Origin: Eledone cirrhosa | Lineage: Eukaryota | Direction: 5' to 3' | NCBI GenBank assembly: GCA_964016885.1 | Contig: OZ024740.1 | Span: 352,470,001 to 352,534,000, forward strand | Length of the DNA stretch: 64,000 bases | In this document: positions 1-64,000 of the stretch, piece after piece | Layout of the letters: each line of letters begins with the position of its first letter | Numbering within the stretch: position 1 is the stretch's first letter | Notes under the pieces: generated by a model | The model's input: the letters and a program-made list of their open reading frames with translations, nothing else | What the model was told of the DNA's origin: nothing | The model's database searches: none | Translations under genes and position numbers: made by a program

Positions 1-2510
1 GCCAATGTGGACATGGACAAACCGCATCGGGTCATCCAGATCATATCTAGATAGGGTATTTTGTAGGGAAATAGATAGGTCTAGCATAGGCTGTTCACAT
101 TTCAAAATAGTCGACTACACGGACCACAAATTCGTGATCTGTGAGGTTGACTTAGATAGGTTCATAGACAGGGACCCCCGCTACTGGAAGCTGAACGCGT
201 CATTGACAGCACGCAAGGCCTACAGAGACCGGATTAGCGAATTAGTTAGCGAGCGTTGACGGGGACCATCGTCGACAACAAATGGTGGTTTGCTCTGAAA
301 AGAGCGATTAGAATAGAGTCCATTACGTTTAGTAAGGTTTTAGCAATAGAGAAAAATAGAGCAGAAGGAGAACTAGTTAGAAAATTAGACGAGGCGCTTA
401 GTAAAGGCATCGTGACTGACGTACTTGCGGCGAAATTGGCCCTTGATTAATTCTTCAATGCAAAGCACGAAGGGTGCGTGCTCTCAGACACGAGGGGATG
501 AAAGCCGTTCAATGGGCCCGAGTGGCGGAGGCGCGTCGTGGCAACAAAGCCAAGGATCCGGTCTTTGGTGGACCACGACGGGCGCATGCTACTCGATCCC
601 GGGCAAATGTGTGAAGCTTTTCAGCGACACTTCGCTCAGCTGTTCGGGGGCAGCGGCAGGCCGGATCGAGAGATGGACTTTAGTGTCTACCTCGACGGAG
701 TGTTGCAAAAAACCGATAACAGCCGCTGAAGTACGGGAGGCAGTGACTGGCTGCACAAGGGGTAAATCGCCTGGTTTGGATGGTCTGCCCTATGAACTTT
801 ACGTACAGATGCCAGACTTGTTCGGAGGCTTCTTTGCGGACGTCTACTTCAACTGGCAACAGAATGGGAGAATTCCCAGCTCTGTGAGCCGAGGAGCGGT
901 GGCGCTGCTGAGAAAGGATCCGAAAAAGGGGGATCACATAGATAATTTCAGGCCCATAACTCTGTTCAATATTTTGGCCAAGGTGCTAGCAAAGAGGTTG
1001 GCGCTTGTCGTTGGTTGTATGGTGGGAGAGGCGCAGACATGCGCCATTCCAGACTGATCTATCCACGACAACCTCCACCTCATGCGATACATTGTGGAGA
1101 GGGTACCTAGGGAACTTGGCACGGGTGGGTCCTTGATCAATTTAGATCAGTCGAAAGCTTTCGATAGGGTCAACCATCTTTATATGGCGGCAGTCCTGAG
1201 GGCGGCTGGCTTTGGGCCCGTCTTCAGAGGCTGGATCACTGCCACGCACAGCGACATCTGCTCTGTGGTGAGAGTGAATGGTCTCCTTTCGGAACCGTTC
1301 AACATCATGTACTCGGTCCGCCAAGGATGTCCCCTCTTGTACGTATTGACTCTCGTGCCATTACTGCACAAACTGGAGACGTGGGAGGTCCCGCAAGAAC
1401 TAGGATGCGGAAGATCCATGTCAGCATATGCGGACGATGTCACCGTAGTGGTGTCGAACCCCAAACACATCGAGGTGATCGGCACTACACTAAGAGAATA
1501 CGAAGCGGTGACAGGAGCAATGACCAACCAGGAAAAGTCGGTGGGCTTGCAGTTCGGCACCTGGAGAGGCAGGTCCATGCCGTCCAACAGCGTCGTCTGG
1601 CGCTGGACGGACGGACCGGTTAAATTGCAAGGGGTCAAAAAATTGCTAGACGGATAAAAACTGGGATGAGGTGACGAGTAGGGTGGCTTCTCTCACCCAG
1701 AAATGGGCGGAGAGGAAGCTATCCCTGAAAGGTCGAGCGGAGGTGGCGAACACGTACTTCGCGTCCGTCATCTACTACCGCCGAACCTTCGTGCCTTGTC
1801 CTAAGCCTCGCCTGACTGCGCTGGAGCGTTTGCTCTTTCGCTTTTTGTGGAAGGGACGCACTCCAATGGTCAGGCGGTTCATCTGCTGTCAACACTCATT
1901 ACGTGGAGGGCTGGGCATGCCGTGGCTGATGATGTGCGAAAATCTGCTGTCGCGTGTAGGACGGATCCGGCTATCAGCTGAGTCCATCGTGAGGATTGCC
2001 CCGCCCTCTTCCTTTAGCCGGGAAGGGCAGGCAGTTTTTATCTGTTTGGTGGCCATGGCGAAAGAGATAGTATGGTGGATGCGTTTGAAAGGGCTGAAGA
2101 CGAGCACTTACCTCTTCGGTGATGCCCTGATTAACTTTTTCAAATTACATTTGAAAAGGAAAATCAGGGTAGAGAGGGAAGTGCTCTCTTCCCAGCATTT
2201 TGTTGAAAGATGGGTGAGAGAGGCAAGAATGGGCCTACTCTGATTATGTGCCTGTAAATTATAGGTGGAAAACTGGGAGAGAGCACTTGCCCTGGTGGTC
2301 AAGGTCACCATGGCTTTTTTAATGGGCTTTCTCCACGAATGTCCCTCCTATTGGGGAATTTTTCATTGTTTCTTTTCTGTTACATCCTCTGTTTTTTTTT
2401 GTTTTTTATTTTACTTGCAGAAATGCCCATTTGTACTATCTTATACTGTCCTTAATGTCTTACTTTGTGTAAACCCTTGTGGTTAATAAAGAAATCATTA
2501 TTATTATTAT
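1..2510 (+). mobile_element. Decayed L1/Tx1-clade non-LTR retrotransposon (end of APE endonuclease, RT, C-terminal region, 3' tail); begins before the window
   Basis: Frameshifted ORF pieces carry YLDRVF/TDHK (endonuclease end), WKLNASL, KSPGLDGLPYELY, NFRPITL, LDQSKAFDRV, VRQGCP, YADD, LSLKGR and RGGLG. It ends in aataaa plus a (tta)n tail near 2486-2510. Confidence 0.9.
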
Positions 2511-2517
2511 AGGATGA

Positions 2518-2712
2518 TAGGTGGTGGGTTGGCAGAATCGGTAGAGCGTTGGATACCATGCTTTGTAGCATAGTTATGGCCCTTTACATTCTGGGTTCAA
2601 ATTCCGTCAAGGTTAACTTTGCCTTTCATCCTTGTGAGGTAGATAAAATAAAGTACCAGTAATGCACTGGGATAATTGCTGGCCTTGTGCCAAAAGTAGA
2701 AAATTAATTATT
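2518..2712 (+). mobile_element. tRNA-derived SINE with MetaSINE-like central domain
   Basis: A-box tggcagaatcggt, B-box ggttcaaattcc, then gcctttcatcc...gataaaataaagtaccag. Related copies lie at 27236, 28797 and 34640 (-). Confidence 0.8.
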
Positions 2713-4170
2713 ACAGGATGTTAAGGGTTTAGAGAGCCTATGAATTAAACATTTTTTTTTTTTGTCCTCCCCCTCCACGAAAAATCTTTACTTTAACTAT
2801 CCTCCATCAATTTTCCCCCCAGTAATTTAAGAAAATATTTCTTAAATTGTTTGCATTCTTATTTATTCCTTTATATTTATTTATTCTGTTATGACTAATT
2901 AAAGACTTTTTGTTGGGGTTGTAGTAGAGTCAATCTAGTCCTGGAGCTCCTATCATTAAAACCTCATAGGAGACCAGCTACACCTACATAGGTGTAAGCT
3001 CTAAATTCCTATTTTTTTCCAGTCTAGCATGTCACCATATTTAGCATTATAGTAGTTTATCAACATTGTGAAAGCTTGTGAACAAATGTTGACAAAAAGG
3101 ATAGATACAAAATAAAACGAATTACTGAGTTGTTTGTCTTCGTAAAAAAACAAAACACATGAAAACTATGCTTGGTCCTGAATGATGATCATAAATACTG
3201 TCTTATAAGTTGCAGCAGTGAAGTTTCATTTCCTTCTCTAGGCCTTATAAAAAAAAAAAAATGTTTAAACTTCCTTGGGGGAAATATCTTGCATTATCAC
3301 ATTCATTTAGTCCAGGGGGTGTTAACAGCAGAAAAATATAGCAAAATTTAAAGTATCCCTTAGAAAGTTTGAAAATATTTCCTTTCAGAAATAAAATAAT
3401 TCGTAATTTTTTAATGTTGCAGTTAGGGTAGTGGCCAGTTGAGAAGCAATGAAAGAAGTTTGATTGCTATACTTTCTGTTTTTCTTTATATACAGCTGCC
3501 ATTGTAAGTAATAATATGATGGTGTGTAACAGCTGTTGTAAGTCCAATTGGGTCAACTTTGCAGTCCCCCATTTGGGAATAAACAGTTGGTCTGATTGAT
3601 CCAACAATCAGCACTGAAAATTACATTGAAGCATTAGCTAGAATGATCCTGATCTTCTCCCACCCCCATTTACCTACATTTGCAAGTTTTAATATCTTTC
3701 CATTTTCCCTACTTTCTTGTTTTATATTCAATATTGCTACTTTGAGTATCACCAACTAGTTCTTGCTAGAAGTTTTCTTTTAGTGTACTATATTTTATGT
3801 TTAAAATTCTGAACAGTTTTAACACCTTTGATATCAAACTACGTGAAACTGATCCTGGGTTTATGATACAAAACTGCTTATTTTAAAACGTTTGTCCTTA
3901 TATTAAGTCTAACCCATGCTAGTGTGGAAGATAGACGTTAAACGATGATGATAATTAAAACCATTCATGATAATTTTATTTTAGAAATTTTTCTTTAGTA
4001 ATGTCCTAAAAATCAGCCTACAAATGAAAAACTTAGTTACTTTATTAAATTCTTCCAAATGTTTGGTTATTTTCAAAATTAATCGAAGCACATAGGCAGT
4101 GTATTTCATTAGAAATGCAGTAATAAAAGGGTTAACTTGTGATTAAACATGATAAACTTCATTTAATCAT

Positions 4171-4694
4171 TAACCCTTTAGCATTTAAACCGGCTGTATC
4201 CGGCCAGAATTTTCTCACCTCTTTCTGGCTGTAACTGGCCGCTCATACTGACATTAAAGTATTGTTCTCAAAATAAATAACATCAAAATTTCATAGATTC
4301 GATATTATGTAAGATAAAGCCTTTACCACAAAAATACAATAGTATATATAGAGTAATGTAAATGCTGAAGAGTTAAGTGATATTTGAGTCTGAAAAGACA
4401 AGTTTTCAATAATTTTTTTATTGCAGCTGCTTTTCATTTTAAGTAAATAAATCTGCTCAGAGAAATTTAACCCTTTAGCATTTAAACCAGCCATAACCAG
4501 CCAGAATTCCCTCACCTTTTTCTGTTCAAACTGGCTGTAACTAGCCACTCATACTTAGGTTAAGGTATTGTTCTCAAAATAAATAATACCAAAATCTCAT
4601 AGATTCAATATTATGTGAGATATTATCTAAGATAAAGCCTTTACTGAGAAAATACAATAGTATATATAAAGTAATGTAAATGCTAAAGGGTTAA
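4171..4694. mobile_element. Two adjacent piggyBac-type MITEs (about 4171-4376 and 4467-4694)
   Basis: TTAA|CCCTTTAGCATTTA...TAAATGCTAAAGGG|TTAA termini (the first copy's right end is slightly diverged). The same family occurs near 10284, 36677 and 43525. Confidence 0.75.
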
Positions 4695-5560
4695 GTGTTA
4701 CACTAAGCAAATTAAATCGAGTATTGAGGTTTTATCAATTATTTGACTGGGCTTTCTGTCTTCACTGTGATTAGGTGCAACATATTCTAACATCATTTCT
4801 ACAGAATCAAATACTACATTGATGTAGTGTGATGCAGTTGTTGTCCGAAACCTGATTGAACAAAGCAGTAAATATATGGACTGCAAATATTAAATATTAA
4901 AATAGAAAATGGATTACTAACCATGGGGAGGCTGAGCAATGATCATGTCTTAAAATTGTCTGCAAAAGTTTATATTTCATTGCATGAATATAATACTTAT
5001 CATCATCATCATTTAGCATCTGTTTTCCCTGCCAGCAAAAATTGTATGTGTTATCACATACCAGTTAGTATTCAAGCTGAATCACTGACCTCGAAGTAGG
5101 TCAGAGGCACGACATACAATCCCATGCTGTACTGAGTGTATTTTATCGTGGTATCAACACTAGAAATATTGTCATGTCCTTGGACAATTGAAAGGTTTTC
5201 CAAACCCTTTGTTCAGCATTTTTTTAATGGTTGGATGCCCTTTCAATCAACAACACTAGGGAGATTGTCGTGCCCTTGACACAACTAAAGGGTTCTCTTG
5301 ATCCTTTTGGCATGGTTACTCCAGCAGGTTGCCCTTCCTATTAATGTGTACTGGGGGCATTCTTGTGGTACTGGTACTTGAGAGGTTGTCAATCATTGAT
5401 TTAACTGAAGGGCCCTCTCTTCCGCGGGGTGGCAATGAAGGGTATGCCATGGGCGTGTACCAAGAGTGAGGAGATTTGACAGGGTAAAGGGTGGTGAGGG
5501 GGAGGAGTGACCTCTGGCGCTGCGTGGAGATACTATGATAATAGATAATAGAAACTGGTT

Positions 5561-7098
5561 GCACGCATCATCAATCAGACTATATACGGCAGGATCATAC
5601 CCAAAGACTGGTGCAGCAGTATTCTCATAAATTGCTACAAAGGTAAAGGGGATGCTCTGGAGAGGAGCAATTACAGGGGCATAAAAAACTGATGGATCAG
5701 GTCATGAAAGTGGCAGAAAGGATATTAGCACAACTAATTAGAGAAAGGGTCAACCTAGATGAGATGCAGTTTGGTTTTGTGCCTGGGAAAAGTACAACGG
5801 ATGCCCTTTTCTTAGTGAGACAATTACAAGAGAATTTCTTAGAGAAGAAAGCCACTATACTTAACTTTTGTTGACCTAGAGAAGGCCTTTGATAGAGTAC
5901 CCCGATCTGTCAACTGGTGGTCCCTAAGGAAGCTGGGTGTTGAGGAATGGCTTGTGAGGACAGTGCAAGCTTTGTACAGAGGTGCTGTCAGTAAAGTGAT
6001 GGTAGGAATGGAGTTTAGTGAAGAATTCCAGATACAAGTAGGAGTACATCAGGGTTCAGTCCTCAGCCCGCTCTTGTTCATTATAGTCCTCCAAGCCATA
6101 ACAGAGGAGTTTAAGACTGGCTGTTAATGGGAACTTCTCTATGCTGACGATCTGGTTCTTATAGCAGAATCGGTAGAGGAGCTGGAGAATAGATTCTGGC
6201 TATGGAAACAGCAGTTGAAATCAAGAGGACTGAGAGTGAACCTAGCTAAGACAGAAGTGTTGATGAGTAGAAAAGAGGACAAAACTCTGATTCCATCAGG
6301 GAAATGGCCATGTTCGATATGCAAAATAGGAACTGGCATAAATTCTATAAAATGTACACAATGCAGATCTTGGGTATACAGGAGATGTAGTGGGATAGCA
6401 GGCAAACTAACAGGTAGGGAGAAATACGTATGCAGTAGATGTACAGGGAACTTTGACAGTAGAAGTCGCATTGATAGACACATTTTTCAAATGCAGGTGG
6501 GTGCTATAGAAGTGGTTTATAGCTTCCGGTACCTAGGTGATCAGATTAGCATGGGAGGGGAGTGTTCCGAGGCCATAGTATCTAGAATAAGGTTGGGTTG
6601 GAAGAAGTTTAGGGAGCTGCTGACGAAGAAGGGTTTCTCCCTACGAACGAAAGGCCGGTTATATGATGCCTGTGTGAGGTGCGCGATGCTGCATGGTAGT
6701 GAGACATGGGCAGCAACTGCAGAGGATATGCGACAGCTGGAGAGAAATGAGGCAAACATGCTCCATTGGATGTGCAATGTGCGTGAATGGCCGAGCATGG
6801 ATGTGTTGAGAGAGAAACTGTGTCTGAGAGGGATAAATTGTTGTGTGCGGGAGAGGAGACTGCGATGGTATGGGCATGTGATGCGCATGGAGGATGACCG
6901 ATGGGTGAAGAAGTGCCAAGAAATACCAGTTGAAGGAAGACGACGAAAAACATGGGCGGAGTTGGTGAGAGCGGACTTCAGATCGCTGAAGCTCACGGTG
7001 GAGATGACAAAGGACCGTGACAAGTGGAGAGATGCTGTGCTGAATAGGACCCGTCCAACCCTTGCAAGCAGGGAAAAGCGGACGTAAAATGATGATGA
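5561..7098 (+). mobile_element. 5'-truncated RTE-clade LINE (RT, Cys-rich insert, C-terminus), disrupted
   Basis: NYRGIK, QFGFVPGKSTTDA, DLEKAFD, GVHQGSVLSP, YADD, LHGSETWA and RRLRWYGHV, with frameshifts and stops. It ends cccttgcaagcagggaaaagcggacgtaaaa(tga)n. Confidence 0.9.
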
Positions 7099-8074
7099 GG
7101 TGGGTGGGTATCCAGAGTAGAATGGGATGTTGAGTGGTGACCCAGGATAAAGTGTAGCTGTTAGGATTTACGTGAGTGAGGAGTGATTCTGGATAGAGTA
7201 TATGTGGGGTGTACTGTGAGGCTGAGAAAAGCTACTATGTGTGGCAGTTTGTGGGCAGGGAGGGGCATAGAAGGGGTAATAGTGAGGCCTAGAATAGCTA
7301 CGACTCACCTGGACATTTATGAGGAGGGGGATAAAAGAGCAGAGTGTGCTATGATTATGAAGGTGGCTACTAGGGGTTGATGTTGGGAAGTGACAGAGGG
7401 ACATATTGGATGGGATCAAGTCAGGTTGAGTTTTAAGCTGGTAGGTAGGTCTTCACCAACATAGCATGTTTTCAATTCTCTCAGTTCTCTGTCATCTTCG
7501 TTGTGAAGCACAGCTTTGACAAGTTGATCATATAAACCCCTGGAGATGAAAAAAATTGGATAGTGTTTCCCATGGGTGGCGTTGTGTATTATTTGCTTAT
7601 CAACCATAGTAATCCATTTACTTTCGAGATAAACCGTTTCACATTTGGATTATGTATATAATCATCTCTACCAAGTGTTTGTATCTTTATATATACACAT
7701 GCAAGTCATATTGGATTTTTCTAGTAACAGCATGTTATTTAGACTATAATGTATTTTTAACCTTCTCTGAGTTGTACTTGTCTGGAAAGTGATTTAATCT
7801 GATACTGTGTGTTGAAACTAAAGAAACACAGAGGAAGAATCTTAGCCATTCTAATACACACAAAAACTGTTAAATTAACTTTTACATTTATCCTTTCTTG
7901 ATGTCAAAATTTTCATTGCACTGTTTGCAACCTGACTATGTTCCACTGCATATCACTGCTGTAAAAATGTTGATGCCAAGAAATAAATGATAAATGTAAA
8001 GTGGAAAATATGCTATCTATAACTTGATGTTAAAATGAACTTGTGAATAATATCATTTCTTGTTGAATCTGCAG

Positions 8075-8127
8075 GTACAAATCAGAATTTATGAATATTG
8101 AGTTCTCAGGCTTTTTTGATAAACAAG
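8075..8127 (+). CDS. SUZ12: SUZ12 internal exon (YKSEFMNIEFSGFFDKQ); first exon seen in the window
   Basis: cag|...|gtaagt, phase 2 to 1. It matches the SUZ12 LQLTFTGFFHK segment and joins in frame to the next exon. Confidence 0.8.
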
Positions 8128-8935
8128 GTAAGTTTATGTAATTTATTATAGTTATTTTAATTGTTGTAATAATAATTACATTATTCTCTGTGGCTGATTG
8201 TTGAGGCACAAGTAAGATCTTAACTCTTGATTCTACAAAACAAAACTGTTTTTAAAGTGTTTATATATATATATATATCTAAAAACCTTTAATTTTAATT
8301 TTATATAAGAACCAATGTTAAGTTATGCTCCAAACATTATATAAATCATGAAAATAATATCACTAAATCCCTTTAAATACTAGATAATGTTCAAAATTAT
8401 TAGAAAATCATAAGCAACATTTTTCATTAGAAATATTGTAACAAAAGGGTTAATGATTCCAAAGAGAGTGTTCTGGGGTGGTTTCATGCTACCATCTCTG
8501 AGGTCTCTGGAATGATATCATCTCAGTAAAGCAAGCTAACAAAACATTTAAATTATACAATTTCCTGCTGCTTATATCAGTGGTCAGTACCTTCACATAA
8601 CAGCTGATAGGTGAACTAGTCCATTTAGAGATAGGTTTATACCTGCAATCACACAACAGCATAGATGTCCTATATATATACAGAGTTTTAAGTCAGCAGG
8701 TGTGTGCTCTAGTGACTCAATCAGCTGCTAATAATAAACTGTTTTTTTTTTCTTCTCTGTTACATTGTTATATATTGTTTTGTATTATATTATTGTGTTG
8801 GCTTTTATTTATTGGGGTGGGGGAATCAATTTGTTTAATCATATGGTTATGTATTGAGCATATTTTTCTGTTGGCAAAAATATAGTAGTTTTATTGTAGT
8901 TTTACTGTGTGGAGGAGGGGGGGGGGTACACTATA

Positions 8936-9068
8936 TGAGGGGATGCTGAAAAGTTCCTGGCTGATCGCTGCTACAGAGACCTGGTTGGAGTGCCAACTTT
9001 TCTAGCCCTTAACTGATCCTCCTGTATTTTCTTTTACCCAAACCCAAGAACTTTTCAGCATCCTCTCA
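8936..9068. mobile_element. Mariner/Tc1-type MITE
   Basis: TA-flanked TIRs tgaggggatgctgaaaagttcctgg / ccaagaacttttcagcatcctctca. Confidence 0.75.
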
Positions 9069-10892
9069 TATGTGTACTTTCTATACTTAAATTTCAGGCC
9101 AGGTCTTTTGTCTTTCATTTGAAATTCGATCCTAAAATAGGGGGGGATATCATATTTTCAATTTTAAAAAGTATCTTATTTAGTAAGGGCTCAAATATAA
9201 AGTGTTTTTTTTTTTTGTTTTTGTTTTTTAATCCAGTTGTGTGAGTGAAATAGCAGAATATATATATAAGAAAGATGCAAGACTTAAGACTTGGGAAGAA
9301 GTAAGGTCTGATCTCAGGAGGTTTGGCCTTCTATGATGGAAAAATAATGAGAGGATATGCTTATTACTAGAATGCCTTATATATTTGAGAAATAGTTGAT
9401 CTTATATAAAAGTCAACCCCCTATTTTTTACCCAAAAATCTGGAATTTTCCATAGACTTCATATAAAAGTCGACCCTAGTATTTCACAGATAACAAGTCT
9501 ACATTTGTGGGGCAAGGTATCATCCTGTATGTAGAAATGCTATTACAAAATCATCGTGTATTTAAGGCAAATTTATATTATTGCAAATACATGTTTGAAA
9601 CTAAAAATTTACCCAAATGTGTGCCTACCTTACTCTAGCTGGAATGCTTGGTACCTATAGTAAAATACCATATAATAGCGAGCATTACACATCTGTTGAT
9701 GTATAAGTAATATTACTGTAATTCATTGTTTTTGTTTTTATTCATTTATAGATCAGTTAGGGTTCTACTACTGATAGGGAATTTTGGATTCTAGCTTGAA
9801 CTTCAAGCCCCTCAAAAGTAATAGTTGACCCCCCATAAAAAATTTGACATTGATACAAGTATATACAGTATTTCTGAAAGGAAGATGCTTTGGGTTTAGG
9901 ATTCATAACTAAGGCAAGTTGTTGTGGTTGACCCAATTGATGTTTGTTCAGTGCTGCAATGCAAGTGGTAGATTGGTTTCAATTCAAATTGATTTGAGAT
10001 TCAAAATTTCTTGAAAGAACATATCTATTCAGACTGTTCCTTGGGCTAGTTTGGTAGAGCAGATTGCATTCCTTTGGGAATATGGTTCCAAATTGAAAAT
10101 ACTACTACATTGGAACTTAACTGGTTTGTAATGGTGTTGTTTGTCACATTTACCTACATAATAAATTCATCCTCTAGGTATCATCATCACCGTTTTATCT
10201 CCGTTTTCCACACTAGCATGGGTTTAAATATGTATAGATATATATAATTTTGTTGTTGAATAATTAACCATGGTCAGCTTTTATTAACCCTTTAGCATTT
10301 ACATTATTCTATATTTACTATTGTATTTTCACAGTAAAGGCTTTACCTTACATAATTATCTCGCGTAATATCAAATCTATGAGATTTTGATGTTATTCAT
10401 TTTGAGAACAATACCTTAATGTAGGTATGAGTAGCCAGTTACAGCTGGTTTGAACAGAAAGAGGTGAGTTCTGGCTGGATACAGGTTTAAGCAGACCTGT
10501 GGCATAAAAGTTACTGATAGAATGAACACTTGAGTAACTCATAAATACTTGGGGGTGGAGAGGGACAGATGTTCATGTTACTATTTAGCAAAGTAATTGT
10601 TTTTCTTTAAATCATTGTCTTAACTCTTTTGGTACCAAATGTTTTATGTTCCCAACCTCAGTTTAATGAGAAAATTATCTTATTAAATCCCTCCAAATTC
10701 TTAATTATTTTCAAAACTGATTAAAGATAATAGGCATTATATTTCATTAGAAATATGGTTATGAAAGGGTTAACAAAATTGAAAATTTCTTGTTAAGAAT
10801 TCAATTTTGATATATGACATGAAGTTTATAAGGTATTTTCATAAGGATCTATTAATATACTATAATATTTGCCACAATGGTCTTAATTGCAG

Positions 10893-10960
10893 CTTCTTCA
10901 GATGTTGAAACTGTTGAAGTAGAAGTTTTGTTGCTAAAAATTTGTCATAAAAAACGAAAG
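10893..10960 (+). CDS. SUZ12: SUZ12 exon (ASSDVETVEVEVLLLKICHKKRK)
   Basis: cag|...|gtatgt, phase 1 to 0. It carries the conserved EVLL.K.CHKKRK motif. Confidence 0.93.
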
Positions 10961-11845
10961 GTATGTAATTGTTATTTGTATTTTCAAATTTATATTTTCT
11001 TTTTTGTTCTTAGTATAGTCTGTAAATATATTTCCATTTTCTATTTGAAAATTACAATTTTTCAAAACGAAAATTCATTAAGCTAATCATCATACAAGTA
11101 GTATACTAAGAATATACTTACTAAATATCTCAAAGGCTGTGGAAATTGTCTGAGAAAAGTGTTCTTTAATAAACTTCAGATAGGATTTGTGTTTAGGCAT
11201 GTTTGTTCTTAAGAATTTCACTTTCCAACTATGGATCTGGAGTTACAATGAGTATGTGTCTTCTACCATATCCTCAAGTCAACAAAAGTAAAATTTAGTA
11301 GATGGATACTGTGAGGAAACTTGTATTATGTGTATCTTATGTTGATATACATCAGTGAAAGATGTACACCTCAATGAGAAAACTGATAAACCTGTGTATT
11401 TGAACATATTTATTCTGTCTCAGCTGAGCAGATATTTCTTTGACAATTTTGTCATCTAAAGTGCAGTAAACCAGTAAATGGCCTATTAAAAGTTAGTCTA
11501 TCCCAAGCCTGGAGGTTCATCAGGCTGGTGCTTATCCTGATTTCATCAGCGCTAAGCAACTGAGAGTGCAAGACTTTCTGTTGGATAGGACACCAGTTCC
11601 TTGTAAAGCTAACCTCCAGTTCATGCTGCTACTCATTTTCAGCTGAGTATATTGGAGCAGCCTGAAATGAAGTATTTTGCTTAAGAACACAATGAACCAT
11701 TCTGTCCAGGAATCAAACTCAACACCTTAACCACTAGGCCACACACCTTCATGTGGCTTATTAGAAACCTATAGTTAATGACACTATTATTTACAAATTC
11801 TATGATGTAAAATAGATAAGCAGTAGCACGGATAGCTAAAATGAA

Positions 11846-11876
<31 letters not shown>

Positions 11877-12029
11877 GATGTCATAACTGGAGATATTGAG
11901 CTTAACTGAATTCTCATTCTCCAGTCATAGAAAATAATAATACAAAATATATAATATAGTGTACCTTTAGTAATGCATTGTTGCGAAGAAGAGAAACCTC
12001 AGCTACAAAACACTATTATGAATAACATC

Positions 12030-12303
12030 GAGGCCGAAACAAATGAGATCGTGTAGGTGTCACGACAAAAAAACACACAGTCCACGCTGTAATGTGGCCG
12101 TGTAGGCAACACGGTAAAAGCCTCCCAGACCCACACTGTAAATGTGGTTGGTGTTAGGAAGGGCATCCAACTGTAGAAAACCTGCCAGACAGTCCTATGC
12201 GAGCAAGACAATCACTCTTGCCTCAAGTGGGACTACCCCCGTCCAAACCCATGCAAGCGTGGAACACGGACGTTAAACGTTGATGATGATGATGATGATG
12301 ATC
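12030..12303 (+). mobile_element. 3'-UTR fragment of the young RTE family
   Basis: Nearly identical to 41847-42118 and ends in (gat)n. Confidence 0.85.
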
Positions 12304-12588
12304 CATAAACACTTTATAGTGTTCTTCATCACAGCTTAACATCTATTTTCCATTGCATGGGTTAGACAATTTATGTACTGAGGATAGATTGGTCAGGTGA
12401 CCACATCTTGCTTATATGATCTGTTTTTGACTTGGTTTCTATGGCTGGATGCCAACCCTAAGTGGGTGTAGGGAGCACATCTTTCCTCCATGTTAACATA
12501 GGTTGAACAAGGAAGGTGAATTGGGGATGTGGGAATAATTCAAGCATTTATATAATTATTACTCTTATTATTTTGTTTATTCCTGTAG

Positions 12589-12835
12589 GATGTGACCTCT
12601 CCCATAAAACAAACTAAGCTTGGCAAAGTTGAAGTGCCTCTGAATCCACACAATTTGGACTCATCTATACAACCTGCTGCCAACAATTCAGAACCCATAT
12701 CCATTTCTCATGAACAATTTCACCACAACAATGGGCATGCTGTGAAGTCTTATGTTCTGGTGTTGCGGGTCCGGTGCCCAGTAAAGAGATATCTCTCTAA
12801 TGGTTTATGTAATGGAGACATTTTAGATGGACCAG
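12589..12835 (+). CDS. SUZ12: SUZ12 exon (DVTSPIKQ...VPLNP...HAVKSYVLVLRV...DGP)
   Basis: tag|...|gtaaga, phase 0 to 1. It is homologous to SUZ12 DVSCPIRQ...VPLNP...HMVKSY. Confidence 0.93.
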
Positions 12836-14161
12836 GTAAGAGTTGAATGCTTTCATTATATTGTGTTTTAAGAAGTGAAGGTGTAAACTATGGTACATAA
12901 TTTAACCTCTTTGATACCAAGCTATCTCTGATACTGAGTTGTTTATTTTAAAGTGTTTATCAATCATAATTTTATGCAAGAACATTTGTTATGTTCCATA
13001 CATCAGAATATTAATGAGAAAGTCGGTTATCCCTTGATTATTTTCAAAATTATTGGAGAATCATGATTATTTTCAAAATTATTTGAGAATGATAGGCAGT
13101 ATCTTTCATTAGAAATATGTTAATGAAAGGGTTATGGTTTGAGTTTAGATAGTATATATTTTCACAGTGACTTAGATAATAAACAATTTCCTTATATGTA
13201 GGTCAAAGACTCAATTTAGACATAGGATGTTTACACAAATATCTTGGGCAACATACATGTTATGACTTGTCTCTATCTAGATTTAAAATAAATAAACTCT
13301 TCCAATGTTAACTGAATGGTTAATGTTATTATGAAGGACAATTTGTAAAGTATTTTATATTAATGGAGCGTGGAACCAGCAGATAAGACATGCTTTTCCA
13401 GGCTGGTGGTATAGTTTTACCATTAGACCATCAAATATATGCATTCTGATCTGTTAGCTGAACGGATCGTAAAACAATAATAGCTACCCAACCTTGTTCT
13501 CTTACTCTTTCATTGTTCAACATTGTGTATAAAAATTGTTTTTCACCAACTGTTAGAGACTTACAAATTAGGTGTGCATCTTTGAGTTCCATAGCATTAT
13601 GTATCTGAGAGATCAATCTCCTACTGGATAGAAACCAGTTTATCTGGGGTTACATTTTCAAAAGGTAAAATATACCTGTTCCCTTCAGTTTACTAATCAA
13701 GTTACATGAAATTAAGTATTCTACCCCAAGACAACAGAATTTCTACAGCAGATAGGAGCTTAGGACTTAACATCCTATAATGATTTAGCAGAAAATTTCT
13801 AAAAATGGGTTTGTCAATTTAAATCTTAATAGCATCTTTACTACTCGACTAACATTGTGGAAATTTCTAGTATTAAAGACTTGAACTATTAATGTGAATA
13901 AGTCATAGTGTCTTGTATTTTTCAAGAATGTTTTGATAAGGCAGCTTTATGTGATACAAGATATTAAGATTTGCTTCTGTATTCATTTAGCAGCTTCACA
14001 CCTAACAATATGTGATTAAATAAAGTTGTCTATTCATGTTATAATACTATGCAATTAAAAAACAAAAATTGTATGGAAATAAGCTGTAGGGATTTTGTTA
14101 AATTCAGTAGTGTTTTATTAAACGGGAAATTCATGTTAGCATTGCCATGAAATTATTTCAG

Positions 14162-14370
14162 ATGAGCCTCCGCACAAAAGGAGAAAAAATGGAAAAATGT
14201 CTCCATTTGAAGAAGATGTAGTTTTGTATGGTTCTGAGCTGGCCATCTATGACAAACACAAACGGTGTCAGATGATTGACGGTGATTATGAACTCTCCCT
14301 ACAGGATCTTGGTTCAAAAATCTCTCCAAAGAAAAATGCAGCAAATTGGGAGACAATAGTGGATGGTAAG
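14162..14370 (+). CDS. SUZ12: SUZ12 exon (DEPPHKRRK...YDKHKRCQMIDGDYEL...WETIVDGK)
   Basis: cag|...|gtaagc, phase 1 to 0. It matches FDKNRRLQLLDGEYE and WETILDGK. Confidence 0.94.
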
Positions 14371-14962
14371 GTAAGCAAAATGATAGACAATATTACTTTC
14401 TATTTTAATCAAATGGCAATGTGTGTTCTCTTGGGTGCACAGAGTCAACTAGCAAGATTACAAGTTAGCTGAGAATGTAATTGAGCATTAAAAGCAACAA
14501 CCAAGCTATGCAGAAGCTGAATATTTGATGTAAGTGGATGAAAATTCTTGCTTGTAAAAGTGCTATGGGCTGTGGAGCAGGGAAGTAAATGGAGCTGAAG
14601 CATACAAGTGAAAGGTTTGTGAGTTCAATGGCAATATGCTGTAATGTAAACCCATCCAACCAATGCCAGGGTGAAGTAAAAGAAGTAATAGTAAATGAGA
14701 ATTCTGATGTTCAAACCATGCTACAGATATTGTCTTGAATTTTTGTGTAAATTACTTTCCTATCCAATCTATCCAACTATATAGATATCAGATTTTTTTT
14801 CTTTTTCTGTCATGGTAGAAGTATTTTCTAGAAGATACTTCCAATGTCTGAAGCTTACCCAATTTATATAAACATAAAAATTCTCTATATTTTCTCCTGT
14901 TATTTGTGGTTATTGGATTCTAATTGATAAATTATTTAAATATATTTGCTGCTATTACAAAG

Positions 14963-15800
14963 ATCATCATCATCATCAAGTTCCTGCAACTGGTGCAGTC
15001 AGTTGTTGGAGCACCACTCTAGATGCTTTCACAGTCAGCCATTGCCACATGTCTCTAGTCTCTGTTATGCATAGAAGGATTGCAGTCTTGTGTCTAATCT
15101 TTGATGTTGTCACACCAGGGTTTTCTTTGTCTCCTTCTTGTTTCCCCTCCAACTGTGCTCTGAAGGATGGTCTTAGACAGTGAGTTGTGGCGGAATGCAT
15201 GACCACCCTAGGCAAGCTTCTGTCTTTTATACCATCACAAGGAGTGATTCCTGTCTGCCAGAATACTTATTAACTTGCTGCCTGACAAAACTGTTCGTTT
15301 TGTGCTCTGCTCTGTGTACAGGATTTGTAGCAAACTTCTAAAGTTGGAATGCTTGGATTCTTTGTTTCATATCAACTGTAAGAGTCCGTCCAGCTCTCAC
15401 ACTCATGCAGAAGGAACAAAGTCATTAAGGACTTCAATTTAAGCTTCATTGGAAAACTAATGGAGTTTCTTTCTATATTATGTTTAGCTTCCTCATGGCA
15501 GAAAAGTCCAGGCTGTGTCTTATCATTATCTCCTTTTGAGATCTGCCATCTTTGGTCAGAGTGGATCTGAGGTATTTGAAGATGTCCACTTGTTCAAGTT
15601 TTTTTTGTTCAACATGATGTTGGCTGCTATATTCTGGTTATGACTATAAACCAGAATCTTGCTTTTTTTATGGGCTGATCTTTATTCCGTTTGCTCTTGA
15701 CACTTTTTCCAGTCTGGTGGTGAGCTCCTGGAGTTTTTCTCTATCATATCAGGTCAATATCATCAGTAAAGTGCAGATTGGAAATGGGTCATCCTCCAAT
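14963..15800 (-). mobile_element. Old, heavily decayed RTE-like LINE 3' portion
   Basis: A (cat)n tail at the left end and degenerate RT C-terminal-like coding sequence on the minus strand (FKYLRS-like motif near 15570). Confidence 0.5.
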
Positions 15801-16290
15801 GGAAACATGTGGAAGTTCTGGAATTCTTATATATTAAGTTATATACATAATTTCATAAGCAAATGGATTGCTATCAGGGTTTTATTATGTAACAAAAGAT
15901 TATTCCTATTTTTACTAATATATTTGAAATGCATAATACTCAAAACTTCACAACAGTTACAACTTTTGTAGAATTATGCTGGTGTGAAAAACGCCATTTA
16001 ATGCAATGATATCCAAACATATTCTCAATACCCACCTTTAGATCTACATTTCATTCCCATCCATCCTTACTTTATGGCTGTATTCAGAGCAGGCTAAACC
16101 AGCTATGGTAGATGCTAACGATGACATTTCAAATAGGCTTTTTAACTTTTTACTTGGTATATTGTTTCAATTACTTATTTATTTATTATGCATCTTTTTT
16201 AGAAATAATCTATTTATCTAATTTATTATATGCAACGTTACATCTACATTATCGTTACATGTTTTTACATATGTTTCCATTGTTTTCTAG

Positions 16291-16516
16291 GCTATTGGCC
16301 CATTTGAAGTATTCAGCAAATGTCCTACACTAAAATTTTCTCTAAACTGGACACAACACAGTAATAGCAACATCAATGTCTGCAACACGTGTGCCAACAG
16401 TCAGAATAGAGTTGTAAAAGATCCTTGTTTGGAAAACACTCTTACTCCACATGAATTCCATAACAACTACAATCACCATTATCATCCTAACCATGTGATA
16501 CATTATGATGACTCAG
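16291..16516 (+). CDS. SUZ12: SUZ12 exon (AIGPFEVFSKCPTLKFSLNW plus His/Asn-rich linker)
   Basis: tag|...|gttagt, phase 0 to 1. It matches PFETFSQGPTLQFTLRW. Confidence 0.9.
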
Positions 16517-17482
16517 GTTAGTAAATAAAAAGAATTGTACTCTTTTAGTCCCGTATTTTTTTTTGTCCAAAAAGGATAAGTCAGTTTAGTTGAGCATATA
16601 ATTTTTTATGAAATATACTACATGGGGAATTGAACTCAGCAACCAGTTGCCAAACCTCACAAAAGGTTGCCAATTTTACAGTGTTTCTGCCTATTTGTGG
16701 AAAGTTGGGCTGAATCATTAAGAGTAAAATGTATATGGCAATTCATTTGGCGCAGTGTCAATGATGCCATACAATATGTCTACTCTCCAGGTGTTTAATA
16801 CAGAACTCTAAGAACTTAACTATGACTTGCTGCAATTTTAATTTACAGCAATATGCAAATGTGTCTGATAAACTCAATGCTTAACTTCAATTTATTGCAT
16901 TAAATAGATGAGAAATGTATTTATTTATTAATAGAACACGTTTCAAGCAACATTCCCACATCTCCCAACATCACATCAAAATTAGACATATTACATCATT
17001 TGATATTTTAGTATGTGTCTGCATTTTATGATGTAGAGTTTCTATCAAATATGTGGTATTTGCTATTATAGAAACAAAATGCAATAACGACCAAATGTCA
17101 AAATGCAATAACGACCAAATGTGCATTTCAAAAGTTTTACTTCCCTTAGTGTGTATTACTAACAAAAATATATGTTTTCAAGAGTAAACACCTTTCTTTG
17201 TGTAATTTTTTTTGTTGTATAAATAATTGTTTCTACTTTAGGCACGTATAAATAATAATAATAATAATACAGATATCCTAGATTTTCTTCATGTCCAGAA
17301 TTGATACATTTAAATGGAAATGTCTTAAAAACATATGTATAGTTGTGTTTGGTTCTTGAGTGGACATATCAATTTTATTTGCTGCTAACGAAGTCCTTAG
17401 ATACCTTTTGCTCAAGGTAATCTGAAGCAAGTACTGCATGGTAAAAATAAAAATTTGAATATTGCCTTCCAATGTTTTCTAA

Positions 17483-17776
<294 letters not shown>

Positions 17777-18435
17777 TAAGCAGACTTAACTGTATTTTCT
17801 TTTATTCTAATTGTCATAGTTTCAAACTTCAATGCAGCCCTTGTATAATGCCTCTATATAAAACTCACAAACCTGCTTGCTTTTGTGAAAGGGTAGGGCT
17901 TTTAATTCAAGTTTGTTTTTTTCTCTCCAAATTATTTTATTTGATAAAATAGTTTCCATAAACTAAAATGGGGGTTAGGAAATGAATCAAAATAAAATTA
18001 AAAAAAAAAATCGAAACTCAAACGACAATTTAATATTGAATATACATTAACGAACAGCTACTACCCAAAATGCTGCCCCATTCATTTAGTCATTGTCTTA
18101 ATACCATGCTAAGAATTTCTTGATGTGATAACATAATGAATGAAGAAGTTGTTGAAAGGGCTAAGCAGAGTAGCATATGGGATACCATTGCTGCAAGATA
18201 GTGGCAAGTGCTTGGCCACAAGTAGACCAATGTGCACCTCTCTCAAGTAGAAGCCAGAAGTGGTGACAGGAGGTGTGGTAGAACTATCAAGGACTGGTAG
18301 AAATGGACCTGGCCTGAGAGCAGGCTTGTAACAGGTTTGTGACTGCTGGAAGCAGGAACTAAACTAAAAGCTTCCAAGAAATTTTTTTTTTCTTGCTCAT
18401 TAAAGTATTTAAATACTTTCTCAAGCATTCAATAA

Positions 18436-18612
<177 letters not shown>

Positions 18613-19388
18613 TGAGGAGCATTTTTTTTTTTTATTATTATTTTTTTTTTACTAAGTATATTTTTAAAATATACTAGGAGAAACATTGCCCTCTACGTAG
18701 TGTTTCTATATATATAGTGCATGTAGGGTTGCATGATTTGAATTCTTAGCATTGTTGATTGTAATTCAGCAATTTCAACCTCATACAAAAATTTTTTTTT
18801 TACTCTCTAAGTGTGTTGTTATTAATATCACAAGTTTGACCTGGTTTCAATTTCTTAGAATTTCTTTGTAACCATACATATACTTAGTCCTTAAAATATT
18901 TTGACTAGTACTGAAGACAAAAATAGATAACATTGATTCTACTCAAAGTAATATGTAATAAATAAAACTTTATTTTGTTTTGCAAGGAACCTGATTATAA
19001 ATTATTCATTGAAAACCATAATTTTGCATTTATTTCATCATATCGGTATTAAATAGCTGTTCTGTGTAAACGGGTCTTGCATCTCAGCAGTTAGACATGC
19101 AAAAATCTATACCCTAAAAAAAAGAGAAAATTTGAGGGTGGACATCAGAAAAGACATCCAGCAATAATATTCAGCCTCAAAATGACTCAAACCCAACTCA
19201 TTCCAGCATGGAGGAAAAAAGTTCAGATGTAATACTAAAGATGATGGTGCACGCACACACACAATAAATATTTTTTCGTGAAAACAGAAGTAGCCACTGT
19301 CGAATAGAAAGTACTCCTTACACAACATCTGTCAAATGAGAGTATTGACATTTACAGGATCTGTATGTATTTATATTTTTCTCTCCAG

Positions 19389-19478
19389 ACCAAAACGCCC
19401 TGATCCTTTATTATCAGAATTTATGGAACCAGAAACAGATAACCAAATCAACCGACAGTTTATTCAGGGACACAATCG
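19389..19478 (+). CDS. SUZ12: SUZ12 exon (RPKRPDPLLSEFME...QGHNR)
   Basis: cag|...|gtaagt, phase 2 to 2. It leads into the VEFS box. Confidence 0.93.
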
Positions 19479-20359
19479 GTAAGTTTTTTTGTTTTTTTTT
19501 TTCCATTTATCACTTGTGTATGTGAATTTCTCTTTCCTTATTCACTCTCTCTAAATGTATATATATATACACGCACACACACACATACGCAAAAACATTG
19601 TCAATTGAATCTGTGTCCATATTTCTTAATGTTGCAATTATTTTGGTAAATATAAACATAATTGCGACTTTGAATGGCAAAGAGTGGAAGAACTATGCAA
19701 AGAATGCAATGGCGAAACTTGGAGAGTTAAAAAAACTACCTGTTTTTGTATTGCATTATGTGAAGAATAGTGTTCTTAATTTACAGATTTCCAACAAGCC
19801 GTTCACTTGATATGGATGTATTGTTGGCGGACGTATGATGATGATGATACACACGCACACACACACACACACACACATGGTTAAATATTTATACAATAGC
19901 TTTCCATACAGTTTATGTTTATCATAATATTTGGTGTCCCTGAGGCTAGGTGAGAAGACATATGTCCAAGGTACTGCTCAGTGGAGTCAAACCTCGAATC
20001 ACATCGTTGCGAAATAGCCATCTTAACCACACATCCATTTCTACATTCATCTTTAGATGAATTGTTTTGAATTTGGCAGCACTAGTTGTCTATTGCAGGT
20101 AATATTTCCAGATAATCTAGTGGTCATTCTTCTACAGCTGGGTATACTGATGTATGTAGAATTGTTACACTTAATCCTGTATTCTACTGTTTCTGCTATT
20201 CCACTACCATCTTCTGATAAATAAATGTTCAAAATTGGTGAAATATTTACCAACATTTGGAATAACTTCTCATGGTGCATGTCTTTAGTTATTTCACAGG
20301 TAAGTGTTTACAGTTCCTATATAAATGTATAGATGCTTCGTTTATACAAGTTTATAAAT

Positions 20360-20483
20360 CAGGTATGGGCAATCTTTTTTTTAAGCAGTGGGCTACATGA
20401 GATATGGCTCATTATAAGGATGGTTGCACTACTAAAACATTCAAAGTAATATTGAAATTAGGGATCTAGTTTGCCCATGATTG
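20360..20483. mobile_element. hAT-type MITE
   Basis: TIRs caggtatgggcaa / ttgcccatgattg with an 8-bp TSD ttataaat/ttataaac (7 of 8 match). Confidence 0.65.
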
Positions 20484-20684
20484 TTATAAACAATGCATAG
20501 TCAATTTTGAAATTAACAATTGCTTGTTAATTTTGTTAAATTAGAAATTTGTATTGTTTCTATTATGTGTAGTGTCTTTTATCAGAGCTTTAGGTTGACT
20601 GAAGTTGTGTGAGTGAAATTGAGTAGATGGAAAATTATTGGATCTACGTAAGAGGTGTAAATCCCATGTATGTATGTGTGTGTG

Positions 20685-20732
<48 letters not shown>

Positions 20733-23044
20733 ATTAAAAGGCGAGGCTTATTGAATAGAATGGACACAGCTTCGGTTGTTTCCTCAGTCACTCAATTATC
20801 TAATTAAGTCCATATTAAAATTCGAACCCAACCAATTAGAGTGTACACATAGGTTAATCAGCAAGAAAAATGACTTCGTGTGGGTAGGAAAATTGAGATT
20901 CCTGGACAAATTCACTATTTTCTATATTCCGTTTTACTGGCGGTGGTCCAAGGGGAGCTACCATGTGCAGAAAGTAGTTAATGTTATTGTGTATTACATA
21001 ATTTGGCTGTGAACCGCATCGTCAGCAGAAGTTTGTCTCCCTGTAATGGAAAGTTTTGTATAGCGTGCTAGTACATTACATTGCTGGACAGAAGTGAATG
21101 TAGTTGTAGTAGTTGTAGTAGTTGTCAACTTTTAGTGACATGTGACGTTATATCAAAGAAAAGATAGAACAGAAGTTGGCATTGATTCATTTATATATAC
21201 TTAGTTACTTTTGAGACTAGAAAAAGAAAATAATTGGATAAATTTGATTTAGTAAATCTTCAGTTTGAAAATATTGGATAGGTGGAAGTTTCAAGTGGTT
21301 GCAATTTTCAGGAAAAAAGTGTGAGGCTGGAATTATATGAGAAGATGCATTTATACAGTCATTTAGAGTGTTAATATGCCTATAAGGCAGAGAATCTGCT
21401 TTTTTTAAATACAGAAATGAAACTTGAAACTAGTTAAATTTTAGTTCATTCCAGTATTAACCTTTTTGTTGCCATATTTCTAATAAAGGCTCTGTCTATG
21501 ATTTACAAATAATTTTGAAAATAATAATTTGGAGGGATTTAGTAGTCCTTAGGCTATGGGTGTTGTCAGAATACAAAGTGCTGGATTCGAGCAGTCCAAC
21601 TTTTACTAGAAATATTTACCCTTTCATTACCATATTTCTAATGAAAGACACTATTTAACATTTTGAAATTATTTTTGAAAATAATTAAGAATTTAGAGGG
21701 ATTTAGTAATGTCACTAACTTCCTCAATATTAAGTTGATTTTGGGAGCATAACTTAACAAAAGTTTTAAAGTTGAATTATGATGGAAGTGTTTTTGGATA
21801 AATACAAGCACTTGGATACAAATAGTTCTGTGTCATAGAATCAGGGGTTGTGTTGAGCAGTTTGGAATCAAAAAGGTTAAAGATGGTGAAAATATCTTAA
21901 AACCAATAATTTTGTTTAGTTAGATTATCTCTCACTATAATTAATTAATGATGAGCGTCTTTTGACACTGTAAATAGAAAGAAAGAAAAAAAAATGTTAA
22001 TCATTTTTAATTAATTTACTTCAGAACCATTAAAGATTCTGAAGTTAAAAATAGTTTCAAAGTTTACATGATATTTTTTACATATATTCTTTTATTAGCC
22101 AGTTGGTCTTTCAGTAGCTTTAATATAGCTAACTGTTTCTTTTTCTTTTTATTGTCCCACCCTTGCAAGCAGGGAAAAGCGGACGTAAAATGATGATGAT
22201 GAATATACCTGACCATTTATATTGATATTGTGGATGCAGGAATGGCTGAGCAATTAAGATGTTCACTTTACAATCATGAGACCCCCAGCTTCAATTCCAT
22301 TGTGTGGTATCTTGGACAAGTGTCTTTTACCATAGCCTTTCATCAAATTGGGTTGACAGAAGCTGTGGAAGCTCATCGAATGGGCTGTAACTATAGTTCC
22401 AAGGTCCAGCCTTGTGACATATTGTGTCACATTTGATTTCACTTGAGAATTACATTAGGATAGGCATGTCTGGAATATTGTCACATAGACTTTAATTTAA
22501 CAAAGAGAAAGTTTGACTGATCAATTCACTATCAAAACTGATGAAAGATCTGTCATCTTGATTTTAAAAGAAAATTAAACATAGCAGTTATAACTATACA
22601 ATACACGGTTTCTTTCTTCCCTACTTTATCTTTCTCTTCTTCTGTGTGTCTGACATCATGTCTACCTCATATACATTTAGTATTATGAAAAGATTAGCAT
22701 TTTGTATAGTCATATAGTTGTCTGCTTAGTCATGTATTTATCATGGTATCTGTGATGACTATTTTTCAGTTAGTGGTGATTGTTTACAACAGATTTCTTT
22801 GAAGAAAATTATTAGTAGTTGATTAGATATTAGATACTTAGTTTTTTCCTTTAAAAAAAAAAAATGGAGATAGGTTTATTGAATTGAAATGCTGTAGAAA
22901 TAATTTGAGTTTTCTATATCCTCCTTTTCAGAACTTTTTCCACTTCTGTATTTCTCTCTCTCTTTTTTTTCCTTCTTATTTGATGATAACCAAAATTAAA
23001 CTGCTTCTCATGAAACATTTTGAAAGTATAATGTAAAAAAGATA

Positions 23045-23340
23045 CAGTGAAATCTCGGTTCATGAACGCCTCTCATCACAAACAATTTTTCCAAACATAA
23101 AATGTCTGTTCACAAATGATGTCTCGAGTAACAAACACACAAGCCAGCAACAAGCTTGGAGTATCAGCGGAAAGCATCCCTTGCTGTGTAGCTAGTTACT
23201 TTTATGATATTTGTCTGTCTTCCACACACAATCTCTCTCTTTCAACATTTCGTATGGGAAACACAGTTTTGGTTTACAAACATTTTGGGTGATGAATGGC
23301 CTTCAGGGATGATTTAAATCTGTGAACCAAGGTTCCACTG
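23045..23340. mobile_element. pogo/Tigger-like MITE
   Basis: Left end ta|cagtgaaatctcggttca; right end tgaaccaaggttccactg. Confidence 0.65.
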
Positions 23341-24945
23341 CGTTTTGAAAATTCTGTCTCTGATATTGTCATCCTAGTAGGGAATAATATGCATTTTAAA
23401 ATTATTTATTTGCAAATTGTATCCAAAGAATTTGCACCAAAGTTCTTTTCAAACACAAAATCATTTTCATATTAGCTTATAATTTTGGTATTTCTGTATG
23501 GATTTTATATTTTCATAAACGAATATCAAAGCATAAACTTTCATAGATAATGATCTCTGGAAATTAAGATCTTTCTGAACCTTTCACAGTTATCTAATAC
23601 CTGCTTCTCTTATTCCATGAAGCAGTTCATAATTTTGACCATATCTACTTTTGTAGGAATTGTGAAAAATGAACTGAAAAATTCCAATGTGATTCCCTAA
23701 TAAACTACTGGACTTTTGCTGGTCCACTGTGTACATGGAAAACTGAATTTGATCCTCAAGTGGACAATTACAGATACGTTTTCCTCTTAATTCATGTACA
23801 TGCTACTTAATTTCTATTTATTTGAAACACTTATGTACTATTTTCTATACATACAATGTGATCTGTCAGTCAGTCATAGCATATTGCTGCCTCTGCTAAA
23901 TACGAACACTAAATATTGAATAGTCTTTACTTTAGATATTGTCATATCTGCTGCAGTGTATGTTTATTTGTAATTGAATACTTTTAGAAAATTTGTTATC
24001 AGCTTAAATGTTCCTTATTTCTGTATATCTTTTATTGAAAAAAGCAAAGACAAATTATAAGTCTGAATACATTGGATTAGATTTGATATAACACTTATGT
24101 TCTTTTATTTCACTCTTGCCGTGGTGGATGAGAGAAATAAGTGCCAAATTTCTGAGCAATGAAACTAGGTTCAGTTGCTTAGTATTTCTTAGTAGTTTGG
24201 TATTGGGTTGCTTTCTCCTGCCTATATTCACTCTACTCTTGTTCTGGAAAGAAGCTTACATTTCATACTCTATTGTAGCATGTATCGCGTATGATTTATC
24301 TTTCTTCATTAATCATAGTAATCCTTCACTTAACACTAACATCTAAACTATAATAAAGGAAGGTCTGCGGGACTGCGTACGTTTTTTTTTTTTTTTATCC
24401 CGTTAGTAAAATAAGTTGGATTACTTTGAATAAATAATGAACGAATATTACATAATTTATCTACTAAATTTCGTAAACAAAAATAATTTTAAATTGACTT
24501 CTTTTCAAAGTTGCACTTCCGGTATATCGTTGCCACCACCACCACTTCAACTACCATATATATAGAAAGAGAGAGTGTGTGATGTCAACACGTCTGGTGG
24601 CGATCACTTAAATAAACATACTAATTTTCTGTCACTAATTTTCTCCTAATGCAGTTTATATATAATATCGTCTTTTTTTAATGTATCATGGATTACGTTA
24701 CTGATTACATAAGACAGTGTAACAACGTCTTCATTCAATTTCTGTTTATATTGTCAATTACGATTTTATTTGATGTATCATATCTACATGTATATATACT
24801 TGCGTATAATATCAATATACACACTACACATGCTAGCAGAAAACCACCCAAGGGATGGTTTTTCTGCTAGTGGCTATAATTCTGAAGGTAACTTGCTTGA
24901 ACAGTGTTCAATTTATGATTTGATTACTAATTACTTTATTTTTAA

Positions 24946-25158
<213 letters not shown>

Positions 25159-25414
25159 TAATTCAACTTTCTACACAAAGGCTATGATTTAGTATAATTT
25201 TTTTTTTCTTCAACTCCATCAGATCCTTTATAATGATATGAAACAAATCTTAGACTTCTTTACTGTTAATATTTTTACATGGTCAAGTCCTGTGACATGC
25301 CTCTACCTTAACTGGAAAGAGCATCCAGCAATAAAATTTGCTTGTTAAAACAATTTTCAAAATTACTTCGGAAAATGGAATGTGAAACAAAATGCATAAA
25401 CATTTTTTTTTTTT

Positions 25415-25452
<38 letters not shown>

Positions 25453-25552
25453 CGTAGTGGTGGTGCTGGTGGTTGGGGTGCCAGTGATCATAGTAGCTGT
25501 GTAATTAAGTTCGTTATGGTTGTATTGATTACCGCCCATCTTTTTTCTTTAG

Positions 25553-25632
25553 ATGATTGATGAGTTCACAGATGTAAACGAGGGTGAAAAAGAATTAATG
25601 AAGCTGTGGAATTTGCACATTATGAAAAACAA
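25553..25632 (+). CDS. SUZ12: SUZ12 VEFS exon (MIDEFTDVNEGEKELMKLWNLHIMK)
   Basis: tag|...|gtaagc, phase 0 to 2. It carries the EF.DVNEGEK..MKLWN motif. Confidence 0.97.
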
Positions 25633-26529
25633 GTAAGCAAATAGTTGATCCTGTATCAACTCAGTCCCTTTATTTTTACTGTATTTGTAAGGTGCATCCT
25701 AATGCCTATAACCTGAACTTCAGGAGTGTGTGCTTGCATGGGTGTGGTAGATTTGTGATGGGTATTCAACAAACTGAGCCCGTGGTTGTTTCAATTTCTG
25801 GTCGGAGTTATCGTGCTTGTTTTGCACCTTACATGCAAGTTCATCTATAATCCATATCCATCATCTAAAGAAAAATATTGTTATATTAAACCTGATATAC
25901 TACTCAAAAATAATATTTTTCTGGTATCCCGACCATAATATGGACTGATATATTTTCATCTTCACAACTATTTTAGATAGTTTGTCATTTAAAATACCAG
26001 CACACTTAATGTTTTCTAGACTACATAGTATTCAAAATAAAAATATATTTCATTCATTACTAAGTTAAATTTGTTGGAATTATGTATTGTTTACCAAATA
26101 GAAATATTTTCTTACCTAATATACAGAATTCAAAGAACTGATATAAACATTTTTCATATTTATATTTTGTAATATGAAATATTAGAAAACACATATACTT
26201 GAGAAAGATTGGTATCTGGCTGTAGCTAGGAGAGTAGTGAGAGGGAAAGCAGATTACAGGGTAAAATAGAGGAGCTTGTCATGGCAACTACATGGCTAAA
26301 TGGAAAACTATGTTTATAAACACTGAATCTTTTACAATATTAGTATACACTTTCTTAGTGGCAAAAATGAAAACCTAGATTTGACCACATTTGGTATGAT
26401 TTTTATTACAGTCATATTTTGCAGAGGACATCACAATTTGAGAGCAACAGTAGTAATGTGAATCCAGTAGATCTAGTTAAAATTTTCATTTTAAAATATA
26501 CCGATCTACTGTAATATGTATTTTTGAAA

Positions 26530-26715
26530 ATTATTGTGTACAGTGCTCAAGTGCACTACAACTCATCAAAGGTGCATGTATAGTATATAGAATAATGTAC
26601 AAATGTCAGGAAAGTGAACTGTATGTATCATGATATACACAGATACATGTTTGTGTATGTGGAGGGGGAATATCAGGTGTAATGATGGCGAATTTCGAGA
26701 AGCATGAAAGTTTTT
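26530..26715 (-). mobile_element. CR1-type LINE 3'-end fragment
   Basis: Homologous to the 3' UTR at 37556-37850. Confidence 0.7.
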
Positions 26716-27235
26716 CTGTTGTAAACCAGTGTTCTCTCCGGGGAAGATTTTTCTCTCAACCACTTAGTGTCGTAATAGCCACAGCTAAAATTTAGCAAAT
26801 ACTATAAATTAATTCAAACATTGATTAATTTCATAATAAATATTTGAATAATTGGAATCCCTTAAGAATTCATCTCTACATATTTATTATTTGTTAATCA
26901 GTCAAGTTCCCAAGTAGTGCCACTCAAGATGTTTCATTGTGTGTCTATCATGGCATTTAATGAGCCTTATAAATACTTGGTGGTTCTCCTCTCCTCATCA
27001 GTTACAGCATGCTTTTATCCTTCACATGGTCAATGAAATTATTATTATTATATTTTTGTAAAGTCAGAATATGAAAATAGTAATCATCACTAAATGTAAT
27101 TGATTGATTCATTTTAATAATCATATGCTAAATTATTTTCCATTTTATGTAAAGTACGCCATTCCCCAGCTCTATTATTGTTCCTGTTTGCCGCATTGTA
27201 TCTGGGTAACCTGCATGGTATTATTTATTTATAAA

Positions 27236-27430
27236 GGCGGTGGTAGATTGGCAGTATCGGTAGAGGGTCAGACGCCATGCTTTCCAGCATAGTTACGTCC
27301 CTTTACGTTCTGAGTTCAAATCCTGCCGAGGTTAACTTTGCCTTTCATCCTTAAAGGGGCGATAAAATAAAGTACCAGTAATATACTGGGTAATTGCTGG
27401 CCTTGTGCCAAAAGTGGAAACATTTATTTA
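27236..27430 (+). mobile_element. tRNA-derived MetaSINE-like SINE
   Basis: A and B boxes plus gcctttcatcc...gataaaataaagtaccag, collinear with the copy at 2518. Confidence 0.8.
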
Positions 27431-28108
27431 TACATTTTATTATAAACGTGCATTTTTTTTTTTTTTTTTTTTAACTTCAGAAATTTATATATTTTGTGTT
27501 TATTTTCTTTATCTGAGTTACAAAGCAGTTATTTTTAATAGATGATTGTCAGATCAAGTTAGAAGTAATGGGATAATAACATTTGAATTACTATAAATAT
27601 GGCAATTAGTAAATTAAACTAAATATATAGCTGGCATTTGTCTCTTTTAATTAAAATAATTAATCAACTAGTTTTCTGAATTTTCGAAATTTCTAATCAA
27701 CACACATATACTTGTTAAACTAATTATTAACAATAGAATATTTTTGTGTTTTGCTAGTTCTCATCTACTTCTGATTTTAAACCTATTTTCATGCTGTTTT
27801 AGTCATATATTATCATCATTTGTCTGCTTTCCAATGCTGGCATGAGTTTGACACAGTCCTTTCTCAGAAAGAAATCTCATTTTGTTGAATATCTCAATAT
27901 TTTGGGCATATTTCTTTTTACAGCTGGATGCCTTTCCTACCACAAACCAATTTTCATTTTTTAACTATACATTATGAATAACATGAGATATATAGATGAA
28001 ATTTTGACTTTCAGCACTTGTTTGTGAAATAGTACGAGTAATTTTGCACAGAAACCTTTTATCATTTATAATTTTTACTATCCATGCTCCATTATTTTTT
28101 TTTTATTT

Positions 28109-28144
<36 letters not shown>

Positions 28145-28168
28145 GTTTTTATTTATTTTTTTTTTTAG

Positions 28169-28207
28169 GAGAAGAGGCAAGGAAAACGGAGCTTATTCAT
28201 CGAATAG
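28169..28207 (+). CDS. Candidate 39-nt cassette micro-exon of SUZ12 (K-RRGKENGAYSSN-S)
   Basis: A long poly-T tract plus AG, then AG|gtaaaa. It is phase 2 to 2 like the host intron and has no stop codon. Confidence 0.45.
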   Translation, partial: EKRQGKRSLFIE

Positions 28208-28796
28208 GTAAAAGAAAAATTCATATAAGTATTTTTAAGTGTTCAAACGAAGTAGAGAGTTGCCAAGATTTTATCTCCCACTTCACAAGTTATGTTTTTG
28301 TGCTAATGTGCTTGTGATGAGTGGAACTGTCAATCAATACATATATTGTTTTACTATTTTACCATTCACATGGTACACTGCTCACATTTGCTCTCCTCCA
28401 CAGAGAGAGAGAGAGAGAGAGTTGTTTTAGCTCTAACATTGTCAGATTAATGGTAAATCTGTCTGAGAAAGTTTCATAACCTTACTTTTGTTCCTTGTCT
28501 GCTAGAGGTATCCAATTAGAAACATGACTTTGATCCTAACTATTTAAAATTATTTGAAAATTCTAGAAGTATTGTGCAAAAAATATTACAGTTTAGCTGA
28601 TATAATGATTAAACTCTGTCGTTAGCTCTCTCTAAGAAACATAAATGAAGTAGAGCCTTACTACTTAAATCACTAAATAACTTTTTTTTTTGTGAGGGAG
28701 GAGGATATCTTGTAGGATTCAGATTTAAAAATTTTAACCTTTACATGCTTGAGATTTTGTATTTTTTCTATGACCCATGCTTGATGCTAAAATACT

Positions 28797-29088
28797 GGAT
28801 TGGTAGTATCGGTAGAGCGTCGGACATCCTGCTTTGCGGCAGATAGTTACGGCCCTTTGCGTTCTGAGTTCAAATCCCATCAAGGTTAGCTTTGCCTACA
28901 TTCTGAGTTCAAATCCCGTCGAGGTTAGCTTTGCCTACGTTTTGAGTTCAAATCCTGTCGAGGTTAGCTTTGCCTTTCATCCTTACAGGGTCGTTAAAAT
29001 AAAGCACCAGTAAGTACTGGGGTCGATTTAATCGACTTTCCCCTCCTCTCCAAATTGTTGGCCCTGTGCCTAAAGTAGAAACAATTAT
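28797..29088 (+). mobile_element. MetaSINE-like SINE with internally triplicated B-box segment
   Basis: A 39-bp unit gttctgagttcaaatccc...gttagctttgcct occurs three times at about 28860-28977. Confidence 0.8.
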
Positions 29089-31739
29089 TTCAGTTTCCAA
29101 TTGAAGCTATTTTACTTCATTTGTGTCACTCATGCTTTTGGGAAAGTCATGAACATTGCATCCTCCTGTTTTCCTTTCCTCTAAACTCATGTGCTTCATT
29201 CTTACAAATTTGGTTGCATTCAATAGCTTGAACTGGTATGGGTTCGTTATAAGCAGATGAATCTTCAGTGAGATCCCAACCACAACCTGCTTTTACAATA
29301 CTTATATTTCATTAGCCAGTTTTCCATCATCATTATTGCCATTTTTTGAAATGCCTTTAAAATGTCTCTTGATTCAGCAATATATTATATGTGAACAATA
29401 ACAATTGCTGTGTGCATAGTAGATCCAGAAGCAATTTAAGTAAGACTGAGAAAGTTTGGACAAAAGCCAATATACACACACACGATATTGCTGTGCCCTT
29501 CCCTTTTTGAAATGAGTGTAAGTGACGTGACTGATAATTCACTGCTATTTCTAGTAGTTTAAGTGACCACATAGCGGCTCTACTAGTTATTAGATGGTAG
29601 CAGATTGTAACCAACATTGGAAGAAGTTCAAATGTGATAGTTACAATTCATCATCATCATTTTTCACCCATTTTTCATGCTGGCACGAGTTCGACAGGTC
29701 ATCATGGTTCTAGGCTTGACTAATTGTGAAAGCACTTCTTGTTCATACATTTCATATTTGGCTTGGTTTCTATGGTCAGATATGAGCGTATTAGCAAGAT
29801 ATGGTCCTCTAATGGTGACAACTCTTCTAATAAAACTTGAAAATGTCTATATAGTTTTGAAACCCCTGTACCATCATTGAATAATGAATGTAAACATTTT
29901 ACAAAACAGCTCACTTAGTGTATGAAAATGGATGTAAAATCCAATTTTTAAATTGTGCCTATGAATATATATACATATATCCATCCAAATATTCAAGATC
30001 CGTGGGTCCCCTTTGTGTTCCTGTCTCTATTTTGTACTCTTGAAGAAGGATTTAAGCCCGACACATCGAACTTTCTTTCCTTTTTTCCATATAAAGCATG
30101 AAACTAGTAAGACTTTTTGTGCCTCTGTTGTCTCCTTGAACTATATATGTATATAGTTGAAGGTACAAACAAAAGAAAAAAAACAATGTACAAGTAAAGA
30201 TTTGCAGCTGTTTTAGGTGACTGAGTGTTACACAACTGCTTGTGATAAACAAAGACACTTAACCCTCAATAATGCAGTGTACTTAGTTGTAAATAGTGTA
30301 ATCAGTGAAGTTAATGTCAGATATTTCCTATTGCAATTGTTCTCTAACTGGATAGAGATTTATATCTCAGCCCCCATAACATTACAAAACCAGGAGTTTA
30401 GACCATTCAAACGTTATTCCTCCTCTCGAAGTAACAAACAAATTTTTTCTGCCTTATCATTTGCTGACACTTTACAATGGACAAGTTTGACCCACATTAG
30501 AGTATTGTTCACCAGTCCCCACAACATGCACAAAGATCATAGATTCATAAAATAAAAAATGCCTTATGACTAACAAAAATGTTCTCACTGACATATTATA
30601 GTGACTAGTCCTCATACTCTCAGGTCTCGAATAATCGTCATCCTCTGCGTTTATTGATTTTTCAGAGTGTGTGTGTGTCCTAAATTTTGCCAATTTATCT
30701 CCAGCGAAATTTTATTTTAACAGGTAGCATTGCTGTGGCAATTAATTTTCTTTATACATTAAAAAATATTATACATGACAAAAAAAGTACATTACTAGAC
30801 ATCCCATACGTTATAAAATAAATAGGATGGGTTGGGGTCTCAATATGTAAACTATAAATGACTAATTCTGTTGTTTTTTTATAAAATCAATGGAGACAAC
30901 CTAGAAAAATTTACCAATTTTCCAAACTTCCCTATTATTTGGGACCCAAGAGTACATAGTTTCCTCCCCCTCTATTTCATTTACTAATACCACTATTCTA
31001 ATAACCTCTACTCCTATGAAACTAGTACACTGTGTACTACATCAACTCAAGCCCATTGATGTACCTGACTCTTCTCTCATCACACCGATTGTGTCTCATC
31101 CAGCAATCCTAATACTAAACACAGTTGCAGCATTTTAGAACATTCTTTCAGTATAGACACCAAGCTGAACAACCTCCTTGTCAACTGCACCTGCCTTGGA
31201 TAGTCTGTAAATATCACATACTGTTCTAACCCTCCTTCTTTTGAATATATACATGTATGTAGGGAGGAAAGGGCTGTGCCTATTATTCATTTCAGGACCT
31301 GAGGCAGATGGGAAGGTGGGAGGAAAAAAATCCTCAAATGGGAGACCTGATCTAAATGCTTACAACAGACTGAATTTCACTAAAGGCATCCAAAGGCCAG
31401 ATGGTGGTGTTAAACGAAGTGATGGATTAAGTCTACTATTCAAATAGGCCACAGCAGGTTTTGAAATCAAAGAGTGCAAATAGCTGAACTAAACACTCAT
31501 CTAGTCTGAGGCTGTGACAAGTCTGCCAATTCACCACCCTGGATTGGTACTTTATTTTATCGACCTTGAAAAGATGAAAAGTAAAGTTTACCTCTGCTAC
31601 AATGCATTTTGTCCTATGCTCTAATGACTTCAGTCAATTCGCTGCTTATATAAAGAAAGCAAAAGCTTGAAGTATTAATACTGTATATATGTGTGTTTGA
31701 CTCATTTGTGTCTGAATAAATTTCCTCTTATACTTTCAG

Positions 31740-31941
31740 TTACATTGCTGATTGTCAAATACCAACAGCTTGCATGACATTTATGGAAGAACATGGAGAG
31801 GCTATCATCAGAAAGAACTTAACCCGCAATTTCATGCTCCACATGGTGAATCTTTTTGACTTTAGCCTAATTGGACCAGAGGTGGTGCAACGCACAATGA
31901 GTGTGTTGGAAAACTTAAAAGAAGAATTGGGTATGTATTGA
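31740..31941 (+). CDS. SUZ12: SUZ12 last VEFS exon (YIADCQ...RKNLTRNFMLHMVNLFDF...EELGMY*)
   Basis: cag| acceptor at phase 2, the KNL.RNFMLH motif and TGA at 31939-31941. The 3' end may instead be spliced at 31930. Confidence 0.93.
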
Positions 31942-34028
31942 ACAGTGACCACTGGATACCAAACATAAATGAAAACAAATGAATAAAAAAAAAGGGGGCT
32001 TAAATCAGTTTAAAGCCTTTGCTGACCACTGCCACTCTCATCATAAAGCACTTCCTGACTTTTATAGTTGAAGACTCATTATTAACCATCTAACACATCA
32101 TTACCATCCCTTATACTGCCAGGCATTATTTACAACAACCATTTCACAAATACCACTGCTGCTTGCAATCGGAAAACTGTATGCAACAGTGCTCATTCCA
32201 AAAGAATAAGTATAATAATACTAATGTGAAAAGGACTCATTCCATTTACACCAAGCATCTCTTAAATTTGATATTTAGCCTTCTCGTCTTTCTGTCTGAA
32301 GTGAGTGTGTGTATGAAAGAGAAATAGAGAGAGAGAGAGAGACAGACAGACAAAGAAAGATGACTTGACAGGTGAGTGTTTCAACATGAAACAGAAATTA
32401 TAACTGTATGTAACTGAGTTTGCTTTATGATTTTCATGAATTTGCACACGCACGCACACACTCACATTCTCTCTCTCTCTCTCTTTTCTCTTCTCTCACA
32501 CAATGAAATATATGTGCTTGGTAATTTAATATATTTTCAGGAAAGCATCAGAAACTGTGTCAATAAATGCATGAAGTTGATTACTTGTATAAAGCATTTT
32601 TTTTAGCAGTGACATAGCCTTTTCTCCCATCCTTCCCCTCTGGTTTATAAATACTTTTTGTTATCTCTTTATCTCGCTTGCACTCTTGCCTTCTCTCATG
32701 CACTCTTTTGTTCTCCCTGTCATAAACACACACACACATCACCCTTACTAATTTTTTGTTTTGTTCTCAATTTCATTTTCACACTTCCTTGCCTTCTCTT
32801 TCTCTCTGGTGTTTCATCCCATCCTACATTCGCTCCTTTACTTTTGTTTTCCCCTTCTCTTCTTGCCCCAATCCTCAACTACACTAAAATGAATGAAAGA
32901 TTTGTATAACTTTTATTCATTGCTGGTATTTTGTAAACAAAAATGCCTTTTCTTTTAAAAACTTTTGTTGCTGGTTTCTATTGTTCTCCTAAATTCTATC
33001 ATCATCTTTATGCCTCTGCTACTCAGACATACATTCAGCTCTGGAGATGCTGACCAGATATAAATTGTAGTCATCATCTTGGAAATGGAATAATGGTAGT
33101 TTCAATATTTAAAAAAAAAAGAAAAAAAAAGAATGGTAATTTCCTCTCCTTTTAGAAGTCTACTTCATTCAATTTCTCATCTTTTTCTGACAGTTCATAC
33201 GGCAAGTTTCCTTCATAGGGCATTTATTTGTCTTACTTTCTGATAAGCTTGGTGCAAAATCTTCTCTTCAGTTCTCTGAAATATGCTCTGTGCAATCTTT
33301 GTTAGCACATCACTCACTGCCAAAACTATATGGAGACTGTCACCGAGCAAGAACAGGATTATAATATCAGACATGACTTTGCCTATACTCTATCATACTG
33401 TAATCGCTCGATATTCTTCTCTCTCTCACTCTTTAAACCATGCACCAGTGTATTCAGGGAACCAAGATACTTTTACCGACAATCCTTTTGGTTCTAACTG
33501 CCACACCTTTTCAATAAAAAAAAAAAAGGAAAAATCATTCATAGTTTATTGTTGCCTTCTGAATCATGGGTTGTCTGTAATATACTATCTTGGTAAAGGA
33601 AAACTGGAGAGTCTTTTACTGCCAGATACCTTTTAATGCTACCTAAAACTATGCAAAATAGGCTGTACATACAAGACCACATGTACATATCCAAAAGATA
33701 AAATACATATACACTTTTTTTTTTTAATGATTCATTTATAAAGTTCTTATTTGAAAATGAGGTGCCGTTTTACATAATAGATTTATATACAGAGTATAGT
33801 CTTAATTAAATGGTTTGGTGGCAGTGTTTTTTGACAAAAAGATTAAATTTGAAATCTTAAAATGATTTATGAAAAGGAAAAAATGCTGGTGGGTGTAAAT
33901 TAATAGAAAACATTCATTTAAGTATGTTTGTGTTTTGTTATTTCCTTGCTCTTACTCTCTGCTGCTGCTAGCTTTTCTTGTTTTTTTTTCCCCCCCAATG
34001 AACTCACAATAATTAAGATACTTTTTTA

Positions 34029-34034
34029 AATAAA
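34029..34034 (+). promoter_or_regulatory. Candidate SUZ12 polyadenylation signal
   Basis: AATAAA followed about 20 nt later by a GT/T-rich tract (tttgttctgttgtttttattt), after ~2 kb of transposon-poor, UTR-like sequence. Confidence 0.4.
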
Positions 34035-34539
34035 TACCTTCTAAATAGACTTTGTTCTGTTGTTTTTATTTCCAATGTTTTTAAAATGATATTTAAGTGT
34101 ATATCTCACTCCATAATAATTTTCATTATCATCCTCACTATTCGATACTATGAACCATTTTTGATGAACTTTATCTTAGAAGTTGATTTTCTGCACATGT
34201 ATAATAATTCAGCCTAATTTAATGTCTGCTTTTCTATCACTATCCCACTTAATTGGTTCTTGTGGTCAAGCTCACAAAAATAATGCAGATAAAAAGAAAT
34301 ATCTAAAAAATTATTTTGAGAATTTCAATTGAGTTCTTTACTTCCAGTATGTTGAGTTTGGAGCTTTAATTTGAAATAAAGTAAATGTTTTTCAAAATTA
34401 TATTGGGGAAAAAAGAATTGAATAAGAAAAACCTTTTTAGTTAAATGGAAATTCAATAGAAAACAATTGAGATTTAGATTTGATTAAATAAAAACAATAT
34501 TTTAAAACAATTTAAAACAAATAGAATTTTAGACCATGT

Positions 34540-34742
34540 CAACAGTCCTTTGAACTCAGAATGTAACAACCTGTAATGCTATGCCACAGAGCATGTTGTA
34601 TGATGCCCAACTTACACTGCCAAGCCACACCAACTTAATAATTGTTTCTACTTTTGGCACAAGGCCAGCAATTATTTCAGTGCATTACTGGTACTTTATT
34701 TTATAGACCCCGTAAGGATGAAAGGCAAAGTTAACCTTGGCG
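34540..34742 (-). mobile_element. MetaSINE-like SINE pieces directly after the ACOT8-like stop codon
   Basis: The reverse complement reads ggttaactttgcctttcatcc...aaataaagtaccag...gccaaaagtagaaac, followed by a second tRNA-like head. Confidence 0.75.
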
Positions 34743-34751
34743 AATGATGTA

Positions 34752-34861
34752 TTACAGGGAGGCTTGCTTCATTTTTCTGAGGATACCTTTCTGTGAAACT
34801 GATGCAATTAATATCCCATCTTCTGACCAGAAGCGTCCAGTATTATAGCTTTGACCATTAC
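34752..34861 (-). CDS. ACOT8: ACOT8-like thioesterase last exon (GNGQSYNTGRFWSEDGILIASVSQKGILRKMKQASL*)
   Basis: cag| acceptor at phase 1 and a TAA stop. It matches GRLWRQDGVLAVTCAQEGVIR of ACOT8. Confidence 0.85.
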
Positions 34862-36676
34862 CTGTCAAGAGAATTTTAAACAAAAACCTGAGAAATTTTG
34901 CGGCAATAAATTTTTTAAAAATTGTATTAGATGATGAGTTAGTGTAGACTGAATAATAAATAACTGGTCTAGTTAACTTTTTTCTCCTCACCCCTTCCTG
35001 TTGTGTGTATCTTTCCCCCTCCTCTTTCGTTCTAGCGTTTCAGCAAATAGAGATTAATATAATCATCATTTGATCTCCACTTCCCTTGCTAGCAATATAT
35101 AAATTGAAATGGATTTCCTCAGTATGACTGAAACACGTGTGCACACACAAAACACAGTTGCACTTATATATTTATATATATATGGATGTAAGTGAAAGTG
35201 CAAGTTCGACTCTTGGGCCGGGTGATGCATTATGTCCTTGAACAAGACACTATTTCACATTGCTCCACCACTGGTGTCAAGCTGTATTGGCCGTCGCCTT
35301 ATCCTTGGATAACAGTATGCATAACTGAAGGGGGTTTTTACCTTCTATGTGTGTATCCATATCAATGTATACACTGATGTGTAACAAATTTAAGAACGTG
35401 TCTACATTTTTTTACTGTCTTTTCCATTATAACATTTGGTTGTCGATGTGTGAGTATTTAATATGTATTAGTCTAATGTCTGTTTTTCTATACATATGTT
35501 TTTGTTTCTTTCTCTTTTATTGCAAGACAAAGTGGCCAGATTTTTCAGTATGAACATGGAAACAAATAATCTAATTTTAATAAATGTTACCATTACCTAT
35601 CTGGTGACATAGCAAACAAAATATATATAGTTTTGTAGATGATTTTTTTTTTTTTTATAGAGACATTTATACGACTAAAGTTAGAAAGCAGCATGGTGTG
35701 TTTACCTGTTGTGAACTTTCTCTGTACAGGAAAATAGATGAAGCTGTACTAATATTTAGCATTTTTCCGAGCAGATATTGGTTAGTCAGATCTGTACTGC
35801 AGTGTATTGCCATACAGCTAATCCTTTATCATTACATCTATGAGGTTTAACAACCAGAGATCCAATCTCATCCTTTCTCAAGTCTGATAACCTTTTAATG
35901 TTCTACCAGTGCTGCTAGAAAAAACTCCTCGGAATGTGAAGCTAATGGAATACTTGCAAATCTCCTGCTTGCAGTAAATTTTATCACCATATGGTACCTA
36001 CTAGGTAGACTTAAGTATTAAATCTTGACTGTGTAATCAACACAATTGAAGAAATACAATATAGACTGCTGTTTTCTCAGATGGTTGTCCTCTAACCTAT
36101 TAAAGTAGCCATTTCAGCGCCCTTTTGAATAAAGTGATTGATTAATAAATGGAGCTTATGATACACTCACAAAGTCCAGGGTAATATAAATAATTGATAT
36201 GGAAAGTTAGATAGATGTAAAAACCAAACTCAGTCTTCAATTTGGTATTTGTGCCAACTCTTAGTCATGGCTTTTGGCTAAAGCAGCTGAAATTGAGGAT
36301 CTTTGGAGTAACATTACATGATAGGGTGTGTAGCTCAGAGGTCAGGGACATGTTCCAAGTACAGCTACTACTTCTCTACACCAAGATATCAGAGTTCCAG
36401 TACTATGGACAGGTGGTTAGCATGTCTAAGAAAGGGATTGCAAAGCCAGCCTCAAGCAAGATCGTTGGATAACCCATAATCTTAGTTGGTCTCACTCAGA
36501 GATAATTTGGAAGGTATGTTTGAGAACTTGGCCTCAACAACTCTCTTAGTAATAAATGGGCACAGAAGAAGGCTGAAAACAGTATTCAGTAGACTGGAGC
36601 ATCAATTTCTGGTATTGTTTCATAGATGAAACAATCATTTACAATATCCTGCTATAATTTTAACATAATCAAACTT

Positions 36677-37201
36677 TTAACCTTTTAGCATTTGCATTAC
36701 TCTGTTGCGAAGCGACACCTGTCGTGTGTTTGGGGACAGCTATGCATAGTTACCTGTACATAGCTCTGACGTCACCAAAATAATACACACTCCGGCGGCG
36801 ACTTGCGAAGAGACAACACGCATAATTTTGGAGCTGACTTCTCTCTCTCCTTTATATGCTCCAGTCTTGGAGTCGAGACCAACTCGCCAACTACACCACA
36901 TGTGGTCAAATATTTCTATTGTTATTATTGACTCCTGTGATATAAAACTTTGTACAAACATGCACCAGCCATTCTTATTCTAAGTAATATATACACCAAT
37001 ACCAGTCATCTAAAACTCTATTGTATTTTTGTGGTAAAGACTTTATCTTACATAATTATCTCACAATATCAAATATACGAGATTTTGATGTTATTTATTT
37101 TGGGAACAATACCTTAACACCAGTATGAGCAGCAACTTATGGCCGGTTTGAACAGAGAGAATTCTGGTCGGATATGGCCAGCTTAAATGCTAATAGGTTA
37201 A
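36677..37201. mobile_element. piggyBac-type MITE interrupted by a probable solo LTR
   Basis: ttaa|ccttttagcatt...aaatgctaatagg|ttaa termini. The body matches the 4171 family apart from the 36703-37014 insert. Confidence 0.7.
36703..37014 (-). mobile_element. Probable solo LTR (~310 bp)
   Basis: Flanked by an ACTC direct repeat. One terminus is canonical (tgttg on +, i.e. ...CAACA on -) and the other is degenerate. A TATA-like catataaagg lies on -. Confidence 0.5.
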
Positions 37202-37286
37202 GGCAATAATAAAGTGAAGTTATGAATGAACAGATGAAACTTGTTTTTCTTTTTATGTCAACAACCAATAAATAATTTGCACATAC

Positions 37287-37481
37287 CAGCATAAGAACTT
37301 TCAGTTTCATACAGTAGCCATTTATTAATATCAACATCATTGTGAAACCAGAGTGAATGATCTAATGAGACCAAAAATATACTCATTAATGGATTTGGGT
37401 TAGGCAGTAGAGAAGTTGTGAGAAGGAGGTAGTCAGAGACGTAGAGTAAAATACATCTGTTCCAGTTTTGATTACTTGTAT
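37287..37481 (-). CDS. ACOT8: ACOT8-like exon (DTSNQNWNRCILLYVSDY...FLVSLDHSLWFH...WLLYETESSYA)
   Basis: tag|...|gtatgt, phase 1 to 1. It carries the TesB/ACOT8 motifs Y.SD and SLDH..WFH. Confidence 0.92.
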
Positions 37482-37536
37482 CTAGAGTTCATAGAAAAGG
37501 GTGATATTAAATACTAGATTCAAGTTTGTTGTCATA

Positions 37537-38120
37537 TAATAATAATAATAATAATGAAATTATTGTGTACAGTGCTCAGGTACACTACAACTCATCAAAG
37601 GTGCATGTATAGTACATAGAATAATGTACAAATGTCAGGAAAATAAACTGTATGAGTCATGATATAATAATAATAATGAAATATTGTGCAGTGCCCAGGT
37701 GCACCACAACCCATCAAAAAAGTGCATGTACAGTACATAGGGCAATGCACAAACATCAGTAAAATGAACAGTGCACGAGTCATGATACACACGTGTGCAT
37801 GTGTATGGAAGGGGCACATCAGGTGTAGTTTTGGCGTATTTCGGGAAGCATGAGTGTCTTAAAGGATGCAGTGTCTCGGCAGCTAACAATTGACGCAGGC
37901 AGTTTGTTCCATGCTTCAGCAAATCTGAGCGTGAAAAAATGTCTGCGAAAGTCATGGGAGCTGTGCTGTTTTCTTATCTTGTAGGCATGTCCACGTGTGT
38001 TAGACACATGGAGATCAAAGAGGCGCTCAGGGTTGCAGTTGGCGAGATGGTTAAAAACTTTGTGGGTATTCACCAAGTCCATTGCCAGACGTCGGAGCTT
38101 CAATGAATCCATGCCCAGGA
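37537..38120 (-). mobile_element. CR1-clade LINE 3' end with duplicated terminus
   Basis: SLKLRRLAMDL, TRGH.YK and RRHFF..R..EAWNKLP C-terminal motifs. Two (att)n-tailed 3' ends lie at about 37537-37665 and 37665-37820. Confidence 0.85.
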
Positions 38121-38904
38121 TATATATACAAAGAATAAAATAATTGCTATTTTTTTTTCTTTTTCTTGTTATTTTTCAAGAACCCAGAAGAAAATATTTA
38201 ATTTCTTATCATTTTTAATATTTAATGAGAATTTTAATTCTTTTTATTTTCAGTAGAACTTCTGCAGTTAACTAAAGCCTATAAATATACTCTTGTACAA
38301 AATAGCATTCTACAAAAAATTGCAATTTCAAAGAAAAGGCCGATACCTTTTATTATATTGTACTAAGAGATTGAAGGCATATGACCAAATAGTTAGGGCG
38401 TTGGGCTCATGATCGTAAAGTCGTGGGTTCAATTAATTGACCAAGAGACATCTAGTGTCCTTCAAGATGAATACCTGTAATGGCTAGGCATCTATCCATA
38501 AACTGAAATTAGCCCAACCAATACAAACATGGAAAAACAAATGTAAAACGCTAACACAGCCAAACATTTACTTTGATGAGACTACTAAAATATAAGTATT
38601 GTAATAGGTGTTTTAATTTCACCACTTGGTGAATGCCAGAGTAAAGTTGATGAAATTCTTTAGATTAACCATTGCATATATTTATTCAACTACACAATTA
38701 ATGAGATCTTAATGCATAGGTCTGATTTCTGGAGTTTGGAAATCAATGCAGATTAAAAATCTTACTATTGTTGAAGTCTCAGCCCCTCCCCTACACTCAA
38801 ACAATACAGTAGAATCACCAGCTCCTGTTACTAAATCTAAAATAATGTGTGAAATATACCTTTATTGTTTGTGTTTACAAAATATAAAATATAGTTAAAC
38901 CTAC

Positions 38905-39047
38905 CGATATTTTCTTTAATAGTTACCCAAGTTAGTCTTTTAGGTGGTAAGGTTTTAATTCTTAACATTTCGTCAGGGTTCACTGGTCGGAATTCTATTA
39001 CAGGATCTATTGGAAGACGGTTTTTCACCTGTTCATGCATCAATTCG
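38905..39047 (-). CDS. ACOT8: ACOT8-like exon (SELMHEQVKNRLPIDPVIEFRPVNP...PPKRLTWVTIKENI)
   Basis: Matches PIEIKPVNP...PKQMFWV. The donor is gtaggt, and an AAG acceptor at 39048-39050 gives the phase-2 join required by the upstream exon. Confidence 0.8.
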
Positions 39048-39203
39048 CTTTAATGACATAGAAATTTGAAAATGCATAAACATTTAAAGCAAGATTTCTT
39101 AATAGTAGCAATATCAAAATATTTCATGCTTTGTTGTTTTTGTCATGTTTAAATCCATAACTTTGGTTTGTGCTAAAGAGAAAAAGAAAAGGGTGTACTA
39201 AAC

Positions 39204-39426
39204 CTGCTGTGAGTTTTATAAATTTCATGTACAGGAATAAGATCTTCTGGAGGAGTACATTTTGGCATTTTCCACTGGTGTTCTATACAGCTTGTTTCAT
39301 TGCTTTTAAATGCAATTTGCATTTGTATTATAGTTTTCTCATTCTGAACGGCACATACAGTTTTGTTACAGTAAGTTCTGCCCTCGTGTTGATTAGTAAC
39401 ATAAATATTTAGTGAGTCTTTCGATC
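39204..39426 (-). CDS. ACOT8: ACOT8-like exon (GSKDSLNIYVTNQHEGRTYCNKTVCAVQN...IEHQWKMPKCTPPEDL)
   Basis: tag|...|gtttag, phase 1 to 2. It matches G.SF..R.V.AVQ and HQ..MP..PPPE.L. Confidence 0.88.
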
Positions 39427-39769
39427 CTAATAGAAAATAGCAATTGAAACAGAACAAGTTTTAAGAAATATATTTTGTCATTTTTACAAAATTGCTGTGT
39501 TCACTCTGTAAAGTAGTAGTGGTAGAGTTATGATAAAATATACTCAGCCCCCTCTGTAAGGTGGTAGTGAATGTGCCATGATAAAATACACAAGTTTGTT
39601 TTGAGGAATACCAGCAATGCCCATCTTATGACAACAAGCTGTTGGTTAAAGTATTAAGCTCAATAAATAACACAATACAATCTATTTTCATTTCAGCAAA
39701 AAAGAATTTATTCAAGAAATGGTTAACTAAAATGAAATTAAAAGAAAAAAAACAATTATATAATGTTAG

Positions 39770-42119
39770 AGTAGACTATCAAGTGGCCAGGAGGGAAGCT
39801 AGGAGAGAAGTGTACTTAGCAAGAAGGGAAGCGGAGGAAAGAAAGTTCAAGCATGTTCTACAACGCGATGACCAAAAACGTGAGGTGTTCAGGATTGCCA
39901 GGCAATGCGTCAAGGAAAACCGTGATATTGTCGGGGAGAAGTGTGTACTTAACGATGATGGTGTACTTGCCATCACCGACACTGATAAGAAGGTAGCTTG
40001 GAAGTGTCACTATGAAAGGCTACTAAATGAGGAGAATAAATGGGAGAAAGACAGTCTCCCCCATATCGACCCGATAGAGGGACCAGCAGTGTTAGTCGAG
40101 GGGAGTATAATAAGTAAGGCAATCAAGGATATGAAGACTGGTAAGGCGGCTGGGCCTTCGGAAATAGTTGCTGAGATGCTGAAGGCATCTGGCACGGTGG
40201 GACACACCATGGTCACCCGCATAGTTAACCAAGTCGTACAGAATGGGGTTGTTCCGAAGGACTGGCATAGCAGCATCATCGTTAACTGTTATAAGGGTAA
40301 AGGAGACGCCCTAGATAGGAGTAACTATAGAGGCATTAAATTAATCGACCAGGTCATGAAGGTCACGGAAAAAGTAATAGCGCAACTAATCAGAGAGAGA
40401 ATTGATCTAGATGAAATGCAGTTCGGGTTTGTGTCAGGCAAAAGCACCACAGACGCTCTTTTCATAGTACGACAACTACAGGAGAAGTACCTAGCTAAAG
40501 GTAAACCCCTCTACTTAGCTTTTGTCGACCTGGAGAAAGCCTTCGACAGAGTCCCCCGCTCCATTATCTGGTGGGCTCTTAGAAAACTAGGCGTTGACGA
40601 ATGGCTTGTGAGGGCTATACAAGCCATGTATAAAGAAACAGTCAGCAAGGTTAGAATTAACAACGAATATAGTGAAGAGTTTAGCGTAAAAGTTGGCGTC
40701 CATCAGGGCTCTGTTCTCAGCCCCCTACTATTTATTATTGCCCTTCAGGCTATAACAGAGGAGTTCAAGACAGGCTGCCCATGGGAACTCCTATACGCAG
40801 ACGACCTGACACTCATAGCGGAATCAATGGCCGAGCTAGAGAAGAAATTCCAAACATGGAAGCACGGCCTAGAGTCAAAAGGACTTAAAATTAACCTGGC
40901 TAAGACCAAAGTTCTAGTTTGTAGGAAAGAAAACAAGGCGGCGGTCCCTTCTGGGAAATGGTCGTGCTCGGTATATAGGAAAGGCGTAGGTAGAAACTCC
41001 ATCTTATGTCCTAAATGCAAAGTATGGGTGCATAAAAGATGTAGTGGGATCACAGGTAAGCTAACTAAGAACATAGACTTTACATGTGGCCGATGTTCTG
41101 GTGCAATAAGTAGCAGCAAGTGCCCACAAAATACTAGCTCTTTCAATTGCGCAGAGGGTTCTATAGAAATAGTGGACAGCTTCCGTTACCTGGGCGATAA
41201 AATCAGCAGTGGGGGAGGGTGCTCTGAAAGTACTGTAGCTAGAGTCAGAACTGGTTGGAAAAAGTTCAGAGAGCTTATACCACTATTAGCTGCTAAAGGG
41301 TTCTCCCTAAAAATGAAAGGCAGGTTGTACGATGCCTGCATACGAACAGCAATGTTGCATGGTAGTGAGACCTGGGCATTGTGTGCAGAGGATATACGCA
41401 GACTAGAGAGGAACGAAGCTTGCATGCTCCGCTGGATGTGTAACAGTAATATACGTGAACGGCAAAGCATAAACGAACTAAGGAAAAAATTAGAGATAAG
41501 AGGGATCAGATGTTGTTTACTCGAGAGAAGGCTGCGTTGGTATGGACACGTGATGCGCATGAAAGTCGATAGCTGTATTACAAAGTGCAGGGCAATAAAG
41601 ATAGACGGTAGCCACGGAATAGGCAGACCTAGAAAAACATGGGATGAGCTGATAAACTCCGACCTCATACACTTACACCTCTCCAAGACAATGTCACTGG
41701 ACCGTGACCTTTGGCGGTACTCAGTAACAGAGAAGACCCGCCTTGCCAGTAGGCATCTCTAACAAACTACACCCCGTCCCGCCACCACCCCCACCCCATC
41801 CACACCACCCCGTTCCATGTAAAGTTATGTTGGTGCCGCGCCATCCAGGCCGAAACAAACGAGATCGTGTAGGTGTCACGACAAAAAAACACACAGTCCA
41901 CGCTGTAATGTGGCCGTGTAGGCAACACGGTAAAAACCTCCCAGACCCACACTGTAAATGTGGTTGGTGTTAGGAAGGGCATCCAACTGTAGAAAACCTG
42001 CCAGACAGTCCTATGCGAGCAAGACAATCACTCTTGCCTCAAGTGGGACTACCCCCGTCCAAACCCATGCAAGCGTGGAACACGGACATTAAACGTTGAT
42101 GATGATGATGATGATGATA
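39770..42119 (+). mobile_element. Young 5'-truncated RTE LINE with an open RT-to-C-terminus frame, in an ACOT8-like intron (antisense to the gene)
   Basis: The frame is uninterrupted to 41762, with RT motifs (AFVDLEKAFD, GVHQGSVLSP, YADD) and a Cys/His-rich insert, then a 3' UTR and (gat)n tail. There is no endonuclease region. Confidence 0.95.
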
Positions 42120-44249
42120 TCAATTCAACAAAGGAGATTTCCAGGAGCCATGCAGAGAGCAGAATATTGAGGAATTTCTTGAAAACACTATATCCACTTT
42201 AAATCTTTGAATTTTTTTTGGCAGGATATTGAAGAGTTGTAGCTATTGGATTCCAAGCTATTAAAATATTCGATCCTTACTCTAGATGGGGAGGGTGGGA
42301 CCTTTACTACTATGTAGTGGCATCCTGTATGAAAATTGGTGTAGCACTCAATACAAACGTTTGGTGCTAGCTCTTCCAGAATCTTCCATTTAAATATTGC
42401 TGCATATTTTTCTCATTGATGCCTCAGAGAATAGCGCCTGCATTCTATCAGGCTTTTACAGTGAACCAAATATTCTTCACAAGACCAACATTGTTTCTTT
42501 GCTGAATAATATGAGAACCTATTTGGTCAGTTTGCACATTGCTGCATTGAAACTACACATTATTGGGCTTCGAGATAGGTTGAATGGTCATTAAGTTCTT
42601 TTTTTAAGGGTATACTAGGATTACATTATTCTCTAACTCCTTAAGGTGTGATTAAGTTGCAATTTCTAATAGGTTCAGCAACCATCTTCATGTATGTGTG
42701 TGTGTGTGTATGCATGTTCTGGATTATCTTTGATCAAATTTTGTTAATACCCACTTATAGTATAACAGTAAGAATACTTAGATATATTTCTTTATTTGCC
42801 ACAGGGGCATACAAAAATGGGACATTACAAGACGTGATGGCAAGGGTTTTACATAAAATCTTTAACAATGATAATGGATAACAATAAAATATATACAAAA
42901 TAAAACAATTAAAATCCCCAACACCAGGAGCACGTTAGTAGGTGTTATGGTATGTCTCAATATTATCATGGTATCTCCCACACTACTGGAGGTATCCCGC
43001 CTCTCTGTACCACCAGTTTAAATCCCAACACTCCACCAGATATGTCATACACCCATGACATATTACCTTTCTCAATCCTAGCTCCATAGTCCAACCCACC
43101 CACTATAGATTAGGCAAGGCCCTTCAGTTGAGTTAATGACTGAAACCACCCTAACACTGATGTCACAAGAAATGCACCCTGTAAGTGGTTGGCGATAGGA
43201 TAGGCATCCCACTGTATAAACCTGGAAATGTGAGATGCAGGCCCCAGGCCCATTTGAGAGTTTAGTAGCTCTGTTTTAGTACTTACTTAGTCTATGACAA
43301 CCCAACCAACCATTGTTAACAAGGAAAACTGACATTATATGATGATGGCGATATGGTGGATGACAAAATAGAATACAGAACATTTTCTCTCCTTTTGCAT
43401 GTGTTCTAACTAATAAAACCAATTTCTTAGAAGATGTGCCATGGTATAAAAGTATAGTAGGACAAAAAAATCCTGTACATTCATTATGATGCTCATTTCC
43501 CTCAGTTGATTTTAAATTATTCTTTAACACTTTAGCATGTAAACTAGCCGTATTAAGCCAGAATTCTCTCACCTCTTTCTGTTCAAACTGGCTGTAACCA
43601 ACTGCTCATACTGATGTTAAGGTATTGTTCTCAAAATAAATAATATCAAAATCTCATAGATTTGATATTATGTGAAAATATCTCATAGATTCGATATTAC
43701 CATGAAATTATAATAGTAAATATAGAGTAATGCTAAAGGGTCAGTGTTAATTTTGGTTATTAGACCTCCCTGTAGGGTTGTTTTTTTTACAAGCAAATGT
43801 GACTATAATAGTTGTCTCTAAATTTTGGCTTCTGCATTGTCTGGTTATTCTTTGCGGTGTTTGTATGAATAGTAAATTCTTTTATGACTGTCTCTATTTG
43901 CTTCAGCTGATAACAGCAAAGCTTGTCTCTGGAGAAAATATTTAATATAAATTTTAATTTCTGTAAGGTGGTCATGCTGCTGCCATGACAAAAAAGCATC
44001 CAGTTCACCATGTAAAGTGTTCATACTGGTGCCACAATAAAAAAGCACCTAGTCCACTCTATAAGGTGGTGTCAGATGGTAGTACTGATGACACAAAAAA
44101 GCTCCCAGTACATGCTGAAATGTGATTAGCATTAGGAAGGGCATCCAGCTGTAGAAAACCAAACCTAAAATGGATCACAAGATGTTCAGGGTCAATTGAT
44201 AGTAAGAGAACCAATGATAATGATAAAATAATAACTTTTTTCCAATCCC

Positions 44250-44822
44250 AGGAAGTGACTGATAGCTTCTGCTACCTAGGTGATATAATTAGCAGTGGTA
44301 GAGGGTGCTTGGAGACCATAGTAGCTAGAATAAGGACAAGATGAAAGAAGTTTATGGAACTGCTGCCTCTGTTGACTACATAAGGTTTCTCCCTTTGAAC
44401 AAAGGTCAGCAGTATGATACCTGTGTGATGAGACATGGGCAGTGAACACAGAAGACATGCAAAGGCTGGAGAGAAATGAGACAACCTTGTTTCAATGGAT
44501 GTGCAATGTTATTGTGTGAAAACGACAAAGCATGGAAGAACTGAGAGAGAAACTGGATGTAAGAGGAATCAAATGTAGTATGCAAGAGAGGAGACTGTGC
44601 TGGTATGGACATTTGATTCACATAGATGATGATCATTGGGTGAAGAAGTGTCGAATAATCCCAGTAGAGGAAGACCTGGACAGAAGTGGTGAAAGCGGAT
44701 CTTAGATCACTGAAGCTTACAGAGATGACAAAGGAATGCGACAATTGTAGAGATGCTGTACTGAGTAGAAGACGACCAACACATGTGAGTGTGGAACAAC
44801 GGACGTAAAATCATGATGATGG
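44250..44822 (+). mobile_element. Decayed RTE LINE 3' fragment
   Basis: Remnants of SFCYLGD, ETWA and WYGH, then a ggacgtaaaatcatgatgat tail. Confidence 0.8.
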
Positions 44823-44894
44823 CAATCATCTGAAAAAAAAACATCTAGTGAGATATATAATATAAATTGCTGATTCTAAAAACTATCAACTTAC

Positions 44895-45034
44895 CTGGGT
44901 TGATAAAATAATTGTGTAGACTGCTGATGTAGAGATCTTGAGGCAGAGAGTGACAAGCAGCATTTGCAGCTTGGCCAAGGAGAAGTCCACCAAAAGCAAT
45001 AGATCTTGACTTATGTATATATAATTTGTTACCC
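44895..45034 (-). CDS. ACOT8: ACOT8-like exon (RGNKLYIHKSRSIAFGGLLLGQAANAA...ISSLHNYFINPG)
   Basis: cag|...|gtaagt, phase 2 to 1. It carries the FGG...GQA and SLH.YF...G motifs. Confidence 0.92.
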
Positions 45035-45152
45035 CTGTGGTAGAAAATAATGTTTTTCATTTTAGATTACATTATACACCATTCTTTTTTTAAAAAGTCA
45101 TTTGAAGGATATTTGATGGCTGCTGCTACGCCTAGAAATTTGAGTGATTGCA

Positions 45153-45430
45153 TAGGTGCGTGGCTTAGTGGTAAGGGTGTTGGACTTACAATCATAATGT
45201 CATGGGTTTGATAATTGGACTGGGTTGTGTGTTGTGTTCTTGAGCAAATCACTTCAGTTCATGCTGCTCCGGTATAGTCAGTTGAAAATGAGTGCCAGCA
45301 ATAGCTGGTGGTTTAACCCTACAATGGACTGGCGTACTGTCCATGGGGACTCTTGTACTATCAGTTGCTTAATGCCATGGAAACTGAGATAAGCACCGGC
45401 CGGATGAGCCTCTGGGCTTGAGACAGACTT
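45153..45430 (+). mobile_element. tRNA-derived SINE (second family)
   Basis: Head ggtgcgtggcttagtggt... and central tgttcttgagcaaatcact...aaatgagtgcc, related to the SINE at 58375. Confidence 0.65.
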
Positions 45431-45870
45431 TAGACATAGAGTCTCTCTTGTTAGCTTATGTTTTTCTGGGTAGTCTACCTAGCTATGAAAAACAAGTACC
45501 AATCACATGAAAAAAACATTATTAACAGGATGATATTTCACTTTTATCGGTTTTACTCTTTGAAACCAGAGCTAAGCATCCTCCCAGAAATCTTTCTTGA
45601 TATTCATTTAACACACTTTGTACTCTATTTTTTTAAATGATGTAGAATTTCAAAAATTCATAGAGTACATAGAACAAAATGCTTTGTGATACTTGTTCTA
45701 GTTTTGCTAAAGTTCAACTTCACTTTTCATTCTTTCAGATTCAATAAAATGAAGTACAAGGCCAGGTAGATTATTGGAATTGCTTAAGCATCGAACAGCT
45801 GCAGCAATTCATTTGTGCCTTCAGCTGTGCTTTTTAGTTTTAGGATGGTTAGAATTTTTTAATTTAATAC

Positions 45871-45915
45871 CTGTATGTGTACTTTTCAATTCCAATTACT
45901 TGCGCTAAGCTAACT
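45871..45915 (-). CDS. Possible upstream ACOT8-like exon (..SLAQVIGIEKYTYR); 5' boundary uncertain
   Basis: A phase-2 AG|gtatta donor is compatible with the 45034 exon, and the peptide loosely resembles LNLEPLDEDLFR. No start codon was found. Confidence 0.3.
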
Positions 45916-47804
45916 TTGATATGTAAAGTAAAATGGGGGGGCTGTGTAATCTAATTTTTTGTGTATGAGGGGGCCCCCAAAATCTGAAGTGCCCTGGGTT
46001 CCCCAAGGTTTAAATCCAACCCTATACTTAGTTCTTAAATCCTATTCAATTTTTAAGTATTTTGTATTTTAAAATTGTCTCCTTTGCTTTTCTTCATCAG
46101 AATTAATAATTAAAACTGGTTTTTCTCTTCATTTTTTATATAAATTCCTTCCGACCTCTAATCATTATTTCAAATATGTTTTCTTTTTACTACTATTCTT
46201 ACTTTCACAGTAATCTTGTCACTTAGTATACTGGCTTTAAGTGCTAATCACTTATACTTCATATGGTAATAGTTTTTGTTGTTTAGATTCAGGTCAAAAC
46301 TAATCATACATACCTATGATGGTAAGGGAGGGTGCAGTATCTAACACTACATTACCTAATGTGTGTCTTTCCCATTTTTTACACAGTGAAATATGATTTG
46401 TGAGTGGTTTAGCTATTGATAACAAATCAAATGACCATGTAGAGGCTCCCTATTAATTTGTTCATGAAATAGTAGTATAGGATATTGGTATTATAACTTA
46501 TAGGGATATTGTTAATTTAGCTTAACTGCTAATACTATCAAAGGGCACTAATTTTGTTTTTATGGAATAAGCAATTTTTTTTTACAAAAGAATTAAATGT
46601 TTGAAAATGTTACACCACAACATAGTCTGTACACTATACATAAAAGGCATGAAAAATAAATCAAGAAGATTTAGCCCCTCTCAGCTGAGATGTAAGGTTG
46701 GCTACTGTATTGGATTACTATCCAACTTATGACAGCAAATTCTTTCCAGGTCACAAGAATCTGGCCAGACAGCACTCAACATGAATTTCTAGTGTCAAGT
46801 GAATAAGAATAAATTCCCCCCTCCCACCAAGGTAACAAAAATTTGGGTAGTTTTTGCCACAGGAAGAATTGAACTGAATGCAATACTGGTCACAGGCATG
46901 GCTGTGTGGTTAAGAAGTTCACTTCACAACCACTACATTTTACCTTTGTGTCCAAGTGTCATTTACCATAGCCTAGGTTTAACTAATAACTTACGAGTAA
47001 TGAAAAGTTTATAGGCTGACCAAGATACTCTCATGGAATGATCAAATAAGATTTATTTTTCAACATAGTCCCTGGAAGGAAACAATGCAATTATTAATAA
47101 GAAGAGTTGAAATTAATGCATGCAAGATTTCACAGCTCTAGCATCACTCCTTCATTGTCAACTTCTGAACTTCTCAGCTGACCTTCGTATCATCCTCATC
47201 ATGATTGTTTTAACATCTGTTTTCCCTGCTAGCAAGGGTTGGAGAGGTCTACATAGAACAAGTCAGTACTGAAGCAGTGACTACTGATCTCCCAGACAAG
47301 CCAGGGATCTATCATTCACTTATGTACGATCATGCAGAGAGGAGGTTGTCATGTCTTGACACAACTGAGCGTCCTCCCACCCCTTTCTACATCCTCCCAG
47401 CTTTCTACACCTGAATGTCCTTCCTATCACCAACTACTTTACAGCATGTACTGGGTGGATTTATCATGTAGATCACCAAACACTAGGGAAGCTGTCATGC
47501 CTTGGCGCGAATGACGAGTCCTCCCAACCCTTTGTTTAGCAGGCCCTCCACTGCTGGATGCCCTTCACATCACCAATCACTTCACAAGGGGACAGCAGCT
47601 AGGTATGTATGTATGCATGTATATGTGTATATACATGTAAGGTGGTTGTACTGGTGACATGACAAAATCACCCAACCCACCCTGTAAGGTGACTGTGCTG
47701 GTACCACAATAAAAAAGCATAAAGCCCACCTTGTTAGATGGTCATTTTGGTGCCACAATAAAAAGCACCCAGTTCATGCTGTAAAGTGGTTGGTGTTAGG
47801 AAGG

Positions 47805-49340
47805 TCACCCAGCCATAGAAACCAAGCCAAAAGCAAGACAGAGTCTTTCTCTGACACAGGATTCCATCAGTTTGGCAATAAAGCTAGTAAGACTGACTGA
47901 ACGATAGTTGACAGGCGACGTGCAGGTCACCATTTTTGAACAGAGGAATGACACCGGCAGTTTCCATTGCTCCAAAGTAGCACCATTGTTAAGACAGAAT
48001 TGATAGACGAGTGAAAGCTGATGCAGAAGGAAGTACCCACCACATTTAAGAAGCAGGTACGTAACACCATCAAGACCAGGAGAGGCATAGTTGCACTTAT
48101 TCTTAAGGTGACATTGCAACATTGCAGGTGTAAATTCCATAGTTGTTATAGAATTTGATGTCAGGGGTGGGAGATGGTACATTTTGGTTTTCAACAGTAA
48201 AAATGCCTGCATAGCATTCAGCAATGAGTTCTGCTCATTCTTCAGGATCGTCAGTAATCTGGCTTGTGTGGTGATTGCGAAGAGGACCAACTGGAGAGTG
48301 AGGTCTCTGCTTTGAATGTACATATTTCCAGAACACTTTATTGTCAAGGTTGGTTGTTAAGCGCTGTTCAAATTCAAGCACTGCCTTTTTTATCACCTGC
48401 TTGAGATGGTTGGATGATTTATTTTGCTTTTTCTATTGATATCTGATTTATGCAGTTTGTATTCCCATTCAGCATTACAACGTTCTTTCCTGGCAAGTCG
48501 GACTGCTGCAGTCTCCCAAATTGCACTTTTGAGATGTTTTCTCTGCTTATGTGGCACTGATGCTGCACATGCTGTCCATATTGAATTCAGGATGTTCTGA
48601 AGTATAGTGTTCACATCTCCAGAGTCGTAAAATTCAAGCCAGTTTGGGTGTTGTAGCTCGGTGCAGTAAGAGTTCCAATCTGCTTTATTCCAAAGTGAAC
48701 AGTTTGGAGATGGTTGTGGTTTTTGTTACTGCCCATAAAAAACAGATTGGCAATGATCATAGCATGATCAGAGTCACCTAAAGGTTCCTCAGTAGTAACA
48801 CTAATAACTCTTTCAGGAGTAGTGGTAAAGAGTAGATCCAAAGTGTTGTCACCTCTTGTTGGGGAGGTAACTACTTGGGACCAGTTCGATTCCAGCACTA
48901 GCTCAAGGAAATCATTTGCACTTTGCGGCCAACGAAAGGTTTCCCAATCATCTCAGGGTGATTGAAATCACTTGCAATAAAAACATAAGTGGCTGTTTTC
49001 CTGGCAACAGCTCTGAGGATATCACAAAGCTGTGTGTCCTGATGGTAATTTGGCAGGTGGTAAACAGCTCCAAGTAGAAGTGTTGACATGGTCATATGTA
49101 TATCTCAGAAAAATACTTCTTGTTGTGATTGGTTCAAATCAATGCAAGGAATTGCTGAAAAGTTTGAAGGAATGTAGACCATCACACCACCACCACCACC
49201 ACCACAACGATTAATGTGGTCTTTGCGAAACAAGTTGTAGCCAGCTATGCTGAAAACTCCATCACAGAATAAGGAATGTGCCCATGTTTCCGCGACTATA
49301 ATGAAATTGAGATCAATACTTTTGACATAAGAATCAAAAA
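47805..49340 (-). mobile_element. Decayed CR1-like LINE (APE endonuclease to start of RT), cut by the assembly gap
   Basis: IIVAETW, GYNLFRKD..R.GGGV, DFNHP, PTRGDNTLDLLFT, SDH, SPGLDG and NYRSVSLTS, in broken frames. Confidence 0.85.
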
Positions 49341-49540
49341 NNNNNNNNNNNNNNNNNNNNNNNNNNNNNNNNNNNNNNNNNNNNNNNNNNNNNNNNNNNN
49401 NNNNNNNNNNNNNNNNNNNNNNNNNNNNNNNNNNNNNNNNNNNNNNNNNNNNNNNNNNNNNNNNNNNNNNNNNNNNNNNNNNNNNNNNNNNNNNNNNNNN
49501 NNNNNNNNNNNNNNNNNNNNNNNNNNNNNNNNNNNNNNNN
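49341..49540. other. Assembly gap (200 N)
   Basis: Run of n characters. Confidence 1.
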
Positions 49541-49580
49541 TACATATATATATATACATACATATATATATATACATACA

Positions 49581-49612
<32 letters not shown>

Positions 49613-49725
49613 CATATATATATATACATACATATATATATATACATACATATATATATATACATACATATATATATATATACATATATATATACATATA
49701 TATATACTAATACATATATATATAC

Positions 49726-49772
<47 letters not shown>

Positions 49773-50054
49773 CATATATATATACATATATATATATATA
49801 CATATATATATATACATACATATATATATACATACATATATATATATACATACATATATATATATACATACATATATATATATACATACATATGTATATA
49901 TACATACATATATATATACATACATATATATATATACATACATATATATATACATACATATATATATACATACATATATATATATACATACATATATATA
50001 TACATTCATATATATATATACATATATATATATATACATATATACATATACATA

Positions 50055-50109
<55 letters not shown>

Positions 50110-50226
50110 ACATACATATACATACATATATATATACATACATATATATATACATACATATATATATACATACATACATATATATATACATACATATATA
50201 TATACATACATACATATATATATACA

Positions 50227-50260
<34 letters not shown>

Positions 50261-50733
50261 CATACATATATATATATATACATACATATATACATACATA
50301 TATACATACATATATATATACATACATATATATATACATACATATATATATACATACATATATATATACATACATATATATATACATACATACATATATA
50401 CATACATATATATATACATACATATATATATACATACATATATATATACATACATATATACATACATATATATATACATACATATATATATACATACATA
50501 TATATATATATACATACATATATATATATATACATACATATATATATATACATACATATATATATACATACATATATATATATACATACATATATATATA
50601 TACATACATATATATATATACATACATATATATATATACATACATATATATATATACATACATATATATATATACATACATATATATATATACATACATA
50701 TATATATATACATACATATATATATATACATAC

Positions 50734-50766
<33 letters not shown>

Positions 50767-51098
50767 CATACATATATATATACATACATATATATATACA
50801 TACATATATATATACATACATATATATATACAAACATATATATATACATACATATATATATATACATACATATATATATACATACATATATATATATACA
50901 TACATATATATATATACATACATATATATATACATACATATATATATATACATACATATATATATATACATATATATATATACATACATATATATATATA
51001 CATACATATATATATATACATACATACATACATACATATATACATACATATATATACATACATACATATATATATACATACATATATATATACATATA

Positions 51099-51169
<71 letters not shown>

Positions 51170-51741
51170 ATATACACATACATATATATATATACACATA
51201 CATATATATATATATACATATATATATTTACATATATATATATACATACATATATATATATATACATACATATATATATATATACATACATATATATATA
51301 TATATACATACATATATATATATATACATACATATATATATATACATACATATACATACATATATATACATACATATACATACATATACATACATACATA
51401 TACATACATATATATACATATATACATACATATATATACATATATACATACATATATATACATATATACATACATATACATATATATATACATATATATA
51501 TATACATATATATATATACATATACATATATACATATACATATATACATATATATACATATACATATATACATATACATATATACATATATACATATACA
51601 TATATACATATATACATATACATATATACATATACATATATACATATACATATATACATATACATATATACATATATACATATACATATATACATATATA
51701 TATATACATATACATATATATATATACATATATATATATAC

Positions 51742-51781
<40 letters not shown>

Positions 51782-51934
51782 ACATATATATATATACATA
51801 TATATATTATACATATATACATATATATATATACATATATATACATATACATATATATACATATATATACATACATATATATATATACATATATATATAT
51901 ACATATATAAATATATATATATACATATATATAC

Positions 51935-51965
<31 letters not shown>

Positions 51966-52014
51966 CATATATATATACATATATATATATACATATATAC
52001 ATATATACATATAC

Positions 52015-52059
<45 letters not shown>

Positions 52060-52318
52060 CATATATATATACATATATATATATACATATATACATATAT
52101 ATATACATATATATATACACATATATATATACACATATATATATATACACATATATATATACATATATATATACATATATATATATACATATATATATAC
52201 ATATATATATACATATATATATATACATATATATATACATATATATATATACATATATATACATATATATATATACATATATATATATACATATATATAT
52301 ATACATATATATATATAC

Positions 52319-52363
<45 letters not shown>

Positions 52364-52542
52364 CATATATATACATATATATATATATACATACATATAC
52401 ATATATATACATACATATATATATATACATATATATATATACATACATATATATATACATACATATACATATATATACATACATATATATATATACATAC
52501 ATATATATATACATATATATATATACATACATATATATATAC

Positions 52543-52573
<31 letters not shown>

Positions 52574-52773
52574 CATACATATATATATATACATACATAT
52601 ATATATACATACATATATACATACATACATATATACATACATACATATATACATACATATATACATACATACATATATACATACATACATATATACATAC
52701 ATACATACATACATACATACATACATACATACATACATACATACATACATACATACATACATACATACATACA

Positions 52774-52807
<34 letters not shown>

Positions 52808-52921
52808 CATACATATATATATACATACATATATACATACATACATATATACATACATACATATATACATACATACATATATACATACATACATATATAC
52901 ATACATACATATATACATACA

Positions 52922-52955
<34 letters not shown>

Positions 52956-53451
52956 CATACATATATACATACATACATACATATATACATACATACATAT
53001 ATAAATACATACATATATACATACATATATACATACATATATATATATACATACATATATATATATATATACATACATACATACATATACATACATACAT
53101 ACATACATATACATACATACATACATATACATACATATATATATATACATACATATACATACATATACATACATACATACATACATATACATACATACAT
53201 ACATACATACATACACATACATACATATATACACATACATACATATATACATGCATATATATATATACATACATATATATATACATGCATATATATATAT
53301 ACATACATATATATATACATGCATATATATATATACATACATATATACATACATATATATATACATGCATATATATATATACATACATATATACATACAT
53401 ATACATACATACATATATATATATACATACATATATATATATACATACATA

Positions 53452-53483
<32 letters not shown>

Positions 53484-53636
53484 CATATATATATATACAT
53501 ACATATATATATATACATACATATATATATATACATACATATATATATATACATACATATATATATATACATACATATATATATATATACATACATATAT
53601 ATATATACATATATATATATATACATATATATATAC

Positions 53637-53683
<47 letters not shown>

Positions 53684-53965
53684 CATATATATATACATAT
53701 ATATATATATACATATATATATATACATACATATATATATACATACATATATATATATACATACATATATATATATACATACATATATATATATACATAC
53801 ATATGTATATATACATACATATATATATACATACATATATATATATACATACATATATATATACATACATATATATATACATACATATATATATATACAT
53901 ACATATATATATACATACATATATATATATACATATATATATATATACATATATACATATACATA

Positions 53966-54020
<55 letters not shown>

Positions 54021-54197
54021 ACATACATATACATACATATATATATACATACATATATATATACATGCATATATATATATACATACATATATACATACAT
54101 ATATATATACATGCATATATATATATACATACATATATACATACATATACATACATACATATATATATATACATACATATATATATATACATACATA

Positions 54198-54229
<32 letters not shown>

Positions 54230-54364
54230 CATATATATATATACATACATATATATATATACATACATATATATATATACATACATATATATATATACAT
54301 ACATATATATATATATACATACATATATATATATACATATATATATATATACATATATATATAC

Positions 54365-54411
<47 letters not shown>

Positions 54412-54693
54412 CATATATATATACATATATATATATATACATATATATATATACATACATATATATATACATACATATATATATATACATACATATATAT
54501 ATATACATACATATATATATATACATACATATGTATATATACATACATATATATATACATACATATATATATATACATACATATATATATACATACATAT
54601 ATATATACATACATATATATATATACATACATATATATATACATACATATATATATATACATATATATATATATACATATATACATATACATA

Positions 54694-54748
<55 letters not shown>

Positions 54749-54865
54749 ACATACATATACATACATATATATATACATACATATATATATACATACATAT
54801 ATATATACATACATACATATATATATACATACATATATATATACATACATACATACATATATACA

Positions 54866-54899
<34 letters not shown>

Positions 54900-55337
54900 C
54901 ATACATATATATATATATACATACATATATACATACATATATACATACATATATATATACATACATATATATATACATACATATATATATACATACATAT
55001 ATATATACATACATATATATATACATACATACATATATACATACATATATATATACATACATATATATATACATACATATATATATACATACATATATAC
55101 ATACATATATATATACATACATATATATATACATACATATATATATATATACATACATATATATATATACATACATATATATATACATACATATATATAT
55201 ATACATACATATATATATATACATACATATATATATATACATACATATATATATATACATACATATATATATATACATACATATATATATATACATACAT
55301 ATATATATATACATACATATATATATATACATACATA

Positions 55338-55369
<32 letters not shown>

Positions 55370-55527
55370 CACATATATATATATATACATACACATATAT
55401 ATATATACATACATATATATATACATACATATATATATATACATACATATATATATATACATACATATATATATATACATACATATATATATATATACAT
55501 ACATATATATATATATACATACATATA

Positions 55528-55568
<41 letters not shown>

Positions 55569-55613
55569 ATACATACATATATATATATACATACATATAT
55601 ATACATATACATA

Positions 55614-55654
<41 letters not shown>

Positions 55655-55696
55655 ACATACATACATATATATATACATATATATATATACATACAT
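49541..55696. repeat. Giant compound (TA)n/(TACA)n microsatellite, at least 6.1 kb
   Basis: Almost purely ta/ca dinucleotides, with block-wise changes in motif mix. Confidence 0.98.
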
Positions 55697-55800
55697 GATG
55701 GCTGCCCCCTCGTTATCGAGTATGGCCATTGCATGAGGAGAAAGAAAAAAAAAATAATAATAAAAAAAAAGAAAAGAAAAAAAATATATATATATATATG

Positions 55801-56533
55801 TGTCTTGGTATTTTAACGATAGTTATAGCTCTGATTTATCTAAATTATTGAGCCCTCTGCCACTCATGTCGAATTTTGTTTATCGTGAACTCGTGCACCG
55901 ATTTTTCGATACTCGATTATTCTACTATATTTAGCTCTAGACTTAGCTATTGACCAGTTAATTTTATTGTTCATTTTTTGTCGATCCTATTAAATGATGA
56001 ATAGCTCCTGTTTATTTTAACATGTCTATTGAGCACTCTTATTCGATATGTGATTTTCCACATTCCCGAATATTTTTCGCGGATATAGAGGTTATCTCCC
56101 TTGCTGGATTCCATGTGCGTTTTCAGCTAGGGTTGGCTTTTTTATTCGTTTGGACAAAGCTCGTTGATAAAGTATTTCCTGTCCGCCGCTCTCTAGAAGT
56201 CTTATATATTTTTATGTGTGCTGATAGTGGGCGGTTTAAGGATTTACAGAAACCCAAGAAGCTAGTTTTACCATCTTTCTAGTGGGTCCGGGTAAGCTTT
56301 TTACATTCATATGATTTATTGATTTATTGATATTTTATCTGAGTGACCCGAATCTTCCTGATCGTAATTTTTCGGTCGTATGGTTGATTTTAGACATAAT
56401 CTATGTGTGTTGGTATTTTAACGATAGTTATAGCTCTGATTTATCTGAATTATTGAGCCCTCTGCCACTCATGTCGAATTTTGTTTATCGTGAACTCGTG
56501 CGCCGATTTTTCGATACTCGATTATTCTACTAT
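55801..56533. repeat. Unclassified partial-tandem element: ~128-bp direct repeats, 605-bp period
   Basis: ggtattttaacgatag...gattattctactatat occurs at 55807 and 56412 with only a few substitutions. It is flanked by TA microsatellite. Confidence 0.8.
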
Positions 56534-56792
56534 ATATATATACATATATACACACACATATATATTAATAACAATAATAATAATAACAACAACAACAATA
56601 ATAATAACGACAACAACAATAATAATATACATATATATCTACACACACACACACACACGATAGCAACTAACAGCGCTGCGATCGAATGTGGCTTTTTAGC
56701 CCAGCCAATGATCTAAAATGTCTTGCACATACATACATACATATATATATATACATACATATATAATTATATACATACATACACATACATAT

Positions 56793-56823
<31 letters not shown>

Positions 56824-56859
56824 CATACATATATACATACATACATACATATATATTAG

Positions 56860-58253
56860 AGTAAACATTGATGCAATTCAATTCAAGCACTCAACGTACT
56901 TTTTCCACATAGGAGTGACGGAGTAAATATCGAATAAGGAAAAGCGAAGTAGTTTCAGATGTTCAAGTCCTTTAATAATAATGCTGTGATATATATTTCA
57001 GTGACGACACTGGCCACACTGTTCTGTGTGCGAGTGTCGTGTCATCATCAGACAGCTTGTTACATAATAAGGTTATGTTTCCGAGGCAATCCAAATTGGA
57101 TCGACAAGGGAACGGATGAATTGCGTGTTCTTGGGTTTTTCATCCGCTCCCTTGTGAGCACCAATTCACCCCCACCGGCCTGCGCAAGCACATGTCCGAA
57201 GGAAGTTGACCATTCGCCACCGCAGACTTCAACGAAATTTGCTTAGTCAGTTCACCCTGTCATCCAAAACAATGGCCCACCAATGCCTGTACCATATTTT
57301 ACTGCTACCCATCACGGCTGTGGCAGTCAGTCGAGAGCCAGAGGGGATGGGAGAGTGTTAGTTTTTACAGGTCATAATACTACCCCTCACTAAGCGTTGA
57401 CGGTACGACTAACCATCACCTTATTAGGGAAAATAAACTTATTCTAGGTATCATGGTTTTACGTTGGAAGTTAAGAGTGAGAGTTGGAAATAAAAATTAA
57501 AATCCTAAATCAAATATCAGAAATTATAAATTAAACAATTAAGAAATTAACAATTAGAAATTAAAGAATTAAAAAAAGAATTTAAAAAAATTCTCTTCAG
57601 GTGATAATTCGGATTGAGGTGAGTAAATAATATAGAGAGAGGTGTTTAAGTAATATGTTCTGAGAGGGATTCTAGTGTCACAGTTACTCTATCCACATTG
57701 AACGACGGTGTCGTACATTATAACTACAGGGCTCCAGGCATTAGTGAATCTGGTACACAGTCCTAATTTCCATCACATGGAACAAAATCAAAGAAAAACA
57801 GACATAAAGTACACAAAAGAAAAGAACAGAACCAACAGTGAATAAATGCAAAAACACAGAGTACATATATGATCCATATGATTGTCCATCTGTCCATGTA
57901 TAGATTGAATTGAGGGGGCCTCTGTTCAAGTGCGATTTGGTGCAGGAAAATAGGGGTTTATCCTATTATTTGTTTCCGCGTATTTATCCTGCCGAAAGTT
58001 ATTATGTCCGTCCAGTGTAAGGGGTTTCCATCCCCATGGTAGAGGGAATTTCCGGGGTAGCTTATGGTTGGTTCCTCTCTTCTCCACCATATCGGTTACA
58101 TCGTAAAGCGCTCAACTATTGGAGCTAAATTATTAGGGTAAACATTGATGCAGTTCAATTCAAGCACTCAACGTACTTTTTCCACATCGGAGTGACGGAG
58201 TAAATATCGAATAAGGAAAAGCGAAGTAGTTTCAGATGCTCAAGTCCTTTAAT
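56860..58253 (-). mobile_element. Hammerhead-bearing non-coding element, left copy (1277-bp unit plus ~115-bp terminal direct repeat)
   Basis: The block gtaaacattgatgc...gtcctttaat occurs at 56861 and 58138. This copy is the reverse complement of 58261-59912. Confidence 0.75.
56983..57056 (-). ncRNA. Type I hammerhead ribozyme-like motif (left copy)
   Basis: Exact reverse complement of the motif at 59784-59857. Confidence 0.6.
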
Positions 58254-58374
58254 CAAATCCTATTATTAAAGGACTTGAACATCTGAAACTACTTCGCTTT
58301 TCCTTATTCAATATTTACTCCGTCACTCCTATGTGGAAAAAGTACGTTGAGTGCTTGAATTGAACTGCATCAAT

Positions 58375-58720
58375 CATCATCATCATCATCATCATTTCAT
58401 TTTACGTCCGCTTTTTCCCTGCTTGCAAGGGTGGGACGGGAATGATGCTGGCTTGATTTCTACAGCTGGATGCCCTTCCTAACACCAACCTCATTTACAG
58501 TGAGTGCTGGGTGCTTTTTTGCCGTGGCACCTCCACGACCACTTTGCAGTGGAATGATAGGGACCGCAATCCTATCATCTCATTTCTACAGCTGAGTAAA
58601 CTGGAGCAATGTGAAATAAAGTGTCTTGCTCAAGGAAACAACACATCACCCGGTCTGAGAATTGAACTCACAACCTTTCGATTGCAAGGCCAATGCTCTA
58701 ACCACTAAGCCATGTGCCTC
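58375..58720 (-). mobile_element. tRNA-derived SINE with RTE-derived 3' tail
   Basis: On -, the head has A box tggcttagtggt and B box gagttcaattc. The tail cccttgcaagcagggaaaaagcggacgtaaaatga(tga)n matches the RTE end at 7058-7098. The insert is flanked by caat/caat. Confidence 0.85.
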
Positions 58721-59783
58721 CAATGTTTACCCTAATAATTTAGCTCCAATAGTTGAGCGCTTTACGATGTAACCGATATGGTGGAGAAGAGAGGAACCAA
58801 CCATAAGCTACCCCGGAAATTCCCTCTACCATGGGGATGGAAACCCCTTACACTGGACGGACATAATAATAACTTTCGGCAGGATAAATACGCGGAAACA
58901 AATAATAGGATAAACCCCTATTTTCCTGCACCAAATCTATACATGGACAGATGGACAATCATATGGATCATATATGTACTCTGTGTTTTTGCATTTATTC
59001 ACTGTTGGTTCTGTTCTTTTCTTTTGTGTACTTTATGTCTGTTTTTCTTTGATTTTGTTCCATGTGATGGAAATTAGGACTGTGTAGCAGATTCACTAAT
59101 GCCTGGAGCCCTGTAGTTATAATGTACGACACCGTCGTTCAATGTGGATAGAGTAACTGTGACACTAGAATCCCTCTCAGAACATATTACTTAAACACCT
59201 CTCTCTATATTATTTACTCACCTCAATCCGAATTATCACCTGAAGAGAATTTTTTTTAATTCTTTTTTTAATTCTTTAATTTCTAATTGTTAATTTCTTA
59301 ATTGTTTAATTTATAATTTCTGATATTTGATTTAGGATTTTAATTTTTATTTCCAACTCTCACTCTTAACTTCCAACGTAAAACCATGATACCTAGAATA
59401 AGTTTATTTTCCCTAATAAGGTGATGGTTAGTCGTACCGTCAACGCTTAGTGAGGGGTAGTATTATGACCTGTAAAAACTAACACTCTCCCATCCCCTCT
59501 GGCTCTCGACTGACTGCCACAGCCGTGATGGGTAGCAGTAAAATATGGTACAGGCATTGGTGGGCCATTGTTTTGGATGACAGGGTGAACTGACTAAGCA
59601 AATTTCGTTGAAGTCTGCGGTGGCGAATGGTCAACTTCCTTCGGACATGTGCTTGCGCAGGCCGGTGGGGGTGAATTGGTGCTCACAAGGGAGCGGATGA
59701 AAAATCCAAGAACACGCAATTCATCCGTTCCCTTGTCGATCCAATTTGGATTGCCTCGGAAACATAACCTTATTATGTAACAA

Positions 59784-59857
59784 GCTGTCTGATGATGACA
59801 CGACACTCGCACACAGAACAGTGTGGCCAGTGTCGTCACTGAAATATATATCACAGC
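59784..59857 (+). ncRNA. Type I hammerhead ribozyme-like motif (right copy)
   Basis: Stem I GCTGT/ACAGC; core CTGATGA at 59789-59795; stem II TGAC(AC)GACACT/AGTGTCGTCA plus CACAC/GTGTG; GAAA at 59841-59844; palindromic stem III (A)TATATA(T); cleavage triplet ATC. Two extra nt (CT) before GAAA deviate from consensus. Confidence 0.6.
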
Positions 59858-59909
59858 ATTATTATTAAAGGACTTGAACATCTGAAACTACTTCGCTTTT
59901 CCTTATTCG

Positions 59910-59911
<2 letters not shown>

Positions 59912-59940
<29 letters not shown>

Positions 59941-59990
59941 CATACATACATACATATACATACATATACATACATACATACATACATATA

Positions 59991-60022
<32 letters not shown>

Positions 60023-60257
60023 CATACATATATATACATACATACATATATACATACATACATATATACATACATATATACATACATACATACATACACA
60101 CACATACATACACACACATACATACATACATATACATACATACATATACATACATACATACATATATATATACATACATACATATATATATACATACATA
60201 CATATATATATACATACATACATATATATATATACATACATACATACATATACATAC

Positions 60258-60291
<34 letters not shown>

Positions 60292-60300
60292 ACATACATA

Positions 60301-60332
<32 letters not shown>

Positions 60333-60394
60333 CATATATATATACATACATACATATATATATACATACATACATATATATATATATACATACA

Positions 60395-60426
<32 letters not shown>

Positions 60427-60511
60427 CATACATACATACATATATACATATATATATATACATACATACATACAGATACATACATATATATATACATACA
60501 TACATATATAT

Positions 60512-60544
<33 letters not shown>

Positions 60545-60625
60545 TACATACATATATATATACATACATACATATATATATACATACATATATATATACA
60601 TACATACATACATATATATATATAC
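59912..60625. repeat. (TACA)/(TA) microsatellite
   Basis: Direct inspection. The same strand motif lies at 56725-56856 on the other side of the palindrome. Confidence 0.97.
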
Positions 60626-63600
60626 ATCATCATCATCATCATCATCAGGTTTAGCGTCCGTGTTCCACGCTTGCATGGGTTTGGACGGGGGTTTTCCCAC
60701 TTGAGGCAAGAGTGGTTGTCTTGCTCGCATAGGACTGTCTGGCGGGTTTTCTACAGTTGGATGCCCTTCCTAACACCAACCACATTTACAGTGTGGGGCT
60801 GGGAGGTTTTTACCGTGTTGCCTACACGGCCACATTTACAGCGTGGACTGTGTGTTTTTTTGTCGTGACACCTACACGATCTCATTTGTTTCAGCCTGGA
60901 TGTTGTGGCACCAACATAACTTTACATTGAAAGGGGCGGTGTGGGTGGGGTGGAGGGACGGGGGGGGGGGGGGTTTGATAGAGATGCCTACTGACTGTAG
61001 TAGGTTTTTACTTTGTATTTAGGTAAGGCGGGTCTTCTCCATTACTGAGTACCGCCAAAGGTCTCGGTCCAGTGACATTGTCTTGGAGAGGTGTAAGCGT
61101 GTGAGGTCGGAATTTATCAGCTCGTCCCATGTTTTTCTGGGTCTGCCTACTCCGTGGCCACCGTCTATCTTTATTGCCCTGCACTTTGTTATACAGCTGT
61201 CGTCTTTCATGCGCATCACGTGACCGTACCAACGTAGCCTTCTCTCGAGTAAACAAAATCTGATCCCTCTTATTTCTAATTTTTTCCTTAGTTCGTTTAT
61301 GCTTTGCCGTTCACGTATATTACTATTGCACATCCAGCGGAGCATGCAAGCTTCGTTCCTCTCTAGTCTGCGTATATCCTCTGCACACAATGCCCAGGTC
61401 TCACTGCCATGCAACATTGCTGTTCGTATGCAGGCATCGTATAACCTGCCTTTCATTTTTAGGGAGAACCCTCTAGCGGCTAATAGTGGTATAAGCTCTC
61501 TGAACTTTTTCCATCCAGTTCTGACTCTAGCTACTGTACTTTAAGAGCACCCTCCCCCACTGCTGATTTTGTCACCCAGGTAACGGAAGCTGTCCACTAT
61601 TTCTATAGAACCCTCTGCGCAGTTGAAGGAGCTAGTATTTTGTGGGCACTTGCTGCTACTTATTGCACCAGAGCACCGGCCACATGTAAAATCTATGTTC
61701 TTAGTTAGCTTACCTGTGATCCCACTACATCTTTTATGCACCCATACTTTGCATTTGGGACATAAAATGGAGTTTCTACCTACGCCTTTCCTACACACTG
61801 AGCATGGCCATTTCCCAGATGGGACTGCCGCCTTATTTTCTTTCCTACAAACTAGAACTTTAGTCTTAGCCAGGTTAATTTTAAGGCCTTTTGATTCTAG
61901 GCCGTGCTTCCATGTTTGGAATTTCTTCTCTAGTTCGGTCATTGATTCAGCTATGAGCGTTAGATCATCTGCGTATAGGAGTTCCCATGGGCAGCCGGTC
62001 TTGAACTCCTCTGTTATAGCCTGAAGGGCAATAATAAATAGTAGGGGGCTAAGAACAGAGCCCTGATGGACACCAACTTTTACGCTAAACTCTTCACTAT
62101 ATTCGTTGTTAATTCTAACCTTACTGACTGTTTCTTTATACATGGCTTGTATAGCTCTCACAAGCCATTCGTCAACACCTAGTTTTCTAAGAGACCACCA
62201 GATAATGGAACGGGGGACTCTGTCGAAGGCTTTCTCCAAGTCGACGAAAGCTAAGTATAGGGGTTTACTTTTAGCTAGGTACTTCTCCTGTAGTTGTCGT
62301 ACAATGAAAAGAGCGTCTGTGGTACTTTTGCCTGACACAAATCCGAACTGCATTTCATCTAGATCAATTCTCTCTCTGATTAGTTGCGCTATTACTTTTT
62401 CCGTGACCTTCATGACCTGGTCGATTAATTTAATGCCTCTATAGTTACTCCTATCTAGGGCATCTCCTTTTCCCTTATAGCAGTTAACGATGATGCTGCT
62501 ACGCCAGTCCTTCGGAACAACCCCATTCTGTACGACTTGGTTAACTATCCGGGTGACCATGGTGTGTCCACCGAACCAGATGCCTTCAGCATCTCAGCAA
62601 CTATTTCCGAAGGACCAGCCGCCTTACCCGTCTTCATATCTTTGATTGCCTTGCTTATTGTACTACCCTGGACTAACACTGCTGGTCCCTCTATTGGGTT
62701 GATGCGGGGGAGACTGTCTTTCTCCCATTTGTTCTCCTCATTTAGAAGCCTTTCGTAGTGACACTTCCAAGCTACCTTCTTATCAGCGTCGGTGATGGCA
62801 AGTATGCCATCATCGTTAAGTACACACTTCTCCCCGACAATATCATGGTTTTTCTTGACACATTGCCTGGCAATCCTGTACACCTCACGTTGTAGAACAT
62901 GCTTGAACTTTCTTTCCTCTGCTTCCCTTCTTGCGAAGTACACTTGTCTCCTAGCTTCCCTCCTGGCCACCTGATAGTCTTCTCTACTTCCCCCATCCCG
63001 CCATGCTTTCCAAGCCTGCTTTTTGGCCTTAATTGACTCCTCCACCTTACTGTTCCACCACCATGTTACTCTCCTCCTACCTACAAGCCTGCTCCAGCCA
63101 CAGACTTCATCTGCCGCCGTCAGCAGGTTTGCTCTCAGGAATTCCCACTGTTCCTCTATATTATACGACTCTAATTGCTCTTCCTTACTGTCGAAAGCGT
63201 CAAGTAATATGCTTTGAAATTTATTTCTGACTATGGGGTCCTTTAGCTTCCATATTTTTCTCCTGAGGATAGTCCTCTTCCGCTGTCTAGTACGTCTCGT
63301 CCTGACTATGAGGTCGCTAATTATCAGTCTATGTTGGGAGGTGAATTCTTCATGGGGGAGGGATTTAGTGTTAACAACAGACACTCTGTCACGTCTTCTG
63401 GTAAGGATATAATCTACCTGGCTTGTGTGTTCCCCCGATCTATAGGTGATCAAGTGATTGTCTCGTTTTTTGAAGTTAGTGTTACAGATAGTTAAGTTAT
63501 TTGCGTCGCAGAATTCCAGGATTCTGGAGCCTTCCTCATTTCTAGTACGAACCCGTAGCCTCCATGGATTCCGTCATAGCCGTCACAATGTTGTCCAACG

Positions 63601-64000
63601 TGACCATTTAGGTCGCCTGCAATAACTCTATAGTCACTGTCGGTTATTTGGGAGGTAGCGAGCATCAGTGTCTCGTAGAATCTGTCTTTTATAGCACCGG
63701 GCAGTCCGGATTGTGGTGCGTACGCAGATATTACTGTCACCGTAGTTTTATTGAGGACAAGTCTTATTTAATTATTCTGTCGTTCACTCTATTTACGTCT
63801 ATTATCTTATCTGCCCACTTTTCTGCTACCATGATTCCTACCCCACCCAGAAAAGCTTATAGCATCGTTCTTTACCCACGATGAATCTAGCCGACCCACC
63901 CCTCCACCTGGTCTCTTGAATACAACAAACATCGACCTCCTTACGTTCAAGCATTTCTACAACCTCGTTAGAGCGACCCTTTAAGGTGCCTACATTCATG
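60625..64000 (-). mobile_element. Long RTE LINE (APE endonuclease, RT, Cys-rich insert, 3' UTR), inactivated; runs off the window end
   Basis: Endonuclease motifs NVGTL, QET, SAYAPQ, GDLNGHVG, SQVDYIL and SQHRL, plus RT motifs. There are frameshifts and a GAA-to-TAA stop at 61541. It has a (cat)n tail and is closely similar to 39770-42119. Confidence 0.95.

Follow-up and report, generated by a model that had tools for sequence, protein, structure and literature searches.

A dispersed non-coding hammerhead repeat family in Eledone cirrhosa and a candidate Hydra-clade Penelope-like helper

Results

Structure of the locus

The window analysed here is a 64-kb stretch of the Eledone cirrhosa genome, in which two copies of a non-coding, hammerhead-bearing unit lie head to head within a microsatellite. 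The features are as follows.

56727..56853, no strand: left flanking (ACAT/TA)n microsatellite, insertion target
56854..58253, minus: left arm, 1.1 units long, with its 5' terminus at unit +12; its 3' terminus, the long end, lies at +134 past the hammerhead cut site and abuts TA/ACAT microsatellite
56854..56927, minus: tail, in the left arm only: the stretch of ~75 nt by which the long 3' end exceeds the short one
56886..56927, minus: motif 1 (TTTACTCC..GTTGAGTGCT), 3'-repeat copy, unit +61 to +102
56983..57056, minus: hammerhead of left arm, type I; predicted cut between 56988 and 56987
57926..58090, minus: 54-codon ORF; its ATG lies about at the Hydra ORF start position, just after motif 2
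58104..58129, minus: motif 2 (TTTAGCTCC..GTTGAGCGCTTT), left arm, unit +136 to +161
58163..58204, minus: motif 1, 5'-repeat copy, left arm
58254..58260, no strand: 7-nt filler between the two 5' ends
58261..59912, plus: right arm, with its 5' terminus at unit +8 and its 3' terminus at the short end (+60)
58314..58355, plus: motif 1, 5'-repeat copy, right arm
58375..58720, minus: tRNA-derived SINE, later insertion, with (GAT)n tail and 4-bp duplication
58739..58763, plus: motif 2, right arm
59784..59857, plus: hammerhead of right arm, type I; predicted cut after 59852
59913..60622, no strand: right flanking (ATAC/TA)n microsatellite, insertion target

Repeat comparison within the locus bears out the 1277 bp period of the original prediction and the inversion of the arms around the spacer 58254-58260, and the flanks are (ACAT)n/(ATAC)n arrays, as had been proposed. 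The output of a repeat finder run on 54000-64000 was dominated by microsatellite. The direct terminal repeats are slightly longer than first given, with 123 bp in the left arm (58131-58253 versus 56854-56976, 96.7% identity; ~115 bp predicted) and 53 bp in the right arm (58261-58313 versus 59860-59912, 98.1%; ~50 bp predicted), and the type I hammerhead motif does lie just before each 3' repeat. The left boundary had been placed at 56860 and is corrected to 56854. A 346-bp tRNA-derived SINE in the right arm, flanked by the duplication CAAT (Rfam tRNA, 28.1 bits at 58655-58712, cut-off 29), had been overlooked, as had deletions of 31 bp in the right arm and 3 bp in the left arm. A neighbouring 605-bp repeat had no match in Rfam.

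Both arms carry five substitutions and a 2-nt deletion that are missing from 22 other aligned copies, and they differ from each other by the SINE, the two deletions and three substitutions in the body. Because the arms have private variants in common and different indels, the window locus represents a single insertion rather than a fold-back. Identity between the arms is 97%, and among the listed contig pieces none spans the locus (three runs from one sample, with short contigs), as an assembly fold-back would allow; nonetheless such an artefact, or a MITE-like DNA transposon with long inverted repeats, is extremely improbable given these differences and the 19 similar head-to-head pairs counted by eye among the first 100 hammerheads listed. 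In addition, the free variation of arm lengths and junctions does not resemble fixed terminal inverted repeats, and there are many solo copies. The head-to-head layout is an ordinary Penelope insertion structure (Craig 2021, PMC8557442; Arkhipova 2013, PMC3846280). As the target is a TA/TACA microsatellite, a target-site duplication cannot be defined.

A dispersed, non-coding family

The exact hammerhead pattern has 1,417 matches genome-wide and none in a reversed control, so that the unit is multi-copy and its hammerhead core recurs in other copies, as had been predicted. It is neither a satellite nor a DNA transposon. There are at least three subfamilies, 88% identical overall, and 24 long copies have 97.1-98.9% identity to their majority sequence. 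Unit length among copies is 1277-1325 bp. Most copies are dispersed and 5'-truncated, with fixed 3' ends, and end in (TA)n; partial tandems forming pseudo-LTRs also occur in the family. Tandem copies have a hammerhead-to-hammerhead period of 1275-1364 bp with no ORF between; three same-strand neighbours were found among the first 100 hammerheads listed, and an array in L165 has at least four units.

The 133 terminal ends from 107 loci form two clusters, one spanning +41 to +79 (66 ends) and the other +127 to +139 (67 ends). Every paired row (39/39, from 37 distinct loci) has one long and one short end, and no pair is tail-to-tail; at all 37 head-to-head loci the arms end ~60 nt and ~134 nt past the hammerhead cut site. 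This pairing of long and short ends is the known Penelope 'tail' signature. The left arm at the window locus has the long end, and its tail includes motif 1. At the junctions of other pairs there are overlaps or fillers of -17 to +18 nt. The 5' ends are scattered across the 32 paired loci compared, and both lie near the cut site at the window locus only (1/32), leaving unsupported the idea that hammerhead cleavage sets the 5' ends. The apparent starts at +6 to +14 of several other loci are SINE duplications.

The unit has no RT-like ORF, as first claimed: the longest stop-to-stop frames within the arms are 97 and 106 aa, none of three unit frames matched Pfam, and a six-frame tblastn of the unit against 48 GIY-YIG loci gave a best E of 0.66. 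The 54-codon ORF has no Pfam match and stops in many copies, and we rejected it as probably non-functional. The fixed 3' ends, 5' truncation and absent coding capacity support the prediction of a non-autonomous, Penelope-type element. That the unit might instead be no more than a long terminal part of some coding Penelope-like element yet to be discovered, with the copies as truncation products, would fit the prevalence of 5'-truncated copies among those examined, the 40 best of 2179 candidates. We regard this as very unlikely, since closed tandems, in which full-length copies lead back into the unit after ~1.3 kb (1275-1364 bp), already refute it in large part. Furthermore, at 30 unbiased loci no copy continues into another sequence that the copies have in common, and among the 150 best of 688 candidates for the 54-codon ORF none has an open frame of more than 204 aa.

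The hammerhead motif

A strict scan of both strands of the window gave two hammerhead matches only, one per arm. In Rfam the unit had no hammerhead match at E<=10 and two unrelated weak matches. The motif has a long stem II closed by U·U and a palindromic stem III. Of 58 hammerhead variants, 57 preserve the core, stem I and the stem III palindrome, and stem II shows two-sided changes, pair 5-41 being A-U in 30 and G-C in 22. The type I motif in each unit is thus supported by sequence and covariation. The closing pair is U·U in 57 of the 58, in place of the G10.1-C11.1 pair of the hammerhead consensus (PMC4209133).

These data bear on whether the unit is a classical retrozyme, in which tandem transcripts self-cleave into monomers, and these form circles that accumulate and serve as the obligatory template. 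The conservation and covariation, and the existence of tandems with two or more hammerheads, favour it. A three-way test found odd sites divided 36 versus 35 between the upstream and the terminal repeat, of 2070 sites, as circle copying would give; however, this test is weak, as it also allows young linear tandems, and L167 leans linear (10 versus 4). The 5' ends do not cluster at the cut site, the closing pair departs from the consensus, and in PMC11167929 insertion did not depend on hammerhead cleavage. In addition, only one of nine tested dimers cleaved in a recent study of retrozymes (Li, Clavereau and Pollet 2026, bioRxiv 10.64898/2026.07.22.740005). We therefore hold the classical retrozyme as a serious possibility, though on the doubtful side of even. 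The predicted fold of the circular monomer is not unusually stable (z -1.5, eight shuffles). It may be added that the retrozyme reading is compatible with copying in trans by another element and differs from it only in requiring an active ribozyme and circles. At the window locus there is one hammerhead per strand, which means that no monomer can be released by double cleavage, and this copy is likely a dead end.

Search for a coding partner

The search for a helper took in part of the genome's Penelope-like families. Comparison with 50 (30 + 20) of 150 listed GIY-YIG loci yielded no partner by nucleotide or tblastn similarity, and none of seven tails from these loci beat shuffles. The loci L050/L061, considered as an autonomous partner, proved to be a subfamily-2 copy inserted beside a Neptune-like fragment. 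A loose-end motif search yielded a third non-coding subfamily only, and patterns drawn from the hammerhead stem and from motif 1 recovered further non-coding relatives. A motif 2 search led to coding elements, and 18 intact copies of these, of Hydra type, were then picked by protein similarity alone; none matches the selection pattern.

The coding partner so identified is a candidate, assigned to the Hydra clade of Penelope-like elements by protein marks in translated sequence. An RWK-type motif, DKT and CxCx5C are marks of that clade (PMC8557442, section 11), and among the 18 copies DKT is found in 18, RW[K/R] in 17 and CxCx5C in 17. The C-terminal GIY-YIG-type domain was read by eye, and a Pfam search of two L267 pieces gave no match; three translations (L267, L283, L294) have no CCHH motif inside the endonuclease and a single cysteine at that position. 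These copies have a canonical hammerhead and insert into (TA)n. They measure 3.5-4.1 kb from start codon to next hammerhead, with an ORF of 732-745 aa, and so exceed the <3 kb general for the clade (PMC8557442). Their 19 ends lie at +47-50 (11) and +137-139 (8), and all four pairs have one of each. Six copies have 96-98% protein identity, so that the candidate helper was recently active.

Two repeated motifs in common with the Hydra-type elements

In the RNA, a copy of a repeated motif, CTCC..GTTGAG[T/C]GCT, comes after each of the two 3' ends of the unit; motif 1 begins just beyond the short end and motif 2 just beyond the long end. In the intact young Hydra-clade elements the two motifs hold matching places after the two ends, and the pair is absent at the ends of the young Neptune-like family. 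Motif 1 is present in 11 and motif 2 in 15 of the 18 Hydra leaders; the misses (7/18 and 3/18) are mostly truncated or inverted leaders, two are variants, and the L300 start was not located. The alignment of the unit with the Hydra leader scores 77.2, whereas the best of 1000 shuffles reaches 53.1; the motif-1 part alone scores 36.2, matched by one shuffle in 1000. The terminal similarity to the autonomous Hydra family consists of the two motifs only, with 0/1000 shuffles reaching its score, and, these and the stem III palindrome apart, no other part of the unit can be aligned. Both motifs are retained across subfamilies and also in non-coding families at a greater distance, a pattern that sites in use should show. 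In minimum-energy structures of four motifs tested, one, motif 1 of the unit, lacked the expected hairpin.

The Neptune-like family also targets (TA)n and makes long/short pairs (5/5), so architecture alone cannot name the helper. This family is very young (69/69 scored matches at 98-100% protein identity), and its hammerhead has the U·U closing pair of the unit, which is absent from the Hydra hammerheads. One could therefore imagine that this or another family mobilises the unit, the Hydra motifs being relics of its origin. We find this improbable: the Neptune-like leader has no motif or sequence match to the unit (score 22.8, with 859/1000 shuffles as good), the Hydra motifs have been kept across subfamilies 88% identical overall and in more distant non-coding families, and co-adapted cis sites, with no cross-mobilisation, are reported for the PLE types studied in PMC3846280.

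Discussion

Our results suggest that the window locus is an ordinary insertion, probably dead, of a ~1.3-kb non-coding hammerhead family that is quite probably copied in trans by the Hydra-clade RT/GIY-YIG protein of its own genome. The earlier proposal of mobilisation in trans thus gains a specific candidate, likely the Hydra-clade elements with the two terminal motifs in common. If it acts as the Anolis Poseidon protein does in vitro (PMC11167929), the Hydra protein would bind the RNA at the two motifs and nick both strands of a TA tract, and reverse transcription would start within the RNA just 5' of each motif, once per DNA strand. The two cDNAs would end at random points, and microhomology or filler would link them into a head-to-head pair whose tail is on one arm. 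Since motif 2 lies beyond the long end, a full unit is found upstream of both motifs only in a tandem transcript or a circular monomer. As template we lean slightly towards an uncut tandem transcript; a circular RNA would have just short of an even chance. We speculate, with confidence a little below even, that a dimeric Hydra RT-endonuclease has its two binding sites at the two motifs, that each motif sets one internal start, and that a single RNA, possibly circular, thus serves two simultaneous rounds of copying, into opposite strands of the TA tract. If true, this would be a sequence-level explanation of the Penelope tail and of head-to-head pairs. It would also define a minimal portable cassette, with which a set of non-coding hammerhead parasites hijacks the enzyme with more than 1 kb of cargo.

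Elements of this kind are already known as animal retrozymes and non-autonomous Penelope-like elements; judged from sequence, what is new is the length, the partner and the paired motif, and the family or helper may be catalogued in Dfam/Repbase or paper supplements. Animal non-LTR retrozymes (Cervera and de la Pena 2020, PMC7229834; bioRxiv 10.64898/2026.07.22.740005) are likewise non-coding, with a type I hammerhead, a palindromic stem III, tandem copies and a proposed dependence on Penelope-like elements; for the unit the likeness is one of sequence, cleavage and circles being putative. Retrozymes are ~220-400 nt (PMC7229834) or 51-972 bp (2026 preprint, period limit 1000) long, so that the unit, as first suggested, is longer than those published: 1277-1325 bp versus <=972 bp reported under that limit. 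Retrozymes lie in arrays, whereas the unit is mostly dispersed, 5'-truncated and head-to-head, and its U·U closing pair also sets it apart from them. Hydra-clade elements (Craig et al. 2021, PMC8557442) are similar to it in their partial tandems, inverted 5' copy, one-end tail, hammerhead in the terminal repeat and (TA)n targets, and those of the same genome have the two motifs and stem III palindrome in common with it; the unit differs in having no ORF and no other alignable sequence. The tail is ~75 nt in the unit, ~90 nt in the local Hydra elements and 30-40 bp in the clade as described (PMC8557442). Chlamys elements such as MRC1 (PMC8557442) are also non-autonomous, with pseudo-LTRs, head-to-tail copies and similarity to autonomous families at the ends, but occur in green algae with N-terminal-endonuclease helpers mostly without hammerheads. 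For Anolis Poseidon in vitro, the relevant passages of Frangieh et al. 2024 (PMC11167929) describe two internal reverse-transcription starts 3' of the hammerhead that define the tail, a binding region reaching 3' of the starts, and nicking and extension of both strands at an AT-rich target; Poseidon is autonomous, and those passages make no mention of a repeated motif following each start site.

PMC8557442 and PMC11167929 treat as an open question the way in which Penelope-like elements select their RNA and assemble tandem and inverted insertions, and the link between retrozymes and their helpers has so far been mainly co-occurrence and terminal-repeat similarity in frogs. Here a parasite and its likely helper have almost nothing in common except two short motifs, each just past a start site, which narrows the recognition signal to two pieces of ~25-40 nt. 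These pieces are directly mutable, in a clade with intact young copies. A borrowed enzyme would explain why the family so frequently forms head-to-head pairs with one long and one short end.

A multi-copy Penelope-type repeat

The ~1.3-kb hammerhead-bearing unit is a real, multi-copy, non-autonomous Penelope-type element. A DNA search of the 3.0-Gb host genome gave 84 matches from the best 40 of 2179 candidates; genome-wide, exact matches to the hammerhead pattern number 1,417 (reversed control 0). Two subfamilies, 88.5% identical over 1230 ungapped columns, have members 95-99% identical to their own majority sequence, and a third is more distant from the unit. No copy examined encodes a reverse transcriptase (RT) or endonuclease. 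Tandem copies close after 1275-1364 bp. Among the first 100 hammerheads listed, counted by eye, there are 19 minus-then-plus pairs at most 2.1 kb apart, three cases of neighbours on the same strand spaced by one unit, and zero plus-then-minus pairs. One SINE type repeatedly enters an (ATT)3 stretch 5-26 nt past the hammerhead cut site, with duplications of 5-16 bp (loci L061, L103, L110, L117, L119, L129 and L145). At L154:1540 a subfamily-3 copy directly abuts, with no intervening TA tract, sequence that runs on to a DKT-containing Penelope-type ORF.

The window locus

Features of the window locus, from sequence and alignments
58253 to 56854, minus strand: left arm
Between left and right arms: 7-nt filler
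58261 to 59912, plus strand: right arm

Sequence and alignments bear out the inverted arms around a 7-nt spacer that had been noted, and 1277 bp holds as the unit period. The direct repeats of the arms are 123 bp and 53 bp, and the right arm contains a tRNA-derived SINE of 346 bp and a 31-bp deletion, both absent from the original account. The arms differ by three substitutions in the aligned body and have in common five substitutions and a 2-nt deletion found in 0 of 22 other aligned copies. These shared private variants, together with the differences between the arms, argue against an assembly fold-back and fit a single insertion followed by independent decay of the arms. The central 115-bp hairpin (window 58144-58374) has three inter-arm differences, equal to the rest (~1160 bp), possibly from error-prone joining. 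Judging from its sequence, the window copy, with a single hammerhead per strand, is likely inert.

A second non-coding partial-tandem repeat, unrelated to the unit and ending in (TA)n, lies at 55802-56532 (605-bp period, copies 98-99% identical, 2685 candidates). Contig C263 holds an array of ~13 of its units; its 78 matches include no conspicuous inverted pairs, and neither a hammerhead nor an Rfam match turned up. A 6.1-kb TA/TACA microsatellite (49544-55693) adjoins an assembly gap, and 61000-61500 on the minus strand resembles, by eye, what we take to be a LINE reverse-transcriptase fragment.

Ends and junctions

Microsatellite-abutting ends (133 from 107 loci) fall into two classes, 66 at +41 to +79 and 67 at +127 to +139 from the predicted cut site, these positions being BLAST ends that overrun the edge of the TA tract by a few bases. 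Each of the 39 paired rows, which stand for 37 distinct loci since two are listed twice, joins one long and one short end; at the pair junctions the sequences overlap or are separated by filler, over a range of -17 to +18 nt. The 5' ends are scattered across paired loci, and only at the window locus (1/32) are both near the cut. This end layout matches the partial tandem with inverted 5' copy, one end carrying a 30-40-bp tail, described in Craig 2021 (PMC8557442) and Arkhipova 2013 (PMC3846280). In the in vitro work of Frangieh 2024 (PMC11167929), both strands of an AT-rich DNA were nicked and extended by a Penelope-like protein, with starts at two internal positions in the RNA that delimit the tail; hammerhead cleavage was dispensable.

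The hammerhead motif

In agreement with the original account, a type I motif immediately precedes the 3' repeat in each arm, and a strict scan of the window finds these two matches only; Rfam did not score the hammerhead of the unit. The fetched loci yielded 58 distinct variants. Of these, 57 have the palindrome ATATATAT as stem III and 57 have U·U as the first stem II pair; two-sided changes occur in stem II (pair 5-41, A-U in 30 and G-C in 22). In the third, older subfamily ATATGTAT occurs in 19 of 24 matches. Known hammerheads with palindromic stem III, dimer cleavage and low activity are described by Cervera and de la Pena 2014 (PMC4209133), with a highly conserved G10.1-C11.1 pair; the motif of the unit belongs to this known dimer type, except for its departure at that pair. 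Structure is evident in a 200-nt stretch covering the hammerhead and upstream hairpin (z -5.7, 30 shuffles) but not clear for the complete circular monomer (z -1.5, 8 shuffles). U·U closure also occurs in several unrelated hammerheads of this genome, and other Neptune-like families (L062, L063, L073, L075, L055) have a U3-A8 core variant. At L063:5510-6419 the hammerhead of a 459-bp non-coding partial-tandem repeat has stem I of the unit.

A candidate helper

The first GIY-YIG searches led to Neptune-like families of Penelope-like elements. One is very young, with the same long/short pairs in 5/5; no sequence in common with the unit was found, and its leader aligns to the unit at chance level in a shuffle test. 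This family (L156-L163) has a 4.2-kb unit in many near-identical copies. Instead of a single open frame it has two long ones that overlap (476 and 775 aa between stops), possibly from an intron or programmed frameshift.

Distant non-coding relatives revealed a similar motif after each end in the unit RNA: motif 1, TTTACTCC..GTTGAGTGCT, at +61 and motif 2, TTTAGCTCC..GTTGAGCGCT, at +136. A motif 2 pattern search gave 60 matches (control 0), coding elements among them. Because this selection is circular for motif 2, intact copies were taken by protein similarity only, as the 18 of 108 protein matches with an open frame of at least 740 aa; the selection pattern is absent from all 18. Of their leaders, 11/18 contain motif 1 and 15/18 contain motif 2, most leaders lacking a motif being truncated. 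The leader aligns to +1 to +175 of the unit with a score of 77.2 (maximum 53.1 in 1000 shuffles), and the score of its motif-1 part alone is reached by 1/1000 shuffles. The ends of these elements lie at +47-50 or +137-139, in both cases immediately before a motif, with one end of each kind in 4/4 pairs, and their start codon comes after motif 2. We tentatively assign them to the Hydra clade, since their proteins carry the marks given for it in PMC8557442, but they exceed the 3 kb stated there; two protein pieces submitted to Pfam gave no match. Six copies have 96-98% protein identity.

We propose that the Hydra protein would bind both motifs of the unit RNA, perhaps in the dimeric form predicted for its Anolis counterpart. 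Priming would occur immediately 5' of each motif, on opposite nicked strands of the TA tract, and the far ends of the two cDNAs would be joined to each other. Since the terminal copy loses motif 2, the source would have to be a tandem or circle. A three-way test over 2070 sites (upstream repeat 36, terminal repeat 35, inverted copy 50) shows no excess divergence in the upstream repeat relative to the terminal repeat, which would suit a circle but also a young linear tandem. Against this model stand the shortness of the sequence shared with Hydra elements, the U·U pair, which the unit has in common with the Neptune-like family and not with Hydra elements, and the missing hairpin fold in one of four motifs.

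Relation to known retrozymes

Penelope-like helpers have been proposed for animal retrozymes (PMC7229834), and a 2026 preprint (10.64898/2026.07.22.740005) argues for one from co-occurrence and frog terminal repeats; its main text reports units of 51-972 bp, with the search period limited to 1000, and does not mention molluscs. Non-autonomous Chlamys elements are known (PMC8557442), and the accessible text of an octopus repeat paper (PMC13282606) has no mention of hammerhead or retrozyme. Searches covering the main text of freely available papers listed none on a Hydra-dependent non-coding element or on a motif that recurs behind each of the two start sites. On account of its size and closing pair we do not class the unit as a classical retrozyme, although its way of working may be similar. 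Motif 1 and/or motif 2 also occur in several further non-coding hammerhead families (L180-L198, L199-L228, L229-L235, L236, L243, L256, L260, L263), one with a canonical G-C closing pair and stems I and III as in the unit, and these families are likely to represent a set of Hydra parasites.

Follow-up and report, generated by a model that had tools for sequence, protein, structure and literature searches.

Does a hammerhead ribozyme trim the RNA that is copied into the genome, and can such trimming be read from the ends of an insertion? This question is raised by a large inverted repeat in the window, which denotes the whole 64-kb stretch of DNA analyzed here. The repeat is centered on positions 58254-58260, and both arms run outward in hammerhead-sense orientation. 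It consists of two head-to-head copies of a non-coding 1,277-nt unit (58253-56976) placed in a (TACA)n/(TA)n microsatellite, of which both flanks are parts; the DNA outside the flanking microsatellites is unrelated on the left and on the right. The features of the locus are as follows.

56727..56855, no strand: left target flank, (ACAT)n/(TA)n microsatellite (TRF and junction)
56854..58253, minus strand: left arm, the 1,277-nt unit plus 123 nt repeated (sequence comparison)
56854..56927, minus strand: 74-nt 'tail' of the left arm only, between two recurrent family 3' ends
56983..57056, minus strand: candidate left-arm minimal type I hammerhead motif, intact, with the predicted cut at 56988/56987
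58131..58253, minus strand: left-arm head, a second copy of 56854-56976 with 4 differences in 123 nt
58254..58260, no strand: 7-nt junction patch, templated insertion
58261..59912, plus strand: right arm, one unit plus 53 nt repeated (sequence comparison)
58375..58720, minus strand: later SINE insertion in the right arm
59683..59739, plus strand: 17-bp hairpin directly upstream of the hammerhead (fold -28.2 kcal/mol, z -6.3)
59784..59857, plus strand: candidate right-arm minimal type I hammerhead motif (descriptor and fold)
59858..59866, plus strand: (ATT)3 tract following helix I; the 5' ends of both arms lie in their copy of this tract
59910..60622, no strand: right target flank, (ATAC)n/(TA)n microsatellite (TRF and junction)

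Each arm carries one hammerhead motif near its 3' end, and the arms terminate 134 nt (left) and 60 nt (right) past their downstream predicted cut. A mirror of the 17-bp hairpin is located near 57102-57157 (-) in the left arm. The arm bodies are near-identical, with 3 substitutions in 1,189 aligned nt, and the right-arm unit is altered by a 31-nt deletion, a 3-nt extra TAA and the SINE insertion. The SINE comprises a tRNA-like head (58655-58712; tRNA match of 28.1 bits, E 0.005, just below the cut-off of 29), a (CAT)n end and a 4-nt CAAT duplication. An assembly artefact was considered and rejected, because the arms differ by the SINE, both indels and the substitutions; the match of both outer arm ends to family ends, described below, is a further argument against it. 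In addition, a near-perfect 231-nt palindrome with a 7-nt spacer (58144-58374) is still present in the genome; the larger inverted repeat of 3 kb is no longer symmetrical because of the SINE at 58375, which may have stabilized the palindrome. Within the unit, a long U-rich tract leading into TTTAG (59250-59336, +) resembles a 3' splice site. Penelope-like elements (PLEs) retain introns; no skip was found at this tract among the read joints listed.

Elsewhere in the window, positions 49341-55693 contain a 6.1-kb (ATAT/ACAT)n array preceded by a 200-N gap, and LINE copies are located at 39585-41759 (+), 61022-63573 (-) and 6128-7084 (+). The latter two presumably represent RTE-like elements, and the two LINE frames that were scanned (61544-62593 and 6128-7084) yielded an RVT_1 match followed by a PHD-finger match. 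A broken non-LTR reverse transcriptase of another family is present at 416-2240 (+) (RVT_1, E 3e-11, 1058-1654). Nothing was found that would link the LINE copies to the hammerhead element. By its repeats, the window has the character of animal DNA and would be similar to that of an octopus.

The right-arm motif is composed of a 5-bp helix I (59784-88/59853-57), the CUGAUGA box (59789-95), a helix II region of 45 nt (59796-59840), the GAAA box (59841-44), a palindromic helix III (59844-51, an 8-nt AU palindrome) and C17 at position 59852, after which the cut is predicted. The minimal type I criteria comprise the CUGANGA and GAAA boxes, an NUH triplet, a helix I of 4-5 bp and a palindromic helix III, all of which are present. 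A loose hammerhead descriptor matched the 64-kb window (both strands) only at the two copies of this motif, and it matched 1 of 5,000 dinucleotide shuffles of the unit. A search against Rfam revealed no hammerhead at the gathering score or at E<=5, and its miRNA-family matches were rejected, as they merely represent the center of the palindrome. The G10.1-C11.1 pair is absent, with U, not C, preceding GAAA, and in the best fold the core is separated from an 8-bp helix II by 4 unpaired nt on each side. Closure of helix II by a G-U pair lies 4.4 kcal/mol above the best fold, and the family-majority letter at 57001 (378 of 405 reads of the public run X9) permits a weak two-pair closure 2.8 kcal/mol above it. 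The three-way junction computed for the dimer reaches -26.7 kcal/mol versus -29.0 kcal/mol for the best fold, and helix I (-5.2 kcal/mol) pairs with a probability of 0.65-0.88 (4 of 5 pairs) in the uncut context. Judged by its sequence, the predicted motif is a non-canonical variant of the minimal type I hammerhead without G10.1-C11.1, a pair described as highly conserved in PLE minimal hammerheads (PMC4209133), and the fold models render self-cleavage plausible. The same source reports poor cleavage of minimal PLE hammerheads in vitro, and 8 of 9 Xenopus retrozyme dimers are given as lacking cleavage (bioRxiv 10.64898/2026.07.22.740005).

In the right arm, the first letters, at 58261 (+), are TATTATTAAAGG and correspond to position 59860; the 7 nt at 59853-59859 that follow the predicted cut after the C at 59852 are missing. 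The left arm likewise opens with ATTAAAGG at 58253 (-), and here the 11 nt after its predicted cut are missing. These coordinates and the omissions of 7 and 11 nt, first pointed out in an earlier note on this DNA, held on recheck, the unit being 1,277 nt in length. Both breakpoints fall within the (ATT)3 tract 3' of helix I. The spacer at 58254-58260 together with one T on each side is a direct copy, with 1 mismatch, of the 9-mer at 58240-58248. This patch source lies 13 nt away, and an equal match was reached by 1.5% of random fillers (200,000 trials). The flanking Ts may belong to the patch, in which case the losses amount to 7-8 nt and 11-12 nt. Neither arm extends exactly to the cut, and offsets of 7 and 11 nt are as compatible with a stop at +6 as with a run-off at +1. 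The earlier note had further read the two ends as support for a functional motif; ends near the cut do provide a lead in this direction, but the base of helix II is non-standard and the hammerhead is a predicted one.

To place the ends in the context of the family, 4 of 11 listed public sequence runs (X1, X4, X5 and X9) were aligned to one unit (56860-58130). The best runs share about half of the sampled words, indicating that they contain a related family form rather than the copy studied here. In X1, 2,616 contigs align to the unit. Loose ends running into (TA)n were observed before 56861 in 37 contigs of X1 and before 56927 in 19, and X5 showed 3 and 1 contigs at or near 56861 and 56927, respectively. 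Both outer arm ends at the locus, 134 and 60 nt past the cut, therefore coincide with two recurrent end positions of the family leading into (TA)n, as twin priming predicts. The second arm thus also ends at a family site, which favors two separate cDNAs. This is the reading that we consider probable, and a single cDNA that snapped back the less likely one.

A snap-back is part of the explanation by coincidence, in which one cDNA stopped at random and folded back, or the DNA itself folded back, so that the two ends would represent one chance event. R2 provides a documented case of snap-back after cDNA synthesis (PMC11371274), the arm bodies are near-identical, and many features had been examined in the earlier note. 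Yet under uniform truncation the chance is 0.9% (11/1277) even if the ends are one event, and 7e-5 if they are independent, the 11-nt window for this estimate having been picked post hoc, after the data had been seen. Moreover, the second arm terminates exactly at the second recurrent 3' end of the family, the flanks beyond the microsatellites are unrelated, and the two arm heads differ at 3 of 110 nt (Fisher p 0.01 versus the body). Finally, a snap-back from a run-off end would still require a template ending at this site. We therefore regard coincidence as very improbable, the least probable of the explanations weighed here.

The differences between the heads extend to all three head copies (58131-58253, 58261-58374 and 56854-56976), which contain 5 private changes in 3 x 123 nt versus 0.47 expected from the body, i.e. 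about ten times those in the arm bodies. This excess may reflect different templates, or conversion between the arm bodies. The arm differences were rejected as proof of two templates, since arm-to-arm conversion or later mutation would have the same effect.

The earlier note had named 5' ends scattered along the unit as a finding that would speak against a ribozyme-generated end. Among the joints listed (15 of 21), 3 switch strand; their ends lie 4/107, 25/78 and 88/126 nt beyond the first cut. These inverted junctions are indeed scattered, but all three copies are short, and they neither reach the second cut site nor stop at the first. No pile of ends was observed at 56976-56987 among the loose ends listed (24 of 403) or among the same joints. 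The tail and hammerhead exceed the body about 21-fold in summed contig depth, an excess that is due to truncation, subfamily divergence or both, and the long arms are accordingly probably a small minority of the family. Across the cut, depth drops to 0.53 (X1), 0.90 (X5) and 0.86 (X9) and rises 2.7-fold in X4 (16 contigs in total), whereby contig depth is no copy number and the depth of X9, a RAD run, is shaped by restriction sites. Over 20 bins of the body, X1 depth follows no trend (Spearman rho -0.18, p 0.45), giving no sign of stops that increase towards the head. The evidence for a ribozyme-cut template is thus one insertion, and it is not confirmed by the family data.

Several further observations were made in these runs. 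In X1, X5 and X9, family depth falls at the upstream hairpin near 57117, beyond which 28 contigs carry on in diverged form; this fall may represent a stall of the reverse transcriptase (RT) or a subfamily boundary. A sister subfamily (189 X9 reads and a trace in X4) shares the sequence up to the helix I 5' strand and CUGAUGA, followed by a different helix II (57045-57117), which suggests, as far as the sequences go, an exchange of hammerhead modules or fast turnover of helix II. Correspondingly, 9 'skip' joints ending at 57043-57065 were rejected as truncations and would rather stem from the sister subfamily with the other helix II. The read-end piles of X9 were likewise rejected, as 6 'end' piles among those listed (7 of 15) lie at AATT sites and one listed 'begin' pile is a single read length away from an AATT site. 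A pattern scan for the hammerhead element gave 0 matches in metagenome contigs and 0 in viral contigs, and the sole match in genome contigs was rejected as a 20-nt chance match with nothing else similar.

Given that the offsets fit a stop at +6, RT may have stalled on uncut RNA at the folded upstream hammerhead, whose helix I spans +1 to +5, with ends at about +6 subsequently trimmed by 2 and 6 nt. The pairing of helix I in the uncut context agrees with such a stall, unprocessed RNA is reported as the main substrate of the anole PLE protein PAc in vitro (PMC11167929), and the fall in depth at the upstream hairpin may mean that the enzyme is structure-sensitive. However, a 5-bp helix is a doubtful obstacle for an enzyme that, in both arms, passed the far stronger hairpin of -28 kcal/mol and the identical hammerhead downstream, and family depth remains high beyond the first hammerhead in X1, X5 and X9. 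We consequently consider a stall unlikely.

The position of both breakpoints in the (ATT)3 tract, the longest of 6 such tracts in the unit, could also indicate that the junction was made in DNA, with a GIY-YIG endonuclease or repair trimming longer cDNAs in this tract without any cleavage of RNA. In line with this, PAc is described to favor 5'-ATT-3' and to cut both strands, its own pLTR included (PMC11167929), and endonuclease resolution has been suggested to shape PLE ends (Craig et al., PMC8557442). In contrast, the identical tract is intact at 56974-56982 and 59858-59866, i.e. in both arms, and the unit offers 44 ATT and 40 AAT trimers. To this explanation we assign a lower probability than to the stall. 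Insertion of an arm into the tract of an older copy was excluded, as both arms are joined to the microsatellite at their 3' ends and the flanks lack a cut-off hammerhead.

Alternatively, the RNA may have begun at this site for other reasons, namely by a transcription start after the hammerhead or through a junction inherited from a truncated or inverted source copy. The helix III palindrome resembles a TATA box, which is expected to direct a start about 30 nt downstream; however, the arm 5' ends follow the first T of the TATA-like run by 15 and 19 nt and so lie upstream of the expected start, and a TATA-directed start was rejected because these ends are too near. Rotifer pLTRs are described with TATA-like and initiator motifs and with head-to-head junctions formed by self-priming (PMC3846280), but at this locus no hairpin is predicted at the cDNA 3' end (-0.1 kcal/mol). 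Moreover, transcription of the D. virilis Penelope is reported to start at position 371, with an intron at 416-491 (PMC2377424), and helix I begins at the intron end (PMC4209133). The mapped start is therefore located about 120 nt upstream of the hammerhead, and a promoter-defined end would include the hammerhead. An inherited junction would merely shift the question to the source copy. Together, these possibilities appear improbable, ranking below a cut at the DNA level.

The earlier note had proposed that the template carried a ribozyme-generated 5' end and that the downstream hammerhead was read through. This proposal stands as the best single explanation, as it fits the geometry, whereas its evidence is one insertion whose ends are perhaps not independent. 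We hold it, at slightly better than even confidence, in the following form: reverse transcription was initiated 3' of a downstream hammerhead that had stayed uncut and proceeded to run off at a 5' end produced by the ribozyme, and the ends were trimmed and joined through a templated patch. The architecture, the end positions, the family 3' ends and the patch are directly seen, and from them we infer cleavage of the template RNA by the ribozyme. The template would be a linear RNA of more than one unit, cut at the upstream hammerhead site and uncut at the downstream one. Since helix III, an 8-nt AU palindrome, cannot form alone, the downstream catalytic strand could cut the upstream site in a double-hammerhead fold; after this cut it would be left without a partner, so that the product would be a linear RNA cut once. 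As the family start sites are located 3' of the downstream hammerhead, a copy longer than 134 nt can arise only if this hammerhead is uncut. A PLE protein acting in trans would insert the non-autonomous element into a (TA)-rich microsatellite, where both target strands would be nicked and would prime cDNA at the start sites of the family, located 134 and 60 nt beyond the downstream cut. The AUA sites at the outer ends match the microsatellite over about 3 nt. The end positions themselves are seen; the priming at two start sites follows by analogy with the biochemistry of PAc, which is reported to nick and extend both target strands and to start at two internal sites, to which the tail was traced (PMC11167929).

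Both cDNAs would then extend for about 1.3-1.4 kb over the hammerhead, the hairpin and the 1-kb body to the 5' end of the RNA, lose 7-8 and 11-12 nt, and be joined through the short templated patch, possibly by end joining of the polymerase-theta type, with the SINE inserted later. Short templated patches are typical of polymerase-theta end joining. Variable junctions are also left by R2 elements that are cut at their own 5' end (PMC3774820). Rolling-circle copying of a ligated circle, on the other hand, predicts no stop at the cut. For PAc, on the other side, hammerhead mutants are reported to insert normally in vitro, cleavage being dispensable, and its RNA-seq to contain no reads beginning or ending at the cut (PMC11167929).

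The role of the hammerhead in endonuclease-bearing PLEs is described as still unclear (PMC8557442), and retrozymes are currently modeled as being copied from a circular template (PMC4209133, PMC7229834). The locus thus offers a single-event hint that the debated PLE hammerhead trims the RNA copied into the genome. Tentatively, and with somewhat less than even confidence, we suggest that the hammerhead may be a device for one-sided 5' processing in vivo, in that its downstream copy would cut the upstream site and stay intact, generating a linear 5'-OH RNA that keeps the RT start sites, and twin-primed copying to the cut end would produce unit-length head-to-head inserts. If this is true, the activity of PLE hammerheads could be read from genomic 5' junctions, which would then speak against a circular template in elements of this kind. 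Should the long copies of this high-copy family be found to end at the cut, counting them in a genome would be enough to demonstrate that the ribozyme is used in vivo, and a linear, singly cut template would be favored. The architecture and the element class are already known. A literature search, thin on subscription papers, revealed no published mapping of PLE or retrozyme genomic 5' ends to the hammerhead cut.

With respect to its class, the sequence features identify the element as a non-autonomous PLE derivative near the non-LTR retrozymes. The signature of PLEs combines two recurrent 3' ends and a tail confined to one arm with an inverted 5' copy and insertion into (TA)n (PMC8557442; PMC3846280). 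At the locus, this signature takes the form of a partial tandem head to head with an inverted 5'-truncated copy, an optional 74-nt tail between the recurrent 3' ends in one arm only, and an AT-rich/(TA)n microsatellite as target. The arms contain no RT or GIY-YIG ORF, their longest stop-to-stop frames being 106 aa, and a Pfam scan of 8 arm frames gave no match better than E 0.37. In common with retrozymes, the element is a multicopy non-coding unit with a putative type I hammerhead. No two consecutive head-to-tail units with hammerheads are present at the locus, each arm having one.

Compared with known systems, the locus resembles Penelope/Poseidon, Neptune and Naiad as they are described in PMC8557442, PMC3846280 and PMC11167929, with head-to-head inverted arms, more than one unit per arm and a tail on one arm. 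It further shares with endonuclease-bearing PLEs the two 3' ends, the (TA)n target and a minimal hammerhead upstream of the tail. Unlike in these elements, an RT/GIY-YIG ORF is absent, the tail measures 74 nt versus 30-40, and both arms exceed the unit length and stop at the cut site. The motif likewise corresponds to the minimal hammerheads of PLE pLTRs (PMC4209133) in its CUGANGA and GAAA boxes, 5-bp helix I, 8-bp helix II and a palindromic helix III that requires a dimer, and the pairs of minimal hammerheads on opposite strands noted in PLE pLTRs by the same source are found here as well. It differs from them by the missing G10.1-C11.1 pair and the 4 nt unpaired per side at the base of helix II.

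With the animal non-LTR retrozymes (PMC7229834; bioRxiv 10.64898/2026.07.22.740005), the element has in common the lack of coding capacity, a type I hammerhead, a GC content below 45% and ends of the PLE type, and both are presumably mobilized in trans. In contrast, the unit comprises 1,277 nt versus 150-450 nt in PMC7229834 and 51-972 nt in bioRxiv 10.64898/2026.07.22.740005, which searched periods of <=1,000, and with one hammerhead per arm it falls outside what the latter source terms 'active'. The logic of the evidence is that of R2 with its 5' HDV-like ribozyme, in which genomic 5' junctions track the ribozyme cut (PMC3774820); however, R2 carries another class of ribozyme, is autonomous, site-specific for rDNA and single-armed, and its cleavage is shown in vitro. 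Compared with the circular template proposed for retrozymes, the end positions at this locus are better matched by a linear, singly cut RNA.

What the first reader, a model, noticed from the sequence alone, without database searches (positions are those of the whole stretch)
59784..59857. Type I hammerhead motif with a palindromic minimal stem III and an unusually long stem II
The sequence reads GCTGT-CTGATGA-[stem II]-CT-GAAA-TATATA-TC-ACAGC. The core elements are in the right order, stem I closes exactly, and the predicted cut is after C59852 (AUC). The self-complementary TATATA stem III resembles PLE minimal hammerheads that cleave as dimers. Stem II is long (about 15 bp with bulges), but its base has two extra nt (CT) before GAAA, so this is either a variant architecture or a damaged copy. 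The mirror copy at 56983-57056 (-) is identical.
Basis: partly seen in the sequence, partly recalled or inferred. Interest (0 to 1): 0.8.

Follow-up and report, generated by a model that had tools for sequence, protein, structure and literature searches.

The report
Eroding hammerhead in non-coding Penelope element
This is a hammerhead-type RNA motif, predicted to cut itself weakly and in pairs, at the end of a 1.3-kb non-coding jumping element that likely borrows the enzyme of Hydra-type Penelope retrotransposons; this version has lost base pairs next to its core yet stands in 355 places in the genome, so cutting is probably not needed for spreading.

Summary
Confirmed: the 74-nt motif is at 59784-59857 and its mirror copy is identical; Rfam finds nothing. 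It lies in a ~1.3-kb non-coding Penelope-like element inserted in (TA)n as two inverted arms. The core plus TATATA occurs in over 41,000 further places (8 control hits), including beside intact Hydra-type RT/GIY-YIG genes (27 of 30). This copy keeps one of those three pairs; it is a 355-copy subfamily, not a private lesion. Copy 5' ends do not pile up at the cut site and many arms read through it. Added here: a repeated motif follows both fixed 3' ends, and 49 of 49 classifiable two-arm insertions use one end of each kind. Cleavage is untested. The scan found the C·C clade before on other DNA of this genome (e1-8670794). New variant of a known kind.

The parts
59784..59857 (+). Type I hammerhead motif, whole
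   Evidence: structure by covariation
59784..59788 (+). Stem I, 5' strand; pairs with 59853-59857
   Evidence: 5 of 5 pairs change on both sides across families
59789..59795 (+). Core C3-A9 (CUGAUGA)
   Evidence: sequence
59796..59799 (+). Base of stem II, 5' side; faces 59837-59840 as U·U, G-C, A·A, C·C
   Evidence: fourth position unpaired in 19 of 19 representatives
59800..59836 (+). Main stem II helix (8 bp, 59800-59807 with 59829-59836) and distal extension
   Evidence: distal part has little covariation
59841..59852 (+). GAAA (G12-A15.1), palindromic TATATA, U16.1 and C17; predicted cut after 59852
   Evidence: numbering from established hammerhead consensus
56983..57056 (-). Mirror copy of the hammerhead in the left arm
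56854..58253 (-). Left arm of the insertion: one nearly full 1.3-kb monomer plus the long (about 134-nt) tail after the cut site
58261..59912 (+). Right arm: nearly full monomer plus the short (about 60-nt) tail, ending in a TA-rich microsatellite
58375..58720 (.). Unrelated interspersed repeat inserted into the right arm (approximate ends)
58317..58356 (+). First copy of the motif RCTCC...GTTGAGYGCTT, just after the position of the short 3' end
58743..58762 (+). Second copy of the motif, just after the position of the long 3' end
58778..58780 (+). ATG at about the place where autonomous sister families start their RT-endonuclease gene; no long frame follows here

Best explanation
The motif is a type I hammerhead at the 3' end of a 1.3-kb non-coding Penelope-like element that is likely copied by the enzyme of Hydra-clade elements, and it is predicted to cut weakly at most, as a dimer. 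Shown: stems I and II covary across families in the register 'three positions, C·C mismatch, 6-8 bp helix'; the same hammerhead type flanks intact RT/GIY-YIG genes; the element has tandem and inverted arms, (TA)n targets and two fixed 3' ends; this subfamily keeps one of the three basal pairs and stands in 355 places. Inferred: two motifs would pair through A-TATATA-U to build helix III; cutting would be slowed by the weak base of stem II and by pairing of the AUC site with the core, and may need the element's protein, as reported for the anole element PAc. Inferred: reverse transcription starts at two internal sites about 60 and 134 nt after the cut site, each likely positioned by one copy of a repeated motif, one site per DNA strand, on RNA that is mostly uncut. 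Selection on the ribozyme is then loose enough for the basal pairs to erode.
For: Covariation 0.822, 88.3% of cells paired, 0 of 500 shuffles; best slid control 0.177; RNAalifold finds the same stem II register unaided. 41,442 matches with the 5' C against 2,564 without it, and 2,125 that lack the 3' C. 27 of 30 loci picked by the RT-endonuclease protein carry this hammerhead type about 1.4 kb after the gene, 9 of them also upstream; the protein has DKT, CxCX5C, CxxC and CxH as described for Hydra. The window's family shares the repeated motif and the ATG position with those elements; the second motif has 2,114 matches (3 control) and 24 of the 30 loci fetched lead into a Hydra-like gene. Of 60 two-arm junctions 49 pair a long with a short tail, none pairs two of a kind, 11 had one end unclassifiable. 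Among 30 copies of an older relative picked by flank alone, core positions differ from the majority in 10 of 325 cells against 72 of 969 in the 3' flank (p = 0.005, copies not independent). PAc hammerhead cuts only with protein and its mutants still insert in vitro (PMC11167929).
Against: No cleavage data exist for this motif. The minimum-energy fold of the window copy is not a hammerhead: core GAU pairs with the AUC site (probability 0.75-0.78) and the basal G-C pair has probability 0.09. Rfam has no match. No autonomous element with the window family's own hammerhead was found, so the partner is inferred from shared motifs. Most family representatives were collected with patterns that demand the core and TATATA, so invariance of those letters in the alignment is built in; the 19 representatives are related and were chosen by hand. 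Six of 122 arm ends lie within 25 nt after the cut site, which leaves room for some use of cut RNA. The tail motif's role rests on position and conservation only.
Confidence: 0.65

Rival explanations
1. The clade's hammerhead works, but the window's subfamily carries a dead version that rides along because cutting is not needed for insertion.
For: Only one of three basal pairs is left (U·U, G-C, A·A, then C·C), against three in the older relative (G·U, A-U, U-A) and two in the larger sister subfamily (791 matches). The AUC trap is predicted (described in PMC1636495). 26 internal hammerheads are read through in 18 distinct arms.
Against: All core letters, stem I and the palindrome are intact in the 355 matches' shared pattern or in the copies fetched; one of the two subfamily changes turns G·U into G-C; U·U at the first position is common in published Hydra hammerheads (PMC8557442 File S2); another family also has A·A at the third position (row J). 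Read-through is expected of a slow ribozyme too.
Confidence: 0.25
2. The element is a non-LTR retrozyme: two cuts release a 1.3-kb monomer that is circularised, and rolling reverse transcription of the circle gives arms longer than one unit.
For: Head-to-tail monomers with one hammerhead each; ligation would rebuild the hammerhead, so read-through does not exclude cutting; retrozymes are proposed to be non-autonomous Penelope derivatives (10.64898/2026.07.22.740005).
Against: The monomer is about four times the ~300-bp size given for metazoan retrozymes (PMC7229834). The one long array examined grew after insertion: alternate monomers are 0.15-1% apart while neighbours are 5.5% apart. Most copies are 5'-truncated single or inverted arms.
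Confidence: 0.1
3. One reading: TGAC pairs with GTCA and two extra nucleotides (CT) sit before GAAA as a new active core.
For: This helix can form in the window variant and costs about the same as leaving the base open (-9.8 against -10.2 kcal/mol for partial structures; pair probabilities 0.11-0.23).
Against: No covariation (0.066; 248 of 500 shuffles as high); broken by a U·U in the larger sister subfamily; spacing between the C·C and GAAA is fixed in all families.
Confidence: 0.04
4. Chance resemblance in AT-rich repetitive DNA.
For: No Rfam match; modest folding z-score.
Against: 1,786 against 3 and 41,442 against 8 control matches; covariation; fixed position in Penelope-like elements.
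Confidence: 0.01

Closest known systems
Minimal type I hammerheads of Penelope-like elements (Cervera and de la Peña 2014, PMC4209133; parts 1-2 of 4 read)
   Same: Type I, in the terminal repeat, short stem I, larger than usual helix II, palindromic helix III region predicted to work as a dimer, often on opposite strands close together, mostly in truncated copies.
   Different: Here the palindrome is 8 nt (A-TATATA-U), stem II reaches 14 predicted pairs, the first position is N·N rather than a bulge followed by G10.1-C11.1, and a C·C mismatch is fixed at the fourth position. Their supplementary alignments were not seen.
Hydra-clade Penelope-like elements and their hammerheads (Craig et al. 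2021, PMC8557442; passages, section 11, supplement parts 1-2 of 59 read)
   Same: (TA)n targets, tandem and inverted arms, optional tail; sister proteins have DKT, CxCX5C, CxxC, CxH; many listed Hydra hammerheads have U·U at the base of stem II.
   Different: None of the Hydra rows in File S2 has the C·C mismatch or the TATATA palindrome (their stem II is 3-7 bp, stem III 3-4 bp). The tail here is about 75 nt, not 30-40. The window's element is non-coding, and the sister protein has RWR for RWK and a unit of about 3.85 kb.
PAc (Poseidon) element of the green anole (Frangieh et al. 2024, PMC11167929; parts 1-2 of 4 read)
   Same: Two internal reverse-transcription start sites downstream of the hammerhead that define the tail; AT-rich targets; hammerhead not needed for insertion in vitro.
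   Different: Different clade; there the start sites lie inside the ORF, here before the ATG, each followed by a copy of a repeated motif.
Non-LTR retrozymes (PMC7229834, passages; bioRxiv 10.64898/2026.07.22.740005, part 1 of 5)
   Same: Non-coding, one type I hammerhead per monomer, head-to-tail copies, Penelope-derived.
   Different: Monomer 1.3 kb rather than about 300 bp; mostly dispersed, truncated and inverted; no circular RNA shown.

Membership tests
Type I hammerhead ribozyme | Core CUGANGA, GAAA and UH in order, stem I open | tested here: met
Type I hammerhead ribozyme | Stems I and II supported by covariation | tested here: met
   13 of 14 pairs change on both sides, 0 of 500 shuffles reach the score
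Type I hammerhead ribozyme | Paired 10.1-11.1 position (usually G-C) | tested here: not met
   U·U in the window; unpaired in 9 of 19 representatives. U·U also occurs in published Hydra hammerheads, so this is a common feature, not a strict one.
Type I hammerhead ribozyme | Match to an Rfam hammerhead model | tested here: not met
Type I hammerhead ribozyme | Self-cleavage at the predicted site | not testable with these tools
   needs a cleavage assay or raw RNA reads
Dimer-type hammerheads of Penelope-like elements | Palindromic helix III region too short to close alone | tested here: met
   8-nt self-duplex, -3.2 kcal/mol; palindrome kept with other letters in other families
Penelope-like element (non-autonomous) | Partial tandems, inverted 5'-truncated arm, optional tail | tested here: met
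Penelope-like element (non-autonomous) | No RT/endonuclease gene of its own | tested here: met
   no long frame; tblastn against two sister proteins E 0.67 or worse
Hydra clade | DKT, CxCX5C linker, CxxC and CxH motifs, C-terminal GIY-YIG-like domain in the autonomous sisters | tested here: met
   RWR instead of RWK; no Pfam match for the partial protein
Hydra clade | Placement in the Hydra clade by RT phylogeny | not tested
   reference proteins were not available to the tree tools
Hydra clade | (TA)n insertion preference | tested here: met
Hydra clade | An autonomous partner with the same terminal repeat as the window's family | tested here: inconclusive
   none among the loci fetched; only shared tail motifs and ATG position
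Non-LTR retrozyme | Short (about 300 bp) tandem monomers | tested here: not met
   1,301-nt monomer
Non-LTR retrozyme | Expressed as circular RNA | not testable with these tools
   needs RNA data

The most novel reading that the evidence does not exclude
A clade-wide C·C hinge in stem II tunes or gates these hammerheads, and the element family records a natural series (three, two, one basal pair) that shows whether Penelope-like elements need their ribozyme; in addition a twice-repeated RNA motif is the binding site by which a dimeric Hydra enzyme primes one DNA strand at each of two fixed sites, explaining the tail and the inverted arms.
Probability: 0.3. Interest if true: 0.65.

Novelty: new variant of a known kind. 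Interest (0 to 1): 0.38.

Why it matters
Hammerheads in Penelope-like elements are known, but what they are for is still described as unclear (PMC8557442). This family offers a natural graded series of the same ribozyme, each grade amplified hundreds of times, so one set of cleavage assays would tell whether activity tracks spreading. The rule that two-armed insertions use one short and one long end, with a repeated motif beside each, gives a concrete test of how these elements prime reverse transcription. The motif class is also missed by Rfam although it stands in tens of thousands of places in one genome.

Tried and rejected
Rfam at gathering and E-value thresholds: no hammerhead. The protein next to the family-D hammerhead in L065 was first taken as its partner; its relatives carry a different hammerhead, so that was co-insertion in one microsatellite. 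5' ends at the cut site: the first mapping showed four arms starting at +1 to +3, but three were edge effects of the reference and really start 9-16 nt upstream; several apparent starts at +6 to +9 are later insertions of another repeat into the ATT run. Rolling-circle origin of the long array: rejected for that locus. 'The window subfamily is much younger': not supported, mean pairwise flank distance 5.9% against 6.1%. Distal stem II: only 2 of 24 predicted pairs change on both sides in the 13 closer relatives, and that consensus fold pairs core with the cut site. One search used a structure string that was off by one column and is disregarded. RNA evidence: no RNA holder listed; the three contig sets laid (2 samples, 1 study, kind not on record) show the TGTC/CATT form as the majority and say nothing on expression. 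Lünse et al. 2017 (PMC5785218) was not held. No structure prediction or protein-database search was run, as the finding is non-coding.

Full report
Observation. A descriptor scan of both strands of the window found only these two. Rfam has no match at gathering score in the window and no hammerhead at E up to 10 in 59600-59910. The fold of 59775-59870 has z = -2.05. The genome is 3.0 billion bases; I did not identify the host.

The element. The two motifs sit at the outer ends of two inverted arms, 56854-58253 (minus) and 58261-59912 (plus), 3 differences in 979 aligned nt, flanked by TA-rich microsatellite; the right arm is interrupted by an unrelated repeat. A DNA search gave 809 candidates, of which 40 were scored; 41 of the 44 matches listed were identical over all 141 nt. 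Tandem copies define a 1,301-nt monomer with no long reading frame and no similarity to two sister proteins (best E 0.67). Copies are 5'-truncated, often with an inverted partner, and end in (TA)n at one of two places, about +51 to +68 or +119 to +142 after the predicted cut (loci there overlap in part, so I give no count). This is the arrangement described for Penelope-like elements (PMC8557442, passages).

The hammerhead clade. CTGATGA-N20-50-GAAATATATATC has 1,786 matches against 3 for the control, and the first 100 rows showed other families with unrelated stem II letters. A pattern that excludes the window's family and asks for C at the fourth stem II position and C or A opposite has 41,442 matches (control 8). 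Patterns without the 5' C, or with it but without the 3' C, have 2,564 and 2,125 matches (controls 130 and 64), and the rows listed are largely single-letter mutants of the same families. The spacer ranges differ a little between patterns, so 'about 94-95% conserved' is approximate. I aligned 19 hand-picked representatives out of 264 distinct motif copies then held. The structure stem I plus three basal positions, a mismatch and six further pairs has 88.3% of cells paired and covariation 0.822, reached by 0 of 500 shuffles; slid controls reach 0.177 at most. RNAalifold predicts the same stem II register, though not stem I. The fourth position is unpaired in 19 of 19, the first in 9 of 19. The core and TATATA were demanded by my patterns, so their invariance in this alignment is no evidence. 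Two less biased samples help. Of 30 loci picked by protein, 27 have the motif downstream. In 30 copies of an older relative picked by upstream flank, core cells differ from the majority in 10 of 325, the basal stem II positions in 10 of 232, stem I in 22 of 300 and the 3' flank in 72 of 969 (core against flank p = 0.005; copies are not independent). In loci picked by the tail motif the palindrome appears as TATATA, TATGTA or TGCGCA, which fits a dimer helix III as proposed by Cervera and de la Peña (PMC4209133, parts 1-2 of 4).

This copy. In the comparative register the base of stem II reads U·U, G-C, A·A, C·C. The pattern for this form has 355 matches, the form U·U, G·U, U-A, C·C has 791, a few from other families, and the older relative reads G·U, A-U, U-A, C·C. 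The order three, two, one pair is my inference from similarity and divergence, not from a rooted tree; the two younger forms have similar within-group flank distances (5.9% and 6.1%; 8.2% between). Against activity: the basal G-C pair has probability 0.09, and core GAU pairs with the AUC site at 0.75-0.78, the inactive pairing that Carbonell et al. propose to explain why AUC is rare (PMC1636495, passages). For activity: all core letters are intact, and U·U at the first position is frequent in published Hydra hammerheads (File S2 of PMC8557442).

The partner. The same hammerhead type lies about 1.4 kb after 750-residue RT/GIY-YIG-like frames, with a second copy upstream in 9 of 30 loci, about 3.85 kb apart. 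These proteins have DKT, YRDD, CxCX5C, CxxC and CxH, and RWR in place of RWK, matching the description of the Hydra clade (section 11 of PMC8557442); I built no tree. The window's family shares with them two copies of RCTCC...GTTGAGYGCTT, each starting a few nucleotides after one of the two 3' end positions, and an ATG 16-19 nt after the second (0 matches in 2,000 shuffles of the monomer). The second copy has 2,114 matches (control 3); 24 of the 30 loci fetched lead into a Hydra-like frame, 3 are the window's family, 3 others have no such frame. I found no coding element with the window family's own hammerhead.

How it likely works. Frangieh et al. showed for an anole element that reverse transcription starts at two internal sites that define the tail, that the hammerhead cuts only when protein is added, and that core mutants still insert in vitro (PMC11167929, parts 1-2 of 4). 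Here, of 60 two-arm junctions, 49 join a long-tailed and a short-tailed arm, 11 have one end that I could not classify, and none joins two of a kind. I infer one priming event per DNA strand, one at each site, with the repeated motif as the likely binding site. I mapped 122 arm ends at 61 junctions: 6 lie at +1 to +25 (two of them the window's own), 3 at -25 to -1, one at +2, and the rest spread over the monomer. Internal hammerheads are read through 26 times in 18 distinct arms (some in one array are later duplications). The sample was chosen for an intact hammerhead in at least one arm, which depletes ends just upstream, so a small excess near the cut is not excluded, but cut RNA is not the rule. 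Ligation into a circle would hide cutting and remains a rival.

Novelty. Hammerheads in Penelope-like elements, dimer-type palindromes and non-coding derivatives are all in print. I did not find the C·C form in print: the search 'hammerhead', 'C-C mismatch', 'helix II' gave 0 papers, and the listings showed none by title or abstract; the Hydra rows of File S2 lack it. Lünse et al. 2017, known to me only from a review's passages and reference list, could not be read, and the supplements of Cervera and de la Peña were not seen; either may hold this form. The scan itself noted the C·C clade before on other DNA of this genome (e1-8670794, seen after my own analysis). Verdict: a real, new variant of a known kind; interest 0.38.

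Noticed in passing
window 59661-59770 (+), mirrored in the left arm: A long hairpin just upstream of the hammerhead (-46.8 kcal/mol for 59661-59790, with a 17-bp inner helix); the older relative keeps similar sequence here.
   Followed up: no
window 59853-59870 equivalent in many loci (e.g. L192, L205, L210, L211, L232): An unrelated short repeat has inserted again and again into the ATT run just after the predicted cut site, with duplication of the run.
   Followed up: partly
L298 and L299, about 150 nt before the tail motif: A Hydra-like family (about 41% identical protein) whose hammerhead-like motif reads CAGAAGA in place of CUGANGA, a change at a normally fixed core position.
   Followed up: no
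L320, L321, L020: Hammerhead family with C·U instead of C·C at the fourth stem II position and the palindrome TGCGCA, upstream of a Hydra-like frame.
   Followed up: partly
L079, L081, L085, L039: A very abundant Hydra-like family (56,579 candidates) with a short stem II hammerhead and CAATTG palindrome, without the C·C.
   Followed up: partly
L072-L073: Inverted array of three plus four full monomers with an alternating two-monomer period, grown after insertion.
   Followed up: yes
window 39585-41762 (+), 61541-63573 (-), 6128-7087 (+): Reverse transcriptase frames with a PHD-like finger, one preceded by an endonuclease-like frame: LINE-type retrotransposon copies.
   Followed up: partly
window 49450-55700: About 6 kb of TA/TACA microsatellite array with 12-15% G+C.
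   Followed up: no
window 55790-55930 and 56406-56535: A 130-140 nt direct repeat, 96-98% identical, just left of the element.
   Followed up: no
L250: An arm that runs from +291 back to +2 after the predicted cut site, the one end that matches the cut almost exactly (3-nt microhomology).
   Followed up: partly
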